Assembly (NCBI GenBank): GCA_050015075.1
Contig: JBEKCB010000003.1
Span: 96,001-160,000 of the forward strand
Length of the DNA stretch: 64,000 nucleotides
DNA from: Candidatus Brocadiia bacterium
Lineage (GTDB): Bacteria > Planctomycetota > Brocadiia > CAIUPP01
Direction of reading: 5' to 3'
Shown: positions 1-64,000 of the stretch, one piece after another
Layout of the letters: each line of letters opens with the position of its first letter
Numbering within the stretch: the stretch's first letter is position 1
Notes under the pieces: model-generated
The model's input: the letters and a program-made list of their open reading frames with translations, nothing else
Told to the model about the DNA's origin: nothing
Database searches by the model: none
Program-made: the position numbers and the translations under genes

Positions 1-593
1 AAGTTCTCTCGGGAATGCTTCTTGAGCCATTGCGTGGCCAGGTTCGTGATCAAGGGATTCGTGGGAGTACTGGCGACAATGCCCTTGCCCGACCACGACG
101 CGCTGGCCGTGAAGTCGTCATAGTATTGGAAACCGTGGTTGAATCCGAAGCGATGATCCAACACGGGCCCCGTGACAAAAGCCGCTGTCAGATATCCGCT
201 TTGGGCCAGGCACTGCGCCAGCGTCGGAACGCCTTCGCCCAATTGATCCCCGATGGCCTGCACGCCGTGGACGCTGGGATAAAGCGAGGTCAACATGCTC
301 ATGTGCGACGGGGGTGTCCAGGACGCCGCCGCGGTCAGATTCTCAAAAAGGACCCCTTCTTTGGCCAGTTGGTCGAGATGGGGCGAGGTGTCGCGGTTAT
401 AGCCATAGCAGGTGAGGTGATCGGCGCGGCAGGTGTCTATCGAGATGACCAGCAGATTGTATTTCATCGCCGGCGGCGGCGCAGCGGCGCGCCGACAGTC
501 CAGGCAGAAGAAGGAAATCAACACCAGGCCGCGCAAAAACCAGCGGACGAGGCGCGAGCCAGGCCTGGAAGATGCCGATTCCGCGTGCGACAT
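1..593 (-). CDS. Sulfatase/alkaline-phosphatase-superfamily hydrolase, paralog 1 (3' end outside window)
   Basis: Not in the ORF track. Manual translation from ATG at 593 gives MSHAESASS...KYNLLVISIDTCRADHLTCYGYNRDTSPHLD...SWTPPSHMSMLTSLYP, near-identical to the two adjacent paralogs. Confidence 0.9.
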   Translation of the reverse strand, partial: MSHAESASSRPGSRLVRWFLRGLVLISFFCLDCRRAAAPPPAMKYNLLVISIDTCRADHLTCYGYNRDTSPHLDQLAKEGVLFENLTAAASWTPPSHMSMLTSLYPSVHGVQAIGDQLGEGVPTLAQCLAQSGYLTAAFVTGPVLDHRFGFNHGFQYYDDFTASASWSGKGIVASTPTNPLITNLATQWLKKHSREN

Positions 594-704
594 CGAAAAG
601 CCCTCAGATACTTGAGATGGACCGAGGCTGCCTGCGCGTTGAACAAGCCACGCCGCCATGCTGCGATACGCCAGCGGGCGCGCACAAAATCCGTTTTCGG
701 GCCT

Positions 705-2108
705 TCACTGTGTGTAGCCGAGGCTTTTCAGGCGGCGGATCAGGTCCGCATCCGGCTCCTTCGATTTCTCCGCCTTCGCCTCGGAGATCGAGGCCGGGCC
801 CGCAGTCAAGCCTCGGAGCATGGCCTCCGGACAGTCTTTCTTCAGGTCCGCGCCGGCGATCACCTTTTCGCGGCCGCCGGCCAGTTCTTCCAGTTGGGCG
901 CCGTCGAGCGTTCCCTTCATCGAGCCCAGAAGCTTGCGATCGCCCCAGCGAACGGCCCGCAAGTTAAACCCGCTGTACGCCAGCTCGCTGTAGATCAGGC
1001 GCTCGGGAACCGGCTGGTCGCTCAAAACCATCGGCGAAAGATCAATCCCTTGCATCTGCGCGGGGCCTGCCTGCTGGAGAAGCCCCAGCGCCGTCGGCAT
1101 CAAGTCAACGTGGCTGACGTTTCCGGCCACGCGCTTGCCGGCCGGGATCACGCCCGGCAGTCGCATGATCAGCGGCACATGAAGCGCCTCTTCGTACAGG
1201 CTGTTGCCGTGGAGGAGCTTGCCGTGCTCGAGAAATGCCTCGCCATGATCGGACAATACGATCACCAGCGTCTTCTCGGAAAGCCGCAAGTCCTGAAGAA
1301 GCTGAAGGACCTTCCCGACGTGCTCGTCCGTATAGGCGATTCCCCCGTCGTAGAGAGCCACGATATGCGCCAGGTCCATGACCGAAAGATGCGCTGCCAT
1401 TTCGGCCGGCCACATGCCGATGTAGCGGCCGTTCTGCTTGCCCTTGTAGTCGGGGTCGAATTTCTTGTCGAAGGGCGCGGGCGCGATATAGTCGTTGTGG
1501 CAGTCCCAATAGTGGAGGAAGAGGAAGAAGTTCTCCCGGGAATGCTTCTTGAGCCACTGCGTGGCCAGGTTCGTGATCAAGGGATTTGTGGGGACGTTGC
1601 GGAACCCGCCCGGCTCCGACAAGCTGACCGTGAAGTCGTCGTAAGATCGGAAGCCGCGGTTGAATCCGAACCAGTGATTCAACGAGGGCCCCGAGACGAA
1701 GGCCGCTGTCGCATATCCGCTTTTGGCCAGGCACTGCGCCAGCGTCGGAACGCCTTCGGCCAATGCGTTGTTGCCCGCCTGCACCCCGTGGACGCTGGGA
1801 TACAGCGAGGTGAACATGCTCATGTGCGACGGCACCGTCCAGGACGCCGCCGCGGTCAGGTCCTCAAAAAGGACGCCTTCCTTCGCCAGTTGATCGAGAT
1901 GGGGTGAGGTACCCCGGTTATAGCCGTAGCAGGTCAGGTGATCGGCGCGGCAGGTATCTATCGAGATGACGAGAAGATTGTATTTGATCGGCGGCGAGGC
2001 GGCGCGCCGGCAGTCCAGGCAGAAAAAGGCAATCAGCACCAGGCCGCGCAGAAAACAGCGGAGGCAACTCGAGCTGAGCCCGGGAGATGTCGGTTTTGCA
2101 TGCAGCAT
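705..2108 (-). CDS. Sulfatase-fold hydrolase, paralog 2
   Basis: Motifs DTCRADHL, SWTVPSHMSMFT, SDHGE, LHVPLIM, VSHVDLMPT; N-terminal hydrophobic signal/anchor. Start set at MLHAKP by homology to the paralogs. Confidence 0.9.
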   Translation of the reverse strand: MLHAKPTSPGLSSSCLRCFLRGLVLIAFFCLDCRRAASPPIKYNLLVISIDTCRADHLTCYGYNRGTSPHLDQLAKEGVLFEDLTAAASWTVPSHMSMFTSLYPSVHGVQAGNNALAEGVPTLAQCLAKSGYATAAFVSGPSLNHWFGFNRGFRSYDDFTVSLSEPGGFRNVPTNPLITNLATQWLKKHSRENFFLFLHYWDCHNDYIAPAPFDKKFDPDYKGKQNGRYIGMWPAEMAAHLSVMDLAHIVALYDGGIAYTDEHVGKVLQLLQDLRLSEKTLVIVLSDHGEAFLEHGKLLHGNSLYEEALHVPLIMRLPGVIPAGKRVAGNVSHVDLMPTALGLLQQAGPAQMQGIDLSPMVLSDQPVPERLIYSELAYSGFNLRAVRWGDRKLLGSMKGTLDGAQLEELAGGREKVIAGADLKKDCPEAMLRGLTAGPASISEAKAEKSKEPDADLIRRLKSLGYTQ

Positions 2109-2220
2109 CGAAAAGTTCTCAGATACTTGCGATTGACGGAGGCTGCCGGCCCGTTGAGCAGGCCGCGCTTTCATGCTGCGATGAACCTGTGGGTACGCAA
2201 AGAATCCATTTTCCCGGCCT

Positions 2221-3621
2221 TCACAGCGTGTAGCCGAGGCTCTTCAGTTGCTTGATCAGGTCCGCATCCGGTTCAATCGCTTTCCCCGCCTTAACCTCGG
2301 GGATTGAGGGCGGCCCCTCCGTCAAGGCTCGGAGGGCGGCCTCCGGACAGTCTTTCTTCAGGTCCGCGCCGGCGATGACCTTCTCGCGGCCGCCGGCCAC
2401 TTCTTCCAGTTGGGCGCCGTCGAGCGTTCCCTTCATCGAGCCCAGAAGCTTGCGATTGCCCCAGCGAACCGCCTTCAAGTTAAGCCCCGACAGCTCGCTG
2501 TAGATCAGGCGCTCGGCGACCGGCTGATCGCTCAGAATCGCCGGCGACAGATCAATCCCTTGAATCTGCGACGGGCATGCCAGATGGAGAAGCCCCAGCG
2601 CCGTCGGCATCAAGTCAACGTGGCTGACGTTTCCGGCCACGCGCTTGCCGGCCGGAATCACACCGGGCAGCCGCATGATGAGCGGCACATGAATCAGCTC
2701 CTCGTAGAGGCTGTTGCCGTGGGTCAACAGGCCGTGCTCAAGAAATCCCTCGCCATGATCGGACAATACGATCACCAGCGTTTTCTCGGAAAGCCCCAGG
2801 TCCTGAAGAAGCTGAAGGACCTTGCCGACGTGCTCGTCCGTGTAGGCGATTCCTCCGTCGTAGAGAGCCACCAGATGCGCCAGGTCCATGATCGAGATAT
2901 GCGCCGTCATGTCGGCCTGGCGCCACCCGATGCCGCGGCCGTTCTCTTTCCCCTTGTAGCCGGGGTCGAATTTCCTGTCGAAGGGCGCCGGCGCAATGTA
3001 GTCGTAATGGCAGTCCCAATAATGCAGGAAGAGGAAGAAATTCTCCCGGGAATGCTTCCGGAGCCATTGCGTGGCCAGGTTCGTGATCCCGGGATTCGTG
3101 GCGACATCGCCGGCCCCGGTCCTGTGCAACGCACTGACCGTGAAGTCGTCATAAGATTGAAAGCCGCGGTTGAATCCGAAGTCGTGATTCAATGCGGGCC
3201 CCGTGACAAAAGCCGCTGTCACATATCCGCTTTGGGCCAGGCACTGCGCCAGCGTCGGAACGCCTTCGGCCAGCCTGGCGACGGCCGGCACCCCGTGGAC
3301 GCTGGCATAAAGCGAGGTGAACATGCTCATGTGCGACGGGATTGTCCAGGACGTCGCCGCGGTCAGGTTCTCAAACAGCACCCCTTCCTTGGCCAGTTGG
3401 TCGAGGTGGGGCGAGGTATCGCGGTTGTAGCCGTAGCAGGTCAGGTGATCGGCGCGACACGTATCTATCGAGATGACCAGCAGGTTATATTTGATCGCCG
3501 GCTGCAGCTCCGCCGCGCCGGCGGTCGAGGCGGAAAGCAGAGAGATCAAAATCAGGCAGAGGGGAAAGCAGTTCACGCGCCGCGAGCCAGGCTTGGAAAA
3601 TGCCGGTTTTGCATGCAGCAT
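2221..3621 (-). CDS. Sulfatase-fold hydrolase, paralog 3
   Basis: Same motifs (SWTIPSHMSMFT, SDHGE); signal-peptide-like N-terminus. Confidence 0.9.
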   Translation of the reverse strand: MLHAKPAFSKPGSRRVNCFPLCLILISLLSASTAGAAELQPAIKYNLLVISIDTCRADHLTCYGYNRDTSPHLDQLAKEGVLFENLTAATSWTIPSHMSMFTSLYASVHGVPAVARLAEGVPTLAQCLAQSGYVTAAFVTGPALNHDFGFNRGFQSYDDFTVSALHRTGAGDVATNPGITNLATQWLRKHSRENFFLFLHYWDCHYDYIAPAPFDRKFDPGYKGKENGRGIGWRQADMTAHISIMDLAHLVALYDGGIAYTDEHVGKVLQLLQDLGLSEKTLVIVLSDHGEGFLEHGLLTHGNSLYEELIHVPLIMRLPGVIPAGKRVAGNVSHVDLMPTALGLLHLACPSQIQGIDLSPAILSDQPVAERLIYSELSGLNLKAVRWGNRKLLGSMKGTLDGAQLEEVAGGREKVIAGADLKKDCPEAALRALTEGPPSIPEVKAGKAIEPDADLIKQLKSLGYTL

Positions 3622-3748
3622 CGAATAATTCTCGGATACTTAAGATTGACGGAGGCTGCCCGCGACAGGCGCTCCAGGGACAAGCCGGCGCCGCCAACGA
3701 AGCTACTTTAGCACAAGGGGCCGGCAACCGCAATAGGCCGGCGCGACC

Positions 3749-3805
3749 GCTCGTAGCGTGCCCGTAAGGGCATACGAAACAGCGCCTGACGGCGCCGCTG
3801 CAAGC
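3749..3805. repeat. GTAG-type REP doublet, copy 1 (slightly degenerate)
   Basis: GTAGcGTGCCC-GTAA-GGGCATAC...AGCGCC-TGAC-GGCGCC; near-identical copies at 15344 and 41458. Confidence 0.8.
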
Positions 3806-3836
3806 AATCGGCGATTGCGAGGTCTTGAAGCCTGTC

Positions 3837-5522
3837 CTAAGTCGCGCCGAAGCAGACCAGCGTCAAATCGTCGCTCTGGTGGGCGCTGCCGACGAAGGCG
3901 TGGACGTCCCGAAGGATGTTCTCCATCCACTGCGCGGCGGAAGCGGCCGGCAGCGCCGCGACGGACTTGAGCCGGCCGCTGCCGTAGCTGTCCTGCTGCG
4001 CGTTCATCGCCTCGGTGATCCCGTCGGAGTAAAAGCAGACGAAGTCCCCCGGCTCGATCCGGAAACTCTCCGCCTCGAACTCCGCGCCCGGCATGACGCC
4101 GACGGGGAAGTTGGTGCAGGTCTGAATCTCGGAGACCCGGCCGGTGGAACCTTTCCGCAGGAGCGGCGGCGGATGGCCGGCGTTCACCATCTGAAGGGTC
4201 CGGCTGCGCGGATCGAGGAGGGCGAAAACGAGCGTGATGAACGAGCTTTCGGCCTCCATCGCCGCCAGGCGGTCGTTGACGAGGGCGACCACGCGGCGCG
4301 GCTCGTCCGAGGCCAGCGCGAACTCGCGGACCGTGCTGCTCATCCGCGCCATCATCAGCGCGGCGGGAATGCCTTTCCCGGCAACGTCGCCGACGACGAT
4401 CGCCAGCGAGCCGCCCTCGAGCGGGATGAAGTCGTAGAAGTCGCCGCCGACCTCCAGCGCCGCTTTGTACGAACAGCAGAACTGCATGCCGGCGACCTCC
4501 GGCAAACGCCTCGGCAGGAACGATTCCTGCACCTGCCGCGCGAACTGCAGGTCGCGCTCGGTGCGCTCCTGGAGGAGCAGCCTGTGGTGCAGCCGCGCGT
4601 TCGCGATGGCGAAGGCGGTCTGGCTGGTGATCCCGGCGAGCAGTTCCAGGTCGTCCCGCGTGAACTGCCGGTCCTGCCGGGTGGTGTCCAGGTGGATGAT
4701 GCCGAGCGCCTCGTCGTTGACGACGATCGGCGCGCACATCATCGAGCGGATCCGGAAATTCATCACGCTCAGCGCCATGGCGAAGCGCTGGTCGCCCATC
4801 GCGTCGGCGCTGAGGAGCGCCACGCGGTCGCCCATCGCTTTCTGGACGATGGAGCGGCTGAGGGTGATCGCCTCGGGCTGCTCGCGTCCGCGCTGCCGTG
4901 CCGCTCGCGGGACCAGCTCGTCGGACTCGTCGGCCTTCAGCATGATGAAGCCGCGGTCGGCCTGCGGAAAGACGCCGAAGAGGCGGTCCATGATTTCGTT
5001 GAGCAGTTTGTCCATGTCGAGCTGGGTCTGGACGGCGTTGCTGATTTCGAGCACGGCGCGGAGCCGCTGCCGGGCCTTGATGAGCGCGTCGGGCGCGGTG
5101 ATCCGCTGGGCCATGGCGGCTTCCATCGAAACCGCCTTCACCTCGAGCGTCTCCAGCGCCGGCGGCGCCGCGGCCGACGGCTCGTCTACGATCGTGACCC
5201 CGCTCTGGCGCGACGGCTCGGATTCCGAGGCGAATCGGAAAACGTTATCGGCCAGCTCGATCCGGTCGCCGTTCTTCAGCGGAATGGGCGCCGCGATGGT
5301 CTTTCCGTTCACGGCCGTCCCGTTGCCGCTGCCGAGGTCCTCGATGAAGTAGCTGCCGCCGACGAGGGAAATTCGCGCATGGCGCCGGCTGATGGCCAGG
5401 TCGTCCAGGCGCAGATCGGCCTCGATGGACCGCCCCAGCACCATGGCCTCGCGCAGCGGGAATGTCTGCCCCTTGAACGGCCCTTCGATGGCGATCAGCT
5501 TCGACAATTTTGTAATTTCCAA
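3837..5522 (-). CDS. FHA-GAF-SpoIIE (PP2C-type) Ser/Thr phosphatase
   Basis: FHA motifs (LGRS, ISRRHA, DLGSGNGT), GAF region (SMMCAPI), SpoIIE motifs (VGGDFYD, GDVAGKG, NAGHPPP, YSDGITE, DDLT). Confidence 0.9.
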   Translation of the reverse strand: MEITKLSKLIAIEGPFKGQTFPLREAMVLGRSIEADLRLDDLAISRRHARISLVGGSYFIEDLGSGNGTAVNGKTIAAPIPLKNGDRIELADNVFRFASESEPSRQSGVTIVDEPSAAAPPALETLEVKAVSMEAAMAQRITAPDALIKARQRLRAVLEISNAVQTQLDMDKLLNEIMDRLFGVFPQADRGFIMLKADESDELVPRAARQRGREQPEAITLSRSIVQKAMGDRVALLSADAMGDQRFAMALSVMNFRIRSMMCAPIVVNDEALGIIHLDTTRQDRQFTRDDLELLAGITSQTAFAIANARLHHRLLLQERTERDLQFARQVQESFLPRRLPEVAGMQFCCSYKAALEVGGDFYDFIPLEGGSLAIVVGDVAGKGIPAALMMARMSSTVREFALASDEPRRVVALVNDRLAAMEAESSFITLVFALLDPRSRTLQMVNAGHPPPLLRKGSTGRVSEIQTCTNFPVGVMPGAEFEAESFRIEPGDFVCFYSDGITEAMNAQQDSYGSGRLKSVAALPAASAAQWMENILRDVHAFVGSAHQSDDLTLVCFGAT

Positions 5523-5717
5523 AATCAGCAGCTTGTCCGCCGTTGCCCTGAGCGCAGCCGAAGGGGCGAAGGCGGATCGGCAATTCGATCAGCATATCTT
5601 GTCGGCAACCTTGTTTCAACGATTTTCGAGCCGGGGCGGTTCCGCGTTTGACCGGCTTGCCGCCGCAAGGCTAGAATCCGCGCTGAGCTGAATGCGGCGT
5701 TTGCGGAGAAAGCGGAG

Positions 5718-6590
5718 ATGATGAAGAGCTGCCTCCTGTGCAGTCTGTTCGTCCTGGTTCTGGCCGCTCCGAACGCGGCGCAGGCGCAGCATCTCTGGTG
5801 GGCCTCCGAAGACCCCGGAAAGCCGCAGGAGAAGAGGACCCTGCTTTACGGCGAAATCGAGGTGCTCGCCAGCGGGCCGGGCATCTACTTCTGCGGGGTC
5901 AACTGGTCCGGCGGCTATTGCGGGATCCAGGAGCACGCCGAGAAGAAACGGAATACGATCTTCTCGGAGTGGGATCCGTCGCCGACCTTGCATCCGAGCG
6001 TCGTCCATGCCGATGCGCGCGCCGTCTGCAAGCGCTTCGGCGGCGAGGGCACCGGCGAGCATACGGACCTGGATTACCCGTGGCAAGAGGGCCGGCCGTA
6101 CCGGTTCGCCGTCGCCAAGCAGCCCGACGCGTCCGGCGACAATACGCTGATCACCTTCTATTTCTTCGACGCGCCGCTCAACAAGTGGGTGCTCCAGGCG
6201 ACGCTTTCCACCCCGAACGGCGGCAAGGATTCCGTGCGCTATTTCAACCGGCCGAACCTGAATTCCTTCCTGGAGAACTTCGCCGGCCAGCAGCCCGAAA
6301 TCCCGAAACTCTGTCTCTATCGGCTCTGGGCCGGGTCCGCGCCGGAGAACCTGGTCTGTCTGCGCAAGGCCAAAGGCGACGGACCCTGGGGCGTTCTGAA
6401 CGACAGCTTCTACCTGGCCCAGGGCAAAGATCAGGCCGCACTGGACGCGCTCGTCGCCAAACAGCCGAAGTCCAGGGACAGCCGGATCGGCCTGATCAAA
6501 GGCGCGAAGGCGCCGCTGGCCGTTCCCGACCGGAAATTGCCGGCGGAGATCATCGCCGAGCTGAAGGCGCTTCCGAAGCCGAGCCCGTAA
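5718..6590 (+). CDS. Secreted DUF3472-like protein
   Basis: Signal peptide; YFC..NW.GGYCGIQ, IFS.WD, RFGGEGTG and SFLENF motifs that I recall from DUF3472 proteins. Confidence 0.65.
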   Translation: MMKSCLLCSLFVLVLAAPNAAQAQHLWWASEDPGKPQEKRTLLYGEIEVLASGPGIYFCGVNWSGGYCGIQEHAEKKRNTIFSEWDPSPTLHPSVVHADARAVCKRFGGEGTGEHTDLDYPWQEGRPYRFAVAKQPDASGDNTLITFYFFDAPLNKWVLQATLSTPNGGKDSVRYFNRPNLNSFLENFAGQQPEIPKLCLYRLWAGSAPENLVCLRKAKGDGPWGVLNDSFYLAQGKDQAALDALVAKQPKSRDSRIGLIKGAKAPLAVPDRKLPAEIIAELKALPKPSP

Positions 6591-6671
6591 GCTGAGCGGA
6601 AAACTCAGCCGTAAAGATGATAGAATCAGGGAGCCAGTCTGGCGTCCGGGAAACAAGTTGCATAATGTGCG

Positions 6672-6757
6672 GTCATTCCGAGCGAAGCGAGGAATCTCAT
6701 ACGCAGCGCGCCTGCAACGGTTTGTGGTATGAGACCCTTCACTGCGCTCAGGGCGAC
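6672..6757. repeat. Extragenic palindromic element (GTCATTCCGAGCGAAGCGAGGAATCT...GAGACCCTTCACTGCGCTCAGGGCGAC)
   Basis: Imperfect inverted arms with internal hairpins; resembles a widespread REP-like repeat family; intergenic. Confidence 0.7.
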
Positions 6758-6824
6758 GCGGTCTGAAGTTATGCGCGTTATTCCTGGAACACGATGCTGA
6801 AATGAACACGGCACTTGGGGAAAG

Positions 6825-7949
6825 ATGAAGACCATGAAACCGCTTCTGCGTGGAAGTTTCGCATTCGCGCTGGCCGCGCTGCTGGGCGCCAGTTGCGCGG
6901 GTCAGCCGGCCGGCGAAGGCGCGGCGTCTTCGGCGGCGACCGCCGTGTCCTCCCCGGCGACGACGGCGTCTTTACCGCCGACGATGGCGCCGCCACGGCC
7001 GGGCGTCGTGCTGCTGTACGAGCCGAAGACGCTCGACGAGACCGTCGCGGTCGTGAAGCTCGTCCGCGACGACATGGAGATTCGTCCCATCATCGAGCAG
7101 GCCGGCGAGGAAGCCGGCCAGGCGATCCGGGCGTTCCAGGCGGCGGCGCTCGGCGTCAACGCGCCTGGAGGCCGGCGGGGCGCGCCGGCATCCAAGGAGA
7201 CGCTGGAGAAGCTCCGCAAGGCGGCCCGCGAAAAAGTGACTCGGTACCAGGGCCTGATCCAGCAGCAGCGCGACGCCTACGAGGCGTTCCTCCAGAAGTA
7301 TCCCGACGACTGGTTCCAGCGCCACCGCTACGCCTCGTTCCTGGCCGATTTCCATCTCGCCGACGAGGCCGCCGCCGAGTGGCGGCGCGTCATCGAGCAG
7401 GCGCCCACGTTCCCTTATGCCTACAATAACCTCGGCACGCTCTACAACCACATGGGCCGCGATCTCGAGGCGATCCTGCTCTACCGCAAGGCGATTGAGC
7501 TGTATCCGGACGACGCCGATTTCCACCTGAACCTGGCGGTGAACTACTCGACCCATCGCTCCGAGGCTTCCAAGGAGTTCGGCTGGACCCTGCCGGTGGT
7601 CTTCCACGAGTGCATCCTCTCCTATCAGCGCGCGCGCGCCCTGAGGCCGCAGGACCCGGAGATCGCCTACGATCTCGCGAGCCAGTACGTCCTGGCGAAG
7701 TACTTCGGCGTCAAGGACACCGGCGACGAGGCGATCGAGGCGTGGAAGTATTACCTCACGCTCGACCTGACGCCCACGCAGCGCGGCGTCGCCGAGCGCA
7801 ACATGGCCACGCTCTACCTCAAGCAGAAAAACGACCCCGCCGCCGCGCAGAAGTTGCTCGAGGAGGCGCTGACGCTGCTGCCCGACGATGCCACCTGCAA
7901 GATGCTCCTCAAACAGGCCGCGGCCGCGCAGGCGAAACCGACACCGTGA
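6825..7949 (+). CDS. TPR-repeat lipoprotein
   Basis: Lipobox-like LGASC; TPR motifs AYNNLGTLY and FHLNLAVNY. Confidence 0.8.
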   Translation: MKTMKPLLRGSFAFALAALLGASCAGQPAGEGAASSAATAVSSPATTASLPPTMAPPRPGVVLLYEPKTLDETVAVVKLVRDDMEIRPIIEQAGEEAGQAIRAFQAAALGVNAPGGRRGAPASKETLEKLRKAAREKVTRYQGLIQQQRDAYEAFLQKYPDDWFQRHRYASFLADFHLADEAAAEWRRVIEQAPTFPYAYNNLGTLYNHMGRDLEAILLYRKAIELYPDDADFHLNLAVNYSTHRSEASKEFGWTLPVVFHECILSYQRARALRPQDPEIAYDLASQYVLAKYFGVKDTGDEAIEAWKYYLTLDLTPTQRGVAERNMATLYLKQKNDPAAAQKLLEEALTLLPDDATCKMLLKQAAAAQAKPTP

Positions 7950-7960
7950 CATCAAAATTA

Positions 7961-8153
7961 TTGACCGCGAAAACGCGAAAACGGCAACGGAAAAGATACT
8001 TGAAACCACAGAGCGATAGCGCGAGCGGGCGAGCGCTGCTTATCGCCACAGATAACCACAGATACGAAGTTTCTTAACTCTGTAAATCTGTGTTCATCTG
8101 TGTCCATCTGTAGTTTAAATTCGTCTTTCGCGTTTTCGCGCTTTCGCGGTCAA
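7961..8153. repeat. Nested inverted-repeat element built from short-period tandem arms
   Basis: Outer arms TTGACCGCGAAAACGCGAAA / TTTCGCGTTTTCGCGCTTTCGCGGTCAA; inner arms of CACAGAT / ATCTGTG units; extra hairpin at 8013-8046. Confidence 0.8.
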
Positions 8154-8183
8154 GCGGTCGTTCCGTTGTGGAATGGAGCCGGC

Positions 8184-9641
8184 GTGAAGTCAGACCAGCG
8201 GTCGGAATCGGAAGTCATGGCGGCGCTCCGCGACGCGGGGCAAGGGCACGTGCTGCGCTGGTGGGACGAGCTGGACCCGGCCGGGCGCGCGCGGCTGATG
8301 GAGCAGTTGCGCTCGGTGGAACTCGACGGGCTCCGCGCGCTGATCGCCGACGTCCGCGCGGGCCGGATCAACGCGCCGCCGGCGGGCCGGCCCGAGCTGC
8401 CCGATTACGTCCGGCTGCCGTCCACGCCGGAGGAAAAGAGCGCGCGCGAGAACGCCCGCGCGGCGGGCGAGCGGCTGTTCCGGGCCGGCAAGGTCGCCGC
8501 CGTCATGGTCGCCGGCGGCCAGGGCACGCGGCTGGGGCTCGATGCGCCGAAAGGAACTTTTCCCATCGGCCCCGTGTCCGGCCGTTCGCTCTTCCAGATC
8601 CACGCCGAGCGCATCCTGGCCACGCGCCGGCGCTGCGGCGGCCCGTTGCCGTGGTACATCATGACCAGCGACGCCACCGACCAGCCGACGAAGGACTATT
8701 TCGAAAAGCATGCCTGGTTCGGCCTGCCGCGCGAGGACGTGCGGTTCTTCCGGCAGCGCATGATCCCCGCGCTCGACCGGAACTTCCGCCTGGTCCTCGT
8801 CGCGAAGGACCGGATTCTCCTCAGCCCGAACGGCCACGGCGGCACGCTGACCGCCCTGGCCGAGAGCGGCATGCTCGACGACATGGAGCGGCGCGGCGTC
8901 GAGGAGATCAGCTATTTTCACGTGGACAACGGCCTGGCGCCGGCGGCGGACCCGGTCTTCGTCGGCAGCCATTCGCTCGCCGGAGCCGAGATGTCGTGCA
9001 AGGCGCTGTGGAAGCGCGAGCCGGAAGAGCCGCTCGGCGCGTTCGTCCGCGTCGGCGCCGCCGGGGACGCTCGCGCGCCGGAGCCGCGGCTCGTCGTCCG
9101 CGAATACAGCGATCTCACCCCCGAGCAGAAGCACCAGCGGACCGCCGGCGGGCGGCTTCTCTACGGCCTCGGCAGCATCGGGATGCACGTTCTCCGCGTG
9201 GACTTCGTCCGGAGCGAGACGCAGCCCGGCTTCAGCCTGCCGTTCCACCTGGCGGAGAAAAGTTCGCCGTTCCTCGACGAATCCGGCGCGCTCGTGCAGC
9301 CGAAGGACAAGAACGTTTTCAAGTTCGAGATGTTCATCTTCGACGCGTTGCGCGACGCGCGCCGCATCGTGGTGCTCGAAGTCCGCCGCGAGGAGGAGTT
9401 CTCGCCGCTCAAGAACGCGAAGGGAGTGGATTCGCCCGAGACGGCCCGGCGCGACATGAGCGCGCTCTACGCCGGCTGGCTGGAGCAGGCCGGCGTGCGC
9501 GTCCCGCGCGACGAGCACGGCGCGCCGAAACACCCGATCGAGATCAGCCCGCTCTTCGCGCTCGACGCCGCCGAGCTGGCCGGGAAAATCCCCAGGGACC
9601 TGAACGTCGCCGCGCCGGTCCTGCTCGCGCCGCAGGGTTGA
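8184..9641 (+). CDS. UDPGP-family UDP-N-acetylhexosamine/UDP-sugar pyrophosphorylase (UAP1-like)
   Basis: Motifs AGGQGTRLG..PKG, WYIMTS, SPNGHGG, VDN, EYSDL, KFEMFIFD, EEFSPLKNA. GTG start after a GGAG RBS; start uncertain. Confidence 0.9.
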   Translation: MKSDQRSESEVMAALRDAGQGHVLRWWDELDPAGRARLMEQLRSVELDGLRALIADVRAGRINAPPAGRPELPDYVRLPSTPEEKSARENARAAGERLFRAGKVAAVMVAGGQGTRLGLDAPKGTFPIGPVSGRSLFQIHAERILATRRRCGGPLPWYIMTSDATDQPTKDYFEKHAWFGLPREDVRFFRQRMIPALDRNFRLVLVAKDRILLSPNGHGGTLTALAESGMLDDMERRGVEEISYFHVDNGLAPAADPVFVGSHSLAGAEMSCKALWKREPEEPLGAFVRVGAAGDARAPEPRLVVREYSDLTPEQKHQRTAGGRLLYGLGSIGMHVLRVDFVRSETQPGFSLPFHLAEKSSPFLDESGALVQPKDKNVFKFEMFIFDALRDARRIVVLEVRREEEFSPLKNAKGVDSPETARRDMSALYAGWLEQAGVRVPRDEHGAPKHPIEISPLFALDAAELAGKIPRDLNVAAPVLLAPQG

Positions 9642-9715
9642 GCGGAGCGGCGGCTTGACAAAGACGGCTGATTTCTGATTTACGCGCAGGCAGCCCGTTC
9701 ATCGAGGTATTGCGA

Positions 9716-10672
9716 ATGTCCTCGCCGGACCTGACGATCGCGATCATCCATCATCGTCTCCGCGGCTATCCGCAGGAGTGCATCGAGTCTCTCGGCCCGC
9801 TTCCGGCCGGGACGGAGCTGCTGCTGGTTCAGACCGAATCGGCCGCGCCGGCGCGCGCGCAGGCGCGGGTGATTTCCGTCCGGCCCGATTCCTCGCTCGC
9901 GGCGGCGAAGAACCTCGCCGTGGCCGAGGCGCGCGGCGAATACCTGCTGCTCGCCGCGGCGGAGACGGTGGCCTGCCCGGGGACGGTGGAACGGCTCCGT
10001 AAATTCCTGGGAGAAGCCGGGGCGCCCGTGGTCGCCTCCGCGCGATTGCTCCAGGAGAACGGCATGCCGCGGCGGACCGGGTTCGCGCTGCCCTCGATCG
10101 GGCGCGAATTGAACTTCTTCGACTGGCTCTGGCGGCAGCGGCGTTTCGCCGCCCGCTCTCGCAAGCCGCCGGTCGCCGGCCCGGTCCGGCGCGTGCGGGC
10201 GCTCCACGCCACGTTCCTCATGGCGCGGCGCGAGACGTTCCGGTCCGTCGGCGAGTTCTCGGAAGGGTACCGGTTCGCTTTTGAGGACCTGGAATGGTCC
10301 TGGCGCGCGGAGAAAAAAGGCGTCGCGCTTTGCGTTTGCCCGAAGGCGCCGGCCTACAAGCTGCCGCCGCAACTGAAGGGCGAGCTTTCGCCGGAGATCA
10401 GCGTGGCCCTGGAAGCCTCGCAGGCGCGCTGCGTTCGCGCCACGCGCGGGGCGGCGTATGCGCGGGCGTTCCGCGCGACGCGCGCGGCGAAAGCGCTCGG
10501 CCTCTGGCTCGGCGCGGCCGGCCTCAGCGGGCTCTTCTGCGGCGCCTCGGAAACCCTGGAGAACCAGGCGGCCGTCCATCGCGCGGTCTGGAAAATGGGG
10601 CCGGATGCAGCGCCGGACCCGGATCTCCCGGCGGATGTCGAGTCGTGCGTGAGATGGGAGACGTTCGTGTAG
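9716..10672 (+). CDS. Glycosyltransferase family 2-like protein (divergent)
   Basis: DLTIAII, AAAKNLAVAEARGEYLLL, VGEFSEGYRFAFEDLEWSWR; the usual DxD motif appears to be missing. Confidence 0.7.
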   Translation: MSSPDLTIAIIHHRLRGYPQECIESLGPLPAGTELLLVQTESAAPARAQARVISVRPDSSLAAAKNLAVAEARGEYLLLAAAETVACPGTVERLRKFLGEAGAPVVASARLLQENGMPRRTGFALPSIGRELNFFDWLWRQRRFAARSRKPPVAGPVRRVRALHATFLMARRETFRSVGEFSEGYRFAFEDLEWSWRAEKKGVALCVCPKAPAYKLPPQLKGELSPEISVALEASQARCVRATRGAAYARAFRATRAAKALGLWLGAAGLSGLFCGASETLENQAAVHRAVWKMGPDAAPDPDLPADVESCVRWETFV

Positions 10673-10688
10673 CCGCTTTCGCGCGCGG

Positions 10689-10718
10689 TTGACATGGCCA
10701 AAACCGTTTTGCTAATAT
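10689..10718 (+). promoter_or_regulatory. Putative sigma70 promoter for the TPR-rpsT-folK genes
   Basis: TTGACA-N18-TAATAT upstream of 10806. Confidence 0.45.
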
Positions 10719-10805
10719 CCGTTCGCCGCACCGGATCGCTACATCACAGAGCGTCATCGCAGACTCCGCGAAGCCCCGTCTGATGTGTGCACAGGGAGAT
10801 GAACC

Positions 10806-12173
10806 GTGGACGCCGAGCCGCTGTTTCTGCGAGGCAAGGAAGCGGTTGAGCGCGGAGACTACGATTACGCCATAGCGCTCTTCCGCGACGTGCTGAAGAT
10901 GGATCCGACGCATCGCAACAGCCGCATTGCGCTGCGCGGCTGCGAAATGAAGAAGTTCGACGCGGTCGGCGGCATCAAGGCCAAGGTCGTCGGGACCCTC
11001 AAAGGCATCGTCCCGCTGGCGAAAATGACGGTCTTCCGGTGGAAGCCGGAGAAGGTCGTGGATGCCGCCGAGGCCTACCTGGTCAACGAGCCGACGAGCG
11101 TCCACGTGCTCGTGGCGCTCGCCAACGCGCTGGAGAAGCTGGAGCATCTCGAAGCGGCCGCCGACACGCTCGAGTTCGCCCGCCTGCGCCATCCGAACCA
11201 CGTCGGCGTGCTCTACCGCTTGGGCGAAGTGCTCGCCGCGCTGGGCCAGTACGACAGATCGGTCCGCTGCTACCAGGCGATTCTGGGCCTCCGGCCGAAC
11301 GACCGCGAGGCCGCGGCGCGCGTCCGGTCGGTCTCGGCGGAATCGCACCTGAAGCGGTCGCACCTGGAGGAATCGCAAACCTTCCGCGAGCAGTTGCGCG
11401 ACGAAACGACGACCAAGACGCTGGCGCAGGCCGATCGCATGGTCCGCACCGACGAGGACCGCGACCAGGACGTCACGCAGGCCAAGAAGGCGGTGGAGGA
11501 GAACCCGGCCGACGCCGATGCGCTCATGCGGCTCGCCGACGTGCTCGCCCGGAGCGAGCGACTGGTGGAGGCGGAAGCCGCCTACCGCAAGTCGTTCGAG
11601 ATCAGCAAGAAGTGGGCGGCGCGCGAGAAACTCGGCGACACGCACATGCGGCTGCTCGAGCAGGCCGAGCAGCAGGCGAAGAAAGTGGCCGAGGAAAGCG
11701 GCCGCGATCCGGCCGCCGTGGCGCGCGCACACGAGGCCACCCACCGGCGGCTGGAGTTCGCGATCAAGGAATTCGAGATCCGCCGGAAGCAGCACCCGAC
11801 GGAGGCGCGGCTGGCGTGGCAGCTCGGGCAGTACTATTTCGAGCTCGGCGGCGAGGCCAACATTCAGCAGGCGACTCAGCAGTTCCAGTACGCGGTGAGC
11901 AGCGTGCCGCTCAAGGCGCGGGCGCAGTTGATGCTCGGCCGCTGCTTCGCGCTCAATCCGAAGACGCTCGACATGGCGAAGGAGCAGTTCATCAAGGCGT
12001 ACGAGGCCATGGACGACGATCAGAGCGACATGGCCAAATCGCTGCTCTACGAGCTGGGGGCGTCGTGCGAGAAGATGGGCAGCAAGCCCGACGCGCTCGC
12101 CTGGTACAAGAAGATTTTCGCAGTGGACGCCGGTTATCGGGACGTGGCGAAGAAGATCCAGCTCCTCGGTTAG
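10806..12173 (+). CDS. TPR-repeat protein
   Basis: Multiple TPR helices; C-terminal YELG...AL.WY.KI.AVD.GYRDV. Confidence 0.85.
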   Translation: MDAEPLFLRGKEAVERGDYDYAIALFRDVLKMDPTHRNSRIALRGCEMKKFDAVGGIKAKVVGTLKGIVPLAKMTVFRWKPEKVVDAAEAYLVNEPTSVHVLVALANALEKLEHLEAAADTLEFARLRHPNHVGVLYRLGEVLAALGQYDRSVRCYQAILGLRPNDREAAARVRSVSAESHLKRSHLEESQTFREQLRDETTTKTLAQADRMVRTDEDRDQDVTQAKKAVEENPADADALMRLADVLARSERLVEAEAAYRKSFEISKKWAAREKLGDTHMRLLEQAEQQAKKVAEESGRDPAAVARAHEATHRRLEFAIKEFEIRRKQHPTEARLAWQLGQYYFELGGEANIQQATQQFQYAVSSVPLKARAQLMLGRCFALNPKTLDMAKEQFIKAYEAMDDDQSDMAKSLLYELGASCEKMGSKPDALAWYKKIFAVDAGYRDVAKKIQLLG

Positions 12174-12188
12174 AAAGGAAGAGCCGCA

Positions 12189-12461
12189 TTGGCACACGGC
12201 AAATCCGCAAAGAAACGCATTCGGCAGAACGCCGCGCGCCGGTTGCACAACCGGCAGGCGAAGTCCGCGCTCCGCACCACCGTCAAGAAATTGACCGTGG
12301 CCGTCGGCGCCGGTGACGCCGCCGCCGCAACCGCCGCTTACCACGGCGTCCAGAAAAAACTGGACCAGGCCGTGGCGAAGGGCATCGTGCGCAAGGGCAC
12401 CGCGGACCGCGTGAAGTCGCGCCTCGCCGCGAGACTGGCGGCGAAAGCCCCGAAGAAGTGA
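12189..12461 (+). CDS. rpsT: 30S ribosomal protein S20
   Basis: MAHGKSAKKRIRQN..RRLHNR..KSALRT.VKK...LD.AV.KGI. Confidence 0.97.
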   Translation: MAHGKSAKKRIRQNAARRLHNRQAKSALRTTVKKLTVAVGAGDAAAATAAYHGVQKKLDQAVAKGIVRKGTADRVKSRLAARLAAKAPKK

Positions 12462-12508
12462 CCGCCGGGCGCGCCGCCCGCCCTCTGCGTTCTTCGTGAT
12501 GAGAGAGT

Positions 12509-12997
12509 ATGGCGCGGGCATATATCGGCCTCGGCTCGAACCTCGGCGACCGCGAAGGATGCCTGCGCGCCGCGCTCCAGGCCCTTCGCGATGCGGGCGT
12601 CGTCATCCTCCGCACGAGCCGCTTCGTCGAAACACTTCCCGTCGGCAAGACGGACCAGCCGGATTTTCTCAACGCCGCGGCCGAACTCCGCACGGACCTT
12701 TCCGCGCGGGAACTCCTCGACCTGCTCCTGCGGATCGAAAGCTCGCTCGGAAGAGTCCGCGCGGAACGCTGGGGGCCGCGAACGCTCGACCTCGACCTGC
12801 TCCTTTACGACGGCGAGGTCATCCGGGAAACCGGCCTTGAAGTCCCTCACCCGCGCATGCACGAGCGCCGCTTCGTCCTCGAACCGCTCGCCGAGATCGC
12901 GCCCGACGCCCGGCACCCGGCGCTCGGGAAGTCGGTCGCTCAGTTGCTGCGCGACCTCGATTTTGACACTCCGAATCCCGGACGCTATAGTCCCTGA
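12509..12997 (+). CDS. folK: 2-amino-4-hydroxy-6-hydroxymethyldihydropteridine diphosphokinase
   Basis: AYIGLGSNLGDR, QPDFLN, RWGPRTLDLDLL, PHPRMHERRFVLEPL. Confidence 0.97.
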   Translation: MARAYIGLGSNLGDREGCLRAALQALRDAGVVILRTSRFVETLPVGKTDQPDFLNAAAELRTDLSARELLDLLLRIESSLGRVRAERWGPRTLDLDLLLYDGEVIRETGLEVPHPRMHERRFVLEPLAEIAPDARHPALGKSVAQLLRDLDFDTPNPGRYSP

Positions 12998-13039
12998 CAC
13001 AGGCCCGTTTCCGGCGCAATGAGTCCAGGAGGCTTCGTC

Positions 13040-13621
13040 ATGGAACGGCCGCGCACGCCGCGCAAAGAGTACATGCCGCTGAAGCGCCCGCAGATGAAGA
13101 TCGTCCTGCTCGTCGGCTGCGTGCTGTTCATGACCTGCATTCTCGTCAGCATCCTGCAGACGTACTTCTTCCTCAGCGGCCTGCATCAGGGCGCCGTGCT
13201 CCAGGGCGAGATGTCCAGCGAAGTGTGGCTCATCACCAGCGGCGTGGCGCTGGTCACGCTGTGCGTAATGGCGCCGGTGTTCATGTTCATCGCGGTCTGG
13301 GTTTCGTACCGGATCCTGGGCCCGGTCCGGCGCGTGGCGCGCGAGATGGAGAGCGTCGGCGAAGGCCGGGTCGGCGGCGGATTGGCGTTCCGAGCCGGGG
13401 ACGACCTGACCTTTCTGGCCACTGCGTTCGGCGCGATGAAAGAGGGCCTGGCCCGCCGCATCGCCGCGTGCCAGGAGGCCGGAAACGAGATGGACCAGGC
13501 CGTGCAGCGCGTCGAGTTCGCGGCCTCCACAGGCGCCGGCCGCGAACTGGCTCCCGCCGTCGCGCAACTGAGGCAGGCAGCCGCCGCATTGCAGGCAAGG
13601 CTCAATCAGTTCAAGGTTTAG
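13040..13621 (+). CDS. Two-TM HAMP-domain membrane protein
   Basis: Two hydrophobic segments, then SYRILGPVRRV...R.GDDL..LA..F..M (HAMP-like) and a short coiled coil ending QFKV. Confidence 0.7.
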   Translation: MERPRTPRKEYMPLKRPQMKIVLLVGCVLFMTCILVSILQTYFFLSGLHQGAVLQGEMSSEVWLITSGVALVTLCVMAPVFMFIAVWVSYRILGPVRRVAREMESVGEGRVGGGLAFRAGDDLTFLATAFGAMKEGLARRIAACQEAGNEMDQAVQRVEFAASTGAGRELAPAVAQLRQAAAALQARLNQFKV

Positions 13622-13623
13622 CG

Positions 13624-13714
13624 GGACGATGGACCAGAGACGATAGACGATGGACGATGGCCGGAGGGAACAATCGTCTATCGTCCATGGTCTATCGTCG
13701 TTCGTCTATCGTCC
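13624..13714. repeat. Inverted heptamer tandem repeat, (GGACGAT/AGACGAT)n ... (ATCGTCY)n
   Basis: About 5 units on the left and 6 reverse-complement units on the right; lies between convergent genes and overlaps the GT39-like stop codon. Confidence 0.8.
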
Positions 13715-15266
13715 TCCGCTCGTAAATCAAGCAAACCGGCGTCCCGCCGGGCCACAGCGTGTTGGCCCAGGCCGGCTGAGGCGGCGAGTTGATGAACGCC
13801 CGCTCCGCGTCGGTCAGCCAGTATCCTCGGCGCGGCACAACGACCAGGTAATCCCAGTCGCGGTCGCCGAAGTCCCCCATGCGGATGTCTCGCCGCGCCT
13901 CGCCGAGCCCTTGATAGAACTGCCAGATGTAATCGGGCACCGCGACGAAGGCCACCTTGCCGTCGGGCGGCACCTCTTTGTTCAGGTAGTCCAGCGCCTT
14001 GGAGTCGAACGTATCGTCCCAGTACGTCGTCTCGAACCCGAGCTTCGCCGCGCCCCACGGCCCGCCGGCGAGTTCGCCGTAGTAGCAGAGCTGGTACGGA
14101 TGAAACGCCACGACCGGCAGCAGCAGCCAGGCCGCCAGGACCGCGGCGCAGGCCGCCCCGGCCCATCTTCGGCCGCGGCCGAGAGAATCCCACGCCGCGA
14201 CCGCGCCCGCCGCCGCCAGCGCCGCCAGGAACGGATACGCCGGGAGCATCAGGCGGATGCCGTCGTACTTCGGGACTCCCGGCAGCGCGAGCAGGCAGAC
14301 CGGGAACAGGAATCCCCAGACCACCAGCGCCTCGTGCGCCGACTCGCTCCATTTCGCGCGGAGCGTTCGGACATATCGCCACGCGCCTGCGGTCAGTGCG
14401 ACGAGGACCGGCAGCGGCGTCGTCGCGAGCAGCATCACGAACGGATAGTGCCACGGCGCGACCCGGTCGCGGTACGCCGTCCCGAGGTAATAGACCGGGA
14501 TGATCATCCGCTGCGCCTTGTCGGCGAGGTACGCGTGCAGGGCGGCGGCCGGGTGATACCACATCACCGGCCAGCCGATGAGGAAGATCAGCGGGCCGCA
14601 GAGCGCCATGGCCGCGATGTTGCGCAGCGCCTTCCGCCCGTGGAACAGCAAGCCCCACGGCAGCAGGAGGACCGGCAGGAAAACCGCGTTGATCTTCGTC
14701 AGCAGCGCCAGGCCGAAGAGCGCGCCGCACGCGACGCTCCATCCGCGCCGCTCGATCCCGCGCTCGAACGCGATGACCGTCAGCAGCCAGAGGAGCAGCG
14801 TGGCCATCTCGATGTTCGCGAAGTGCCCGTGCGCGAAGAGGCGCGGCATCAGGACGAAAACCGCCGCCGCGACGAGTCCCTCGCGCTCGCCGCGCTTCGA
14901 GGCGATCCAGAGGAAGATCGCCGCCGCCGCGACGCCGAACAGCAGCGCCGCGCCGATCCGCGCCGCGGTCAGGAGGTCCACCGCTCCGCCGAAGAGCCTC
15001 ATGTTCAGCGCGATCCACAGGCTTCCCAGCGGCGGATGGTCCTCATAGCCCCAATGCTCGCGGATGACCGGCCAAGTGAAGTTGCGGGCGGAAAGGCCCT
15101 GGAACCACTCCGTGTAATTCAGCGCGCGGCCGATGTAGAGCGGCTCGTCCATGGTCAGGCCGGGGCCGCGCGCCGTCAGCGCAATCGCGGCGGCGACCGC
15201 CAGGAAGATCGCCGCCGCCCGCCACGCGCGGCGACCGGCCTTTTCCGTCAAGGGGCGCGCGGTCAT
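13692..15266 (-). CDS. ArnT/PMT-like (GT39/GT83) GT-C membrane glycosyltransferase
   Basis: LTMDEPLY, DHPPLG, GLALLTK, KYDGIRL; about 11-12 hydrophobic segments. Start placed at MTARP because the ORF-track extension runs through a REP. Confidence 0.8.
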   Translation of the reverse strand: MTARPLTEKAGRRAWRAAAIFLAVAAAIALTARGPGLTMDEPLYIGRALNYTEWFQGLSARNFTWPVIREHWGYEDHPPLGSLWIALNMRLFGGAVDLLTAARIGAALLFGVAAAAIFLWIASKRGEREGLVAAAVFVLMPRLFAHGHFANIEMATLLLWLLTVIAFERGIERRGWSVACGALFGLALLTKINAVFLPVLLLPWGLLFHGRKALRNIAAMALCGPLIFLIGWPVMWYHPAAALHAYLADKAQRMIIPVYYLGTAYRDRVAPWHYPFVMLLATTPLPVLVALTAGAWRYVRTLRAKWSESAHEALVVWGFLFPVCLLALPGVPKYDGIRLMLPAYPFLAALAAAGAVAAWDSLGRGRRWAGAACAAVLAAWLLLPVVAFHPYQLCYYGELAGGPWGAAKLGFETTYWDDTFDSKALDYLNKEVPPDGKVAFVAVPDYIWQFYQGLGEARRDIRMGDFGDRDWDYLVVVPRRGYWLTDAERAFINSPPQPAWANTLWPGGTPVCLIYERRTIDERR

Positions 15267-15343
15267 CTCGTCGAGTGTCCCTGAAATGACATGCCTGAGC
15301 CCATCCCGCGTCATGTCGCGCGCAGTACGCTGCGCGCTATGGT

Positions 15344-15408
15344 GCTTGTAGTGTGCCCTCAGGGCATACGACGTAGACGACGTAGCGCCTGACGGCGCCA
15401 CTACAAGC
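15344..15408. repeat. GTAG-type REP doublet, copy 2
   Basis: Terminal inverted repeats GCTTGTAGTG...CACTACAAGC enclosing the hairpins TGCCC-TCA-GGGCA and GCGCC-TGAC-GGCGC. Confidence 0.85.
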
Positions 15409-15428
15409 TAAGCCGCTCCGCGCGGGCC

Positions 15429-16370
15429 TCAGCCGGCTTCGGGCTCGCGCTCGTGGAGCTTGACGAGGTCCGCGAGGAGTTCCTTCATGTTCGGGTAGCG
15501 GCGCTCCGGCGACTTCGCCATGCAACGCAGGATGATCGGTTCGAGGCCTTCGGGCAGGTCGCGCGCGACCTCGGTCGGCCGGGGCGGCGGATCATGCACG
15601 TGCTTTTGCATCAACTCCGACGCCCGGCGCGCGGCGTGGGCGGGATCGCGCGGGCCGCGCCCCACCGAAAAAGGCAGGCTGCCGGTGAAGATCTCGAACA
15701 GGACCACGCCGAAGGAGTAGATGTCCGCCGCCGGCGCGAGGCGGCGGCCTTCGCACTGTTCAGGCGACATGGTGGTCAGCGTGCCGCTCTTTTCCTCGAA
15801 GGCGATCCCGGCGGGCGCGGTGAAGCCCAGGTCAATCAGCTTCGTCCGGCCGTCCTTGGAGAAGAGGATGTTATCCGAGCAGACGTCCCGGTGAACCAGC
15901 CCGTGCTCGTGGATGATCGCCAGCGCGGAGCCGGCGGCTTGGAGGATCTCCAGCCGATTCCTGCGCAGCCGCGGATCGGCGCAGCCGAGCATGTGCTTGA
16001 GGTTGGCGCCGTCCACGAACTCCTGGACGAGGTACTGGCAGCGCGCCGGATCGTTGCATTCCCATCCGTAGGTGAAGGTCCGCACGATGGGGAAACTCGG
16101 GTCGAAGATCGTCGTGGGCGGAGTCAGCAGGACGCCGACCTCGCCCTCGCAGGGCACGCCGTAGCGTTTCTGCATGCGGCGCGACGTGCGGTCGTATCCG
16201 GGCTTGTAGAGCTTGAGCGCGTACAGGGCCGGGTCCGGCGGCCGGCGCGCCTGGTACACGCAGGCCTTTTCGCCGTCATGCACCGGCCGGATGGGATGGA
16301 ACTCGCGGAAATGCCGCTTTTCCGCGCGCCGCGCCCAGCCGAACCATTCCCGCCAGAATGATTTCGCCAT
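15429..16370 (-). CDS. Hanks-type Ser/Thr protein kinase (kinase domain only)
   Basis: YALKLY, LVQEFVDG.NL, HRDVCSDNIL, KLIDLG, MSPEQ, DIYSFGV, PERRY. Confidence 0.9.
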   Translation of the reverse strand: MAKSFWREWFGWARRAEKRHFREFHPIRPVHDGEKACVYQARRPPDPALYALKLYKPGYDRTSRRMQKRYGVPCEGEVGVLLTPPTTIFDPSFPIVRTFTYGWECNDPARCQYLVQEFVDGANLKHMLGCADPRLRRNRLEILQAAGSALAIIHEHGLVHRDVCSDNILFSKDGRTKLIDLGFTAPAGIAFEEKSGTLTTMSPEQCEGRRLAPAADIYSFGVVLFEIFTGSLPFSVGRGPRDPAHAARRASELMQKHVHDPPPRPTEVARDLPEGLEPIILRCMAKSPERRYPNMKELLADLVKLHEREPEAG

Positions 16371-16386
16371 GCGTTTCGCTGCTCTA

Positions 16387-16422
16387 AATCGTACTCGTCC
16401 TCGTCGTCGTCCTCGTCCTCGA
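16387..16422. repeat. Hexamer tandem repeat (nnTCGT)x6
   Basis: AATCGT ACTCGT CCTCGT CGTCGT CCTCGT CCTCGA in the kinase leader region. Confidence 0.6.
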
Positions 16423-16530
16423 ACTGTCCTTTGTATAAGGCCAAGACGGCTTGAATGATAGGGTCGCGTGGCCGAAAATGCAAACCGGCGACACGATCTC
16501 CTGATTGTACGCTGACAATTGAATTGCTGT

Positions 16531-16559
16531 TTGACAAGTGGGACTCTGACGGCCAGAAT
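16531..16559 (+). promoter_or_regulatory. Putative sigma70 promoter
   Basis: TTGACA-N17-CAGAAT, followed by RBS GGGAGGAG and ATG at 16606. Confidence 0.55.
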
Positions 16560-16605
16560 ACGGTGCCTATTGCCGGCGTCCGTTGCCTTGAGGGAGGAGC
16601 GGAAG

Positions 16606-17388
16606 ATGGCTCTCGGAAGAAATTACGTGCTGGCCATCGTCGCGGTCGCAGGCATTCTGGCGCTCGCGCTGATTGGGGCGGGCGTGCTCGACGTGACGCA
16701 GAAGACCGGCTATGTCAGGATCAACGTCTCCGACAAGAGCGCGGTCTGGCTGGAATTTAAAGGCGCGGAACTGCGCGCCGCTGCGAGCGCGGAGGGGCTG
16801 AAGACCGCAGAGCCGGTCGCGCTGCGCGTGCTGGCCAATCAAGTGGCACAGTCTTCGGAGTTCTCGCTCCCGATCCCGTCCGATCAGCTTCCCAAAGGGA
16901 TCAGCGCCGTCAAGGGGACCTTCACACGGTTTGGGAACAGAGTCCAGGGCCAGTTGGGAATCTGCCGGACGGACGAGCAGAAGTACATCTGGCAATGCGA
17001 CGTCCGGATCGCGTCTTCGACCGGCAATACCGCGGTCGCGGCGAGGACGATGCAGTTGCCCAGCCTGGACAAGATCGCACTGACCGTCAGCGCCACGCCC
17101 TCGAACGGGAAGTTGGGCGTCGGCGTGCGGCTCACGGCGGGCATCAACCAGTTGAGCGGCGTGCGCAAGTATGGAAAGCCCGTGCTGGTGCAGGTCAGCG
17201 TGACGGACGCCTCCGGCAATGAGGTGAGCGCGAGGAAGGGGCCGTTGACCGATTTCGGGTTCTCCTGAGGCGGCGGCGCCTGCTACTCCGTGGGAGTAGA
17301 GAAAGGGACGTATACGTGCGCCGCGACGATGGACGTCGGGCCGTTCGGGTCGGCTGTGAAGGGCGAGACGAAGGTCGTCGTGCCGTAA
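16606..17388 (+). CDS. Probable selenoprotein: membrane-anchored hypothetical protein, 260 aa, Sec at codon 221
   Basis: Strong RBS and N-terminal TM. The TGA at 17266-17268 is followed in frame by GGGACYSVGVEKGTYTCAATMDVGPFGSAVKGETKVVVP-TAA with normal GC-rich codon usage. A SECIS-like hairpin follows the TGA. Confidence 0.7.
17266..17299 (+). promoter_or_regulatory. Putative bacterial SECIS element
   Basis: TGA, 14 nt, then a perfect 7-bp stem CTACTCC/GGAGTAG with loop GTG; 21 nt separate the UGA from the loop G. Confidence 0.65.
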
Positions 17389-17433
17389 CAAGGAATTGCC
17401 GGCAAAAGCGTTCTTCCTGGGTGGGCGGAAGAG

Positions 17434-18003
17434 GTGACAGGCGAGCCGATCAGCGAGGCGAGCGCGGGTTGGAGCCGGCGCAACGTGGCCGGCGTCGCGA
17501 TCGCGTTGATCGGGTTCGGGCTGGTCGTATTCGCCGTTGCCTGGTTCATAAACCTGGCCTTGCAGGTATTGCCGGTCCTGCTCCCCGGACTCGAGCAGAA
17601 TTCCAATAAACCTCTGCTCCTGATGCTGTGCGGGAATGCCTTTTTCAGGCTGTTCCTGGGGCTCTGGCTGATCGCGCATCACAGGAAAATCTCCACCCGC
17701 CTTTTCCGCGCCGCGGCGGGCGCGCCGGTGGCCGAGCGGCGGGCCGCGCTGGCTTTCGGGATCAAGGCCTACGCCGTTTACATGGCCGCGTCCGCCGCGA
17801 GCTGGCTGGTCCTTGCAGCGTCAAACGGAATTGGGCAGGCTCTCAGGCTGGCCGGCAGCCGCGATCGGGCGATGCTGTGGTATATGGTGCCGTCTTGCCT
17901 GATGTACCTGGCCGAAATCGTGGCCTGCCTTTACTTTCTGAAGCGCCCCGGATGGCTCGTCTCATTTGCGTATCCGGAAGGAGAACCCGATGAAGATGCG
18001 TGA
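17434..18003 (+). CDS. Hypothetical integral membrane protein (about 4 TM)
   Basis: Four hydrophobic segments; GTG start after GAGG; C-terminal WLVSFAYP. Confidence 0.65.
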   Translation: MTGEPISEASAGWSRRNVAGVAIALIGFGLVVFAVAWFINLALQVLPVLLPGLEQNSNKPLLLMLCGNAFFRLFLGLWLIAHHRKISTRLFRAAAGAPVAERRAALAFGIKAYAVYMAASAASWLVLAASNGIGQALRLAGSRDRAMLWYMVPSCLMYLAEIVACLYFLKRPGWLVSFAYPEGEPDEDA

Positions 18004-18469
18004 CGCCGCCGAAGTGACGTTGAGCATCCTGGGCGTGTCCAGAATCGTTCAGGCCACGATCGAAACGCCGGGCCTGGCCTATGCTTTGTATCTTCGTTTC
18101 GGGTACACGGGGCAACCGGCGTCGTTCACAACAACGCTAATACTGCTGCGCAATTTCGGAGGCTTCGCTGCAAACCTGGTCGTCGGCATTCTTCTCGCGC
18201 TGCTGGCGGGCCGGCTCGCAGACTGGTTGGTGCGGCGCAGCGTTTCGCTGGCCGGAACTGATGTGGACTTGCGGATCGTATCGCCGGAGGGATTCCGATT
18301 CTGCCTCAAGCTCGTCGGAATCTCCCTGCTTATCACGGGCGTGACGACGCTGGTGCAATGGGACTGGCCGCGCGTCATCGCCGGCGCGCTGACGCTGGCG
18401 CCGGCGGTTTACCTGATCCGAGGCGGCGGCTGGCTCACCCGGTTCGCCTGGGGCAAAGCCGGAGCATAA
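17990..18469 (+). CDS. Hypothetical integral membrane protein (about 4 TM), probably related to the upstream gene
   Basis: RBS AAGGAG; similar TM spacing and C-terminus YLIRGGGWLTRFAW. Confidence 0.65.
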   Translation: MKMRDAAEVTLSILGVSRIVQATIETPGLAYALYLRFGYTGQPASFTTTLILLRNFGGFAANLVVGILLALLAGRLADWLVRRSVSLAGTDVDLRIVSPEGFRFCLKLVGISLLITGVTTLVQWDWPRVIAGALTLAPAVYLIRGGGWLTRFAWGKAGA

Positions 18470-18495
18470 CCGCTTCTCACGCGGCGAATCCCGGC

Positions 18496-19812
18496 CTAAA
18501 TCTGCGCCTGGAGCTTTTTGCCGCGCAGGATGTGGTGGTAGTGGACGCTGAAGCGGTGGGCTTCGTCGCGGACGTATTGCAGCACGCGCAGCGCCGGCGA
18601 CCGGCCGGCGAGGCGCAGCTCGGCCGGCGGCTCGCCGTGGTAGACGATCTCCTCGCGCTTGGCGATGGAGAGGACGCACAGCGGCCGCGCCTGGACCGCT
18701 TTGAGCGCCTGCAGCGCGGCGTGCAGGTGGCCCTTGCCGCCGTCAATGAGCAGCACGTCGGGGAGCGGCGTCTCCTCTTCCTTGAGCCGGCGGAAGCGCC
18801 GCTCGACGACCTCGGCGATCATCGCGTAATCGTCAATGCCGACCACCGTGCGGATGTGGAAGCGGCGATAGCCGCTCTTGAACGGGCGGCCGTCCACGAA
18901 GGTGACGACGGAGCCGACCGCGTCCTCTCCGCTGAGGTTGGAGATGTCCACGCCGTCAATCGTGCGCGGCAGATGCGGCAGCTTGAGGAGTTCCTGCAGT
19001 TCCTCGATCCCCTCGCGCGGGTTCACGGTGGGCGGAGCGGTGGCTTCGGGGAAGAAGTCCGTCTCGCCGCGTTTCGCGAGCGATTCGAGCGCGCGGATCT
19101 GATCGCGCAGCCGCGCGGCCTTTTCATATTCGAGCGCCTGCGAGGCGCGGCGCATCTCCTCGTCGAGCGCCCTGAGCACGCGCTGCCGTTTTCCCTCGAG
19201 GAACCGCTGGAAGTGCCCGATCTGCGCGAGGTAGTCCTCGCGCGAGACGAGGTCGGCGCACGGCCCGGTGCAGCGCTCGATGTAATAGAGCAGGCAGGGC
19301 CGGTTGAAGCGGCGCTTCGGGTCGTCGGCGCGGATGTCGAGCGTGCAGGTGCGGAAGCGGAACGCGCGCTGGAGCAATTGCACCGCCTGCCGCAGCCCGC
19401 GCGCCTCGGTGAACGGGCCGTAGAACTTGTTCCGCGGGTTGTCGCGCTGGCGCGTGACGTAGACGCCGGGGAAATCCTCCGAGCGCGTGATTTCCAGGTA
19501 CGGGTAAAGCTTGCTGTCGCGGAGGTTCTCGTTGTACTTGGGCTGGACGTCCTTGATCAGGCGCGCCTCCATGAGGAGCGCGTCCACTTCGGATTCGGCC
19601 TCGAGGTACTCCACGTCGGCGATCTGCGGGACCATGGTGGAGAGCTTGGCGCGGGTGTCGCCGGAGGCCTGGCGGAAGTAACTGCCGACGCGGTCGCGCA
19701 GGGAGTTCGCCTTGCCGATGTAGATCACTACGCCGCGCGCATCCTTCATCAGGTAAACGCCCGGCGTGTCGGGAAGTTCGCCGACTTTCTTCTTCAGGGC
19801 CGCGTTCGGCAT
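18496..19812 (-). CDS. uvrC: Excinuclease ABC subunit C, short form without the C-terminal HhH motifs
   Basis: GIY-YIG (PGVYLM..IYIGKA), UVR domain (YEKAARLRDQI), RNase H-like domain (DISNL, LIDGGKG, RDEAHRF). Confidence 0.93.
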   Translation of the reverse strand: MPNAALKKKVGELPDTPGVYLMKDARGVVIYIGKANSLRDRVGSYFRQASGDTRAKLSTMVPQIADVEYLEAESEVDALLMEARLIKDVQPKYNENLRDSKLYPYLEITRSEDFPGVYVTRQRDNPRNKFYGPFTEARGLRQAVQLLQRAFRFRTCTLDIRADDPKRRFNRPCLLYYIERCTGPCADLVSREDYLAQIGHFQRFLEGKRQRVLRALDEEMRRASQALEYEKAARLRDQIRALESLAKRGETDFFPEATAPPTVNPREGIEELQELLKLPHLPRTIDGVDISNLSGEDAVGSVVTFVDGRPFKSGYRRFHIRTVVGIDDYAMIAEVVERRFRRLKEEETPLPDVLLIDGGKGHLHAALQALKAVQARPLCVLSIAKREEIVYHGEPPAELRLAGRSPALRVLQYVRDEAHRFSVHYHHILRGKKLQAQI

Positions 19813-19822
19813 TCGGCAGTGC

Positions 19823-20293
19823 TTATCCGGGCATCACGAATTTCTGGCTCGGGTGGCGCACGCTCAGGACCGGGCACGCGGCCTTGCGGACGACCTTTTC
19901 CGCCACGGAGCCGAAGAGCGCGTGCTTGAGGCCGGTGCGGCCGTGCGTGCCGAGGACGATCATGTCGGCCTTCACTTGGCTGGCGCAGTTGAGGATCTCG
20001 ACGAACGGCACGCCCTTGCGCAGGATATATTCGGCGGGCAATTTGCCGCGGAGTTCGGGCGGAAGGACATCGTCGAGCGCCTGCTTGGCCTGTTTTTCGA
20101 TGTTCACCATCAACTGCGTCAGCGGCGGCGCCTGGAGCATGTCGAAGTAGAGCGCGCTGGAGATTTCCTCGATGACGTGGAGCAGGACCAGCTTCGCCTG
20201 GAATTCCTGCGCGAAGGAGATGGCGTACGTCATCGCGTGCTTGGACGATTCGGAGAAGTCCGTCGGGTGAAGGATCGTCTTGATCGCCTGCAT
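19823..20293 (-). CDS. Universal stress protein
   Basis: ILHPTDFSESS, IVLGTHGRTG, GSVAEKVVRKA.CPVL. Confidence 0.95.
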   Translation of the reverse strand: MQAIKTILHPTDFSESSKHAMTYAISFAQEFQAKLVLLHVIEEISSALYFDMLQAPPLTQLMVNIEKQAKQALDDVLPPELRGKLPAEYILRKGVPFVEILNCASQVKADMIVLGTHGRTGLKHALFGSVAEKVVRKAACPVLSVRHPSQKFVMPG

Positions 20294-20409
20294 GCTTTGC
20301 CCTCCTTTTCCAAGAACCTTACGAAGCGTGCCGAACGCGGCGATAGGCGCTCACTCCTTTGTCGCGCAGCGCTGTTCGTCCCGCGGCGCTGCGAATTCTC
20401 GCACGGCCG

Positions 20410-21192
20410 CTACTTTTCAGCGGGCTTCGGCTCGGCGGCCTGCTCCGGCGGACGCCGCGTGGCTTCCACGCCGCGGATCACAACGTTCGTGAGGTCGCCC
20501 GGCGCAACGTCTTTCGGAAACTCCAGTTCGAACACCTCCGGATTGACCGGCGCGTCGGTTTTCACATCGGTGTAGCGCGTTCTGAGGAAAACGCGCCCTT
20601 GCGCGTCCTCCAGCTCGACCTTGCGCGCGATGCCGTCTTTCGGGTTGATCCAGAAGCGGACCTTCGCCGGATCGGGAAGGACCATCGGCACGTTGAAGGG
20701 CAGCGAGAGGCGCCCTTCGGACAGCGCCAGTTCGAAGCCCCCGGCCGGCGCGCCGTCGAGGTCCTCGGCCGGCAGGGCTCTTTTGTCCTTCGCGTCCTTG
20801 AGCATATCGCGGTACACGCTCGGGTCATAGGTCTTGGCCGGCGAGTAATCCGCCCAGGGCAGTTCCTTGCGGATGCGGTCGAGGTCCACGATATGGGCGG
20901 TGGTCGTGTCGCCCACTTTTTCGATCTGCCGGACGAGCCGGCCGTCTCCGGCGATGGATATTCGCACGTCGGCCTGCATCCCCTTCAGGCGCTTGACCCC
21001 TTCAACGCGGAACCGGTCCGGCTGCAGGAAGCAGGCGCGGTAATCTCCGGTCGCGCTGTCGCTGCCGAGCAGGTACTCCTGCTGGATGCGCATCGTCATC
21101 CCGCGCGGCGCATCGTCAGCCAGCGCCGGAGATAACCGCGCCGCCGCGAGAAGGAGACCGGCTGCAAGGATGGCCGCCACGGACTTCTTCAT
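20410..21192 (-). CDS. LolA-like secreted protein
   Basis: Signal peptide MKKSVAAIL; QPDRFRVE, VRFWINPKDG, Y.DVK.D.PV.PEVF.LE.P pattern typical of the LolA/RseB fold. Confidence 0.7.
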   Translation of the reverse strand: MKKSVAAILAAGLLLAAARLSPALADDAPRGMTMRIQQEYLLGSDSATGDYRACFLQPDRFRVEGVKRLKGMQADVRISIAGDGRLVRQIEKVGDTTTAHIVDLDRIRKELPWADYSPAKTYDPSVYRDMLKDAKDKRALPAEDLDGAPAGGFELALSEGRLSLPFNVPMVLPDPAKVRFWINPKDGIARKVELEDAQGRVFLRTRYTDVKTDAPVNPEVFELEFPKDVAPGDLTNVVIRGVEATRRPPEQAAEPKPAEK

Positions 21193-21370
21193 GCCTTCGC
21201 GACTCCCGGAAAACAGTCCCGCCTGTGACGAATGTATCCTAGCGCGTCCGCGGGCGGCATTCAAGAGAAAAGTCCGCCTCTTGTGGCCGGCCATGATGCT
21301 GGAATGAAGTCCCCGCCGCCTGAGCACAATAACAGGGCGCGGGCGCAAGTTCAACCGAATTCCGGCGCCC

Positions 21371-21399
21371 TTGCCGGGCGTGACGGTTCACGGTACAAT
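21371..21399 (+). promoter_or_regulatory. Putative sigma70 promoter giving a near-leaderless mRNA
   Basis: TTGCCG-N17-TACAAT; ATG 9 nt downstream; no Shine-Dalgarno sequence. Confidence 0.45.
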
Positions 21400-21408
21400 C
21401 GTCCAGCT

Positions 21409-23274
21409 ATGAGCGATGGAGCAGCCGCCAGTATCGAAAGTCCTCTCGCGCAGCGGCGGCGGAGAATCTGGACCGCGACGGACTGCGCGATGCTCCTCCT
21501 TGCCGCAGTGATCGTCTACAGCGACAGCTTCCACGGCCCGTTCATCTTCGACGACCGGCCGGCCATTGACCAGATCAGCGCGAAGGAGCCGTGGTCGGTC
21601 TGGCACACGCTGATTGAGCCGAGGCCGGTCATCCGGGCAACCCTGGCGCTCAACTATTTCATCGGCGGCTACCACGAGACCGGCTACCACGTCGGCAACC
21701 TGTGCATCCACATCCTCGCCGCGCTCGCGCTCTTCGGCGTCATCCGCCGGACGCTGACGCTTCCCTCGCTCGGCGGCCGGTTCGACGAGAAGGCCGCCGC
21801 GTCGCTGGCGTTCGGCACGGCGCTTCTCTGGGCGGTCCATCCGCTTCAAACCCAGGCGGTGACGTACATCATTCAGCGGATGGAATCGCTGATGGGGCTG
21901 TTCTATCTCGTGACGCTATATTGTTTTATACGAGCCGAGTCGTCGCCGAAGCCGCGCGCGTGGCATGCGGCCGCCGCGGCCGCCTGCGCGTTGGGAATGG
22001 GCTGCAAGGAAGTCATGGTCTCGGCGCCGCTGGTGGTGCTGCTCTACGACCGGTGCTTCGTCGCCGGCTCCTTCCGCGATACGCTGCGGCGGCGATGGGG
22101 CTTCTATCTCGCGCTGGCGGCGACGTGGATCATCCTCGCGCGCTCCGTTATCGAGGGGGTTAGCCCGCATGCGATCTCGGCCGGGTTCCAGCTCAAGGAG
22201 GTCACGCCGTTCGAGTATGCGCGGAGCGAGCCGGGCGTGATCCTCCACTATCTCGCGCTGGCGTTCTGGCCGGCGAGCCTGTGCCTGGACTACGCATGGC
22301 CGGTGGCGAACGGGTTTGCGGAAATCGCGCCGGGCGCGCTCGTCGTCGGAGCGCTGCTGGCGGCCACGATCTGGGCGCTCGTGCGGAAACCGAAATGGGG
22401 ATTCGTCGGGGCGTGGTTCTTCCTGATCCTCGCGCCGACTTCGAGCATCATGCCGATCAAAGACCTGGCGTTCGAACACCGGATGTACCTGCCGCTGGCG
22501 GCGGTGGTGGTCGTCATCATCCTCGCGGCTTACCTCGCCTGGGAGCGCTGGGCCGGCGCCGGCGAGCGGCGCCGTCTGCAGGGCCAGTTCCTGGCGGCGA
22601 TTCTGATCCTTTCCGCCGCGGTCGCGCTGGGATATACGACGCTTCAGCGCAACAAGGACTACGCGACGGTGATGGCGATCTGGAGCGACACGGCCAGCAA
22701 GGCGCCGCGCAACGCACGGGCTTTGAACAATCTGGGATGGCAGTTGCGCGAGGTGGGCGATTATGAAGGCGCGCTCGATTGCCTCAACCGGGCCATCGCG
22801 CTGCGACCGAGATACGCCGACGCCTATAATAACCGCGCCTACACTTACGCGTCCATGAAGTGGTTCGACAAAGCCCTCGATGATTGCAACATGGCCATCG
22901 AATGCAGGCGCGATTTCGCTACGCCGTATAACAATCGCGGGAACCTCTACGAGCAACTCGGGGAACTCGATAAGGCGATCGAGGACTTCAACCATGCCAT
23001 ACGGCTAAAGCCTGATTATCACCAGGCTTACAACAACCGCGGCCTGGTGCGGCTCAAGCTCGGCCAGTATCAGGATGCGCTCAAGGATTTCAACAAGTCC
23101 GTCGAGACCGTGCCGGACGATCCGATTCCTTACAGGGGCCGCGCGGCCGTATATTACCGCCTGCAGGAGTACGCGAAGGCGCTCGCCGACCTGGAGACAT
23201 GCGAGAGATTGCACGACCACGTGGATCCCGCTTTCCGAAAGGCCGTCATGCAGGCGGCCGGTCGGTCGGATTAG
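21409..23274 (+). CDS. TMTC-like GT-C membrane protein with C-terminal TPRs, copy 1
   Basis: FIFDD, GYHVGNL.IH, AVHPLQTQAVTYI.QR, EHRMYLP, about 6 TPRs. Confidence 0.85.
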   Translation: MSDGAAASIESPLAQRRRRIWTATDCAMLLLAAVIVYSDSFHGPFIFDDRPAIDQISAKEPWSVWHTLIEPRPVIRATLALNYFIGGYHETGYHVGNLCIHILAALALFGVIRRTLTLPSLGGRFDEKAAASLAFGTALLWAVHPLQTQAVTYIIQRMESLMGLFYLVTLYCFIRAESSPKPRAWHAAAAAACALGMGCKEVMVSAPLVVLLYDRCFVAGSFRDTLRRRWGFYLALAATWIILARSVIEGVSPHAISAGFQLKEVTPFEYARSEPGVILHYLALAFWPASLCLDYAWPVANGFAEIAPGALVVGALLAATIWALVRKPKWGFVGAWFFLILAPTSSIMPIKDLAFEHRMYLPLAAVVVVIILAAYLAWERWAGAGERRRLQGQFLAAILILSAAVALGYTTLQRNKDYATVMAIWSDTASKAPRNARALNNLGWQLREVGDYEGALDCLNRAIALRPRYADAYNNRAYTYASMKWFDKALDDCNMAIECRRDFATPYNNRGNLYEQLGELDKAIEDFNHAIRLKPDYHQAYNNRGLVRLKLGQYQDALKDFNKSVETVPDDPIPYRGRAAVYYRLQEYAKALADLETCERLHDHVDPAFRKAVMQAAGRSD

Positions 23275-23297
23275 AACGAGGTGGCGCGCGACATAAT

Positions 23298-25193
23298 ATG
23301 GAACCAGAATTGGCATCCGGCGATTCCAACGCGCGGCGGCTGCTTCTCCTGGCGGCGGCCATCGCGGCGATCGCGTTCGCGGCCTACCTTCCCGCCCTGT
23401 GCGGCGGGTTCGCCTGGGACGACAGCGTCCAGGTCACGGACAACCCGCTCATCAAGGACCCGCACGGACTTCGCCGGCTCTGGTTCGGGGCGGAAGCGAT
23501 GGACTATTTCCCGCTCACGCTCGCCACGCACTGGCTGGAATGGCGGCTCTGGGGATTGCACGCCGCCGGCTACCACGCCGTCAACGTGCTGCTCCATGCG
23601 ATCAGCGCGGTGCTGGTCTGGCGGGTGCTGCGGCGGCTCAAAGTTCCCGGCGCATGGCTGGCCGGCGCGCTCTTCGCGGTCCATCCGGTGGCCGCCGACT
23701 CGGTGGCCTGGATCGCGGAGCGCAAGAACACGCTCTCCATGGCGCTCTATCTGGCGTCGCTCCTGGTGTATCTCACGTGGGAAGACAACTTGAAGCGACG
23801 GTGGTATGGCGCGGCCGTGCTCTTCTATCTCCTCGCTTTGCTCGCGAAGACCTCTGTCGTGATCCTGCCGTTCGTCCTGCTGCTGTGCGCGTGGCGGCGG
23901 CGCGGCCGCATTTCCCGGCGGGACATCGCGCGCAGCGTGCCGTTCTTCGCGCTCGCGGTGGCGCTGGGACTGGTGACCATCTGGTTCCAGCGGCACAACG
24001 CAATCCACGGCATGACCGTCCGCTCCGAAGGCGCGGCCTCGCGCCGCGCCGCCGTGGGATGGGTCGCATGGTTCTACCTGTACAAACTCCTGCTTCCGGC
24101 GGGCCTCTGCGCGATCTATCCGAGGTGGAAGGTGGACGGCGCCAGCGCCGCGGCATACGTGCCGTTGGCCCTTCTGGCGGGTGGACTGATCTGGCTCTGG
24201 ATGCGCCGGAAGAGTTCCGGCCGGGCGCCGCTCTTCGCGGCGGCGTACTTCCTCATCGCGCTGCTGCCGGTCCTCGGGATCGTGAACATGCTCTTCATGG
24301 GGCTTTCGCTGGTCGCGGACCATTTCCAGTACCTGGCCATGATCGGCGTCATCGCGTTCGCGGCGGCCGTCCTGGCGCGGGCGGCGGCCGCGGGCGGCTG
24401 GGCCGGGCGCGCCGGCGTCGCGGCTTCCGTCGGATGCGTCGTCGTCCTGGGCATCCTGACCTGGAACCGCGCCGGGCTGTACGGCGACGAGGAACGTCTC
24501 TGGCAGGACAACCTCGCCAAGAACCCTTCGGCGGTCGTCTATAATGCGCTCGGAGTCGCCCGCTCCTATGCCGGCCGGCACGAGCAGGCGCTGGAGAGCT
24601 TCGACACGGCGATCCGATTGAAGCCGGAGCTGGCCGAGGCTTTTGTCAACCGCGCCGCCGCTCTCGACGCGCTCGGCCGGATGGAGGAAGCCGTTCGCGA
24701 TTACGACCAGGCACTGAAATTGCGGCCGAAGGACGCCGCGACCTATAACGGCCGCGGCAACACGCTGGCGCGCATGAACCGCGCGGAGGATGCCCTGAAG
24801 GATTATGACGCGGCGATTGTCCTGCGCCCGCGATACGGCCTGGCCTATTACAACCGCGGGAACATCCACTTCAACGCCGGCCGCCTGGACCTGGCGCTGA
24901 GCGATTACGACCAGGCGATTGAACTCATGCCCGAGTACGCCCACGCCTGGAACAACCGCGCCACGGTCCTTGCGCAACTCGGCCGCGGCGCCGATGCGCT
25001 GCGGGATTTCAGCCAGTCCCTCGCGCTGGACCCGACCAACGCCGGCGCCTGGCGCAACCGCGCGTTACTGTATGCCGACAGAAAAGAATACGCCAAAGCG
25101 CTGGCGGACGTTAGAATGTTCGAGAAACTCGGCGGCCGTCCCGATCCCGATTTCGTCAAGAGCCTCACCGAAGCGGCGGGACGAGCGCCATAA
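23298..25193 (+). CDS. TMTC-like GT-C membrane protein with TPRs, copy 2
   Basis: FAWDD, YFPLT, YHAVNVLLH, AVHP..SVAWIAERKNTL, ADHFQY, TPRs. Confidence 0.85.
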   Translation: MEPELASGDSNARRLLLLAAAIAAIAFAAYLPALCGGFAWDDSVQVTDNPLIKDPHGLRRLWFGAEAMDYFPLTLATHWLEWRLWGLHAAGYHAVNVLLHAISAVLVWRVLRRLKVPGAWLAGALFAVHPVAADSVAWIAERKNTLSMALYLASLLVYLTWEDNLKRRWYGAAVLFYLLALLAKTSVVILPFVLLLCAWRRRGRISRRDIARSVPFFALAVALGLVTIWFQRHNAIHGMTVRSEGAASRRAAVGWVAWFYLYKLLLPAGLCAIYPRWKVDGASAAAYVPLALLAGGLIWLWMRRKSSGRAPLFAAAYFLIALLPVLGIVNMLFMGLSLVADHFQYLAMIGVIAFAAAVLARAAAAGGWAGRAGVAASVGCVVVLGILTWNRAGLYGDEERLWQDNLAKNPSAVVYNALGVARSYAGRHEQALESFDTAIRLKPELAEAFVNRAAALDALGRMEEAVRDYDQALKLRPKDAATYNGRGNTLARMNRAEDALKDYDAAIVLRPRYGLAYYNRGNIHFNAGRLDLALSDYDQAIELMPEYAHAWNNRATVLAQLGRGADALRDFSQSLALDPTNAGAWRNRALLYADRKEYAKALADVRMFEKLGGRPDPDFVKSLTEAAGRAP

Positions 25194-25239
25194 TAGAGTG
25201 TCAGCGGAACCAAAAGAACAAAGACAACGACAACGGTTG

Positions 25240-25280
25240 GAACCGCCGATGAACGCAGATGAACGCCGATAAGAGAGGAA
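25240..25280 (+). repeat. Left 41-bp inverted-repeat arm flanking the GxxExxY gene
   Basis: GAACCGCCGATGAACGCAGATGAACGCCGATAAGAGAGGAA is the exact reverse complement of 25787-25827. Confidence 0.9.
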
Positions 25281-25289
25281 CAAAGTATC

Positions 25290-25679
25290 ATGAGCACCCT
25301 CTTGACGGTCGCGGAAATGGACAAGTTGAGTGAGCGGATCATCGGCTGCGCTTACGCTGTGAGTAATGGACTGGGCGCGGGTTTTCTGGAGAAAGTTTAC
25401 GAAAACGCCCTTGCCCATGAGCTGCGCAAGGCCGGACTTCGAGCGGAGCAACAGTGTCCCTTGCGCGTTGAGTATGACGGTGTCGTCGTCGGAGAATACG
25501 CCGCCGACCTTCTCGTCGAGGGCTGCATCGTGATTGAACTGAAAGCCGTCAAAGCGCTCGACGACGTCCATCTGGCGCAATGTCTCAACTATCTGAAAGC
25601 GACCGGCCTGTCGCTTTGCCTCTTGATCAACTTCGGAAAACCCAGCGCTGACGTCAGGCGCGTGGTGAACCGATTCTGA
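25290..25679 (+). CDS. GxxExxY protein (PD-(D/E)XK nuclease superfamily)
   Basis: IIGCAY.V...LGAGFLEKVYENAL..EL, ADLLVE...IELKAV, HLAQCLNYLKATG...LLINFG. Confidence 0.95.
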   Translation: MSTLLTVAEMDKLSERIIGCAYAVSNGLGAGFLEKVYENALAHELRKAGLRAEQQCPLRVEYDGVVVGEYAADLLVEGCIVIELKAVKALDDVHLAQCLNYLKATGLSLCLLINFGKPSADVRRVVNRF

Positions 25680-25741
25680 AGGAACAACGGAACGACCGTC
25701 ACAGCCGGCGGACGCGGATGAACAACGAAAAGAGGTGAACG

Positions 25742-25887
25742 AAGACAACGAAAACGGGTGGAACCGCCGATGAACGCAGATACGGATTCCTCTCTTATCG
25801 GCGTTCATCTGCGTTCATCGGCGGTTCAGACTCCGCTGTGATCCTTTTTATGAATTGACTTTTGGTCCTGTCGGCGTTCATCGGCGG
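25742..25887. repeat. Downstream repeat block of GxxExxY: direct copy, inverted arm and a partial extra arm
   Basis: 25742-25781 matches 25221-25260 at 38/40 as a direct repeat; 25787-25827 is the inverted arm; TCGGCGTTCATCGGCGG at 25871 is a partial arm. Confidence 0.85.
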
Positions 25888-25980
25888 CGTGGATGCGTTG
25901 TGGGGGCTGCGTCATCACCCACGACCATCCGGATGTGTCGGGAAACTTTACCGGACCTTCATGGGTGCCGGAGAAACGCG

Positions 25981-26793
25981 ATGACCAATCCGTGGCAGAT
26001 CATGACGCAGCAGGACGGCCAGGCGATGGATGACCGCAAGGAGAAGGGGCCGGTGCGGTTCCAGGTGGCGCTGAAGCGAGAGTTGATCTGGCGCTCGATC
26101 CGGCCGCATCTGCCCAAGGACCGCTCGGTCGCAGTTCTCGACCTGGGCGGTGGGACGGGCGTTTGGGCGATCCGCCTGGCTCAGGAGGGGCATCGCGTCC
26201 TTCTGACGGACATATCGCCGGGGTTGCTGACGCGGGCGCGGGAGAAGATTGCTGCGGCCGACTTGGCGCATCTGGTGCAGATTGAGGAAGCGGATATCTG
26301 CGATTTGAGCCGATATGCCGAAGCGGCCTTTCCGCTGGTCCTGGCGCTGGGCGATCCGCTCTCCTACTGCGACGACTCCGCCAAGGCGCTGCGCGAGGTC
26401 AGGCGCGTGACGGCCTCCGGAGGCGTCCTTGTCGGTGAGGTGGAGAACCGCTACCGCACGGCCTTGAGCCGGCGCCGCGCGGCGACTTGGGCCGACGCGA
26501 AACGGATTATCGGCCAGGGAATCGCGCATTGGCCCGAACCGGAGAACCCCGCCGCAATCCGCGAGTTCTCGCCATCAGAGCTTGAAGCGCTGCTGAAGAA
26601 ATCCGGCTGGCAACCGGAGCACTTGTATCCTTCAGACCTGCTCGCCTCGCTCGTGGCGGAACCTATCCTTCAGGAAGCCTTGCGCTCGCCGGAATATTTT
26701 ACCCAGGCATTGGCCCTTGAGGAATGCCTGCGCTCCGATGCGGCTCTGCTCGGCAGTGGAATGGAAATTCAGTTCGTGGCGGTGAAACGATGA
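25981..26793 (+). CDS. Class I SAM-dependent methyltransferase
   Basis: VLDLGGGTG, LTDISPG, EADICDL. Start uncertain (25981-26026). ATGA overlap with the next gene. Confidence 0.85.
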   Translation: MTNPWQIMTQQDGQAMDDRKEKGPVRFQVALKRELIWRSIRPHLPKDRSVAVLDLGGGTGVWAIRLAQEGHRVLLTDISPGLLTRAREKIAAADLAHLVQIEEADICDLSRYAEAAFPLVLALGDPLSYCDDSAKALREVRRVTASGGVLVGEVENRYRTALSRRRAATWADAKRIIGQGIAHWPEPENPAAIREFSPSELEALLKKSGWQPEHLYPSDLLASLVAEPILQEALRSPEYFTQALALEECLRSDAALLGSGMEIQFVAVKR

Positions 26794-28538
26794 ATACCAA
26801 CATCCGTCGCGCTCAGCCTGCCGACGCCGGGCGCGCGACGCGGCGGCGGTTCCGTTTGGCGGTGGCGATCGTCGCCGTCACGCTCCTCGCTTACCTGCCT
26901 GTGATGCTGCGCGGCGGGTTCTTCTGGGACGACGACAGCTTCCTCTATGCCAACAAGCTCATCCGCGCGCCTGACGGGCTTCGGCGGCTGTGGTTCACTA
27001 AGGAGCCGACGGATTACTTTCCGCTCACCTCCAGCGTGCTCTGGGTGGAATGGCGGGTCTGGGGGAATGATCCTCGCGGTTACCACGTCGTCAATGTGCT
27101 GCTGCACGCCGCGGCGGCGGTGCTGGCCTGGCGCGTGCTGGTGCGGCTGCGCGTGCCCGGCGCGTGGCTCGCGGGGCTTCTCTTCGCGGTTCACCCGGCG
27201 GCGGCCGCCTCGGTGGCGTGGATCACGGAGCTGAAGAATACCCTGCCGATGGCGCTGTATCTCATGTCGCTCCTCGCCTGGCTGCGGTTTGATGACGGCG
27301 GTTTTCACCACGACGAGACGACGAGCACGACGTACGGCACTCCGCACTATTTACTTTCTCTCGGGCTTTTCCTCCTGGCGCTGCTGGCGAAAACCTCGGT
27401 GGTGATGCTGCCGGCGGTGCTGCTTCTCTGCGCGTGGTGGCGGCGGGGGAGGATTTCGCTGAGGGATTTGGCGCGGAGCCTTCCGTTCTTCGCGCTCTCG
27501 CTGGCGCTGGGGTGCGTGACGGTCTGGTTCCAGCTCCACAAGGCCATCGCGGTCGGGGAAATCGTCCGGCCCGAGGGCTTCTTCTCGCGCGTCGCGGCCG
27601 CTGGATGGATCGCGTGGTTCTATCTCTGCAAGGTCCTGCTGCCGGCGGGGCTGTGCGTGATTTATCCGCGCTGGGACGTCAGCGGATCAAGCGTTCTCGC
27701 GTTCCTGCCGCTCGCGCTGCTCATCGCCGGGCTCGCCTGGCTCTGGACGCGCCGAAAAAGCTGGGGTCGGGCGCCGCTGTTCGCGGCGGCGTATTTCCTC
27801 GTCTCGCTGCTGCCGGTGCTGGGGTTCGTGGACACATCGTTCATGGAGAACTCGCTCGTCGCGGACCATCTTCAATACGTGGCGATGATCGGCGTCATCG
27901 CGTTCGCCGCCGGCATGCTGGCGCGGCTCGCCGGAGCGAAAGGCGCTGGTGCTCCCATGGGCCTGCTTGCTGCGGCCGGGTGCGTGCTGGTGCTCGGCAG
28001 CCTGACCTGGACGCGCGCGGCGCTTTACGGCGACGCCCGCAATATGTGGCGCGACAACGTGACGAAAAATCCCTCGGCGTGGCTGGCATGGAACAACCTC
28101 GGCTGGACCTGCCACTCGGCGGGCGATGACGAGGAGGCGGTGGAGGATTTCAGCCGCGCGATCGCGCTGAAGCCGAATTTCGCGCAGGCGCTGAGCAACC
28201 GCGGCGGCGTGTACGCGATCCTGGGGAAACTCGATCTGGCGATGGACGACTGCAATCGGGCCGTTGCGCTGCTCCCGAAAGTGGCCCGAGTCCGAATCAA
28301 CCGCGGGAATATTTTCTTCCAGACCCATCGTCTCAGCGAGGCGATCGCGGACTATGACGAGGCGATCCGGCTCAACCCGAACTTCGCCGATGCGTACGCG
28401 AACCGGGCGCGAGCCTGGCTGGAATTGAAGGAGTACGACAAGGCCTGGGCGGACGTGAAGATGTTCCGCAGCCTGGGCGGCGCGACGGATCCGGATTTCG
28501 TTCCATCGCTGATCGAGGCCAGCGGGCGCAGCGAGTAG
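26790..28538 (+). CDS. TMTC-like GT-C membrane protein with TPRs, copy 3
   Basis: FFWDD, DYFPLT, YHVVNVLLH, SVAWITELKNTL, ADHLQY; close paralog of copy 2. Confidence 0.85.
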   Translation: MNTNIRRAQPADAGRATRRRFRLAVAIVAVTLLAYLPVMLRGGFFWDDDSFLYANKLIRAPDGLRRLWFTKEPTDYFPLTSSVLWVEWRVWGNDPRGYHVVNVLLHAAAAVLAWRVLVRLRVPGAWLAGLLFAVHPAAAASVAWITELKNTLPMALYLMSLLAWLRFDDGGFHHDETTSTTYGTPHYLLSLGLFLLALLAKTSVVMLPAVLLLCAWWRRGRISLRDLARSLPFFALSLALGCVTVWFQLHKAIAVGEIVRPEGFFSRVAAAGWIAWFYLCKVLLPAGLCVIYPRWDVSGSSVLAFLPLALLIAGLAWLWTRRKSWGRAPLFAAAYFLVSLLPVLGFVDTSFMENSLVADHLQYVAMIGVIAFAAGMLARLAGAKGAGAPMGLLAAAGCVLVLGSLTWTRAALYGDARNMWRDNVTKNPSAWLAWNNLGWTCHSAGDDEEAVEDFSRAIALKPNFAQALSNRGGVYAILGKLDLAMDDCNRAVALLPKVARVRINRGNIFFQTHRLSEAIADYDEAIRLNPNFADAYANRARAWLELKEYDKAWADVKMFRSLGGATDPDFVPSLIEASGRSE

Positions 28539-28715
28539 GCGGGTTTCCGGCAGGTCGGAGCGGGGACGCGACGGCACGCCGCGCGCATTGCAAACGTTGA
28601 CTGCTGAACCAGTTAGAAACCCCTGCTTGACTTCGGCCGCGGAATGGCGATAATGAGGATATCGTAAACTTTATCGCCGATTTTACCGCCGATGCAGCTC
28701 GACAGGAATCTTCGG

Positions 28716-30428
28716 ATGAACACCGACATCGGGGGCAAAGAGAAAGTCTGTCCCCGCACCGGGCATTTCCGGCGGGCGCTCACGTTCGGCGCAATGGCCC
28801 TGGCCTGCGCGTTGCTCGCCGGCTGCACGGGTGAGTACTACCGCAAGTCGGCCGATAACGAGGTGTACAAAATCCTCACGCAGAAACGGAAGAGGGCGCT
28901 CAACGAGGAAACGCCGTTCACGATCCAGCAGCCGTTCGGGGACCCGCTGGCGGGCCTGCCGCAACGGCGGCAGTTCCTGATCCCGCCGAGGGCGGGAGAT
29001 CCGGCATGGTCGGACCCGGCGAACCTGCTGACGATCATCTCGCTCCGCAAAGCGGTCGAGATCGGCATCCAGAACAGCCGCGCCTACCAGAGCCAGAAGG
29101 AAACGCTGTACCTGGCCGCGCTGGCTCTGACGCTCGAGCGGCATCTCTGGTCTCCGGCGTTCACCCAGATGATGTCGGGCAACGTGGCCTCGGCCAACGG
29201 CGAGGAATCGTGGGTCGGCAACAACCAGTTCGGCGCCACGCAACTGCTGGCGACCGGCGCCGACCTGACGTTGAACCTGAGCACGGCGTTCTTCCGGTTC
29301 ATCAGCGGCAACAGCCCGACGCCCCTGGCGCAGTCCGCGCTGACGGGCACGCTGATCCAGCCGCTGTGGCAGGGCGCCGGACAGCAGATCGCGCAGGCGA
29401 ACCTGACGCTGGCGGAGCGCAGCGTGATCTATGCGGTGCGCACCTTCGCGCGGTATCACCGCACGTTCGTCGTCTCGATCGCCACGAGCTACTACTCGGT
29501 GCTCGAGCAGCGCCAGGTGGTGCGCAACGAGTGGAACAACTACCAGACGCTGATCGAGGAGCGCCAGGAGACCGAGATGCTCGCGCAGGCCGGGCGGCTG
29601 CCGGAGTTCCAGGTGGACCAGGCGCGGCAGGATGAGCTGAGCGCGCACGATAGCTGGAACCAGGCCGACGAGCAGTACAAGCTGCTGCTCGACCAGTTGA
29701 AGCTGAGCCTCTCGCTGCCGACGGACGCGCCGGTGGATGTGGATGACGCGGAACTCGCCTCGTTGTCCGAGCGAGGGATCATCCACCCGAACATCTCCGC
29801 CGAGGCGGCCGTGCGCCAGGCGCTGGCGCTCCGGCTCGACCTGATGAACGCGCAGGACGCGGTGGCCGACGCCGCGCTCGAGGTCAAGGTCGCGAACAAC
29901 GGCCTCGCGCCGGTGGTGAACCTGGTGTTCCAGGGCGCGGCCCCCAGCGCCCAGGCGCGCATGGGCCAGTTCAATTTCATGCAGGGGGCTTACAGCGCAG
30001 GGTTCAACGTGGGCCTGCCGCTGGATGAGACGTCGGGACGGAACACGCTGCGCAGCAGCCTCATCTCGCTGGACCAGGCCGAGCGGTCCGCCGCGGACCT
30101 GGCCGACAATATCAAGCTGCAGGTGCGCAGCGACTGGGTCACGATGCAGGAGGCGAAGCAGAGCTACGAGATCCAGCGCAAAAGCGTGGAGCTGGCCGAG
30201 CGGCGCGTGGAGAGCACGATGCTGCTGCTGCAGGCGGGGCGCGCCATCACGCGCGACCTGCTCGATGCGCAGACGTCGTGGCACGACGCGCAGAACGCGC
30301 TGGTGACGGCGCTGGTCAATCACACCAACGCCCGGCTCGCGCTCTGGAGAGACATCGAAACGCTTTCCGTGAACACGGAGGGCGGTCTCGAGGAAAAAGC
30401 CGTTCATGGACAATCCGCCAATGAATAA
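28716..30428 (+). CDS. TolC-family outer-membrane efflux lipoprotein
   Basis: Lipobox LLAGC; QPLWQGAG, ALALRLDL, VELAERRVE, RDLLDAQ. Start at 28692 or 28716. Confidence 0.85.
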   Translation: MNTDIGGKEKVCPRTGHFRRALTFGAMALACALLAGCTGEYYRKSADNEVYKILTQKRKRALNEETPFTIQQPFGDPLAGLPQRRQFLIPPRAGDPAWSDPANLLTIISLRKAVEIGIQNSRAYQSQKETLYLAALALTLERHLWSPAFTQMMSGNVASANGEESWVGNNQFGATQLLATGADLTLNLSTAFFRFISGNSPTPLAQSALTGTLIQPLWQGAGQQIAQANLTLAERSVIYAVRTFARYHRTFVVSIATSYYSVLEQRQVVRNEWNNYQTLIEERQETEMLAQAGRLPEFQVDQARQDELSAHDSWNQADEQYKLLLDQLKLSLSLPTDAPVDVDDAELASLSERGIIHPNISAEAAVRQALALRLDLMNAQDAVADAALEVKVANNGLAPVVNLVFQGAAPSAQARMGQFNFMQGAYSAGFNVGLPLDETSGRNTLRSSLISLDQAERSAADLADNIKLQVRSDWVTMQEAKQSYEIQRKSVELAERRVESTMLLLQAGRAITRDLLDAQTSWHDAQNALVTALVNHTNARLALWRDIETLSVNTEGGLEEKAVHGQSANE

Positions 30429-32496
30429 TGAAACGCTCCCGGCGTCGCCGGCGCTGAGCCAGGCCGCCGGGGCGGCGGTGAAACGCCGGATGCGCTCCGG
30501 GCGCACGCGGCTCTGGATCGGCGGCGCTGCGCTCGCCGCCGCCATCGCCCTTCCGTCCGCGCTGTTCTTGTGCCGGCCCGCGCGCTCCACCACGCGTACG
30601 GCGGCCGCGCCGGACGCCTCCTTCACGGTGCGGAAGATGGACCTCGTCATCCGCACCGTCCTGGACGGCGGCACGCTCGTTTCGCCCGGCTCGCTGGAAA
30701 TCAGGTCCAAGGTCGAAGGGCAGGCGACGATCCTCAGCGTCGTCCCCGAAGGCAGCGTGATCACGCCGGAGGACGTGCAGAACGAGAAGGTGATCATGGA
30801 GCTCGATTCCTCCGCGTTGCGCGAGAAGGCCAACCAGCAGGAGATCGCCGTCGAAGGCTGCTCCGCCGCGTTCACGCAGGCGCGCGACTCGTACGAGATC
30901 CAGAAGAATTTCAACAATAATAATATCAAGGTGGCGGAACTGAAGGCGAAATTCGCGCTGATGGACCTCGAGAAATACCTGGGCACGACGTTGACGCCGC
31001 GAGTGCTCGAGGGCGAAATCACCCCCGCGGCCTTCCACGAGGTCAGCGTCGGGAGCGAAGTGCCCGCCGACGCCCCGAAGCCGCCGGAAGCGAACGGCGC
31101 GCCGAAGCACGGCTGGTCCAGGCTCCAGGACGCGATCCTGCTCATGGTCAGAGTGGTCAACGGCCAGGAGCCGGTCCTGAGTCTCCGTACGCCGAAGGAC
31201 CGGCCGAAGGGACCCGCCCTCAAACTGGAAACGTTGCACCTGGGCGGCACCGCCCGGCAGGACTGGCGCAAGTTCCAAACCGCCATCGAACTGGCCAGCG
31301 AGGACCTTTCCCGCGCGGCCACCACCTACCAATGGAGCAAGCGGCTCGGCCCCAAGGAACTCGGCGGCGCGGGCTACGTCCCGGGGACCGAAGTCCAGGC
31401 CGACTACCTGGCGCTCAAGCGCTGCGAACTCCAGCTCGAGCAGACCAAGCTCGACCTGGACATCTTCCTGCGGTACGAACTGCCGAAGCAGACCGAGCTG
31501 CTCCTTTCGGCTTATCAGCAGACGTGCGAGGACCTCGAGCTCGAACACGCCCGGGTCCGCGCCGACCTGGATAAGGCCGAGGCGCAGGTCAAAGCGGCCG
31601 AGGCCGCTTACCGCCGGGAGAAAGTCCGCCTCGACAAGCTCAACGAACAGATTGCGGACTGCCTGATCTACGCCACGCGCCCCGGTATCGTGGCCTACGC
31701 GCAGCCGCAGCCGAGCGCCGCTCCCACTCCTGCTGCCACGGCCGCTGCCGCCGCCACTACCACTGCCGCTACCGCTCCCGCCGCAACGAGCGCGGACAAG
31801 ATCGCGGAAGGCGCCACCGTGCACGAGCGGCAGGCGCTCCTGACCATCCTCAACGACAGCCCGTTGGCCGTCAACGTCAAGGTCCACAAAGCGTCGGTCA
31901 ACAGGATCCAGCGCGGGCAGACGGCGCGGATTGTCCTCAACGGCGTGCCGAAGCGCGAATGCTCGGGCCGGGTGCAGAAGGTGCTGGTCGTGGCCGACAC
32001 GCTGAACGCCGGGCGGATGCCGGACCCGAAGGACTTCAACGTCATCGTCGCCATGGACGACCCGCCCGCCGATCTGAAGCCGGGCATGTCCGCGCAGGTG
32101 GAGATACTGATCGCGAAGCTGACCGACGTCGTCGCCGCGCCGGTCCAGGCCGTCGCGACCGTGGACGGCCGGCAGGTCTGCTACGTCGCCGGCAAAGGCG
32201 GCGTCGAGCCGCGCGTCGTGAAGACCGGCCTGTCCAACGCCGACTATGTCGAGATCACCGGCGGACTGGAAGCGGGCGAGAAAGTGCTGCTGCACGCTCC
32301 GACCGTCACCGGCGCCACAACCGCGGTGAGTCCCGCGCCGGCGGTGAGTGCCACGCCGGCGGTAAGCGCCACGCCCGCCGTGACCGCCATGGCCGATGAC
32401 GGCGAGGTGAAACGCCCGGCGCCCGCCTCGCTGGAGGCGCAGGCGGCGGCCGAAAGCCCGAAAGCCGCCGCGGCCCCGAAGAATCCGACGCCCTGA
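30406..32496 (+). CDS. Efflux membrane-fusion (periplasmic adaptor) protein with Ala/Thr/Pro-rich low-complexity inserts
   Basis: N-terminal TM, IRSKVEG..TILSVVPEG, long coiled coil, LKPGMSA.VEI, V.TGLSN..YVEI.GGLE.GEKV. Confidence 0.85.
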   Translation: MDNPPMNNETLPASPALSQAAGAAVKRRMRSGRTRLWIGGAALAAAIALPSALFLCRPARSTTRTAAAPDASFTVRKMDLVIRTVLDGGTLVSPGSLEIRSKVEGQATILSVVPEGSVITPEDVQNEKVIMELDSSALREKANQQEIAVEGCSAAFTQARDSYEIQKNFNNNNIKVAELKAKFALMDLEKYLGTTLTPRVLEGEITPAAFHEVSVGSEVPADAPKPPEANGAPKHGWSRLQDAILLMVRVVNGQEPVLSLRTPKDRPKGPALKLETLHLGGTARQDWRKFQTAIELASEDLSRAATTYQWSKRLGPKELGGAGYVPGTEVQADYLALKRCELQLEQTKLDLDIFLRYELPKQTELLLSAYQQTCEDLELEHARVRADLDKAEAQVKAAEAAYRREKVRLDKLNEQIADCLIYATRPGIVAYAQPQPSAAPTPAATAAAAATTTAATAPAATSADKIAEGATVHERQALLTILNDSPLAVNVKVHKASVNRIQRGQTARIVLNGVPKRECSGRVQKVLVVADTLNAGRMPDPKDFNVIVAMDDPPADLKPGMSAQVEILIAKLTDVVAAPVQAVATVDGRQVCYVAGKGGVEPRVVKTGLSNADYVEITGGLEAGEKVLLHAPTVTGATTAVSPAPAVSATPAVSATPAVTAMADDGEVKRPAPASLEAQAAAESPKAAAAPKNPTP

Positions 32497-32596
32497 TGGC
32501 CCGCCGCCGCCAGGTCCCGGCGGGCCGAGCCGCCGATTGGCCGTGCGTCCGGCGCACCGAAGCGCTAAAGGAGACGAGTAAACGGATGCTCGCGGC

Positions 32597-32790
32597 ATGA
32601 AAGTCAGAGAAATGCTGCGGTTGTTGACAAAAGATGGATGGTATCTCGTCGCGACACGCGGCAGCCATCGTCAGTACAAGCATCCCGCGAAGCCCGGCCG
32701 TGTCAGGTCGCCGGAAAACTTTCCGACGACCTTGCCTTGGGCACTCAGCACAGCATCGTGAAACAAGCTCAGTTTAAAGGAGACCGATAG
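32597..32790 (+). pseudogene. hicA: HicA toxin with a 1-nt frameshift
   Basis: MKVREMLRLLTKDGWYLVATRGSHRQYKHPAKPGRV, then a missing base at about 32705-32706, then VAGKLSDDLALGTQHSIVKQAQFKGDR* in the shifted frame. Confidence 0.85.
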
Positions 32791-32996
32791 TGCGTTACGC
32801 GACAGTCATCGAAAAGGCGGCCGGCAATTACTCCGCTTACGTGCCCGATCTGCCCGGCTGCGTGGCGACCGGTCGCACCATTGCCATCGCCGAAAGGGAA
32901 ATCAGGAAGGCGATCCGGTTTCACCTCGAGGGACTCAAGGCGGACGGCCTGCCTGTTCCTGAACCATCCTCGGTCTGCGAATACGTTGACGCATGA
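32790..32996 (+). CDS. hicB: HicB-family antitoxin (short)
   Basis: YSAYVPDLPGCVATG.T...IRKAI.FHLEGL..DG.PVPEP. Confidence 0.9.
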   Translation: MRYATVIEKAAGNYSAYVPDLPGCVATGRTIAIAEREIRKAIRFHLEGLKADGLPVPEPSSVCEYVDA

Positions 32997-33026
32997 GCCG
33001 CCTGAAGCGGCTGCGTCGAGTTCCGC

Positions 33027-33055
33027 TTGACACCCGTCCCGCGCCTCTTTACATT
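33027..33055 (+). promoter_or_regulatory. Putative sigma70 promoter
   Basis: TTGACA-N17-TACATT upstream of 33097. Confidence 0.55.
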
Positions 33056-33096
33056 TCATTTATCCACGTTCCGGATTCCTCGGTTCCGAGAGTGAA

Positions 33097-34095
33097 ATGA
33101 GTGCGTCACGCGTCGCAACCGAACTGGCGCGCCACGCCAGGCGCATCGGCCCGATCCTGCAGGAACTCGTCCCGCGCGACGGCGATGAGTCCGCCTTCCT
33201 CGGCGGGCCGGCCTGGTACCACCTGGAGACCGGCGGCAAACGCATCCGCTCCGCCCTCTGCCTGCTGACCGCCGAGGCGCTCGGCGGCGACTCGGAGAAG
33301 GCGCTCCATTTCGCCGCGGCGGTCGAGCTGCTCCACAACATGCTCCTGGTCCACGACGACATCGAGGACGGCGACACGGTCCGGCGGAACCAGCCGACGG
33401 TCTGGAAGCGGTTCGGTCTGGCGAACGCGATCAACATCGGCGATTACCTGTTCGCGCGCTCGCTGCGCGCGGTGATCCTTTCGCCCGTGCCCGGCGAGGC
33501 GCGCGCGCGGCTGGTGGACCTGTTCCTGGCGACTTACGAACGGACCATCGCCGGGCAGGCGCTCGATATCAATTCCCGCTGCGACGAGCGCTTCACGATC
33601 GAGGACTACCTGCGCATGGTCACGCTGAAGACCGGCCATTACCTGGTGCTCGGCATGGTCGGCGGAGCGATCATCGCCGGCGCGCCGGAGGCGACGCTCG
33701 AGTGCCTGCGCCGGCTCGGCGAAAGCCTCGGCCCGGCGTTCCAGATCCGCGACGACATCCTCGACCTGACTGCCGGCAAGGGGCGCGGCGGCGTGAGCGG
33801 CTCCGACATCCGCGAGGGCAAGGCCAGCATCCTCTACGCGCACGCGCTGGCGCACTCCTCGCCGGCCGAGGCCGAGCGCCTGCTGAAGATCATGCGAAAG
33901 CCGCGCGAGGAGAAAACCGACTCCGACGTCGCCGCGGTCCTCGGCCTGTACGGCCGGTGCGGGTCCATCGCGTTCGCGCAGGAGATGGCCGACCGGCTGA
34001 TCCTCCAGGCCCAGCGCGCGCTCGACGCGCTGCCGGTGGAGCAGCAGTCCCTCTTCCGCGAACTACTCACTTACATCGCCGAAAGGAAAACCTGA
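33097..34095 (+). CDS. Polyprenyl diphosphate synthase (IspA/GGPPS-like)
   Basis: GGKRIR, VELLH...LVHDDIEDGDTVRR, AINIGD, GQALD, KTG, AFQIRDDILD. Confidence 0.93.
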   Translation: MSASRVATELARHARRIGPILQELVPRDGDESAFLGGPAWYHLETGGKRIRSALCLLTAEALGGDSEKALHFAAAVELLHNMLLVHDDIEDGDTVRRNQPTVWKRFGLANAINIGDYLFARSLRAVILSPVPGEARARLVDLFLATYERTIAGQALDINSRCDERFTIEDYLRMVTLKTGHYLVLGMVGGAIIAGAPEATLECLRRLGESLGPAFQIRDDILDLTAGKGRGGVSGSDIREGKASILYAHALAHSSPAEAERLLKIMRKPREEKTDSDVAAVLGLYGRCGSIAFAQEMADRLILQAQRALDALPVEQQSLFRELLTYIAERKT

Positions 34096-35166
34096 ATGAA
34101 AGCGCTCATCGCCGCCGGCGGCAAAGGCACGCGCCTGCGCCCGATCACGCACACGCGCAACAAGCACCTCATCCCGATCGCCAACAAGCCGATCCTTCAC
34201 TACGCGCTCGAATACGTCGCCGCCGCCGGCATCCGCGAGGCGGGCATCATCGTCAACGCCGACAGCAACGAAGTGCAGGAAGCGCTCGGCTCCGGCGAGC
34301 GCTGGGGCCTGAAGATCACGTACATCCCGCAGACGGCGCCGCTCGGCCTGGCGCACTGCGTGAAGATCGGGCAGCCCTTCATCGGCCGCGAGCCGTTCGT
34401 CTTCTACCTCGGCGACAACATGGTCGTCGGCGGCATCGAGCGCTTCCGCGACGAGTTCCTCGCGCGCAAGTCCAACTGCCACCTGGCGCTCGCGCGCGTG
34501 CGCGATCCGGAGCGTTTCGGCGTGCCGGAGATCGCCGGCGACCGCATCGTCTCCATCCAGGAGAAGCCGAAGGCGCCGAAGAGCCAGTTCGCCGTCACGG
34601 GCATCTACTTCTACGACGAGTCGGTTTTCGAGGCGGTCCACAACATCAAGCCGAGCGCGCGCGGCGAGCTGGAGATCAGCGACGCGCACGATTACCTCAT
34701 CAAGCACGGCAAGCGCGTGACGTTCAGCGAGATCACCGGCTGGTGGAAGGACACCGGCCTGCCGGACGACCTGCTCGAGGCGAACCGGCTGGTGCTCGAT
34801 CACGTGGAACCGGCGCAGGAGGAAGGTGTGCGGATCGAGGGCGACTCGCAGGTCGTGGGCCGCGTAGTCCTGCAGCGCGGCGCGCGCATCATCGGGAGCA
34901 ATATCCGCGGCCCGGCCATCATCGGCGAGAACACGGTCATCGAGAACTCGTACATCGGCCCGTACACCTCGATCTACCACGACTGCCGGGTCACCCACAG
35001 CGAGGTGGAATTCAGCATCGTGCTGGCGAACTGCCGCATCGAGAACATCGGCGTGCGCATCGAGGGCAGCCTGCTCGGGTGCGACTCGCAACTGATCCGC
35101 GCCCGCGACAAGCCGCGCACGCACCGCTTCGTCGTCGGCGACCAGGGCATCATCGAGATCGCGTAG
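34096..35166 (+). CDS. rmlA: Glucose-1-phosphate thymidylyltransferase, long form
   Basis: GGKGTRLRPITHT..KHLIPIANKP, PLGLAH, YLGDN, KPSARGELEISDA, WWKDTG, C-terminal left-handed beta-helix. Confidence 0.9.
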   Translation: MKALIAAGGKGTRLRPITHTRNKHLIPIANKPILHYALEYVAAAGIREAGIIVNADSNEVQEALGSGERWGLKITYIPQTAPLGLAHCVKIGQPFIGREPFVFYLGDNMVVGGIERFRDEFLARKSNCHLALARVRDPERFGVPEIAGDRIVSIQEKPKAPKSQFAVTGIYFYDESVFEAVHNIKPSARGELEISDAHDYLIKHGKRVTFSEITGWWKDTGLPDDLLEANRLVLDHVEPAQEEGVRIEGDSQVVGRVVLQRGARIIGSNIRGPAIIGENTVIENSYIGPYTSIYHDCRVTHSEVEFSIVLANCRIENIGVRIEGSLLGCDSQLIRARDKPRTHRFVVGDQGIIEIA

Positions 35167-35261
35167 CAGGCGGGTCGGCTTTGACGAAATGACGAGGCAT
35201 GGCGCGGAGATACTAGGTTATAACTGCGCTGTTCGGATGTTGCCTATCGAGTCACACATCA

Positions 35262-35579
35262 TCAGTCGCCGATAAACTTCACGTAGAGATGAATTTCGTA
35301 GGCACATTGTCGAATAAGCTCGTCGATCTGCTTGAGATGTGCCAACGTTCGGGAGTCGGCCGAGAAGCTCTCAATAAGGAGTGCCCACTCCTTTAGCAAT
35401 TTTTCTGCCTGAATGCGATTGAAGACCGTGTCGCCATACAAGTCAATCGTGCTTGCCCATGGGAATTGCGAAGCTTGATCCTCAGCCAACCTTAGGGCCT
35501 GACTTAGCGCACTCTTTGGGTCCAGGACCATTGCAATCTGGCCGCCGTCCTCGTTCTGTAGCGCAACATTAACACCCAT
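35262..35579 (-). CDS. Hypothetical protein (lower GC, accessory)
   Basis: 105-aa ORF with IDLYGDTVFN and HLYVKFIGD; composition differs from flanking genes. Confidence 0.65.
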   Translation of the reverse strand: MGVNVALQNEDGGQIAMVLDPKSALSQALRLAEDQASQFPWASTIDLYGDTVFNRIQAEKLLKEWALLIESFSADSRTLAHLKQIDELIRQCAYEIHLYVKFIGD

Positions 35580-35594
35580 TTGGGGAGGCCTTTC

Positions 35595-35741
35595 TCATAT
35601 CGTCATCGGCATCACCCGCGCCGTCGCCAGGCGGCGCGCTTTTTCAACCGTCCTTCCCTGGCTCGCGACATCCAACTCCGGACAGCGCGCCACGCAGCCT
35701 TCGCGTTCGCGCTCAAGCATCATCGTGAAATGCCTATGCAG
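35595..35741 (-). pseudogene. Degenerate hicB fragment
   Basis: Translates to LHRHFTMMLEREREGCVARCPELDVASQGRTVEKARR, homologous to 36572-36793 (MHKQLTAIMEREGDGYVALCPELDVASQGGTIEEAR); the start codon and C-terminus are lost. Confidence 0.75.
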
Positions 35742-35744
35742 GAG

Positions 35745-35963
35745 TTAGAGGGCCTCCCACTCGCTTCTTGACAGACGCGCTTGACGGAGAATGCGCGCTA
35801 GGAGTTCCCTGCCGATATCTTTCTGATGCGGGTTCGGAATGGTCAGAGCCAGGCCGCTTTTGAGCATGAAGGCGTGTCTGCCGCCCGCGTAGGGGCCGTC
35901 GAAGCCCGCTTTGCGCAAGCAGCGAACCAGGTCGCGCCGCGAGATGGGGCCGAACTGCGGCAT
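35745..35963 (-). CDS. hicA: HicA-family toxin
   Basis: ISRRDLVRCLRKAGF.GP..GGRHAFM.K....LTIPNPH..DIG..LL.RILRQA. Confidence 0.9.
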   Translation of the reverse strand: MPQFGPISRRDLVRCLRKAGFDGPYAGGRHAFMLKSGLALTIPNPHQKDIGRELLARILRQARLSRSEWEAL

Positions 35964-36211
35964 CAGGCCGCCTTTTCCTTCTTCACCCTCAAGCCGATCC
36001 CGTCAATCTTCGGCAGCGGCAGGTGCCTGTGAATTCTGAAAAGCAGCCAGTCCTCGAGCACTTCGGCCAGCGCGGCGCGGCAATCTTCCAACGTCCGGGC
36101 GTTGGCGTACACGCCGCGGCATTTCGAGATTTCGCCGTAGTAACTCCCGTCATCGGTAAGTATCTCGTATCGCGCGTTTCGCATCGCAGCTTCAAGGTAT
36201 TTGCTGAGCAT
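35963..36211 (-). CDS. hicB: HicB-family antitoxin
   Basis: ARYEIL.DDGSYYGEI..CRGVYANA.TLE.CR..L.EVLEDW; overlaps the hicA start. Confidence 0.9.
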   Translation of the reverse strand: MLSKYLEAAMRNARYEILTDDGSYYGEISKCRGVYANARTLEDCRAALAEVLEDWLLFRIHRHLPLPKIDGIGLRVKKEKAA

Positions 36212-36249
36212 CGGCGGGCTCCATTTCCCTCTATTTACCTTTAGCGGCG

Positions 36250-36278
36250 ATTGTAAGTCTCCTCGTGGCGAGTGTCAA
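36250..36278 (-). promoter_or_regulatory. Sigma70 promoter of hicBA module A
   Basis: TTGACA-N17-TACAAT on the minus strand. Confidence 0.75.
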
Positions 36279-36310
36279 GCTGCGGGGTTCGGGTGCGTGA
36301 GTTGTGTTCG

Positions 36311-36358
36311 CTACTCGATGCTTTCCACGAGTTCCTTCGGGACGCCGATGTCCACGAC
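36311..36358 (-). repeat. 48-bp direct repeat of the nnrE 3' end
   Basis: 46/48 identical to 36894-36941; encodes VVDIGVPKELVESIE*. Confidence 0.9.
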
Positions 36359-36579
36359 TATGATTCGAATTCGCTTCGCGACACGCCGGACTGACGGATG
36401 ATGGCGTGCAGAGTTCCGACGCGGATTTCCGGGTGATCCGGCACAGGCACCGTAACCGTTGTGTCGGGCAAGCGCCGCTGCATCACCACATGGCTTCCGC
36501 GTCGCCGGGTCTCGACAAAGCCGTACTGCGCCAGTATGGCGCAAACCTGCTTGCCGGAAAGAACGCGCAATTTACCCAA
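36358..36579 (-). CDS. hicA: HicA-family toxin
   Basis: LSGKQVCAIL..YGF.E.RRRGSHVVMQ....TVPVPDH.EI..GTL.AIIRQSG. Confidence 0.92.
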   Translation of the reverse strand: MGKLRVLSGKQVCAILAQYGFVETRRRGSHVVMQRRLPDTTVTVPVPDHPEIRVGTLHAIIRQSGVSRSEFES

Positions 36580-36793
36580 CGACGATCTCCAGGCGCGTTA
36601 CGTACACTTCCTCGTGAAGCCGGTCTCGGATTTCTGCCGGTGAGGCTGTTTCGAAGAAGAGTTCGAGCGCCTCGCGGAGATTCTCGCGCGCTTCTTCAAT
36701 CGTCCCGCCCTGGCTTGCGACATCCAGTTCGGGACAGAGCGCTACGTAGCCGTCTCCTTCACGCTCCATGATCGCCGTGAGTTGCTTATGCAT
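36572..36793 (-). CDS. hicB: HicB-family antitoxin (short)
   Basis: EREGDGYVALCPELDVASQG.TIEEARENLREALELF. Confidence 0.92.
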   Translation of the reverse strand: MHKQLTAIMEREGDGYVALCPELDVASQGGTIEEARENLREALELFFETASPAEIRDRLHEEVYVTRLEIVVG

Positions 36794-36832
36794 GATTTTC
36801 GCTCCATTTCCCCGCATTCATTTGCAATTGCG

Positions 36833-36861
36833 ATTGTATGGCCCATCGCGTCGAGTGTCAA
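36833..36861 (-). promoter_or_regulatory. Sigma70 promoter of hicBA module B
   Basis: TTGACA-N17-TACAAT in the same context (GCTTGACACTCG...TACAATCGC) as 36250-36278. Confidence 0.75.
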
Positions 36862-36893
36862 GCCGCTGTTTCCCGCTCAGGACTTTCGTCAGT

Positions 36894-37577
36894 CTACTCG
36901 ATACTTTCCCCGAGTTCCTTCGGGACGCCGATGTCCACGACGGTGACCTGGCCAGTCTGCGCGGGGCCTTCGGCTAGGGTGAAGCCGAGCTTCGGGAGGA
37001 CGAAGGTGGCGGTGCGCGTGGCGCGGACGGCGGCGCGGAGGATTCGGCCGGCGTCGCAGTCGAGGCCGCTCGGGATGTCTATCGCCAGGACCGGCTTGTC
37101 GGCGGCGTTGATGAGGCGGATGAGGGAAAGATACGGCTCGCGCACGTCGCCGGTCAACCCCGTGCCCAGCAGCGCGTCCACGATCAAGTCGGCGGACCGC
37201 TCGAGACCGGCGGCTTCGAAACGCCCGTCTTCCGCCGCGGCGACGTGCAGGTGAAGCCCCATTTTCTGCGCGATCTGGAGGTTGATCCCGGCGTCGGTCC
37301 AGGGATCAATTTCCTCCGGCGGGCACGCCAGGACGAACTCCACCTTCGCGCCGCGGTTATGCAGGTGGCGGCCGACGACGAATCCGTCTCCGCCGTTGTT
37401 CCCCTTGCCGCAGAAAATCACGACGCGCCTGTTCGCCGGATTACCGAGCATCTCGACCGCGACCTCCGCCGCGCCGCGGCCGGCGTTCTCCATCAGGACC
37501 ACGCCCGGCATCCCGTATTCGTCCATCGCCCGCCGATCCAGCTCGCGCACCTGCTCCCGAGTGCACGCTTTCCTCAT
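36894..37577 (-). CDS. nnrE: NAD(P)H-hydrate epimerase (stand-alone YjeF-N)
   Basis: LMENAGRG, CGKGNNGGDG, VDALLGTG, AIDIPSG, T.TF...K.G; starts at MRKAC with an ATGA overlap. Confidence 0.93.
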   Translation of the reverse strand: MRKACTREQVRELDRRAMDEYGMPGVVLMENAGRGAAEVAVEMLGNPANRRVVIFCGKGNNGGDGFVVGRHLHNRGAKVEFVLACPPEEIDPWTDAGINLQIAQKMGLHLHVAAAEDGRFEAAGLERSADLIVDALLGTGLTGDVREPYLSLIRLINAADKPVLAIDIPSGLDCDAGRILRAAVRATRTATFVLPKLGFTLAEGPAQTGQVTVVDIGVPKELGESIE

Positions 37578-38728
37578 GGCTTCACCCAGCCCTTGAACAC
37601 CTGGCGTCCTTTCTCGATCTCCAGGATCGCAGCCGGCTTGATGGGGTTGTGGTTCTTGTCGAAGGTGATGCGGCTGGTGATGGTGTCGAGGTCGGTCTTC
37701 TCGAGCGCGTCGCGGATATCTTTGCGGTCGTCGCTGCCCGCGCGGCGGATGGCGTCGAGGAGGATCTCCGTCGCCTCGTAGCCGAGCGAGGCCAGCGCGT
37801 CGGGATCGGCGCCGAAGCGCTGCCGATACGCGGCGACGAACGCCTTCACAAGAGGCGAATCGGACTCGCGCGAGAAGTGGTTCGAGAAATACCCGCCCTC
37901 CGCCGCGGCGACCTTGAGCAGCTCGGGCGAGTCCCATCCGTCGCCGCCGAGGAACGCCGCCTTGAGGCCGATCTCGCGCGCCTGGCTGACTTGCAGCGCC
38001 ACGTCGTTGTAGTAGTTCGGCAGGAACAGCACATCCGGCGCGGCGGGCAGGATCTTCGTGAGCTGCGGCTTGAAGTCGTTGCTGCGCTCCGGGTAGCTCT
38101 CGTACGCGACGACCTCGCCGCCGAGTTCGGTGAAGACCTTCTTGAAAATTTCGGCCAGGCCCTTGTTGTAATCGTTCGCGGAGTCGTAGAGGACCGCGGC
38201 GCGGCGGGCCTTCAGCGTGTCCCAGGCGATGTGCGCGTCGGCGTAGCCCTGGAACGGGTCGGTGAAGCAGGCGCGGAAGACATAGCGCTTGCCCAGCGTC
38301 ACGAACTGGCTGGTCGAGGAACTGGAGATCATCGGCGTGCGCGAGGCCTCGGCGACCTCGGCGCCGGCGAGCGAGACCTTGCTCATCACCGCGCCGACCA
38401 CTGCGCAGACGCGCTCACGCTCGATGAGGCGCGAGAACGCGATCTTGCCGGCCACCGGATCGCCCTTGTCGTCCTCGACGATCAGTTCGAGCGGACGGCC
38501 GAACAGCCCGCCCGCGGAGTTCGCCTGCTCGATCGCCAGCCGGACGCCGTTCTCGCAGGAGATGCCGAAAGTCGCCGCCTCGCCGGTCTTCGGCGCAACG
38601 CAGCCGATGAGAATGGCCGGCCCGGTCTCCGCGCGCTCGGCCGCCGTGTGGGCTGCTTCCTTCTTCCCGCATCCGCAGAAGCCGAGCGCCAACGCCGCCG
38701 CCGCAATCAGCCCAATCGCCCTGTTCAT
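37574..38728 (-). CDS. Branched-chain amino acid ABC transporter substrate-binding lipoprotein (LivJ/LivK-like)
   Basis: Lipobox FCGC; YVFRACFTDPFQG, DFKPQLTKI, FLGGDGWDS. No permease genes adjacent. Confidence 0.9.
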   Translation of the reverse strand: MNRAIGLIAAAALALGFCGCGKKEAAHTAAERAETGPAILIGCVAPKTGEAATFGISCENGVRLAIEQANSAGGLFGRPLELIVEDDKGDPVAGKIAFSRLIERERVCAVVGAVMSKVSLAGAEVAEASRTPMISSSSTSQFVTLGKRYVFRACFTDPFQGYADAHIAWDTLKARRAAVLYDSANDYNKGLAEIFKKVFTELGGEVVAYESYPERSNDFKPQLTKILPAAPDVLFLPNYYNDVALQVSQAREIGLKAAFLGGDGWDSPELLKVAAAEGGYFSNHFSRESDSPLVKAFVAAYRQRFGADPDALASLGYEATEILLDAIRRAGSDDRKDIRDALEKTDLDTITSRITFDKNHNPIKPAAILEIEKGRQVFKGWVKP

Positions 38729-38742
38729 CGTGGGTTCCCTTT

Positions 38743-39945
38743 TCAAATCCAGTCGCGATCTTTCAAGGAGGCGACGAGTTCCTCGGCCGCCGAAATCTGG
38801 CAGGCCGTGCGGAACGGCACCTTCTTGTCCGCGGCGACCCGCCGCATGTCCTCGAAGGCGATCCCGATCCGGTCCTCGACGACCTCGAACGTCTCGTCCT
38901 TGTCGGTGATCGAGCCGCTCTTGGCCTGGCGCCACTCGACGTACGAGGCGATCACGCCGCCGCTGTTGGCGAGGATGTCGGGCGCCACCGGAATCCTGCG
39001 CTCGTTGAGGATGACATCGGCCTCGGCGGTGGTCGGCCCGTTGGCGCCTTCGACCACGGCGGCGGCGCGGATCTTGCGGGCGTTGTCGCGGGTGATCTGG
39101 TTCTCGCGGGCGCACGGCGCCAGGATGTCCACCTTGGCCAGGAGCAGTTCGTCGTTGGAGATGTGCTTGCCCGGCGCGCCGTCGAGCGAGCCGTGCTGCG
39201 CGGCGTAGGCGAAGAGCGCGGGGATGTCGAGCCCTTTCGGATTGCACCGGCCGCCGGTCAGGTCACTCACGGCGACGACCTTGACGCCGGCCTCGTGCAG
39301 GAAGAGGGCGGCGTAGCTGCCGACGTTGCCGAAGCCCTGCACCGCGGCGGTGGCGCCCTTGGGGCTCTTCTTCAGGGTGTCCTCCAGCATCAGCAGCGCG
39401 GCGTGGCTGACGCCGCGGCCGGTGGCTTCGCGGCGGCCGGGCAGCCCGCCGACGCGCGGCGGCTTGCCGGTGACGCACTCGGGGATGTGCAGCTCGCCGA
39501 AGATCACCGCCATGTCCGTCGCGTCGGTGCCCATGTCCGGCGCCGGGACATAGACGCCGTAGCGCAGGTCGAGATTCATGACGTGCACGTATTCCTTGAT
39601 GACGGCGGTCTTCTCGAACCGGCTGAGCTTCTTCGGGTCAATGGCGATGCCGGTCTTGCCGCCGCCGAAGGGGATGCGCGCGAGGGCGGTCTTCCAGAGC
39701 ATGCGCTCGGCCAGGTCGCGCGTCTCGTCGAGCGTCACATCCGGCGCCATGCGGATGCCGCCCTTCGCCGGGCCGCGCACGGTGTTGAAGTACACGACGT
39801 ACGAATCCGCCTGGATGACCTGGTCCGGGCTGATTTTCAGGCTGAGGTTGAAATAGGTTTCCTTCTCCGGCCGGCTGAGGAGTTGCTCGGCGGTGGCGCT
39901 GATGCCGGTGTACTTGCGCAGGAGGCCGTAGTCAATGTTCGACAT
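38743..39945 (-). CDS. gdhA: Glu/Leu/Phe/Val dehydrogenase (probably glutamate dehydrogenase)
   Basis: GPAKGGIR, PFGGGK, VPAPDMGT, GR.EATGRG, VQGFGNVG, EGANGP. Confidence 0.85.
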   Translation of the reverse strand: MSNIDYGLLRKYTGISATAEQLLSRPEKETYFNLSLKISPDQVIQADSYVVYFNTVRGPAKGGIRMAPDVTLDETRDLAERMLWKTALARIPFGGGKTGIAIDPKKLSRFEKTAVIKEYVHVMNLDLRYGVYVPAPDMGTDATDMAVIFGELHIPECVTGKPPRVGGLPGRREATGRGVSHAALLMLEDTLKKSPKGATAAVQGFGNVGSYAALFLHEAGVKVVAVSDLTGGRCNPKGLDIPALFAYAAQHGSLDGAPGKHISNDELLLAKVDILAPCARENQITRDNARKIRAAAVVEGANGPTTAEADVILNERRIPVAPDILANSGGVIASYVEWRQAKSGSITDKDETFEVVEDRIGIAFEDMRRVAADKKVPFRTACQISAAEELVASLKDRDWI

Positions 39946-39983
39946 TTTGTTTTCCTTCTGAAGGACGATTGCGTTGACGGAGC

Positions 39984-41444
39984 TTATCCTTTAATCACGC
40001 CGAGCGGCCGCATGCGGCAGACTTTTTTAGCCAGGCCCGCGCCGTGGACGACGTCCACCACCACGGCCACATCTTTGTAAGCTGCCGGCTGCTCCTCGTC
40101 AAGCCCTCGGCGGTCGTGCGAGAGGGCGAAGATGCCCTTCTGTTCGAGTTCCTTGCGGATCGAGCGGCCCTGCGCGGAGCGGACGGCGGCGGTCCGCGAG
40201 AGCAGCCGGCCGGCGCCGTGGCAGGCCGAGCCGAAGGTCTCCTCCATCGCGCGCGGCTGCCCGACGAGCAGGAAGGAATACCTGCCCATGTCGCCGGGGA
40301 TGATGACCGGCTGGCCGATGGCGCGATAGACCTCCGGCACTTCCGGATGGCCCGGCGGAAACGCGCGGGTGGCGCCCTTGCGATGGACGCAGAGCGTACG
40401 CTCGGCGCCGCCGACTTTGTGGCGCTCCAGCTTGGCGATGTTGTGCGCGACGTCGTAGATGAGGTCCATGCCCAGGTCGCGCGGGCTCATCTTGAAGAAG
40501 TGCTCGAAGACCTGGCGCGTGAGGTGCATGAGCACCTGGCGGTTGGCCCAGGCGTAGTTGGCGGCGCAGCGCATGGCGCCGAGGTAGCGCCGGCCCTCGT
40601 TGGAGTTCACCGGCGCGCAGACGAGCTGCCGGTCCGGGAGTTCAATGCCGTATTTCCCCGGCGCGCCCTGGAGCGAGTGCACATAGTTATCGCAGATCTC
40701 GTACCCGAACCCGCGGCTGCCGGAATGGATCATGACGGTGACCCCGCCGGCGGCCAGGCCGAAGACGCTCGCGGCTTCGGCGTCATAGATCTCGTCCACC
40801 ACCTGCACTTCGATGAAGTGGTTTCCGGAGCCGAGCGTGCCGACTTGGCCGCGGCCGCGCTCGTACGCGCGCGGGCTGACGGCGTCCGGATCGGCGCCCT
40901 CGATGCAGCCGCCGCTCTCGGTGTGCTCCAGGTCCTCGGGCCGGCCGAGGCCTCTGCGCACGATCCAGGCGCAGCCCTCGGCGACGATGTGGCGCTCCTC
41001 GGCATCGGTGAACCGGATCGCGCCGGTGGCGCCGACGCCGGTGGGAATGTCGCGGAACATCGCGCCGACGAGCGCCTGCACGCGGCCGGCCACCGTCTTC
41101 TCGTCCAAGTTCGTCCGTAGCGCGCGCACGCCGCAGTTGATGTCATAGCCGACTCCGCCCGGCGAGATCACGCCGCCTTCGGCCGGGTCGGTCGCGGCGA
41201 CGCCGCCGATGGGAAAACCGTAGCCCCAGTGGATGTCCGGCATCGCCATCGAGGCCGCCTGGATCCCCGGCAGGAAGGCGACGTTCGCCACCTGCTCGGC
41301 GGCCTGGTCCTTGCGGATGGACTCGACGAGGCGCTCGTCGGCGAAGATGATGCCGTCGGTCCGCATGCCCGCCTTGTACTCGCGCGGGATGCGCACGCGC
41401 CACGGATCCATCCGCTCCAGCGGCCCGTTCCACTCGTTCGCCAT
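39984..41444 (-). CDS. rtcB: RNA-splicing ligase RtcB (archaeal/eukaryote-like long form)
   Basis: MPDIHWGYGFPIGG, GVGYDINCGVR, GTLGSGNHF.EVQ, HSGSRG, DVAHNIAK, HRKGATRA, CHGAGR, AYKDV. Confidence 0.97.
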   Translation of the reverse strand: MANEWNGPLERMDPWRVRIPREYKAGMRTDGIIFADERLVESIRKDQAAEQVANVAFLPGIQAASMAMPDIHWGYGFPIGGVAATDPAEGGVISPGGVGYDINCGVRALRTNLDEKTVAGRVQALVGAMFRDIPTGVGATGAIRFTDAEERHIVAEGCAWIVRRGLGRPEDLEHTESGGCIEGADPDAVSPRAYERGRGQVGTLGSGNHFIEVQVVDEIYDAEAASVFGLAAGGVTVMIHSGSRGFGYEICDNYVHSLQGAPGKYGIELPDRQLVCAPVNSNEGRRYLGAMRCAANYAWANRQVLMHLTRQVFEHFFKMSPRDLGMDLIYDVAHNIAKLERHKVGGAERTLCVHRKGATRAFPPGHPEVPEVYRAIGQPVIIPGDMGRYSFLLVGQPRAMEETFGSACHGAGRLLSRTAAVRSAQGRSIRKELEQKGIFALSHDRRGLDEEQPAAYKDVAVVVDVVHGAGLAKKVCRMRPLGVIKG

Positions 41445-41457
41445 GGCGGCCTCCCCT

Positions 41458-41513
41458 GCTCGTAGTGTGCCCGTAAGGGCATACAAGTAGCGCCCGACGG
41501 CGCCACTACGAAC
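41458..41513. repeat. GTAG-type REP doublet, copy 3
   Basis: TCGTAGTGTGCCC-GTAA-GGGCATAC...GCGCC-CGAC-GGCGC-CACTACGA between the archease gene and rtcB. Confidence 0.85.
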
Positions 41514-41530
41514 GCTCTTCGCGACAGAAG

Positions 41531-41950
41531 CTAAATATCGAAATAAACTTCAGCGACCCAGGCGGACGCGGTTCTGGCGACGCGCGCGCCATAGTACGGC
41601 ACGCCCTTGATCTCCGCGCGCAGCTCATGCCGCGAGCGGTCGAGCGCTTCGCCGCTGAGCGTGGCCACCAGGCGCCATTCGGCGACCTCACTCACGCGCA
41701 CCTGCGCGAAGGCCCGCTTCCGCGCGTCCGTGCGCAGAAGTATTTCGTGCAGCCACACGACCAGCAGGTCCACCGCATCCGTGCCGGTGACGACGACGGT
41801 CTCTTCCTCGACCGGCCGCACCGAAGCCGGATCGAGGAGCACCTCCAGCATCCCGCGCGCGGCGTTCTCGTACAGCTCCGGCAGCGTGCGCCCGAAGGCG
41901 CGGATGCCGACATCGGCGGTGTGCTCCAGGATCTCGAACGGTTTGTCCAT
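41531..41950 (-). CDS. Archease
   Basis: FEILEHTADVGI.A.G.TL.E..ENAA, LLV.WL.E.L, GE..D..RH....EIK; immediately upstream of rtcB. Confidence 0.93.
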   Translation of the reverse strand: MDKPFEILEHTADVGIRAFGRTLPELYENAARGMLEVLLDPASVRPVEEETVVVTGTDAVDLLVVWLHEILLRTDARKRAFAQVRVSEVAEWRLVATLSGEALDRSRHELRAEIKGVPYYGARVARTASAWVAEVYFDI

Positions 41951-42110
41951 GGTTCCCATGCAGTGTAACGCGCGCACCGCCCGCGACGCAAGAAGGCGCC
42001 GGTTCCATTCGGGCACGCGGCGTTCGCGCGCGCGGGGCTTGATTTCCTGAGCGCGGGGCGGATAGACTGGCGAGGTCAGGCCCATTTTCCACTCAAAGGA
42101 GGCGCATCCC

Positions 42111-43169
42111 ATGGAACGCTCTGCGCTGGACTTTCTGAAGAAGCTGGTCGAGACGCCCAGCCCGTCCGGATTCGAGCAGCCCGCCCAGAAACTGGTCCGC
42201 GACCGCCTCAAAGAAGTGGCGGACGAGGTGCGCACCGACGTGCACGGCAACGTGATCGCCGTCAAGAACCCGGACGCGCCGCTGCGCGTGATGCTGTCCG
42301 GCCATTGCGACGAGATCGGGCTGATGATCACGCACATTGACGACAAGGGCTACCTCTTCTTTGCGTCTATCGGCGGCATTGACCCGTCCATCCTGGCCGG
42401 GCAGCGCGTCGAGATCCATGACCCCCGCGGCCGCGTGGACGGCGTCATCGGCAAGAAAGCCGTGCACCTGATGGAGGCGGACGAGCGCGGCAAGCCGATG
42501 AAGATCAAGGAATACTGGATTGACATCGGCGCGAAAGACCGGAAGGACGCGCTGTCGGCGGTAGCCATCGCCGATCCGATCACGCTCGCGCGGCGGTTCT
42601 TCGAGCTGCGCAACCAGTTGATCAGCGGGCGAGGGTTCGACGACCGCGTCGGGGCGTGGACGGTGGTCGAGACCATGCGCCGAATCCGGAACCTGAAGCT
42701 CGGTTGCGGCGTCTACGGCGTGAGTTCGGTGCAGGAGGAAATCGGCCTGCGCGGCGCGCGCACGGCGGCGTTCGGCATTGACCCGCACGCGGGCATCGCG
42801 GTGGACGTCGGATTCGCCAGCGACCATCCCGAGGTGGACAAGAAAGTCGTCGGCGAGGTGTCGCTGGGCAAGGGGCCGATCCTCCATCGCGGGGCGAACA
42901 TCAACCCGGTGCTCGGCGCGCTCATGGAGAAGGCCGCCAAAGCCGAGCGCATCCCGTTCCAGATGCAGGCCGAGCCGGGCTCCACCGGGACCGACGCCAA
43001 CGCCATCCAGATCAACCGCGCCGGCGTCGCCGCCGCGCTGATGAGCATCCCGAACCGCTACATGCACACGCCCGTCGAGGTCTGCTCGCTCAAGGACCTG
43101 GACAACGGCGTCAACCTGCTCGTGGCGACGCTGCGGGCGATCAAGCCGTCGCAAAAGTTCATTCCGTGA
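42111..43169 (+). CDS. M42-family aminopeptidase
   Basis: PSPSGFE, GHCDEIG, FDDRVG, VQEEIGLRGA, GTDA, RYMHTPVE. Confidence 0.95.
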   Translation: MERSALDFLKKLVETPSPSGFEQPAQKLVRDRLKEVADEVRTDVHGNVIAVKNPDAPLRVMLSGHCDEIGLMITHIDDKGYLFFASIGGIDPSILAGQRVEIHDPRGRVDGVIGKKAVHLMEADERGKPMKIKEYWIDIGAKDRKDALSAVAIADPITLARRFFELRNQLISGRGFDDRVGAWTVVETMRRIRNLKLGCGVYGVSSVQEEIGLRGARTAAFGIDPHAGIAVDVGFASDHPEVDKKVVGEVSLGKGPILHRGANINPVLGALMEKAAKAERIPFQMQAEPGSTGTDANAIQINRAGVAAALMSIPNRYMHTPVEVCSLKDLDNGVNLLVATLRAIKPSQKFIP

Positions 43170-43208
43170 ACGGTTTCAAGCGCGCTCCGGCGCGCCGGCG
43201 GCGGCGAT

Positions 43209-43780
43209 TCAGACCGCTTCGTAGAGCGTGAAGACGTTCCTGCCGTAAGAACGCCGGCCGGCGGCGCGCAGGTGAGAGGTGGATTCGGGGATCGGGTCGC
43301 GCAGGTCGTGCTGGAGGATGACGACGCAGCCGGGCTTGAGCAGCCGCCGCTCCGCGAATTCGTCGAGGAGCGCCATGAGCGCGGCCCGGCCGGATGGGTC
43401 CTGCAGCAGCGGAAACGGCGGACCCACGAAGGCGATGTCGGCCGGGCGGCCGAGCTTGGCCAGGACGTCCGCGCACCGGAAAACATCCCGCACCAGCACG
43501 TCGGCGCGGTCGGCCACGCGGCAATGCTCCAGGTTGCGCTCCAGGTACAGCTTGTGCGCGTTGGAGCGCTCGACGAAGACGCACCACGCCGCGCCGCGGC
43601 TCAGCGCCTCGATCCCGACGGTGCCGACTCCGGCGAAGAGATCGAGCACCGTGGCCCCCAGCACGTCGTCGCGGAGGATGTTGAAAATCGCCTGGCGCGC
43701 CATCTCGGGCGTGGGGCGGACTTTTTCGCCGCGCGGGCAGTCGAGCCGCGTGCCGCGCGCCGTGCCTGCGACGATGCGCA

Positions 43781-43781
<1 letters not shown>
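43209..43781 (-). CDS. rsmD: 16S rRNA m2G966 methyltransferase
   Basis: MRIVAG.ARG, RPT....QAIFNIL, VLDLFAG.G.VGIEALSRGA; the DPPY motif appears as GPPF. Confidence 0.9.
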
Positions 43782-44725
<944 letters not shown>

Positions 44726-44830
44726 GGCGCCTCCTCTCGTGTTCAGCTTCGATGAAAGCCGCCGACAGGAACGGATTCTAGGGGCATCGCGAGCGCCTGT
44801 CAAGAACGCGCGTATTAGGGCTGCGTTAGA

Positions 44831-44860
44831 TTGACATTACGGTTGAGCGACGGTTAGACT
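44831..44860 (+). promoter_or_regulatory. Putative promoter overlapping an 11-bp-period direct repeat
   Basis: TTGACA-N18-TAGACT; ACGGTT occurs twice, 11 nt apart. Confidence 0.4.
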
Positions 44861-44948
44861 TATGGCCGCCGGTGGACCCCCGCGGCGGCGGCCGCCGGAG
44901 ATGCGCGTTCCCGCTCGGGCGAATCCTGAAGAACGTAAGGAGAGCCGG

Positions 44949-45575
44949 ATGCTTTTCAGATTTTTCCCCCAGGAATTCAAGTTCTTCGACCTGCTGGAGG
45001 AGCAAGCGGACTACGCCGTTGCGGCGGCGATCTTCTTCAAGGAAGTGGTCGCGAAAGGCGAACTGACCGTGGACGACTTGTCGAAGATGCGGGATATCGA
45101 GCATCGGGGCGACGAGGCCGCGCACGCGATCATAGACCGGCTGAACCGGACCTTCGTCACGCCGTTCGACCGCGAGGATATCTACGCCTTGACGAAGGAA
45201 CTGGATGACATCACCGACATGCTGTACACGATTGTCCGGCGGCTGTCCGTCTACAAGCTGACCGGCGTGGACAAGAGCCTGGTGGAGTTCGCCTCGGTGA
45301 TCGAGGATTCCGTCCGCGCCGTGTCGCTTACGGTCAAGGGGCTGCGCAACATGAAGAACGCCAAGGCGATCCTGCCGTCGTACGTGGAGATCCACCGCCT
45401 CGAGAATGTCGGCGATACGATGAGAGATATCGTGCTCGCGCAACTCTTTGAAACCGAGAAGGACCCCATCATGGTGATCAAACGGAAAGAGATCTACGAG
45501 GACGCGGAAACGGTCCTCGATATTTGCGAAGACGTCGCCCACGTGGTCGAGTCCATCTTTGTCAAACATGCCTGA
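44949..45575 (+). CDS. DUF47 / PhoU-like Pit accessory protein
   Basis: IEHRGD, LNRTFVTPFDREDIYAL..ELDDI, EIHRLENVGD; upstream of pit. Confidence 0.93.
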   Translation: MLFRFFPQEFKFFDLLEEQADYAVAAAIFFKEVVAKGELTVDDLSKMRDIEHRGDEAAHAIIDRLNRTFVTPFDREDIYALTKELDDITDMLYTIVRRLSVYKLTGVDKSLVEFASVIEDSVRAVSLTVKGLRNMKNAKAILPSYVEIHRLENVGDTMRDIVLAQLFETEKDPIMVIKRKEIYEDAETVLDICEDVAHVVESIFVKHA

Positions 45576-45578
45576 GTC

Positions 45579-46571
45579 ATGACAGTCACCATTGTTCTGC
45601 TCGTCGCGCTGGCTCTGGTTTTCGATTTTCTGAACGGATTTCACGACTCCGCGAACTCCGTCGCCACGGTCGTTTCCACGCGGGTGCTCTCGCCCCGCTA
45701 CGCCGTCCTCTGGGCGGCTTTCTTCAACTTCGTCGCCTTCCTTTTCTTCGGGCTTCATGTGGCGAACACCATCGGCAAGGGGATCATTGACATCACGATC
45801 GTGGACAACGGCGTCATCTTCGGGACGCTGGTGGGCGCCTGCACCTGGGATGTCTTCACCTGGTATTTCGGCCTGCCGACCAGCTCTTCTCACGCGCTGA
45901 TGGGCGGAATGATCGGCGCCGCGCTTGTGAAGGCGGGGACCGGCTCGCTGCTGTGGGGCGGCATCCTCAAGACGGTCGTCTTCATCTTCGTCTCGCCGGT
46001 CATCGGCCTCGTGCTCGGGTTCCTGATGGGCGTCATCGTTTATCGTCTGGCCGCCCGGAGCGCTCCGGCGAAAGTGGACTATGTCTTTCGAAAAGGGCAA
46101 TTGGTGTCCGCCGCGCTGTACAGCCTGGGCCACGGCGGAAACGACGCGCAGAAGACCATGGGCATCATCGCCAGCCTTCTCTTCAGCGCGGGGCTGCTGG
46201 GCGCCACGTTTCACATTCCGCTGTGGATCGTGCTATCCTGCCACGCGGCCATCGCCCTGGGAACGATGCTGGGCGGCTGGCGCGTGGTGAAGACGATGGG
46301 CCAGCGGGTGACCAAGCTCAAGCCGGTGGACGGGTTCTGCGCCGAGACCGCCGCGGCGGCCACGCTGTTCACCGCCTCGGCCTTCGGCATCCCGGTGAGC
46401 ACCACTCATACGATCACCGGCGGGATCATGGGCATCGGCTCGCTCAAGCGGTTGAGCGCAGTGCGCTGGGGCGTCGCCGGGCGCATCGTCTGGGCGTGGG
46501 TCCTGACCGTTCCCTGCGCGGCGGGAGTCTCCGCGCTGGCCTATTACCTGGTTCGACTGGCGCAGGGCTGA
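45579..46571 (+). CDS. pit: PiT-family inorganic phosphate transporter
   Basis: NGFHDSANSVAT, GLPTSSSHAL, HGGNDAQKTMG, PVSTTH. Confidence 0.95.
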   Translation: MTVTIVLLVALALVFDFLNGFHDSANSVATVVSTRVLSPRYAVLWAAFFNFVAFLFFGLHVANTIGKGIIDITIVDNGVIFGTLVGACTWDVFTWYFGLPTSSSHALMGGMIGAALVKAGTGSLLWGGILKTVVFIFVSPVIGLVLGFLMGVIVYRLAARSAPAKVDYVFRKGQLVSAALYSLGHGGNDAQKTMGIIASLLFSAGLLGATFHIPLWIVLSCHAAIALGTMLGGWRVVKTMGQRVTKLKPVDGFCAETAAAATLFTASAFGIPVSTTHTITGGIMGIGSLKRLSAVRWGVAGRIVWAWVLTVPCAAGVSALAYYLVRLAQG

Positions 46572-46597
46572 GGCCCGGTGCGCCGAGGAGCTATCCG

Positions 46598-47638
46598 ATG
46601 CCTATCGTGGACATGCCGCTCGAAAAGCTGAAGACGTACCGCGGAATCAATCCGCGCCCGAAGGATTTCGACCGGTTCTGGGAGGACGCGCTGGCCGAGA
46701 TGCGCGCGGTGGACCCGAAAGTCACCCTGACGCCGGCGGAGTTCCAGGCGCCGTTCGCCGAGTGCTTCGACCTGACCTTCACCGGCGTCCGCGGCGCGCG
46801 CATCTATGCCAAGTACCTGCGTCCGCGCCGGGCGCCCGCGCCGCATCCGGCGGTGCTGCTGTTCCACGGCTACTCCGGCCACAGCGAGGACTGGACGCAG
46901 AAGCTGGGCTATGTGGCGGCGGGCTTTTCCGTGGCGGCGCTCGACTGCCGCGGCCAGGGCGGACGCTCGGAAGACCACGGCATGGTCAAAGGGACGACGC
47001 TGCGCGGGCACATCATTCGCGGGCTGGACGACTCGCCGGAGAACCTGCTGTTCCGGAGCATTTTCCTCGACACGGCCGAGCTGGCGCGAATCGTCATGGA
47101 CATGCCGGAGGTGGACCCGGCGCGCGTCGGCGCGACCGGCGGCTCGCAGGGCGGCGGGCTGACGCTGGCCTGCGCGGCGCTGGAGCCGCGGATCAACCGC
47201 GCGGCGCCGGCCTATCCGTTCCTGTGCGACTATCGCCGCGTCTGGGAGATGGACCTGGCGCTCAACGCATACGAGGAACTGCGGTGGTTCTTCCGCTCCT
47301 TCGATCCGCGCCATGAGAGCGAGGACGAGATCTTCACGCGCCTGGGCTACATTGACCTGCAGAACCTGGCCAAGCGCATCCGCGGCAAGGTGCTGATGGC
47401 GGTCGGCCTCATGGACACGATCTGCCCGCCCTCGACGCAGTTCGCGGCGTTCAACAAGATCGTCGCGCCGAAGGAACTGGCGATTTACCCCGACCACGCG
47501 CACGAAGGCCTGCCGGGCTGGTCCGACCACGTGTTCCAGTTCATGCTCGAGATGAACACGCAGGCCGCCGGAGCAAAGAAAAACCTTGCGAAGGCCGGCC
47601 CGCCGAAGCGGGCCCGCAAAAACCCTCGCAAGGCTTAA
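46598..47638 (+). CDS. Acetylxylan esterase / cephalosporin-C deacetylase (CE7)
   Basis: RPKDFDRFW, FHGY, CRGQ, GGSQGG, D.ICPPSTQFA, HAHE. Confidence 0.93.
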   Translation: MPIVDMPLEKLKTYRGINPRPKDFDRFWEDALAEMRAVDPKVTLTPAEFQAPFAECFDLTFTGVRGARIYAKYLRPRRAPAPHPAVLLFHGYSGHSEDWTQKLGYVAAGFSVAALDCRGQGGRSEDHGMVKGTTLRGHIIRGLDDSPENLLFRSIFLDTAELARIVMDMPEVDPARVGATGGSQGGGLTLACAALEPRINRAAPAYPFLCDYRRVWEMDLALNAYEELRWFFRSFDPRHESEDEIFTRLGYIDLQNLAKRIRGKVLMAVGLMDTICPPSTQFAAFNKIVAPKELAIYPDHAHEGLPGWSDHVFQFMLEMNTQAAGAKKNLAKAGPPKRARKNPRKA

Positions 47639-47662
47639 TGACATTCACTCAAGGAAAGAAAT

Positions 47663-47742
47663 TCTCTCGCCAAGACGCGAAGAACGCAAAGAACGGAGAA
47701 TAATTATGCTGTTCTTGGCGCTTTTTGCGTCCTGGCGAGAGA
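47663..47742. repeat. Gene-less inverted repeat with triple short-unit arms; possible bidirectional terminator
   Basis: TCTCTCGCCAAGACGCGAAGAACGCAAAGAAC...GTTCTTGGCGCTTTTTGCGTCCTGGCGAGAGA between convergent genes. Confidence 0.8.
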
Positions 47743-47766
47743 CCTTTTCTTAATCGCCGCCCGGCC

Positions 47767-48258
47767 CTATTCGCCGCGCTTGCCGAGTTCGCGGTCGAGC
47801 ATGAACATCGCGTCCTTCGAGTCGCCGATCAGCCGGAGTTGCTGCACGATGGTCAGCGCGTTGGACTCTTCCTCGACCTGCTCGTTCACGAACCATTGCA
47901 GAAAATTGGCCGTCGCGTGGTCGTTCTGGGCGTGGGCCACGTCCACCAGGCCGTTGATCAGGCCGGTGACTTTCTGCTCGTGCGCGTAGGCCGCCTCGAA
48001 TGCCGCCAGCAGCGTGGGCCACTGCGTCTGCGGCTTCGCGATCGGTTCCAGCACGATCCTGCTGTTGCACTCGAGGACGAAGTCGTAGATCTTCATCGCG
48101 TGCTTGACCTCTTCCGCGGTCTGGACCCGCATCCATTTCGCGGCGCCGATCCAGTTCTGCGCGGTGAAGTTCGCGACCATCGAGAGATAAAGGTAGGCGG
48201 AGTACAGTTCGGCGTTGACCTGCCCGTTGAGCGCCTTCTCCATCTTCTCGCCCAGCAT
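47767..48258 (-). CDS. ftnA: Non-heme ferritin
   Basis: LNGQVNAELYSAYLYLSM, EE..HA.K, HEQKVT..IN, DHAT.NFLQWFVNEQVEEE. Confidence 0.95.
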   Translation of the reverse strand: MLGEKMEKALNGQVNAELYSAYLYLSMVANFTAQNWIGAAKWMRVQTAEEVKHAMKIYDFVLECNSRIVLEPIAKPQTQWPTLLAAFEAAYAHEQKVTGLINGLVDVAHAQNDHATANFLQWFVNEQVEEESNALTIVQQLRLIGDSKDAMFMLDRELGKRGE

Positions 48259-48303
48259 CGTATTCCCCCACTTTCGGAAGAAATGGAACGCCGCTAGTTC
48301 AGG

Positions 48304-48594
48304 TCATCCGCGCTTGCTGGAACGCCGGAGGCGCGGCGCGGGGTTGTCAATCTCGCGGACGATCCCGACGCGTTCCAGATCGCCGAGAGTCCGCCGGACA
48401 GTTTTACGGGAGAGCGCGGGCAATCGCGCCTGGAGCCCGCAGTCTATTTTGTCCACCGTCGCCCCATCGCCGGAATGAGCGAGTTCGCGGAGCACCTCCA
48501 CCCGCTGGCGGGTCAGTTTGAGGCCCGCCTGCCGGCAGATGTCGCTCAGCAGTTGCATCACGTCGCCGGATGCAGCGTCTCTGGAATTGCACAT
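48304..48594 (-). CDS. Truncated Fur/PerR-like regulator (N-terminal winged helix only)
   Basis: GLKLTRQRVEVL.EL....ATVD.I...L....PALS..TV.RTL..LE..GIV; no HxH or CxxC dimerisation domain. Confidence 0.7.
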   Translation of the reverse strand: MCNSRDAASGDVMQLLSDICRQAGLKLTRQRVEVLRELAHSGDGATVDKIDCGLQARLPALSRKTVRRTLGDLERVGIVREIDNPAPRLRRSSKRG

Positions 48595-48801
48595 GCCCGA
48601 AAAGCCTTTCTCAAGCCCGCATATCGAGGAGACAAGGCTCTTTCGACCCCACGGCTGCGCAGAAAACGACGGCCTTGCCGACTCTTCTCGACTTGCGACC
48701 TGCGTCCTTCACTTACCGCACGTTTACTGTCGAGAGGAGCCAGCAAGGCCTACTGCAACGCCTTCTTTTCCGGCCCGCTTGCTTCCTTCACTTCCACAAG
48801 A

Positions 48802-48830
48802 AGGATATCTCACGGCCGCGGGCTTGTCAA
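48802..48830 (-). promoter_or_regulatory. Putative sigma70 promoter for the Fur-like gene and ferritin
   Basis: TTGACA-N17-TATCCT on the minus strand, about 200 nt upstream of the Fur-like start. Confidence 0.55.
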
Positions 48831-48869
48831 CTTTTTTTCTGTTATCCCTTTTCGCTCGGCCGCGCGGGG

Positions 48870-50462
48870 CTATTCTTCCTCTTCCTCTTTGGGCAGATCG
48901 CTGATGATCGCGTCGGTCGAGAGCAGAAGCGTGGCGATGCTGGCCGCGTTCTGGAGGGCGCTGCGGACCACTTTCGCCGGGTCAATGATGCCGGCCTTCA
49001 TCATGTCCACGTATTCGCCCTTCTCCGCGTCGAAGCCGAAATCGTGTTCCGATTCGATGACCTTCTGCAGCACGACCGCGCCGTCGTAGCCGGCGTTCTC
49101 GGCGATCTGGCGCAGCGGAGCGCTCAATGCGCGGCGGACGATGTCCACGCCGGTCCGCTCGTCGCCGGAGGCCTTCACCTTGTCGAGCGCCTTGAGGGTG
49201 CGGACGAGCGCCACGCCGCCGCCGGGCACCAGGCCCTCTTCAACCGCCGCGCGCGTGGCATGCAGGGCGTCCTCGATGCGCGACTTCTTCGCCTTCATCG
49301 CGATTTCGGTCGCCTCGCCGACGCGGATTTCGGCCACGCCGCCGGCGAGCTTGGCCAGCCGCTCGTCCAGTTTCTCGCGGTCGTAATCGCTGGTGGTCGT
49401 CTCGATCTCGCGCCGGAGCTGCTCGATGCGGCTGCGGATATCCTTCTGCGAGCCGGCGCCCTCGATGATCGTGGTCTTCTCCTTCTCCACGCGCACCTTC
49501 TTGGCGCTGCCGAGGTCCTTGAGCTGGAGGTTCTCGAGCTTGATGCCCAGGTCCTCGAACACGGCCTGGCCGCCGGTGAGCGTGGCGATATCCTCGAGCA
49601 TGGCCTTGCGCCGGTCGCCGAAGGCGGGCGCCTTGACGGCGCAGACGGAGAGGATGCCGCGGAGCTTGTTCACGACCAGCGTCGCGAGCGCTTCGCCATC
49701 CACTTCCTCGGAAATGATCAGCAGCGGTTTGCCGGCGCGCGCGACGGTCTCCAGGACCGGCACGATGTCCTGCACGGAGGAGATTTTCTTCTCGTGGATC
49801 AGGATGTACGGCTCTTCGAGGACGCACTCCATCCTCGCCGGGTCGGTGACGAAGTAGGGCGAGCTGTATCCCTTGTCGAACTGCATCCCCTCGACGACCG
49901 TGACCTCGGTCTTCAGCGACTTGCCCTCTTCGATGGTGATGACGCCGTCCTTGCCGACCTTGTCCATCGCCTCGGCGATCATCTGGCCGACCTCCGGATC
50001 GTTGTTGGCGGCGATGCGGCCGACGTGGGCGATCTCTTCGCCCGAACTGACCTTGACGGCCATGCGCCGGATTTCGGCGACCACGGCTTCTACGCCGCGG
50101 TCAATCCCGCGCTTGAGGTGCATCGGGTTGGCGCCGGCGGCGACGTTCTTGAGCCCTTCGTCGAAGATCGCCTCGGCCAGCACCGTGGCCGTCGTCGTCC
50201 CGTCGCCGGCGGTGTCGCTCGTCTTCGAGGCCACCTCGCGCGCCATCCGCGCGCCCATGTTCTCGTATCGGTCCTTCAGCTCCACTTCCTTGGCCACGGT
50301 CACGCCGTCCTTGGTGACGTCCGGCGCGCCGTAACTCTTCTCCAGTATCACGTTATGACCGGCAGGGCCGAGCGTGGACTTGACGGTCCGGGCGAGCTGC
50401 TTCACCCCGCGGCGCAGCGCGTTGCGCGCCTCTTCGTTCAGTGCAATCTGCTTGGCTGACAT
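48870..50462 (-). CDS. groEL: Chaperonin GroEL
   Basis: [46 protein letters not shown]; ends KEEEEE without a GGM tail. Confidence 0.98.
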
Positions 50463-50472
50463 CAGTTTCTCC

Positions 50473-50766
50473 CTACTCGATGACCGCGAGGACGTCGTCC
50501 TCAGACATGAGCATGTATTCCTCTCCGTCCACCGTGACCTCCGTGCCCGCATACGAGCTGAAGAGGATCCGGTCGTTCTTCTTGACGGTAAAGGCGCCGA
50601 GCTTGCCGTCCTTCAGCAGCCGGCCGGAACCGACCGCGATGACCTTGCCCTGCTTGGGCTTTTCCTTGGCGCTGTCGGGGATCAAGATCCCGCCTCGCGT
50701 CTTCGTCTCCGCCTCGAGCCGCTTCACCAGCACCTTGTCGCCGATCGGCGTCAGTTTGGTCGCCAT
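50473..50766 (-). CDS. groES: Co-chaperonin GroES
   Basis: [28 protein letters not shown]. Confidence 0.97.
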
Positions 50767-50839
50767 CCTTCTTGCTCCTTTCAAAAAGAAAAGATTTTCC
50801 GGCCGCGAAAACGCCAAAGAAGGCGCTCTCGCGTTCCGA

Positions 50840-51250
50840 TCACAGATCATCCGTCTCGTAATGCCGCCGCAGGACTTCTTCGACGATGTGGCGCAGCGCG
50901 GAGATGTCGAAAGGTTTTGCGATGAACGAATCGAAGTGCGCCGCCAGCGCCTCGGACATCAACTCGCGCGACGCGTCGGCCGACATCAGGATGCTCGGCA
51001 CGCGTACGGAAATCTCCCGCCGGATCATGCTCACCGTATCGAGCCCGCTCATGTCGGGCATATTCATGTCCACGATCATCACGTGGATGAAGTGGCTTCG
51101 CACGACCTCGATCGCCTCGCGGCCGCACGAGGCCAGGCACAACTCGTATCCCTGCACGGCGAGCGCTTCGCGCACGGTCTCTCGGCATCCCGCGTCGTCG
51201 TCCGAGACGAGGACCCTGTACGGCCGTACAAACAACTCGCGCGCCACCAT
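50840..51250 (-). CDS. Single-domain response regulator
   Basis: VLVSDDD, IVDMNMPDMSGL, ILMSA, IAKPF. Confidence 0.9.
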   Translation of the reverse strand: MVARELFVRPYRVLVSDDDAGCRETVREALAVQGYELCLASCGREAIEVVRSHFIHVMIVDMNMPDMSGLDTVSMIRREISVRVPSILMSADASRELMSEALAAHFDSFIAKPFDISALRHIVEEVLRRHYETDDL

Positions 51251-51588
51251 GTGCGGCTCCTTCTCCTCAGGCTGCTGCGATAATCCGTGATTCCACGTCA
51301 GCAAACTATATACCGCTGCGCACAGGACTGGAGTAAAGTCCATCGAACTGAACGTGTGCTAATCGGAGTGTCATAACCTGCGTCATTACTGTCAGTTGTG
51401 ATATGCCATTCTGAAGGTTTGCACAAGGCGGGCAATTCCTCCGCCCGCTTTTCGCTGGCAGGATGGCAGTTAATGACTGCCACATTGACAGGCCGGCTCG
51501 GAGCGACTCATGCGAAGATTCGCAGCGGACGGCTCGCCGGCACGTTGCCGAACGGCCGGCAGCGTCACGCTACTTCGCGGTTTTTTTA

Positions 51589-51616
51589 TTGACACTGTTG
51601 GAATAGTCTTTATGAT
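51589..51616 (+). promoter_or_regulatory. Putative sigma70 promoter
   Basis: TTGACA-N16-TATGAT preceded by a T-tract, upstream of the nitrilase gene. Confidence 0.55.
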
Positions 51617-51657
51617 AGTGATGGTGGAATTGCAGGCTTTGCTGCATGGAGGAGTGC

Positions 51658-52455
51658 ATGCGCCGGGAAACGCTGGCGGTCGGCCTCGCGCAGATGCCGC
51701 AGACGGCCGACCTGGGACGCAACCTCCGCGAGATCGCGCGGTTCGTGGAGGCGGCGCGGCGAGCCCGCGTCGCCCTGCTCGTCTTCCCGGAATGTGCGCT
51801 CACCGGTTACGCGCCGGCGTTCCACAAGTCCTCGGCCGGTTTCGATCCGGATGCCGTCGAGGCGGCCCTCGAGGAAGTGCGCGGCCTGGCGCGGAAGTCG
51901 CGCCTGACCGTGGTCCTCGGCACGCACCTGCCGCTCGACCGGGGCTGGTCGAACAGCGCGCTGCTCATCGGCCCCGACGGCCGCATCGCGGCGCGCTACG
52001 ACAAGGCGCACCTCTACGGGCTGGACGCGGAATATTACCTGGCCGGACGCGCGCCGCCCGCGGTGAAGGCCGCCTGCGGTACCACGGTCGGCATGCAGAT
52101 CTGCTACGACCTGCGGTTCCCCGAAGTCTCCCGCTGGCTGGCGCTGCGGCGGGCCGAAGTGATCATCGTCATCTCGTACCTCTTCGGCAGAAAACAGATG
52201 TGGAAGCGGCCCATCATCGAGGCCCACATCCGCAGCCGGGCGGCCGAAAACGGCCGGTTCGTCCTCTTCGCCAACGCGGCCGGCCCGCAGCAGAACGTCC
52301 CCAGCACGATCGCCGACCCGCGCGGCTGGATCACCGCGCAGGCCCGGCGGAGCGTCCGGCAACTGCTGCTGGCGCGGCTGGACCTGAGCTGCGTCCAGGA
52401 CGACATACTGCGCAGCCGCAGGACCGACCTGTTCGAGGCGGAGGGCCCGCAGTGA
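51658..52455 (+). CDS. Carbon-nitrogen hydrolase (nitrilase superfamily)
   Basis: Catalytic triad motifs FPECALTGY, YDKAHL, ICYDLRFPE; RAAEN. Confidence 0.93.
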   Translation: MRRETLAVGLAQMPQTADLGRNLREIARFVEAARRARVALLVFPECALTGYAPAFHKSSAGFDPDAVEAALEEVRGLARKSRLTVVLGTHLPLDRGWSNSALLIGPDGRIAARYDKAHLYGLDAEYYLAGRAPPAVKAACGTTVGMQICYDLRFPEVSRWLALRRAEVIIVISYLFGRKQMWKRPIIEAHIRSRAAENGRFVLFANAAGPQQNVPSTIADPRGWITAQARRSVRQLLLARLDLSCVQDDILRSRRTDLFEAEGPQ

Positions 52456-53003
52456 ACGAGACCGCCCGGAAACGGCTGCTCCAGATCGCGCGGCAGAGCG
52501 TGGCCGCGGCCATCGAAGGAAAGCCTCTCCCGAAGCTCGATGAAGCCGACCCCGAACTCCAGGGCAAGCAGGGCTGTTTCGTCACGCTCAAGAACGGCGA
52601 GAACCTCCGCGGCTGCCTGGGCCACTTCACCAGCGCCAAGCCGCTCTGGAAGCTCGTCAATGAGACCGCGCGCGCCTCGGCCACCGAGGACCCGCGCTTC
52701 TGGTCCTACCCGATTACGCCGGACGAGCTGGACCGGCTGAACATCGAGATCAGCGTCCTCAGCCCGCTCCAGCGTATCGCGAATCCGCTCGCCATCGAAC
52801 TGGGTGTGGACGGCATCTACATTCGCCGGGGCGCCGCGGCCGGGTGCTTCCTGCCGCAAGTCGCCATGGAGACCGGCTGGAGCAAGGAGGAGTTCCTCAG
52901 CCATTGCTGCAGCCACAAGGCCGGCTTGTCCGCCGACGCGTGGCGCGATCCGGACACCGAAGTGCTGACCTTCCGCGCAGAGGTTTTCGGAGAGACCGAG
53001 TAA
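52452..53003 (+). CDS. amrA: AMMECR1-domain protein (AmmeMemoRadiSam system protein A)
   Basis: GCFVTL...LRGCLG, DPRF, IEISVLSP, FLPQVA.E.GW, KAGL; GTGA overlap with the nitrilase gene. Confidence 0.92.
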   Translation: MNETARKRLLQIARQSVAAAIEGKPLPKLDEADPELQGKQGCFVTLKNGENLRGCLGHFTSAKPLWKLVNETARASATEDPRFWSYPITPDELDRLNIEISVLSPLQRIANPLAIELGVDGIYIRRGAAAGCFLPQVAMETGWSKEEFLSHCCSHKAGLSADAWRDPDTEVLTFRAEVFGETE

Positions 53004-53045
53004 GAGACGCGTTCAACTTGTAGAATGCTAAAGGAGAGTCGCCGG

Positions 53046-53369
53046 ATGGCCATTCACGTGCATGAGGACGAGTTCTTGAAGAAGCAGCCCGGCGGCGGGC
53101 AGTTGATCGGCGCCGAGCAGGGCGCGACGAAGGGCTTCTGCATCGGCGTCGCATTTTACGACCAGGAAGTTTACGGCACGCCCGGCGTGCACGACGACCA
53201 GGAAGGTTTCTACGTCCTCGCCGGCCAAGGCACTGCGAAGGTCGGCGACGAGGAATTCGAGATCCGCCCCGGCACCGCCTACATCGCCCAGAAAGGCGTC
53301 CCGCATTCCGTCAAGAAGCGGCCCGGCTCCAAGCCGGTGAAACTGCTCTGGAGCCATGGGGCGGTTTGA
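53046..53369 (+). CDS. Cupin-domain protein
   Basis: HDDQEGFYVL.G.G..KVG.EEF.I.PG......GVPHS. Confidence 0.9.
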   Translation: MAIHVHEDEFLKKQPGGGQLIGAEQGATKGFCIGVAFYDQEVYGTPGVHDDQEGFYVLAGQGTAKVGDEEFEIRPGTAYIAQKGVPHSVKKRPGSKPVKLLWSHGAV

Positions 53370-53419
53370 TGGAGGGCGCAGCGGCGAGACTCCCGCGCGA
53401 TCGCGCCAGTGCTTTGAGT

Positions 53420-53788
53420 CTATCCCCGGGAAACTGTGCTGATTTCGCTCGCGTTCGCCCCGGCAAGAAGAACCATCCCGGTTCGTGCGGCCTGCGCCAG
53501 CAGCGACGCGCCGCTGTTGAATTCCTCCGGGGTCATCAGGATGACATCCAGCGGCACCTGGTATCGGCGGATGGTCGCACGTTCCGGCCCGGCGATCAAC
53601 CGGGCGCGTTCAAAGATGTCCTTGTCGCGGAAGTCGTCGGAGACTACCAGCACGTCCACATCGCTCTCCTCGCTCGCCGCGCCGCGAGCGTGCGAGCCGA
53701 AGAGAATAAGTTGCGAGATTCGGACTGCCTGCTGAGTCAGGCGTTCGCCGAAAAACCGAACCGCTTCTATCGCTGCGTTTTGATCCAT
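53420..53788 (-). CDS. Minimal nucleotidyltransferase (MNT) domain protein
   Basis: ILFGSHARG....SDVDVLVVSDDF, DVILMTPEE. Confidence 0.92.
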   Translation of the reverse strand: MDQNAAIEAVRFFGERLTQQAVRISQLILFGSHARGAASEESDVDVLVVSDDFRDKDIFERARLIAGPERATIRRYQVPLDVILMTPEEFNSGASLLAQAARTGMVLLAGANASEISTVSRG

Positions 53789-54147
53789 GATAATACCTCT
53801 CGGCTCTTGGCCAGCATATCGCGGACTGCCGCTCCGGAATAGTCCGCCAGAATTTTCTGGAGATCATCGGGATAACGAGTCGGAACGCTCACGTCATTCA
53901 GTGTCGTCAGGAACTGATCCACGCCTGCCGGCGCCTGCACTCCGATTTTCTCCATCAGGTACAAAAGATTGTGCGTCTTCGGAGGCGCCGCCTGAAGTTT
54001 TGCCTGCCATAAACCCTTAAGTGCCTTCTCTACAGCTAGGTGCGTCATGAAGACCGCATAGAAATACCTTTCGCCTTTCAGCATGTATTCAGCCGTCTCG
54101 AGGTCATAATCAGCCTGCGCGAACCATTGGTCTGCGAGTTTATCCAT
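53767..54147 (-). CDS. HEPN-domain protein
   Basis: W..QADYDLETA, F..H.AVEKALK, PKTHNL..L, RYP; paired with the MNT gene. Confidence 0.92.
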   Translation of the reverse strand: MDKLADQWFAQADYDLETAEYMLKGERYFYAVFMTHLAVEKALKGLWQAKLQAAPPKTHNLLYLMEKIGVQAPAGVDQFLTTLNDVSVPTRYPDDLQKILADYSGAAVRDMLAKSREVLSWIKTQR

Positions 54148-54172
54148 GGCCTCATCTTTCTATCAGCGCCAC

Positions 54173-54181
54173 ATTATATCA
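54173..54181 (-). promoter_or_regulatory. Extended -10 element for the HEPN-MNT pair
   Basis: TG-A-TATAAT 25 nt upstream of the HEPN ATG. Confidence 0.45.
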
Positions 54182-54203
54182 TGATCAGCCATGCAAGCAG
54201 CTA

Positions 54204-55373
54204 TCACCGTTGCAGTGTTCCCGCGCGGACGTAGAGCTTGCCGGGCATCTGGACGGCCAGGCGCTTCAGCTCGAGGACCATGAGGGTGCTGCCGACGTTC
54301 GCCGCGGAGAGGTGCGATTCCCGGGTGATCTCGTCAATGTCCCGGGGCGTGGAGTCGAGCAGATCGTAGACGGCGCGCTCGACCTCGTTGAGCATCAGGG
54401 CACGCGGATCGGGGATCGGCCGCTCGTCCTCGCGGACCTTCAGCGGCTGCGTCAGCGGGCCGAACTCCTCGATGATGTCGTCCACGGTCTCGACGAGCTT
54501 GGCGCCGTCGCGGATCAGCCGGTGCGGGCCGCGCGTCTGCGGACGGCCGATGTCGCCGGGGACGGCGAAGACCTCCTTGCCCATTTCTCCCGCCAGCCGC
54601 GCGGTGATGAGCGCGCCGCTGTTCCGGGCGGCCTCGACCACGAGGATCCCGAGCGAGAGCGCGGCGATGATCCGGTTGCGCGGCGGGAAGTTCGCGGCGG
54701 TGGGCGGCGAGCCGAGCGGCAGTTCGCTGACCAGCGCGCCGCTGCGGGCGACGCGATCGGCCAGGTCGCGGTTCTCCGGCGGATAAACCCGGTCCAGCCC
54801 GCATCCGAGCACCGCGATCGTGCGCCCGCGCCCCTTGAGCGCGCCCTCGTGCGCCGCGGCGTCCACGCCCTGCGCCAGGCCGCTGACGACCGTGAACTCC
54901 GCCTGCGCCAGCTCGAACGCCAACCGCTCGGCGTGCATCCGGCCATAGAGTGACGCGCGCCGCGAGCCGACCACGCCGATGGCCAGCGCGTCGCGATCGA
55001 GAAATTCGCCCTTCACGTACAGCAGCAGCGGCAGCCCGTCCTGGTCGCGGAGCGAACCGGGGAATTCCGGCGCGTTGAACGGCAGGATGCGGATGCCGAG
55101 ATCGCCGGCCTTCTTCAGTTCCTCTTTCGGATCGTACTGTGCGTCGCGCCCGCGGAGCGCGCGGATGGTCTCGCGCTTGAGGCCCAGTCCGCCGAGTTCC
55201 TCGCGGCCGGCCTCCCGCGCGCGCGGCCACGAGCCGAAGTGGTGGAGCAGCCGGCGCAGGGTCGTCGGGCCCAATCCGCGGACGGCCATCGCTTCGAGAA
55301 GATCCTCCACGGCGACCTCAGGCAGCGGCTCGGCGCGGCCATAGGCCTCCGGCGTCCGGCTCGGGTCACCCAC
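54204..55373 (-). CDS. dprA: DNA-processing protein DprA
   Basis: VVGSR, VVSGLAQGVD.AAH, IAVLGCG, FPPRNRII, VVEA...SGALITA, FAVPG; C-terminal winged helix. Start uncertain (55373-55394). Confidence 0.95.
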   Translation of the reverse strand: MGDPSRTPEAYGRAEPLPEVAVEDLLEAMAVRGLGPTTLRRLLHHFGSWPRAREAGREELGGLGLKRETIRALRGRDAQYDPKEELKKAGDLGIRILPFNAPEFPGSLRDQDGLPLLLYVKGEFLDRDALAIGVVGSRRASLYGRMHAERLAFELAQAEFTVVSGLAQGVDAAAHEGALKGRGRTIAVLGCGLDRVYPPENRDLADRVARSGALVSELPLGSPPTAANFPPRNRIIAALSLGILVVEAARNSGALITARLAGEMGKEVFAVPGDIGRPQTRGPHRLIRDGAKLVETVDDIIEEFGPLTQPLKVREDERPIPDPRALMLNEVERAVYDLLDSTPRDIDEITRESHLSAANVGSTLMVLELKRLAVQMPGKLYVRAGTLQR

Positions 55374-55397
55374 GTTCACATCCTTTGTGCACAAAGG

Positions 55398-56300
55398 TCA
55401 ACGACTCGGCGCGCGGATCCTCGTCGTCGGCTCGGCCGGCGGGGCGAACGGCATTCGCAGCCTGACGAGCGTGTCCGGCGAATCCGGCGGCAGCAGGTCC
55501 AGCGCGCCGCCGTGCGCGGCGGCGATCAGCCGCGCGAAGATCGCCGGCTCGGCGCGGCTGCGGACGAGGGCCTGCTCGCGCGGAATGGCGACGCCGATGC
55601 AGATCAACTCCACCTGGAATCCGCCGCGCGGAACATCGGGCCCGAGCCGCAGCGCCAGGGTGCCTGCCGTGCCGGCGTTCGGCTCTTGCCGCGGCGGCCA
55701 CGTTTCCAGGAGATGCACGAGCAGTCCGGAGAGCGCGCGATACCACTGCTGCCGGTCCACGACGGCGGTGTCCGGCTCGAGTTCGATCTCGACGGAGAGA
55801 TGGATTCCGCGGGCATCCGCCGACGCCTGCGCCGCTTCCGCGGCGGCGTTGACGATTTCCGCCAGGTGCGCGCGCGCCGGGTGCAACTGGAGCGCGGAAA
55901 ACGACTCAGGCAGGATGTCCGTCGGATCGCCGGGCGCCGCCAGGGCCCGCTGCTCGGCGAGCCGCATGAGTTGATCCAATCGCCGCGCGGAGGGGATTTC
56001 GCGGCCGAAGACGAAGCTGTTCGCGCCGATGGTCACGATATCGCCCCGAACGATCCGGCGTTCACTGACCAGGACGGTGTTGACGAAGGTGCCGTTCGAG
56101 CTGCCCGAATCCACGATGATGGCGCCGTCGCCGTCGGGCAGCAGCCGCGCATGGAGGCGCGAGGCGCGGTCGTCATGGAGCACCACCTCGCGCTCTTCGT
56201 CGCGGCCGAGGGTCACCGGGCTGTCGGCCAGCACGAACGTCCGGCCGGCGTCGGGGCCCTGGAAGATGGTGAAGAGCCGCTCAGGCATTTTGGCCAGCAT
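55398..56300 (-). CDS. FHA-domain protein with a degenerate HATPase_c-like C-terminus
   Basis: FHA motifs LGR, ASRLHA, DSGSSNGTFVN; C-terminus resembles a histidine-kinase CA domain (D..QW.RAL..LL, IAAAHGG.L, T.VRLRMP). Confidence 0.75.
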   Translation of the reverse strand: MLAKMPERLFTIFQGPDAGRTFVLADSPVTLGRDEEREVVLHDDRASRLHARLLPDGDGAIIVDSGSSNGTFVNTVLVSERRIVRGDIVTIGANSFVFGREIPSARRLDQLMRLAEQRALAAPGDPTDILPESFSALQLHPARAHLAEIVNAAAEAAQASADARGIHLSVEIELEPDTAVVDRQQWYRALSGLLVHLLETWPPRQEPNAGTAGTLALRLGPDVPRGGFQVELICIGVAIPREQALVRSRAEPAIFARLIAAAHGGALDLLPPDSPDTLVRLRMPFAPPAEPTTRIRAPSR

Positions 56301-56347
56301 CCCTCACAAGCGCTGATCGTCCGCAGTTGGAGGTCAGGCGGCGGGCG

Positions 56348-56833
56348 TCAGATGATGACGCCGTTGATCGTGCCGTCGAAGACCATGTGGTCCTTGACGA
56401 AGCCCTGGCAATCGAACGAGCAGATGCGCGCTTTCATGTCGCCGCGCACTTTCGCGACCATGATGAGGCGGTCGCCCGGCAGCACCTGGCCGCGGAACCG
56501 CACGGCGTCGAGGCCGGCGAAGCCCAGGAAGCGGCCCTTCGTGTCGGGATTCGCGCCGCGGCCGTAGAAATAGCTGCACGACTGGGCGGCGCATTCGCAG
56601 ATGAGCACGCCGGGCATGATCGGCCGGCCGGGGATGTGGCCGCGGACCCAGAAGTCCTGCATCGAGGCGTCGCGGAAGGCGACGACGTAGCCGCCGGGCA
56701 GGTCGTATTTGATGATGCCCGAGAGCATCTCCATCTCGAAGCGCTGCTGGTTGAACTTCCGGATGCCCTCGATGTCGTCCTCGACGCAGTTCAGGTCCAT
56801 CAGGCTGAAGTCCACGAGCGGTTTGGGCGGCAT
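56348..56833 (-). CDS. fabZ: 3-hydroxyacyl-ACP dehydratase (FabZ/FabA family)
   Basis: FWVRGHIPGRPIMPGVLICECAAQ, VRFRGQV.PGD.L. Confidence 0.85.
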   Translation of the reverse strand: MPPKPLVDFSLMDLNCVEDDIEGIRKFNQQRFEMEMLSGIIKYDLPGGYVVAFRDASMQDFWVRGHIPGRPIMPGVLICECAAQSCSYFYGRGANPDTKGRFLGFAGLDAVRFRGQVLPGDRLIMVAKVRGDMKARICSFDCQGFVKDHMVFDGTINGVII

Positions 56834-56848
56834 GCTGGTCCTTTCCGA

Positions 56849-57937
56849 TCACAAGTGAACGAGGAATTCCGTGGAGCCGATGCGGATGACATCTCCGGCT
56901 TTCAGCGGAGCGCGCCGGACGGCGACGCCGTTCAGGAACACTCCGTTTCCGCTTTTCAAGTCCTCGATGACGACATCGCCCTCGTGCCGCCAGATGCAGG
57001 CGTGAGAGCGGGAGACCTCTTCATCGCGGAGGTGGATTTTCGACTTTTTGCCGCGCCCGATGGTGATGCGCTTGCCGAGGAACGTGAAAGTCTTTCCGGC
57101 CAGCGGGCCGTTGCGGGCGGTGATGCGGCACTTCCAGGCGCCGGGGGCCATCGTGTCGCGAGGTTCATCGCGGTCCGAGCGCTGCGATTCGGCTTCGAGC
57201 AAACGGACCCAGTCCGCCGAAGCAGGCTCGCTCGGCGCGGGGACCGGTCGCGCGGCGGGGCGCGCGGGCGCGCGACGCGCGGCTTTCGGCTCCGGCGCAG
57301 CGTTGCCGGCCCGGTACAACAGGACCACGCCGCCGACCTTCAATGTCGCCCCGTCGGCCAGGATGAAGCGCCCCGGCGGGTCCGCCGCCAGTTGGATCGC
57401 CTGCACGCCGGCCGGGACGGCGGTGATCTGGACCCGAAAATCGCAAATCCCCTGTTCCGCGACGCGGACGTCCGCCTCGGGCGCGCGCCCGATCAGGATC
57501 GGCATCCTGGTGACCGGCAGTTCCAGGGCGCCGGTCGGACTCTGCCCGAGGAGCCAGCCGGCCGCGCGGCCGCCGGCGCGCTTCAGCGGCATGCCATCCA
57601 CCAGGTAAATGTAGAGGCTGCGGCCGATGCGGATCACGTCGCCGGGAGCGAGCGGCCGCGCCCTCACCCGGCGCTCGTTCACCCACGTGCCGTTGAGGCT
57701 GTTCAGGTCGGCGATGGTCAGCCGCCGGCCCTGAAACGAGACCGCTGCGTGCCGCTTGCTGGCAAGCGTGTCGCCCAGGAATATCTGGTTTCCGGGATCG
57801 CGCCCGATGATCAGCGGCTCGCCGGCGATGGGGAAAACGGCTGCGACGCAGCCCGCGTCGAGGCGCGCCAGGCGCGCTCCGGCGTGGCTCCGCTCGCGCG
57901 AAACGTTCCGCGGGCTGTGTTCATCGTGGCTTTGCAT
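56849..57937 (-). CDS. Multi-FHA-domain protein (two intact and one degenerate FHA)
   Basis: IGR...SKRHA...DLNSLNGT; a central IGR segment; IGR...VSRSHA...DLKSGNG. Confidence 0.8.
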   Translation of the reverse strand: MQSHDEHSPRNVSRERSHAGARLARLDAGCVAAVFPIAGEPLIIGRDPGNQIFLGDTLASKRHAAVSFQGRRLTIADLNSLNGTWVNERRVRARPLAPGDVIRIGRSLYIYLVDGMPLKRAGGRAAGWLLGQSPTGALELPVTRMPILIGRAPEADVRVAEQGICDFRVQITAVPAGVQAIQLAADPPGRFILADGATLKVGGVVLLYRAGNAAPEPKAARRAPARPAARPVPAPSEPASADWVRLLEAESQRSDRDEPRDTMAPGAWKCRITARNGPLAGKTFTFLGKRITIGRGKKSKIHLRDEEVSRSHACIWRHEGDVVIEDLKSGNGVFLNGVAVRRAPLKAGDVIRIGSTEFLVHL

Positions 57938-58011
57938 CAGACCGCCATCCCCTCCGCTGCGCTCGAAGGAAAGCATATCAGCCTCGGCTCGGTCCTGCAA
58001 GAGGCGGGCCG

Positions 58012-58725
58012 TCAGGGCTTCTCCGCGACGGCGACAAAGTTGACCGGGTAGAGCGATTTCACCCCGAACCATCCGTCCGCGAGCAGCGCCAGCCGGATGA
58101 AGAGCCGGTTCATCCCAAGCCCCGCGCGGAAGGCCGGCCGGACCGGCCAGAGCAGCGCGAGCGCGGCGGTCGAGGGCGCATAGGCCAGGAAGCAGACCAG
58201 CCCGCCGACCGGCTCGACGGAGACGAGGCGCAGCCCGGCTTTTTCGACGAGATGCCGCAGTCCGTGGCCGGTGAACCGCCAGTAGTCGTGCGGCTCGTTG
58301 TGGAGCCAGGCCAGGTGCGGCACGGAGAGGATGGCCTTGCCGCCGGGCTTGAGCATGCGCGCGATCTCGCGCAGCGCCAGTTCCGGCTCGGGCAGGTGAT
58401 GCAGGACCTGCGCGCAGAAAACCGAATCGTATTGCGCTGCCGGCAGGCCGGTCCGCTGCAGGTCGGCGAGGTGATCGAGCCGTTCGGCCGGGCCGGCGAT
58501 GTCGAGGCTCTCATAGGAGGCGCAGAACTCCTCGAGCATGCGCCGGTACGCCAGCCGGCCGGCGCCGGCATCGAGGAGACGGCCGCGCGCATGCCGCTCC
58601 GCCGCGGCGCGCAGGGCGCGATACAGCGAAAGGTTCGTCGTCGCCAGTTCGAAGTAATCGCGGCTTCCGGCGGTGGCGTCGGAGATGCGGCGGCTGTTTT
58701 CCTTGACGCAGGACTGTAGGCCCAT
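58012..58725 (-). CDS. Class I SAM-dependent methyltransferase (type often found in polysaccharide loci)
   Basis: LLDAGAG..AYR, YDSVFCAQVLHH.PEP, LKPGG, H.EP.DYWRFT..GL. Confidence 0.9.
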   Translation of the reverse strand: MGLQSCVKENSRRISDATAGSRDYFELATTNLSLYRALRAAAERHARGRLLDAGAGRLAYRRMLEEFCASYESLDIAGPAERLDHLADLQRTGLPAAQYDSVFCAQVLHHLPEPELALREIARMLKPGGKAILSVPHLAWLHNEPHDYWRFTGHGLRHLVEKAGLRLVSVEPVGGLVCFLAYAPSTAALALLWPVRPAFRAGLGMNRLFIRLALLADGWFGVKSLYPVNFVAVAEKP

Positions 58726-58803
58726 GGCCGTTCCGTTGCCGTGTTCGCTGGAACTCCTGAGCCACAACATAGCCGGTTGAGCGCGCCAGTTCAAGCGGCG
58801 GCG

Positions 58804-58880
58804 GTGAAAAGTGAAAAGCTCAAAATGGAAAGCGGAAAACGCAGCATTCCACGCTCTGCGCCTTCGACTTTCACTTTGCC
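58804..58880. repeat. Degenerate inverted heptamer repeat, (GTGAAAA)n ... (CACTTTY-like)n
   Basis: GTGAAAA GTGAAAA GCTCAAA ATGGAAA GCGGAAA ... GACTTTC ACTTTGC in a divergent intergenic region. Confidence 0.6.
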
Positions 58881-59016
58881 TCGTGCATCCGCCGTCGAGT
58901 ATTTTGCTCTGCCGTGGAGAGGATGCTAACATGTAGGGCTACTGAGGCCCGTCGCCGGGCCGATTTTTCGCGCGGGCTGGAAAGCTCCCGGCGGACACCA
59001 ATAAGGAGGGACTTCA

Positions 59017-62000
59017 TTGGCTGCCAACGGTTCTCCCCGGACAAGGCGCAGGCGGCGGGTCGTGTTGTACACGCTGCTGGTCCTGTTCCTTGGCTTGGCC
59101 ATAGTCTTCGTTTTTCACCATTATCACGGCCGCGAGAAGCGGGCCTACAACTACGGACAACTGTATCTCGAGCGCGGGAATACGAGCGACGCCCTCGTGC
59201 AGTTCCGCGCGGCGCTGGCGTTGAACCCGAAATTCACGGAGGCGCGGGTAGGCGTCATTGATGCGCTGAAACGGCGAAAGGAATTCGCCGAGGCGTTGGC
59301 GGAAGTGGATCAGTTGGTCAAGTATGGCCTGGCGGAGAGCGAGGCGGCACAGTGGAAGGCTCGGGTGTTCTACGCCCGCGCCTTGAACCGCCTGGAAACC
59401 GCCGACAAGGACCTCACGGTCAAAATCTGCGAGCAGACCATCGCGGAAGACGTGGACCCGGCGATCGCCCTGGTGCAGCAGCAGGCGGAAAAGGCCGACA
59501 AGCCGGCGGCCGCCTATACGCTCCTGGCCGAACTTTACGACCAGAAACTCCTGGTCGAGGGGGCTGAAGAGCGGCTCCTCGCCAAGGCGTACCGGCAGGC
59601 GCATGACCTCGATAAGAAGGATGAGGCGGCGGCGAGGGAACAGGATATCCAAGCCCTGTTCTTGAAGATGCGTTCGGTCAGGAATTTTTCGTACAGTGCG
59701 TATCAGGAAGCGATCAAGAAGGATCCGCAGGCGCCGGATGCGCGAATCGCGCTGGCGCGGCTGGCGCTCACGGCCTATAACCCGCGGCTCGGCGAGGCCA
59801 AGGCGATGCTCGATCCGCTGATGAAGCTGACGCCCCCGCCGCGCGAGGCGCTCCACCTGATGGCCCTGACCGAATGGTATTCCGGCGACGTGGACCACGC
59901 GCTGGAGCACGTGCGGCTGCTGACCAATGTGGCGGCGCCCCGGCGCGAATACCTGGTGACGGAGGCGGAAATCCTCATCGCGGCCGGCCGCTGGCCGGAG
60001 GCCCGCACGGTGGCGGATAAACTCGAGAAGTTCGGCCGCAAGCGCCCGGAGATCCGCTGGGTTATGGGCCGGGTGCTGCTGCATGAGGGGAATGTCGAGG
60101 AAGCGGTGGACCAACTGCAGAACATCTTCACGAGCCCCGGGACGTGGGCGCAGGCGCGCCTGGTCCTGGCGCAGGCGCTGATGCGCGCGACGCCGCCCAA
60201 ACGCGAGCAGGCGATCTCCACATACACCAAGGTCCTCGAGGATTGCAAGAGCACCACGCCCGCGAATGCCCGCGTGGAGAAGGAGCTTCGTGAAACGGCA
60301 TACCAGGCGTGCGTGGCGCTGTCCGGCGCGACGAAGGAGCTCGGCCCGAAAGCCGCCCAAGGCTACGCGGTGCGGGCGTTAAGCATTGCGCCGGAGCGCC
60401 TGGAGGCATTCCAGCTCGCCCGCGACGTGCTCCAGGCGAACGACGCCCCGCCGGAGAAGATCGAGGAACTCGCGCTGATCCACGCCAAGGGACTGGCGCG
60501 CGACCCGGCCCAGAGAAATGCCGCCGACGAGTTCCTGCAGAAGGAATATGACGAGTTCAAGGACACCCCCACCCGAGGCGTGCAAGTCCGCCTGCTGCGC
60601 GCCAGCTTCCTGCAGAATACGGGCTCCTACCTGGAGGCGGCGGCGATTTACGAGCAGCTTCGGAAGGAGTATCCCAACTCGGCGTCTTTCGCCTATGAGT
60701 TGGCGCGGTTGCACACGCGGCTCGGGCATTACAAGGAAGCGCGGGAAATCTACGAGTCGGTGCTGGCCACGTCTCCGGGCGACATCGGCGCGGTCACGGG
60801 CCTGGTCGGCGTCTTTCTCCGCACGAAGGACATGGACGACGCGCATGCCGTTCTGGACCGCGCGAAAGGCGCCTCGAATTCCGCGCAGGTCTGGGCCACG
60901 CTGCTGTATGTTTTCCTGAGCGAGAAGCGCCTGGACGAGGCCGCGTCGCTCGCGAAGTCCTACGTGGAAAAAAATCCGACGAGCGCGCCGGCCCAGTGCA
61001 TGCTGGCGGAAGTCCTTTGGGCGCAGGGCAACCGGAAAGACGCGAAGGCGGCATTCGACGACGCGCTGAAGCTTGCGCCGGACTTCGCGCCGGCATCCCG
61101 GTGCGCCTTGCTGGACCTGGAGGAGAACCAGCCCGCCGACGCAGTGATCCTGCTGCGCGCCGCCTCGGAGAAGTCGAAGACGGACGCCGGGAAAGCCGAG
61201 CTGGCCGTGGCGCTGCAAGCGGAGGGCAAAGTGCAGCAGGCCGCCGACCTGCTGAAAGGCCTCTCCGCAAAGGCTCCGGGCCCGGACCTCCGGCTGGACA
61301 CGCCGCGCTGGTACCTGGCGGTCCTGCTCGCCGGCCAGGGCGACCTCAAGAGCGCCGCGGCGATGAGCGATCTCCTGGCCGCACGGGAATTCCTCGGGTT
61401 GCCGGCGGATCGCCTGGAACTGCTGCAGCGCGTGGCGGCTGCCGCGGAGCCGGCGCGGACCGACCTGGCGGCGAAGCTCAACGAGGTCTTCTGGCTCAGC
61501 ATGAACTCCTGTCCGGGCGTGCTGGAACAGGTGGACCTCGTTCTGAAGCAACTGCCGGACGAACCGCTGGTGGCCTGCTGGCGGGCACGGCTGATGGACA
61601 GAGAGGGGCAACACGAAGAGGCGGCCAAGCAGTGCAACGACATCCTCAGCGCGCACCCCGATTTCGTCATCGCCCGGCTGCTCCTTGCGGAGTGCCAGCA
61701 ACGGAGCGGCAAGATCGAGGAGGCGATCCAGTCCCTCGATGAGGCGCTCAACGAGGCTCCGCCGGAGGTGATCGGCGTGGTTCAACTGCAGCGGGCGAAA
61801 CTTCTTGCGGATTCGGGGCGGCTGGAGGAGGCCATCGCCGGCTACCAGGGCATTACCAGCCCGCCCAGGTTGGCCGCCGCCGCCTGCAACGAACTCGCGT
61901 GGTTGTACGTCACAAAGCGGAACGACGCCGACTCCGCGCTGCCCCTGGCGGAGCAGGCCGCGAAGCTCAGCCCGAACGATCCGGCGATCCAGGATACGCT

Positions 62001-62226
62001 CGGCTGGGTTCTCTACATCAAAGGGGAGAACGACAAGGCATTGGAACTGCTCCAGAAGGCCAGAGCGATGCTTCCGGGGAACCCGACGGTGCGGTATCAC
62101 CTGGGCCTGGCGCTCCTGAAGACCGGCCGGAAGGACGATGCCCGGGTTGAACTGCAGGAGGCGCTCGCCATTTCCAAGGACTTCCCGGAGGCCGCGGATG
62201 CCGCGGCGCAGCTTGCGGGAATTTGA
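59017..62226 (+). CDS. Large membrane-anchored TPR protein (PrsT/EpsE-associated-like)
   Basis: RBS AAGGAGG, N-terminal TM, many TPRs, C-terminal NELAW...DTLGW...YHLG.AL...ALAIS.DF. Confidence 0.8.
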   Translation: MAANGSPRTRRRRRVVLYTLLVLFLGLAIVFVFHHYHGREKRAYNYGQLYLERGNTSDALVQFRAALALNPKFTEARVGVIDALKRRKEFAEALAEVDQLVKYGLAESEAAQWKARVFYARALNRLETADKDLTVKICEQTIAEDVDPAIALVQQQAEKADKPAAAYTLLAELYDQKLLVEGAEERLLAKAYRQAHDLDKKDEAAAREQDIQALFLKMRSVRNFSYSAYQEAIKKDPQAPDARIALARLALTAYNPRLGEAKAMLDPLMKLTPPPREALHLMALTEWYSGDVDHALEHVRLLTNVAAPRREYLVTEAEILIAAGRWPEARTVADKLEKFGRKRPEIRWVMGRVLLHEGNVEEAVDQLQNIFTSPGTWAQARLVLAQALMRATPPKREQAISTYTKVLEDCKSTTPANARVEKELRETAYQACVALSGATKELGPKAAQGYAVRALSIAPERLEAFQLARDVLQANDAPPEKIEELALIHAKGLARDPAQRNAADEFLQKEYDEFKDTPTRGVQVRLLRASFLQNTGSYLEAAAIYEQLRKEYPNSASFAYELARLHTRLGHYKEAREIYESVLATSPGDIGAVTGLVGVFLRTKDMDDAHAVLDRAKGASNSAQVWATLLYVFLSEKRLDEAASLAKSYVEKNPTSAPAQCMLAEVLWAQGNRKDAKAAFDDALKLAPDFAPASRCALLDLEENQPADAVILLRAASEKSKTDAGKAELAVALQAEGKVQQAADLLKGLSAKAPGPDLRLDTPRWYLAVLLAGQGDLKSAAAMSDLLAAREFLGLPADRLELLQRVAAAAEPARTDLAAKLNEVFWLSMNSCPGVLEQVDLVLKQLPDEPLVACWRARLMDREGQHEEAAKQCNDILSAHPDFVIARLLLAECQQRSGKIEEAIQSLDEALNEAPPEVIGVVQLQRAKLLADSGRLEEAIAGYQGITSPPRLAAAACNELAWLYVTKRNDADSALPLAEQAAKLSPNDPAIQDTLGWVLYIKGENDKALELLQKARAMLPGNPTVRYHLGLALLKTGRKDDARVELQEALAISKDFPEAADAAAQLAGI

Positions 62227-62277
62227 ATCCCGCCGCGAATCGAAACGCGCGCTTTCGCAAATACACGGAGGGCTTCC

Positions 62278-63957
62278 GTGTCGAAGGTTCTCCTCGTGAG
62301 TTTTGCGGGCTATCCTTACACGCCCAGCAGCCTCATGCCCGACAACGGGCTGGCCAGCCTGGCCGGTTCGCTCCTCGAAGCGGGACATGAGGTGCGCATC
62401 CTCGACTACGGCGCCGTGTCCACCGTGCGCCGCCTCTTTCCCGAGGCGCTGTCGCGGCGCGTTCAGCCGCTCGCCGAGAAACTCTTCGTCGAGCATCTGC
62501 GCCTCTCCTGGCTCCAGAAAATCCGATTCCTGCGGGCGGGCGCGCAACTGGAGCGTTACCAGGAGAAGGAAATCCTGGCGATTGCGGCCGAGGCGGCGGA
62601 CGAAGCGGTGCGCTTCGGGGCGGATTACGTCGGGCTCAAACTCTGGAACGGCGACGGCTTCTCCGGCTCGGTCCGGATCGCCGAAGCCGTCCGGGCGCGG
62701 CTGCCGCGGGCGCGTCTCATCGGCGGCGGCCCGCATGCGGACTATTTCGGCGGGCACATCCTCCAGCACACCGATGTGTTCGACCAATTGATCCAGGGCG
62801 AGGGCGAGCAGGTCCTCCCGCAATTGATCGCCGCGCTGGAGAGCAAGGGAGACTGGCGCAAGGTCCCGGGCGTGGTCTGGAAGCACGCGAACAGGATTTC
62901 CTGCAACCCCACCTGCGTGGTCGAGGCGCTCGACCAGTTGCCGCTGCCGGTCTATGACCGGGCCGTTTATCCGGCGCTGGAGGGCGACGGGAAGCTGAAG
63001 ATCGGCGTCCTGGACGAAAGCCGCGGCTGCCCGAACCGGTGCGCGTTCTGCATCCACCCGATCAAGAGCGGCGGCAAGTGGCACATGAAATCGCCGCAGC
63101 GCGTGGTGGCCGAGGTGCGGCGCTTGATGGACCAGTTGGGCTCGCGCTGCTTCATCTACTCCGGCAGCAACACCTCCGCGCGCGTGGCGATTGACATCGC
63201 CCAGGAGCTGCTCAAGGAGCGATTGGACGTGCGGTACGGCTGCTTCGGGCACGTCCGGAGCATCGGCCAGGCGGACTTCGCGCTGCTGCGGCGGAGCGGA
63301 TGCGAGGCGATCTTCTACGGGCTCGAATCGGGCAGCGAGCGCATCCTGCGCGAGGCCTTCAACAAGCCGCTCGACCTGGCCGAGGCGGAGCGCGTGATCC
63401 GCCAGACGAAAGAGGCGGGCATCTGCGCCATCGCCAGCGTCATCTACCCGGCGCCGTTCGAGGACGCGGAGAGCCGCCGCGCCACGCTGGATTTCCTGCG
63501 GCGCGTCCGGCCCGACAGCGTCCCCGTCACCATTCCCGGTATGATCCCCGGCACGCCGTGGGAAAAAGACCCGGAGAAGTACGGCTTCAAGATGAGCGAA
63601 CGTGCCGATGTCTGGGAATACGGGCTGACCTACAAGATCAAGCTGCTCTTCCCGCCGAGCATGTGGAAGCCGCTGCCCTACACCCTGAACGGGAAGTCCT
63701 CCAAGCAGCTCTTCGCCGAGTGCGAGAGCTTCATCCACGACATCGAGGCGGAGGGCCTGGTCACCGACCTGTCGCACGAAAGCGTGCTGATGGCGGACGC
63801 CCTCGGCCAGCGGAACGACCTGCCGGGTTTCCGCGACCGCTGCCGCGCGATGTTCCTGAGCGGCGACGTCGAGCGGATCAGCGACATGGTGAGCGCGATC
63901 AATCGCGGCGTGACCGGCCGCCGGCCGCCGGCCGAGCGCGAAAGGCAAGGCGCATGA
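62278..63957 (+). CDS. B12-binding-domain radical SAM protein
   Basis: N-terminal cobalamin-binding-like domain (GLASLAG.L...GH.V..LD, IGGGPH, GEGE), SRGCPNRCAFC, GLESGS..IL. Confidence 0.92.
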   Translation: MSKVLLVSFAGYPYTPSSLMPDNGLASLAGSLLEAGHEVRILDYGAVSTVRRLFPEALSRRVQPLAEKLFVEHLRLSWLQKIRFLRAGAQLERYQEKEILAIAAEAADEAVRFGADYVGLKLWNGDGFSGSVRIAEAVRARLPRARLIGGGPHADYFGGHILQHTDVFDQLIQGEGEQVLPQLIAALESKGDWRKVPGVVWKHANRISCNPTCVVEALDQLPLPVYDRAVYPALEGDGKLKIGVLDESRGCPNRCAFCIHPIKSGGKWHMKSPQRVVAEVRRLMDQLGSRCFIYSGSNTSARVAIDIAQELLKERLDVRYGCFGHVRSIGQADFALLRRSGCEAIFYGLESGSERILREAFNKPLDLAEAERVIRQTKEAGICAIASVIYPAPFEDAESRRATLDFLRRVRPDSVPVTIPGMIPGTPWEKDPEKYGFKMSERADVWEYGLTYKIKLLFPPSMWKPLPYTLNGKSSKQLFAECESFIHDIEAEGLVTDLSHESVLMADALGQRNDLPGFRDRCRAMFLSGDVERISDMVSAINRGVTGRRPPAERERQGA

Positions 63958-64000
63958 TCGAGGCTGTCCTCTGGGCGCTCGTCGGCTTGTTCCTGCTGCT
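63954..64000 (+). CDS. 5' fragment of the next gene (hydrophobic N-terminus)
   Basis: ATGA overlap with the radical SAM stop; MIEAVLWALVGLFLL... runs off the window. Confidence 0.6.
   Translation, partial: MIEAVLWALVGLFLL

Follow-up and report, generated by a model that had tools for sequence, protein, structure and literature searches.

Does the gene that starts at position 16606 of the DNA analysed here (‘the window’, a stretch of 64,000 nucleotides from a Candidatus Brocadiia bacterium) end at the first TGA in its reading frame, or is that TGA a codon for selenocysteine (Sec) within a longer protein? When read with translation table 11, the frame that opens at ATG 16606, 8 nt after a Shine-Dalgarno-like GGAGG (16593-16597; this and all features described below lie on the forward strand, and the motif was read from the sequence), ends at TGA 17266-17268, and the corresponding protein terminates in ...KGPLTDFGFS*. 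Past that codon lie 39 further in-frame sense codons (17269..17385), followed by TAA 17386-17388, giving a read-through product of 260 amino acids.

An earlier, sequence-only reading of the window had pointed to this TGA and its 39-codon continuation, and had proposed a product containing Sec at residue 221 (‘U221’) and cysteine at residue 226, together with a stem CTACTCC/GGAGTAG closing a GTG loop, 14 nt past the TGA. The continuation was borne out with coordinates exact to the base, translation with TGA read as U confirmed both residues in the 260-residue product, and the stem is present at 17283-17289 and 17293-17299, around a loop at 17290-17292. On the comparative sequence evidence set out below, we put at roughly 0.88 the probability that 16606..17388 (260 codons including the Sec codon, plus the TAA stop) is the gene of a 260-residue selenoprotein, in which UGA 17266-17268 would be decoded as Sec. 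In metatranscriptome data the locus is represented in one run, by one 168-nt contig identical to 16989-17156, which stops short of the UGA and may stem from DNA carry-over.

The sequence past the TGA

The 37-40 codons that follow the TGA in the family are better conserved than the 60 that precede it, and their drift falls on third positions: differences per codon position are 0.241/0.207/0.419 in the extension, versus 0.404/0.308/0.422 in the 60 codons upstream of the TGA. Insertions and deletions within the extension come in multiples of three. Judged by this pattern of change, the extension is in-frame coding sequence. In an alignment of 16 sequences the invariant columns (F217, G218, F219, S220, U221, G223 and C226) concentrate around the Sec position, forming a motif FGFS-U-xG-x(1-2)-C-x-SV, with no other invariant Cys or His near the U221/C226 pair. 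The conserved loop F217-G-F-S-U221-G-G-G-A-C226 (17254..17283; a putative active site, delimited by the alignment and by model pLDDT) thus contains the Sec codon at 17266..17268 and the codon of the candidate partner Cys226 at 17281..17283; the two residues are spaced as U-x4-C in the window gene, and as U-x3-C or U-x4-C in its relatives.

The same codon recurs among the relatives. All 17 homologous genes for which DNA was read (27-100% protein identity; mutually related and not independent observations) have TGA at the U221 column, while the terminal stops vary (seven TAA, seven TAG and two TGA among the 16 read). In the class genome sample, all 11 genome matches contain exactly ‘1 TGA’. Similarity extends beyond FGFS: matches by tblastn and by profile cross the TGA and continue to the end of the extension, covering query residues 1-260. 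Relatives that lack the TGA fall into two groups. Four (P0034, P0135, G130 and G275, the last two being genomes from another family within the same phylum) carry Cys at the position of U and retain the second Cys; in 12 other full-length relatives both Sec and its partner Cys are absent, and the lone Trp at the U column belongs to one of these (P0045), where the partner Cys is gone too, as in the 11 others. The Cys forms are rare, amounting to 2 among the best 150 cluster representatives.

The hairpin

In the bSECIS model outlined in PMC13188914, a bacterial Sec insertion element has an apical loop of 3-9 nt with a G within its first two positions and a stem of 4-16 bp, and it lies 16-37 nt from the UGA with an energy of at most -7.5 kcal/mol. 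The hairpin of the window gene (17283..17299) fits this model, with a 7-bp stem CUACUCC/GGAGUAG that starts 14 nt after the UGA and an apical loop GUG that begins 21 nt after it. The hairpin is present in all 17 homologous genes and agrees with the model in each, with 7-9 bp in the stem, spacings of 17-21 nt, energies of -7.6 to -12.3 kcal/mol, and loops of 3 or 5 nt that open with GU or CGU.

Codon choice within the stem is restricted as well. Ser228 is TCC in 17/17 genes (TCC accounts for 24% of the Ser codons in the rest of these genes); the codon of residue 230 is NGA in 17/17, with GGA for 13 of 13 Gly (background 13%) and AGA or CGA for four of four Arg (also 13%); and Val231 is GTA or GTG in 17/17, against a background of 41%. 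The loop codon Val229 is free to vary (GTG, GTC, GTT). This restriction of synonymous codons lends support to the predicted stem. In a covariation count on the hairpin, compensatory double changes are absent (none of nine pairs is altered on both sides); there are 10 one-sided, wobble-compatible changes, and column shuffles score equal to the real alignment. Support for the hairpin as a structure therefore comes from its conservation and from codon choice, and the conserved peptide C-Y-S-V-G-V confounds both.

Taken as a single sequence, the hairpin is not beyond chance. The 71-nt fold is no more stable than its shuffles (z-score -0.45); in a perfect-stem implementation the SECIS criteria are passed by 92 (6%) of the window's 1,542 TGA trinucleotides, and by six of 60 among the TGAs that close long open frames; and Rfam, searched with 17150-17450 at E<=10, returned a chance miRNA match only, with no SECIS family. 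The observation exceeds chance through the recurrence of the same TGA, hairpin and downstream peptide in 17/17 genes.

Selenocysteine machinery and gene neighbourhood

The genome holds all four genes of the Sec pathway. Contig C13 carries selB (340 bits), selA (533 bits) and selD (365 bits), all above curated cut-offs, and a tRNA-Sec (selC) that scores 60.9 bits, likewise above the curated cut-off, and for which ARAGORN gives the anticodon tca. The same contig carries four paralogs of the window gene, in tandem between selD and tRNA-Sec, with selA and selB following, which brings the family to five copies in this genome. In G001, G002, G041, L028 and L031 as well, a family gene precedes tRNA-Sec by no more than about 300 nt. 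The window's own copy does not adjoin sel genes. The recurrent placement between selD and tRNA-Sec ties the family closely to the Sec machinery; at the least, the family genes are co-inherited with that machinery, and they are probably co-expressed with it.

In the neighbourhoods compared, no conserved neighbour other than the sel genes was found for family genes; the neighbours of the two G041 copies, for example, have no partner in common except sel genes. A Sec-type formate dehydrogenase (TIGR01553) was not found in the genome. A second candidate selenoprotein family is present in the same genome, where the whole-genome selenoprotein scan picked up only two of the five family genes and hence gives no census.

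Extent and annotation of the family

The family comprises at least 281 sequence clusters (representatives at 50% identity, E<=0.001). Almost all of its members are annotated as hypothetical proteins of about 220 residues that end at the UGA. Among the best 150 representatives, 129 terminate exactly at the Sec column, most often with the tails FGFT (31), FGFS (29) or FGFG (26); a TGA behind these 129 shortened sequences is an extrapolation from the 17 genes whose DNA was read. Within the class, the family occurs in four of 61 genomes, all four of which have selA (present in 34/61), and three of 401 genomes match in a phylum-wide sample, the window's genome among them.

No existing family model was found to describe these proteins. 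The window protein has no above-threshold match in Pfam (the best is a sub-threshold He_PIG ‘putative Ig domain’, E 0.51), nine longer family members are free of Pfam domains, and a search of four members against NCBIfam at E<=1 gave nothing but a chance 12.7-bit match to a phage tail tube. Table 1 of PMC13188914 (2026; 119 families), of which all rows were compared, has no row with FGFS-U-GGxC or with a U-x3-4-C beta-sandwich, and literature searches gave no description of the family. The earlier suggestion that the protein is unlike the classical selenoprotein families holds, there being no Pfam or NCBIfam match and the predicted model being all-beta rather than thioredoxin-like. The TGA is almost certainly read as Sec, and the proteins would then make up a large family of putatively membrane-anchored bacterial selenoproteins that is new to the models and catalogues checked.

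Predicted structure and location

The AlphaFold2 model of the full-length protein (mean pLDDT 84.2, pTM 0.74) begins with a hydrophobic helix of low pLDDT at residues 6-29 (16621..16692), a putative signal or membrane anchor, beyond which it is all-beta save for one 5-residue helix. After the putative anchor the model predicts two beta-sandwich domains, of which the second looks Ig/FN3-like. The extension is predicted to supply the last three strands of that second domain (residues 227-230, 234-243 and 250-259, modelled as blocks with pLDDT 89-95). Between the Sec residue and these strands, at residues 222-224, pLDDT drops to less than 50, which is consistent with a flexible, Gly-rich loop. 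The N-terminal hydrophobic segment suggests that the protein is exported, and the beta-sandwich part would then lie outside the cytoplasm. In some paralogs this segment ends in ...GAGC; some relatives have instead a long, strongly hydrophobic N-terminal region that looks, by eye, as though it spans the membrane several times.

Structural comparison places the second domain in general terms. In a wide VIA-align search, residues 154-260 align with many FN3/Ig domains over 65-93 residues, at Z 7.3-9.1 and an rmsd of 1.9-3.6 A. The similarity is generic: models that lack a true relative typically reach best scores close to Z 8-9. Nothing of a redox or carrier type stands out in that search, and thioredoxin-like folds are absent among the 50 matches listed, which does not in itself establish a different fold. 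Foldseek against the PDB returned weak tandem FN3/Ig or adhesin rows only (TM < 0.3).

Alternative explanations

The sequence-only reading had named ways in which its selenoprotein inference could fail: a genome without selA, selB or selC, homology ending at FGFS, Trp or variable residues among homologues at the U column, and a hairpin that is not conserved. The inference passed every one of these tests once it was run, and is supported; three other accounts of the TGA nevertheless deserve to be weighed. The least credible is a nonsense mutation, pseudogene or assembly error, which was rejected on finding the same TGA in assemblies made independently and in paralogs with as little as 27% identity, and an end at the same column in 129 of the best 150 representatives. 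It is very improbable, too, that the TGA is a true stop after a 220-residue protein, and that the conservation beyond it reflects an RNA element or a small separate gene. Gene callers and the NCBI annotation do end the protein at 220 residues, and a hairpin that is conserved might have a regulatory role, but the downstream stretch evolves as in-frame protein, with its third-position excess and its indels in threes; its conservation starts right after the TGA (at G223 and C226), without a start codon; the internal stop is invariably TGA while terminal stops are variable; the relatives without TGA are colinear over the site; and three strands of a predicted domain come from the extension. Somewhat less remote, though still decidedly unlikely, is a UGA that is read through as an amino acid other than Sec, either by a near-cognate tRNA that inserts Trp, Cys or Arg or because the codon has been reassigned. 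The inserted residue is not decidable from sequence alone, and one relative (P0045) does have Trp at the column. Against this, TGA closes 61 of the 120 long open frames in the window, so that UGA is a normal stop here; the selA, selB and selD frames of the genome and its relatives are free of internal stops; a SECIS-type hairpin lies at the canonical distance in 17/17 genes; family genes are physically linked to tRNA-Sec; and relatives that retain the partner Cys repeatedly have Cys, not Trp, in place of Sec.

If the gene does encode a selenoprotein, as we favour, then SelA, SelB, SelD and tRNA-Sec of the host would decode UGA 17266-17268 as Sec, directed by the hairpin within the coding sequence, whose GU-containing apical loop begins 21 nt past the UGA. 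Sec221 and Cys226 would then sit together on the flexible, Gly-rich loop of the second, Ig/FN3-like domain. The pair probably acts as one unit, either by cycling between selenol/thiol and selenenylsulfide states or as a clamp. A redox pair is slightly favoured. The clamp, a tentative reading that nevertheless has real weight, would have the loop serve not in redox catalysis but as a clamp or carrier for a soft metal or chalcogen (Hg, Cu, As, or S/Se species held through a Se-X-S bridge), possibly for selenium capture on behalf of SelD. It would suit a pair that lies on a flexible Gly-rich stretch (pLDDT < 50 at 222-224), has no other invariant Cys or His close by, and has a U-x3-4-C spacing unlike the UxxC typical of thioredoxin-fold enzymes; it would also suit the family genes that lie between selD and tRNA-Sec in several genomes, and several of the selenoproteins catalogued in Table 1 of PMC13188914 are metal-related. 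Selenoprotein genes, however, often lie near sel genes merely as users of the machinery; the window copy lies away from sel genes; and no transporter or metal-resistance gene was found as a conserved neighbour.

Comparison with known systems

In its arrangement the gene resembles bacterial selenoprotein genes with an in-ORF SECIS: it has an in-frame UGA, a hairpin directly 3' of it with a small loop opening with GU at 17-21 nt, sel genes and tRNA-Sec in the genome, Cys homologs, and a nearby candidate partner Cys. It differs from known bacterial selenoproteins in matching no family model and in the rarity of its Cys forms, and from thioredoxin-fold redox selenoproteins in having neither a UxxC nor a CxxU motif. 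The FN3/Ig sandwiches that its model matches have no annotated Sec/Cys loop.

Three further systems invite comparison. SoxY is a periplasmic beta-sandwich sulfur carrier, which holds its substrate covalently on the Cys of a flexible, Gly-rich peptide. By analogy, the window protein may present Sec and Cys in a flexible Gly-rich loop on a beta-sandwich, though the SoxY Cys lies at the extreme C-terminus, the loop of the window protein is internal, and the two have no sequence relation; SoxY is absent among the 50 matches listed, in Foldseek and VIA-align alike, and a similarity is still possible. DUF1573 is an Ig-like secreted domain. A DUF1573 selenoprotein (PF07610) with a UGC motif is entered in Table 1 of PMC13188914, and is like the window protein in being non-thioredoxin and uncharacterised, with Sec close to Cys in a Gly-containing motif, but PF07610 goes unmatched even at E<=1, and the motif here is U-x3-4-C, not UGC. 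The MerB-like SaoL is a recently recognised selenoprotein family that databases likewise truncate at the UGA (bioRxiv 10.1101/2022.07.06.499078); the present family differs from it in fold, in its motif FGF[STG]-U-xG-x1-2-C, and in its neighbourhood, selD ... tRNA-Sec-selA-selB.

Implications for the family and its hosts

Annotation systematically falls short for bacterial selenoproteins, since UGA is taken for a stop, and current selenoprotein finders depend on Cys homologs or known family models. Since its Cys forms are rare, the present family would escape finders that are based on Cys homologs, a reliance that deep-Sep states as its own limitation. A family model would correct hundreds of gene calls, and would add to the number of selenoproteins known from these uncultured bacteria.

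A further possibility, doubtful on present sequence evidence, is that the family forms part of a selenium-utilisation module, in which the Sec/Cys loop captures, relays or senses selenium at the cell surface and feeds it to SelD. The protein would then be a nearly Sec-obligate, membrane-anchored, extracytoplasmic component, with its genes set between selD and tRNA-Sec and amplified in tandem, and selenocysteine synthesis would depend in part on a selenoprotein.

The family is notable for its size (281 clusters), for occurring nearly always in the Sec form, and for being built on a beta-sandwich, probably extracytoplasmic, instead of a thioredoxin fold. With natural Cys/Cys relatives, and relatives that lack both residues, available for comparison, it would offer a tractable case for the study of why Sec is preferred over Cys.

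A read-through frame conserved across the family

The 260-codon gene at 16606..17388 (plus strand) opens at an ATG preceded by a Shine-Dalgarno-like GGAGG (16593-16597), and its frame is interrupted after ...KGPLTDFGFS by an in-frame TGA (17266-17268), beyond which the same frame remains open for 39 codons to a TAA at 17386-17388. A hairpin with the stem CTACTCC/GGAGTAG (17283-17289 and 17293-17299) and a GTG loop begins 14 nt 3' of the TGA. The sequence-only reading, which had proposed a hidden selenoprotein with selenocysteine (Sec) at position 221 and Cys226 as its partner, had described the TGA, the open frame and the stem correctly.

The gene lies between an opposite-strand Ser/Thr protein kinase gene (15429-16370, minus strand; Pkinase, E 2.9e-25) and, directly downstream, genes for two small hydrophobic proteins of 189 and 167 aa (17434-18003 and 17966-18469, plus strand), which are read as membrane proteins and for which Pfam returned no match. 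The start of the 189-aa protein is conserved 3' of orthologs at three other DNA loci (L021, L024 and L025). This copy of the family is not adjacent to sel genes. A single metatranscriptome run contained a 168-nt contig identical to 16989-17156, a stretch that does not include the UGA, and this provides weak evidence of transcription of the gene.

Among 5.8 billion proteins, a word-seeded search returned 29 matches (two of them NCBI entries of 220 residues named 'hypothetical protein'), of which 19 were aligned; 14 of these stop precisely at ...FGFS or the corresponding residues, at identities down to 44%, and the remaining five are frameshifted or partial calls. Pattern scans for homologous DNA identified two genome loci and 12 metagenome loci, from which L023 (the window's own contig), L032 (the same as L031) and L030 and L034 (which end before the Sec column) were left out; in the ten remaining loci and the window the internal stop is always TGA (11/11). 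A search of the whole genome located five copies of the family, each with one TGA, and in a sample of 61 genomes of the class all 11 matches, found in four genomes, contain exactly one. The final set comprises 17 genes, which share 27-100% identity with the query. The sequence-only reading had suggested tblastn as a check, and the homologous loci do match the query on both sides of the TGA, which is invariant at the Sec column (17/17), while the terminal stops, read in 16 genes, are divided among TAA (7), TAG (7) and TGA (2).

Differences per codon position (first, second, third) among the 17 genes are 0.241, 0.207 and 0.419 in the extension, and 0.404, 0.308 and 0.422 in the 60 codons upstream of the TGA; length differences in the extension are whole codons. 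On these comparisons the extension is protein-coding. When 16 read-through products are aligned, the invariant columns include F217, G218, F219, S220, U221, G223, C226, S228, V229, V231, A240 and G245, so that conservation within the protein peaks around the UGA.

The hairpin as a probable bacterial SECIS element

The bSECIS consensus described in the 2026 review PMC13188914 calls for an apical loop of 3-9 nt on a stem of 4-16 bp, a G at loop position 1 or 2 (in most cases with G or U next), a distance of 16-37 nt from UGA to loop, and an energy of -7.5 kcal/mol or lower. All 17 genes fit that model, with loops of GUG, GUC, GUU or CGUGN, stems of 7-9 bp, spacings of 17-21 nt and energies of -7.6 to -12.3 kcal/mol, so that the conservation of the hairpin, also raised in the earlier reading, holds throughout the set. 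Taken alone, the hairpin in the window is unremarkable: its 71-nt fold scores z = -0.45 against shuffles, and a perfect-stem script of our own that applies the published criteria for bacterial SECIS elements also accepts 92 of the window's 1,542 TGA trinucleotides (6%) and 6 of 60 TGAs that close long open frames. An Rfam search at the locus gave no match. Counting of paired positions found no compensatory double changes and ten one-sided, wobble-compatible changes, and shuffles score equally, so covariation speaks neither for nor against the stem.

Support for it comes from codon choice. Ser228 is encoded by TCC in 17/17 genes (24% of Ser codons elsewhere in the same genes), residue 230 always by NGA, as Gly or Arg (backgrounds: GGA 13%; AGA plus CGA 13%), and Val231 always by GTA or GTG (background 41%; GTA alone 4%), counts that overstate independence, since these genes share ancestry; the third position of the Val229 loop codon is free to vary.

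Selenocysteine machinery and genomic context

The window occupies 96001-160000 of contig C3 in a genome assembly of 4.64 Mb (66 contigs, 93.6% complete). That assembly carries the genes that the sequence-only reading had proposed looking for: selB (340.5 bits), selA (533.1 bits), selD (364.8 bits) and tRNA-Sec (60.9 bits; anticodon tca by ARAGORN), all above curated cut-offs and all on contig C13. The order on that contig is selD, fused to a CMD/AhpD-like domain (3410-5038; AIRS, AIRS_C and CMD matches); four tandem paralogs of the family (5096-5872, 6306-7070, 7210-7965 and 8084-8824); tRNA-Sec (8999-9096); two URO-D-family genes and a membrane-type 4Fe-4S protein, Fer4_5 (9873-13115); and then selA and selB. 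No Sec-type formate dehydrogenase (TIGR01553) was found in this genome, the best match (151 bits) being below the cut-off and without an internal stop.

A family gene also lies directly upstream of tRNA-Sec, with selD upstream, in G001 (same genus) and G002 (same family), and again directly upstream of tRNA-Sec at two metagenome loci (L028 and L031); in G041, from another family of the class, the order is family gene, tRNA-Sec, selA, selB. In the class sample 34 of the 61 genomes have selA, including all four carriers of the family, and G003, a same-family relative without selA, has no copy. The C-terminal (carboxymuconolactone decarboxylase, CMD/AhpD-like) peptide of the fused selD also precedes the family gene in G001, and the URO-D/Fer4_5 interval is absent from G041, where tRNA-Sec is directly followed by selA and selB. 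The G002 copy adjoining tRNA-Sec (C123:110234-110779) matches the query only from residue 84 on, and the frame before that point is broken by stops; a decaying N-terminus, a frameshift or an error in the assembly may account for this.

Cysteine forms and comparison with known families

A HMMER profile run in full against 1.84 billion cluster representatives (50% identity) returned 281 proteins at E<=0.001, 219 of them at E<=1e-10. Among the best 150 of the 281, 129 end at the Sec column (FGFT 31, FGFS 29, FGFG 26, and others), 14 pass beyond it and seven are partial or frameshifted. In two of the 14 (P0034 and P0135) the U column is occupied by Cys and the second Cys is retained; 11 have neither residue (in P0045, one of this group, the column holds Trp); and in P0058 the U column is apparently deleted and a Cys persists near the partner position. 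The first copy in the two-copy protein P0038 also lacks both residues, bringing such relatives to twelve, and its second copy ends ...DFGFT, hence its place among the 129. Of 401 genomes sampled from the phylum only two others match, both with a Cys...Cys form inside a longer protein. Across relatives, Sec and its partner Cys are thus kept or lost together, as expected of a functional pair. P0100 shares the tandem architecture of P0038, its second domain likewise ending at the Sec column after a first without Sec and Cys; P0102, P0155 and P0151 carry, fused at the N-terminus, a hydrophobic stretch with a multi-spanning look, which ranges from about 170 residues in P0151 to about 340. Pfam found no domains in these variants.

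For the query, Pfam gave no family above threshold (best He_PIG, E 0.51), and NCBIfam, in which recently described selenoprotein families are modelled, gave no match for four family members compared. Table 1 of PMC13188914 (119 families and subfamilies) has, within that main table, no entry with the motif or architecture. The authors of deep-Sep state that it may miss selenoproteins without Cys homologs (PMC12013277), a blind spot that so few Cys forms would fit, and BSepDB is described as compiling known families only (PMC13326102). Literature searches brought up no description of the family. As far as checked it is uncatalogued; it may already be listed as an unnamed candidate, for instance in supplementary tables, on the BSepDB site or in a groundwater-MAG study that the review mentions.

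A crude genome-wide scan of the same genome yielded a candidate second selenoprotein family, outside the window: three paralogs (C7:144745-146127, minus strand; C35:35701-36864, minus strand; C54:1593-2465, plus strand) with N-terminal hydrophobic segments and a conserved in-frame TGA in a U-x-C motif (...GYE-U-NC-MSDAAQFEP or ...GYS-U-GC-LTDAAQFEP). All three share the hairpin GCGGCUC-AGUUU-GAGCCGC, 23 nt past the UGA, and neither Pfam nor NCBIfam matches them.

Predicted structure and possible function

An AlphaFold2 model built from a 16-sequence alignment (mean pLDDT 84.2, pTM 0.74) consists of a low-confidence N-terminal helix (residues 6-29) and two all-beta domains. Strands 227-230, 234-243 and 250-259 (block pLDDT 89-95) come from the extension, and a 220-residue product would therefore be without three strands of the second domain; pLDDT falls below 50 at residues 222-224, right after Sec. 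Residues 154-260 superpose on Ig/FN3-like sandwiches (Z 7.3-9.1), and Foldseek returned only weak tandem-FN3 or adhesin rows. The anchor differs within the family: the N-terminal segment of some paralogs ends ...GAGC and is putatively lipoprotein-like, and the long hydrophobic region of some relatives, read by eye, suggests a polytopic membrane protein. The location is probably extracytoplasmic.

SelB would insert Sec at U221. In a beta-sandwich outside the cytoplasm, Sec221 and Cys226 would share a loop that is flexible and exposed, and would act there as a functional pair. Such a pair could cycle through a selenenylsulfide, or it may instead clamp a soft metal or a sulfur or selenium species; the gene neighbourhoods hold nothing that decides between the two, and selenenylsulfide cycling is slightly favoured.

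What the comparisons establish, at the level of sequence, is that a genome equipped for Sec decoding has an in-frame UGA that is conserved and associated with a SECIS. The TGA, the extension, the hairpin, the Cys forms and the Sec genes together support the original selenoprotein interpretation, and argue for a real selenoprotein family that would use the known bacterial mechanism of Sec decoding. That family genes sit between selD and tRNA-Sec may mean no more than that the machinery and its main client are inherited together, and would also be compatible with a role in selenium supply.
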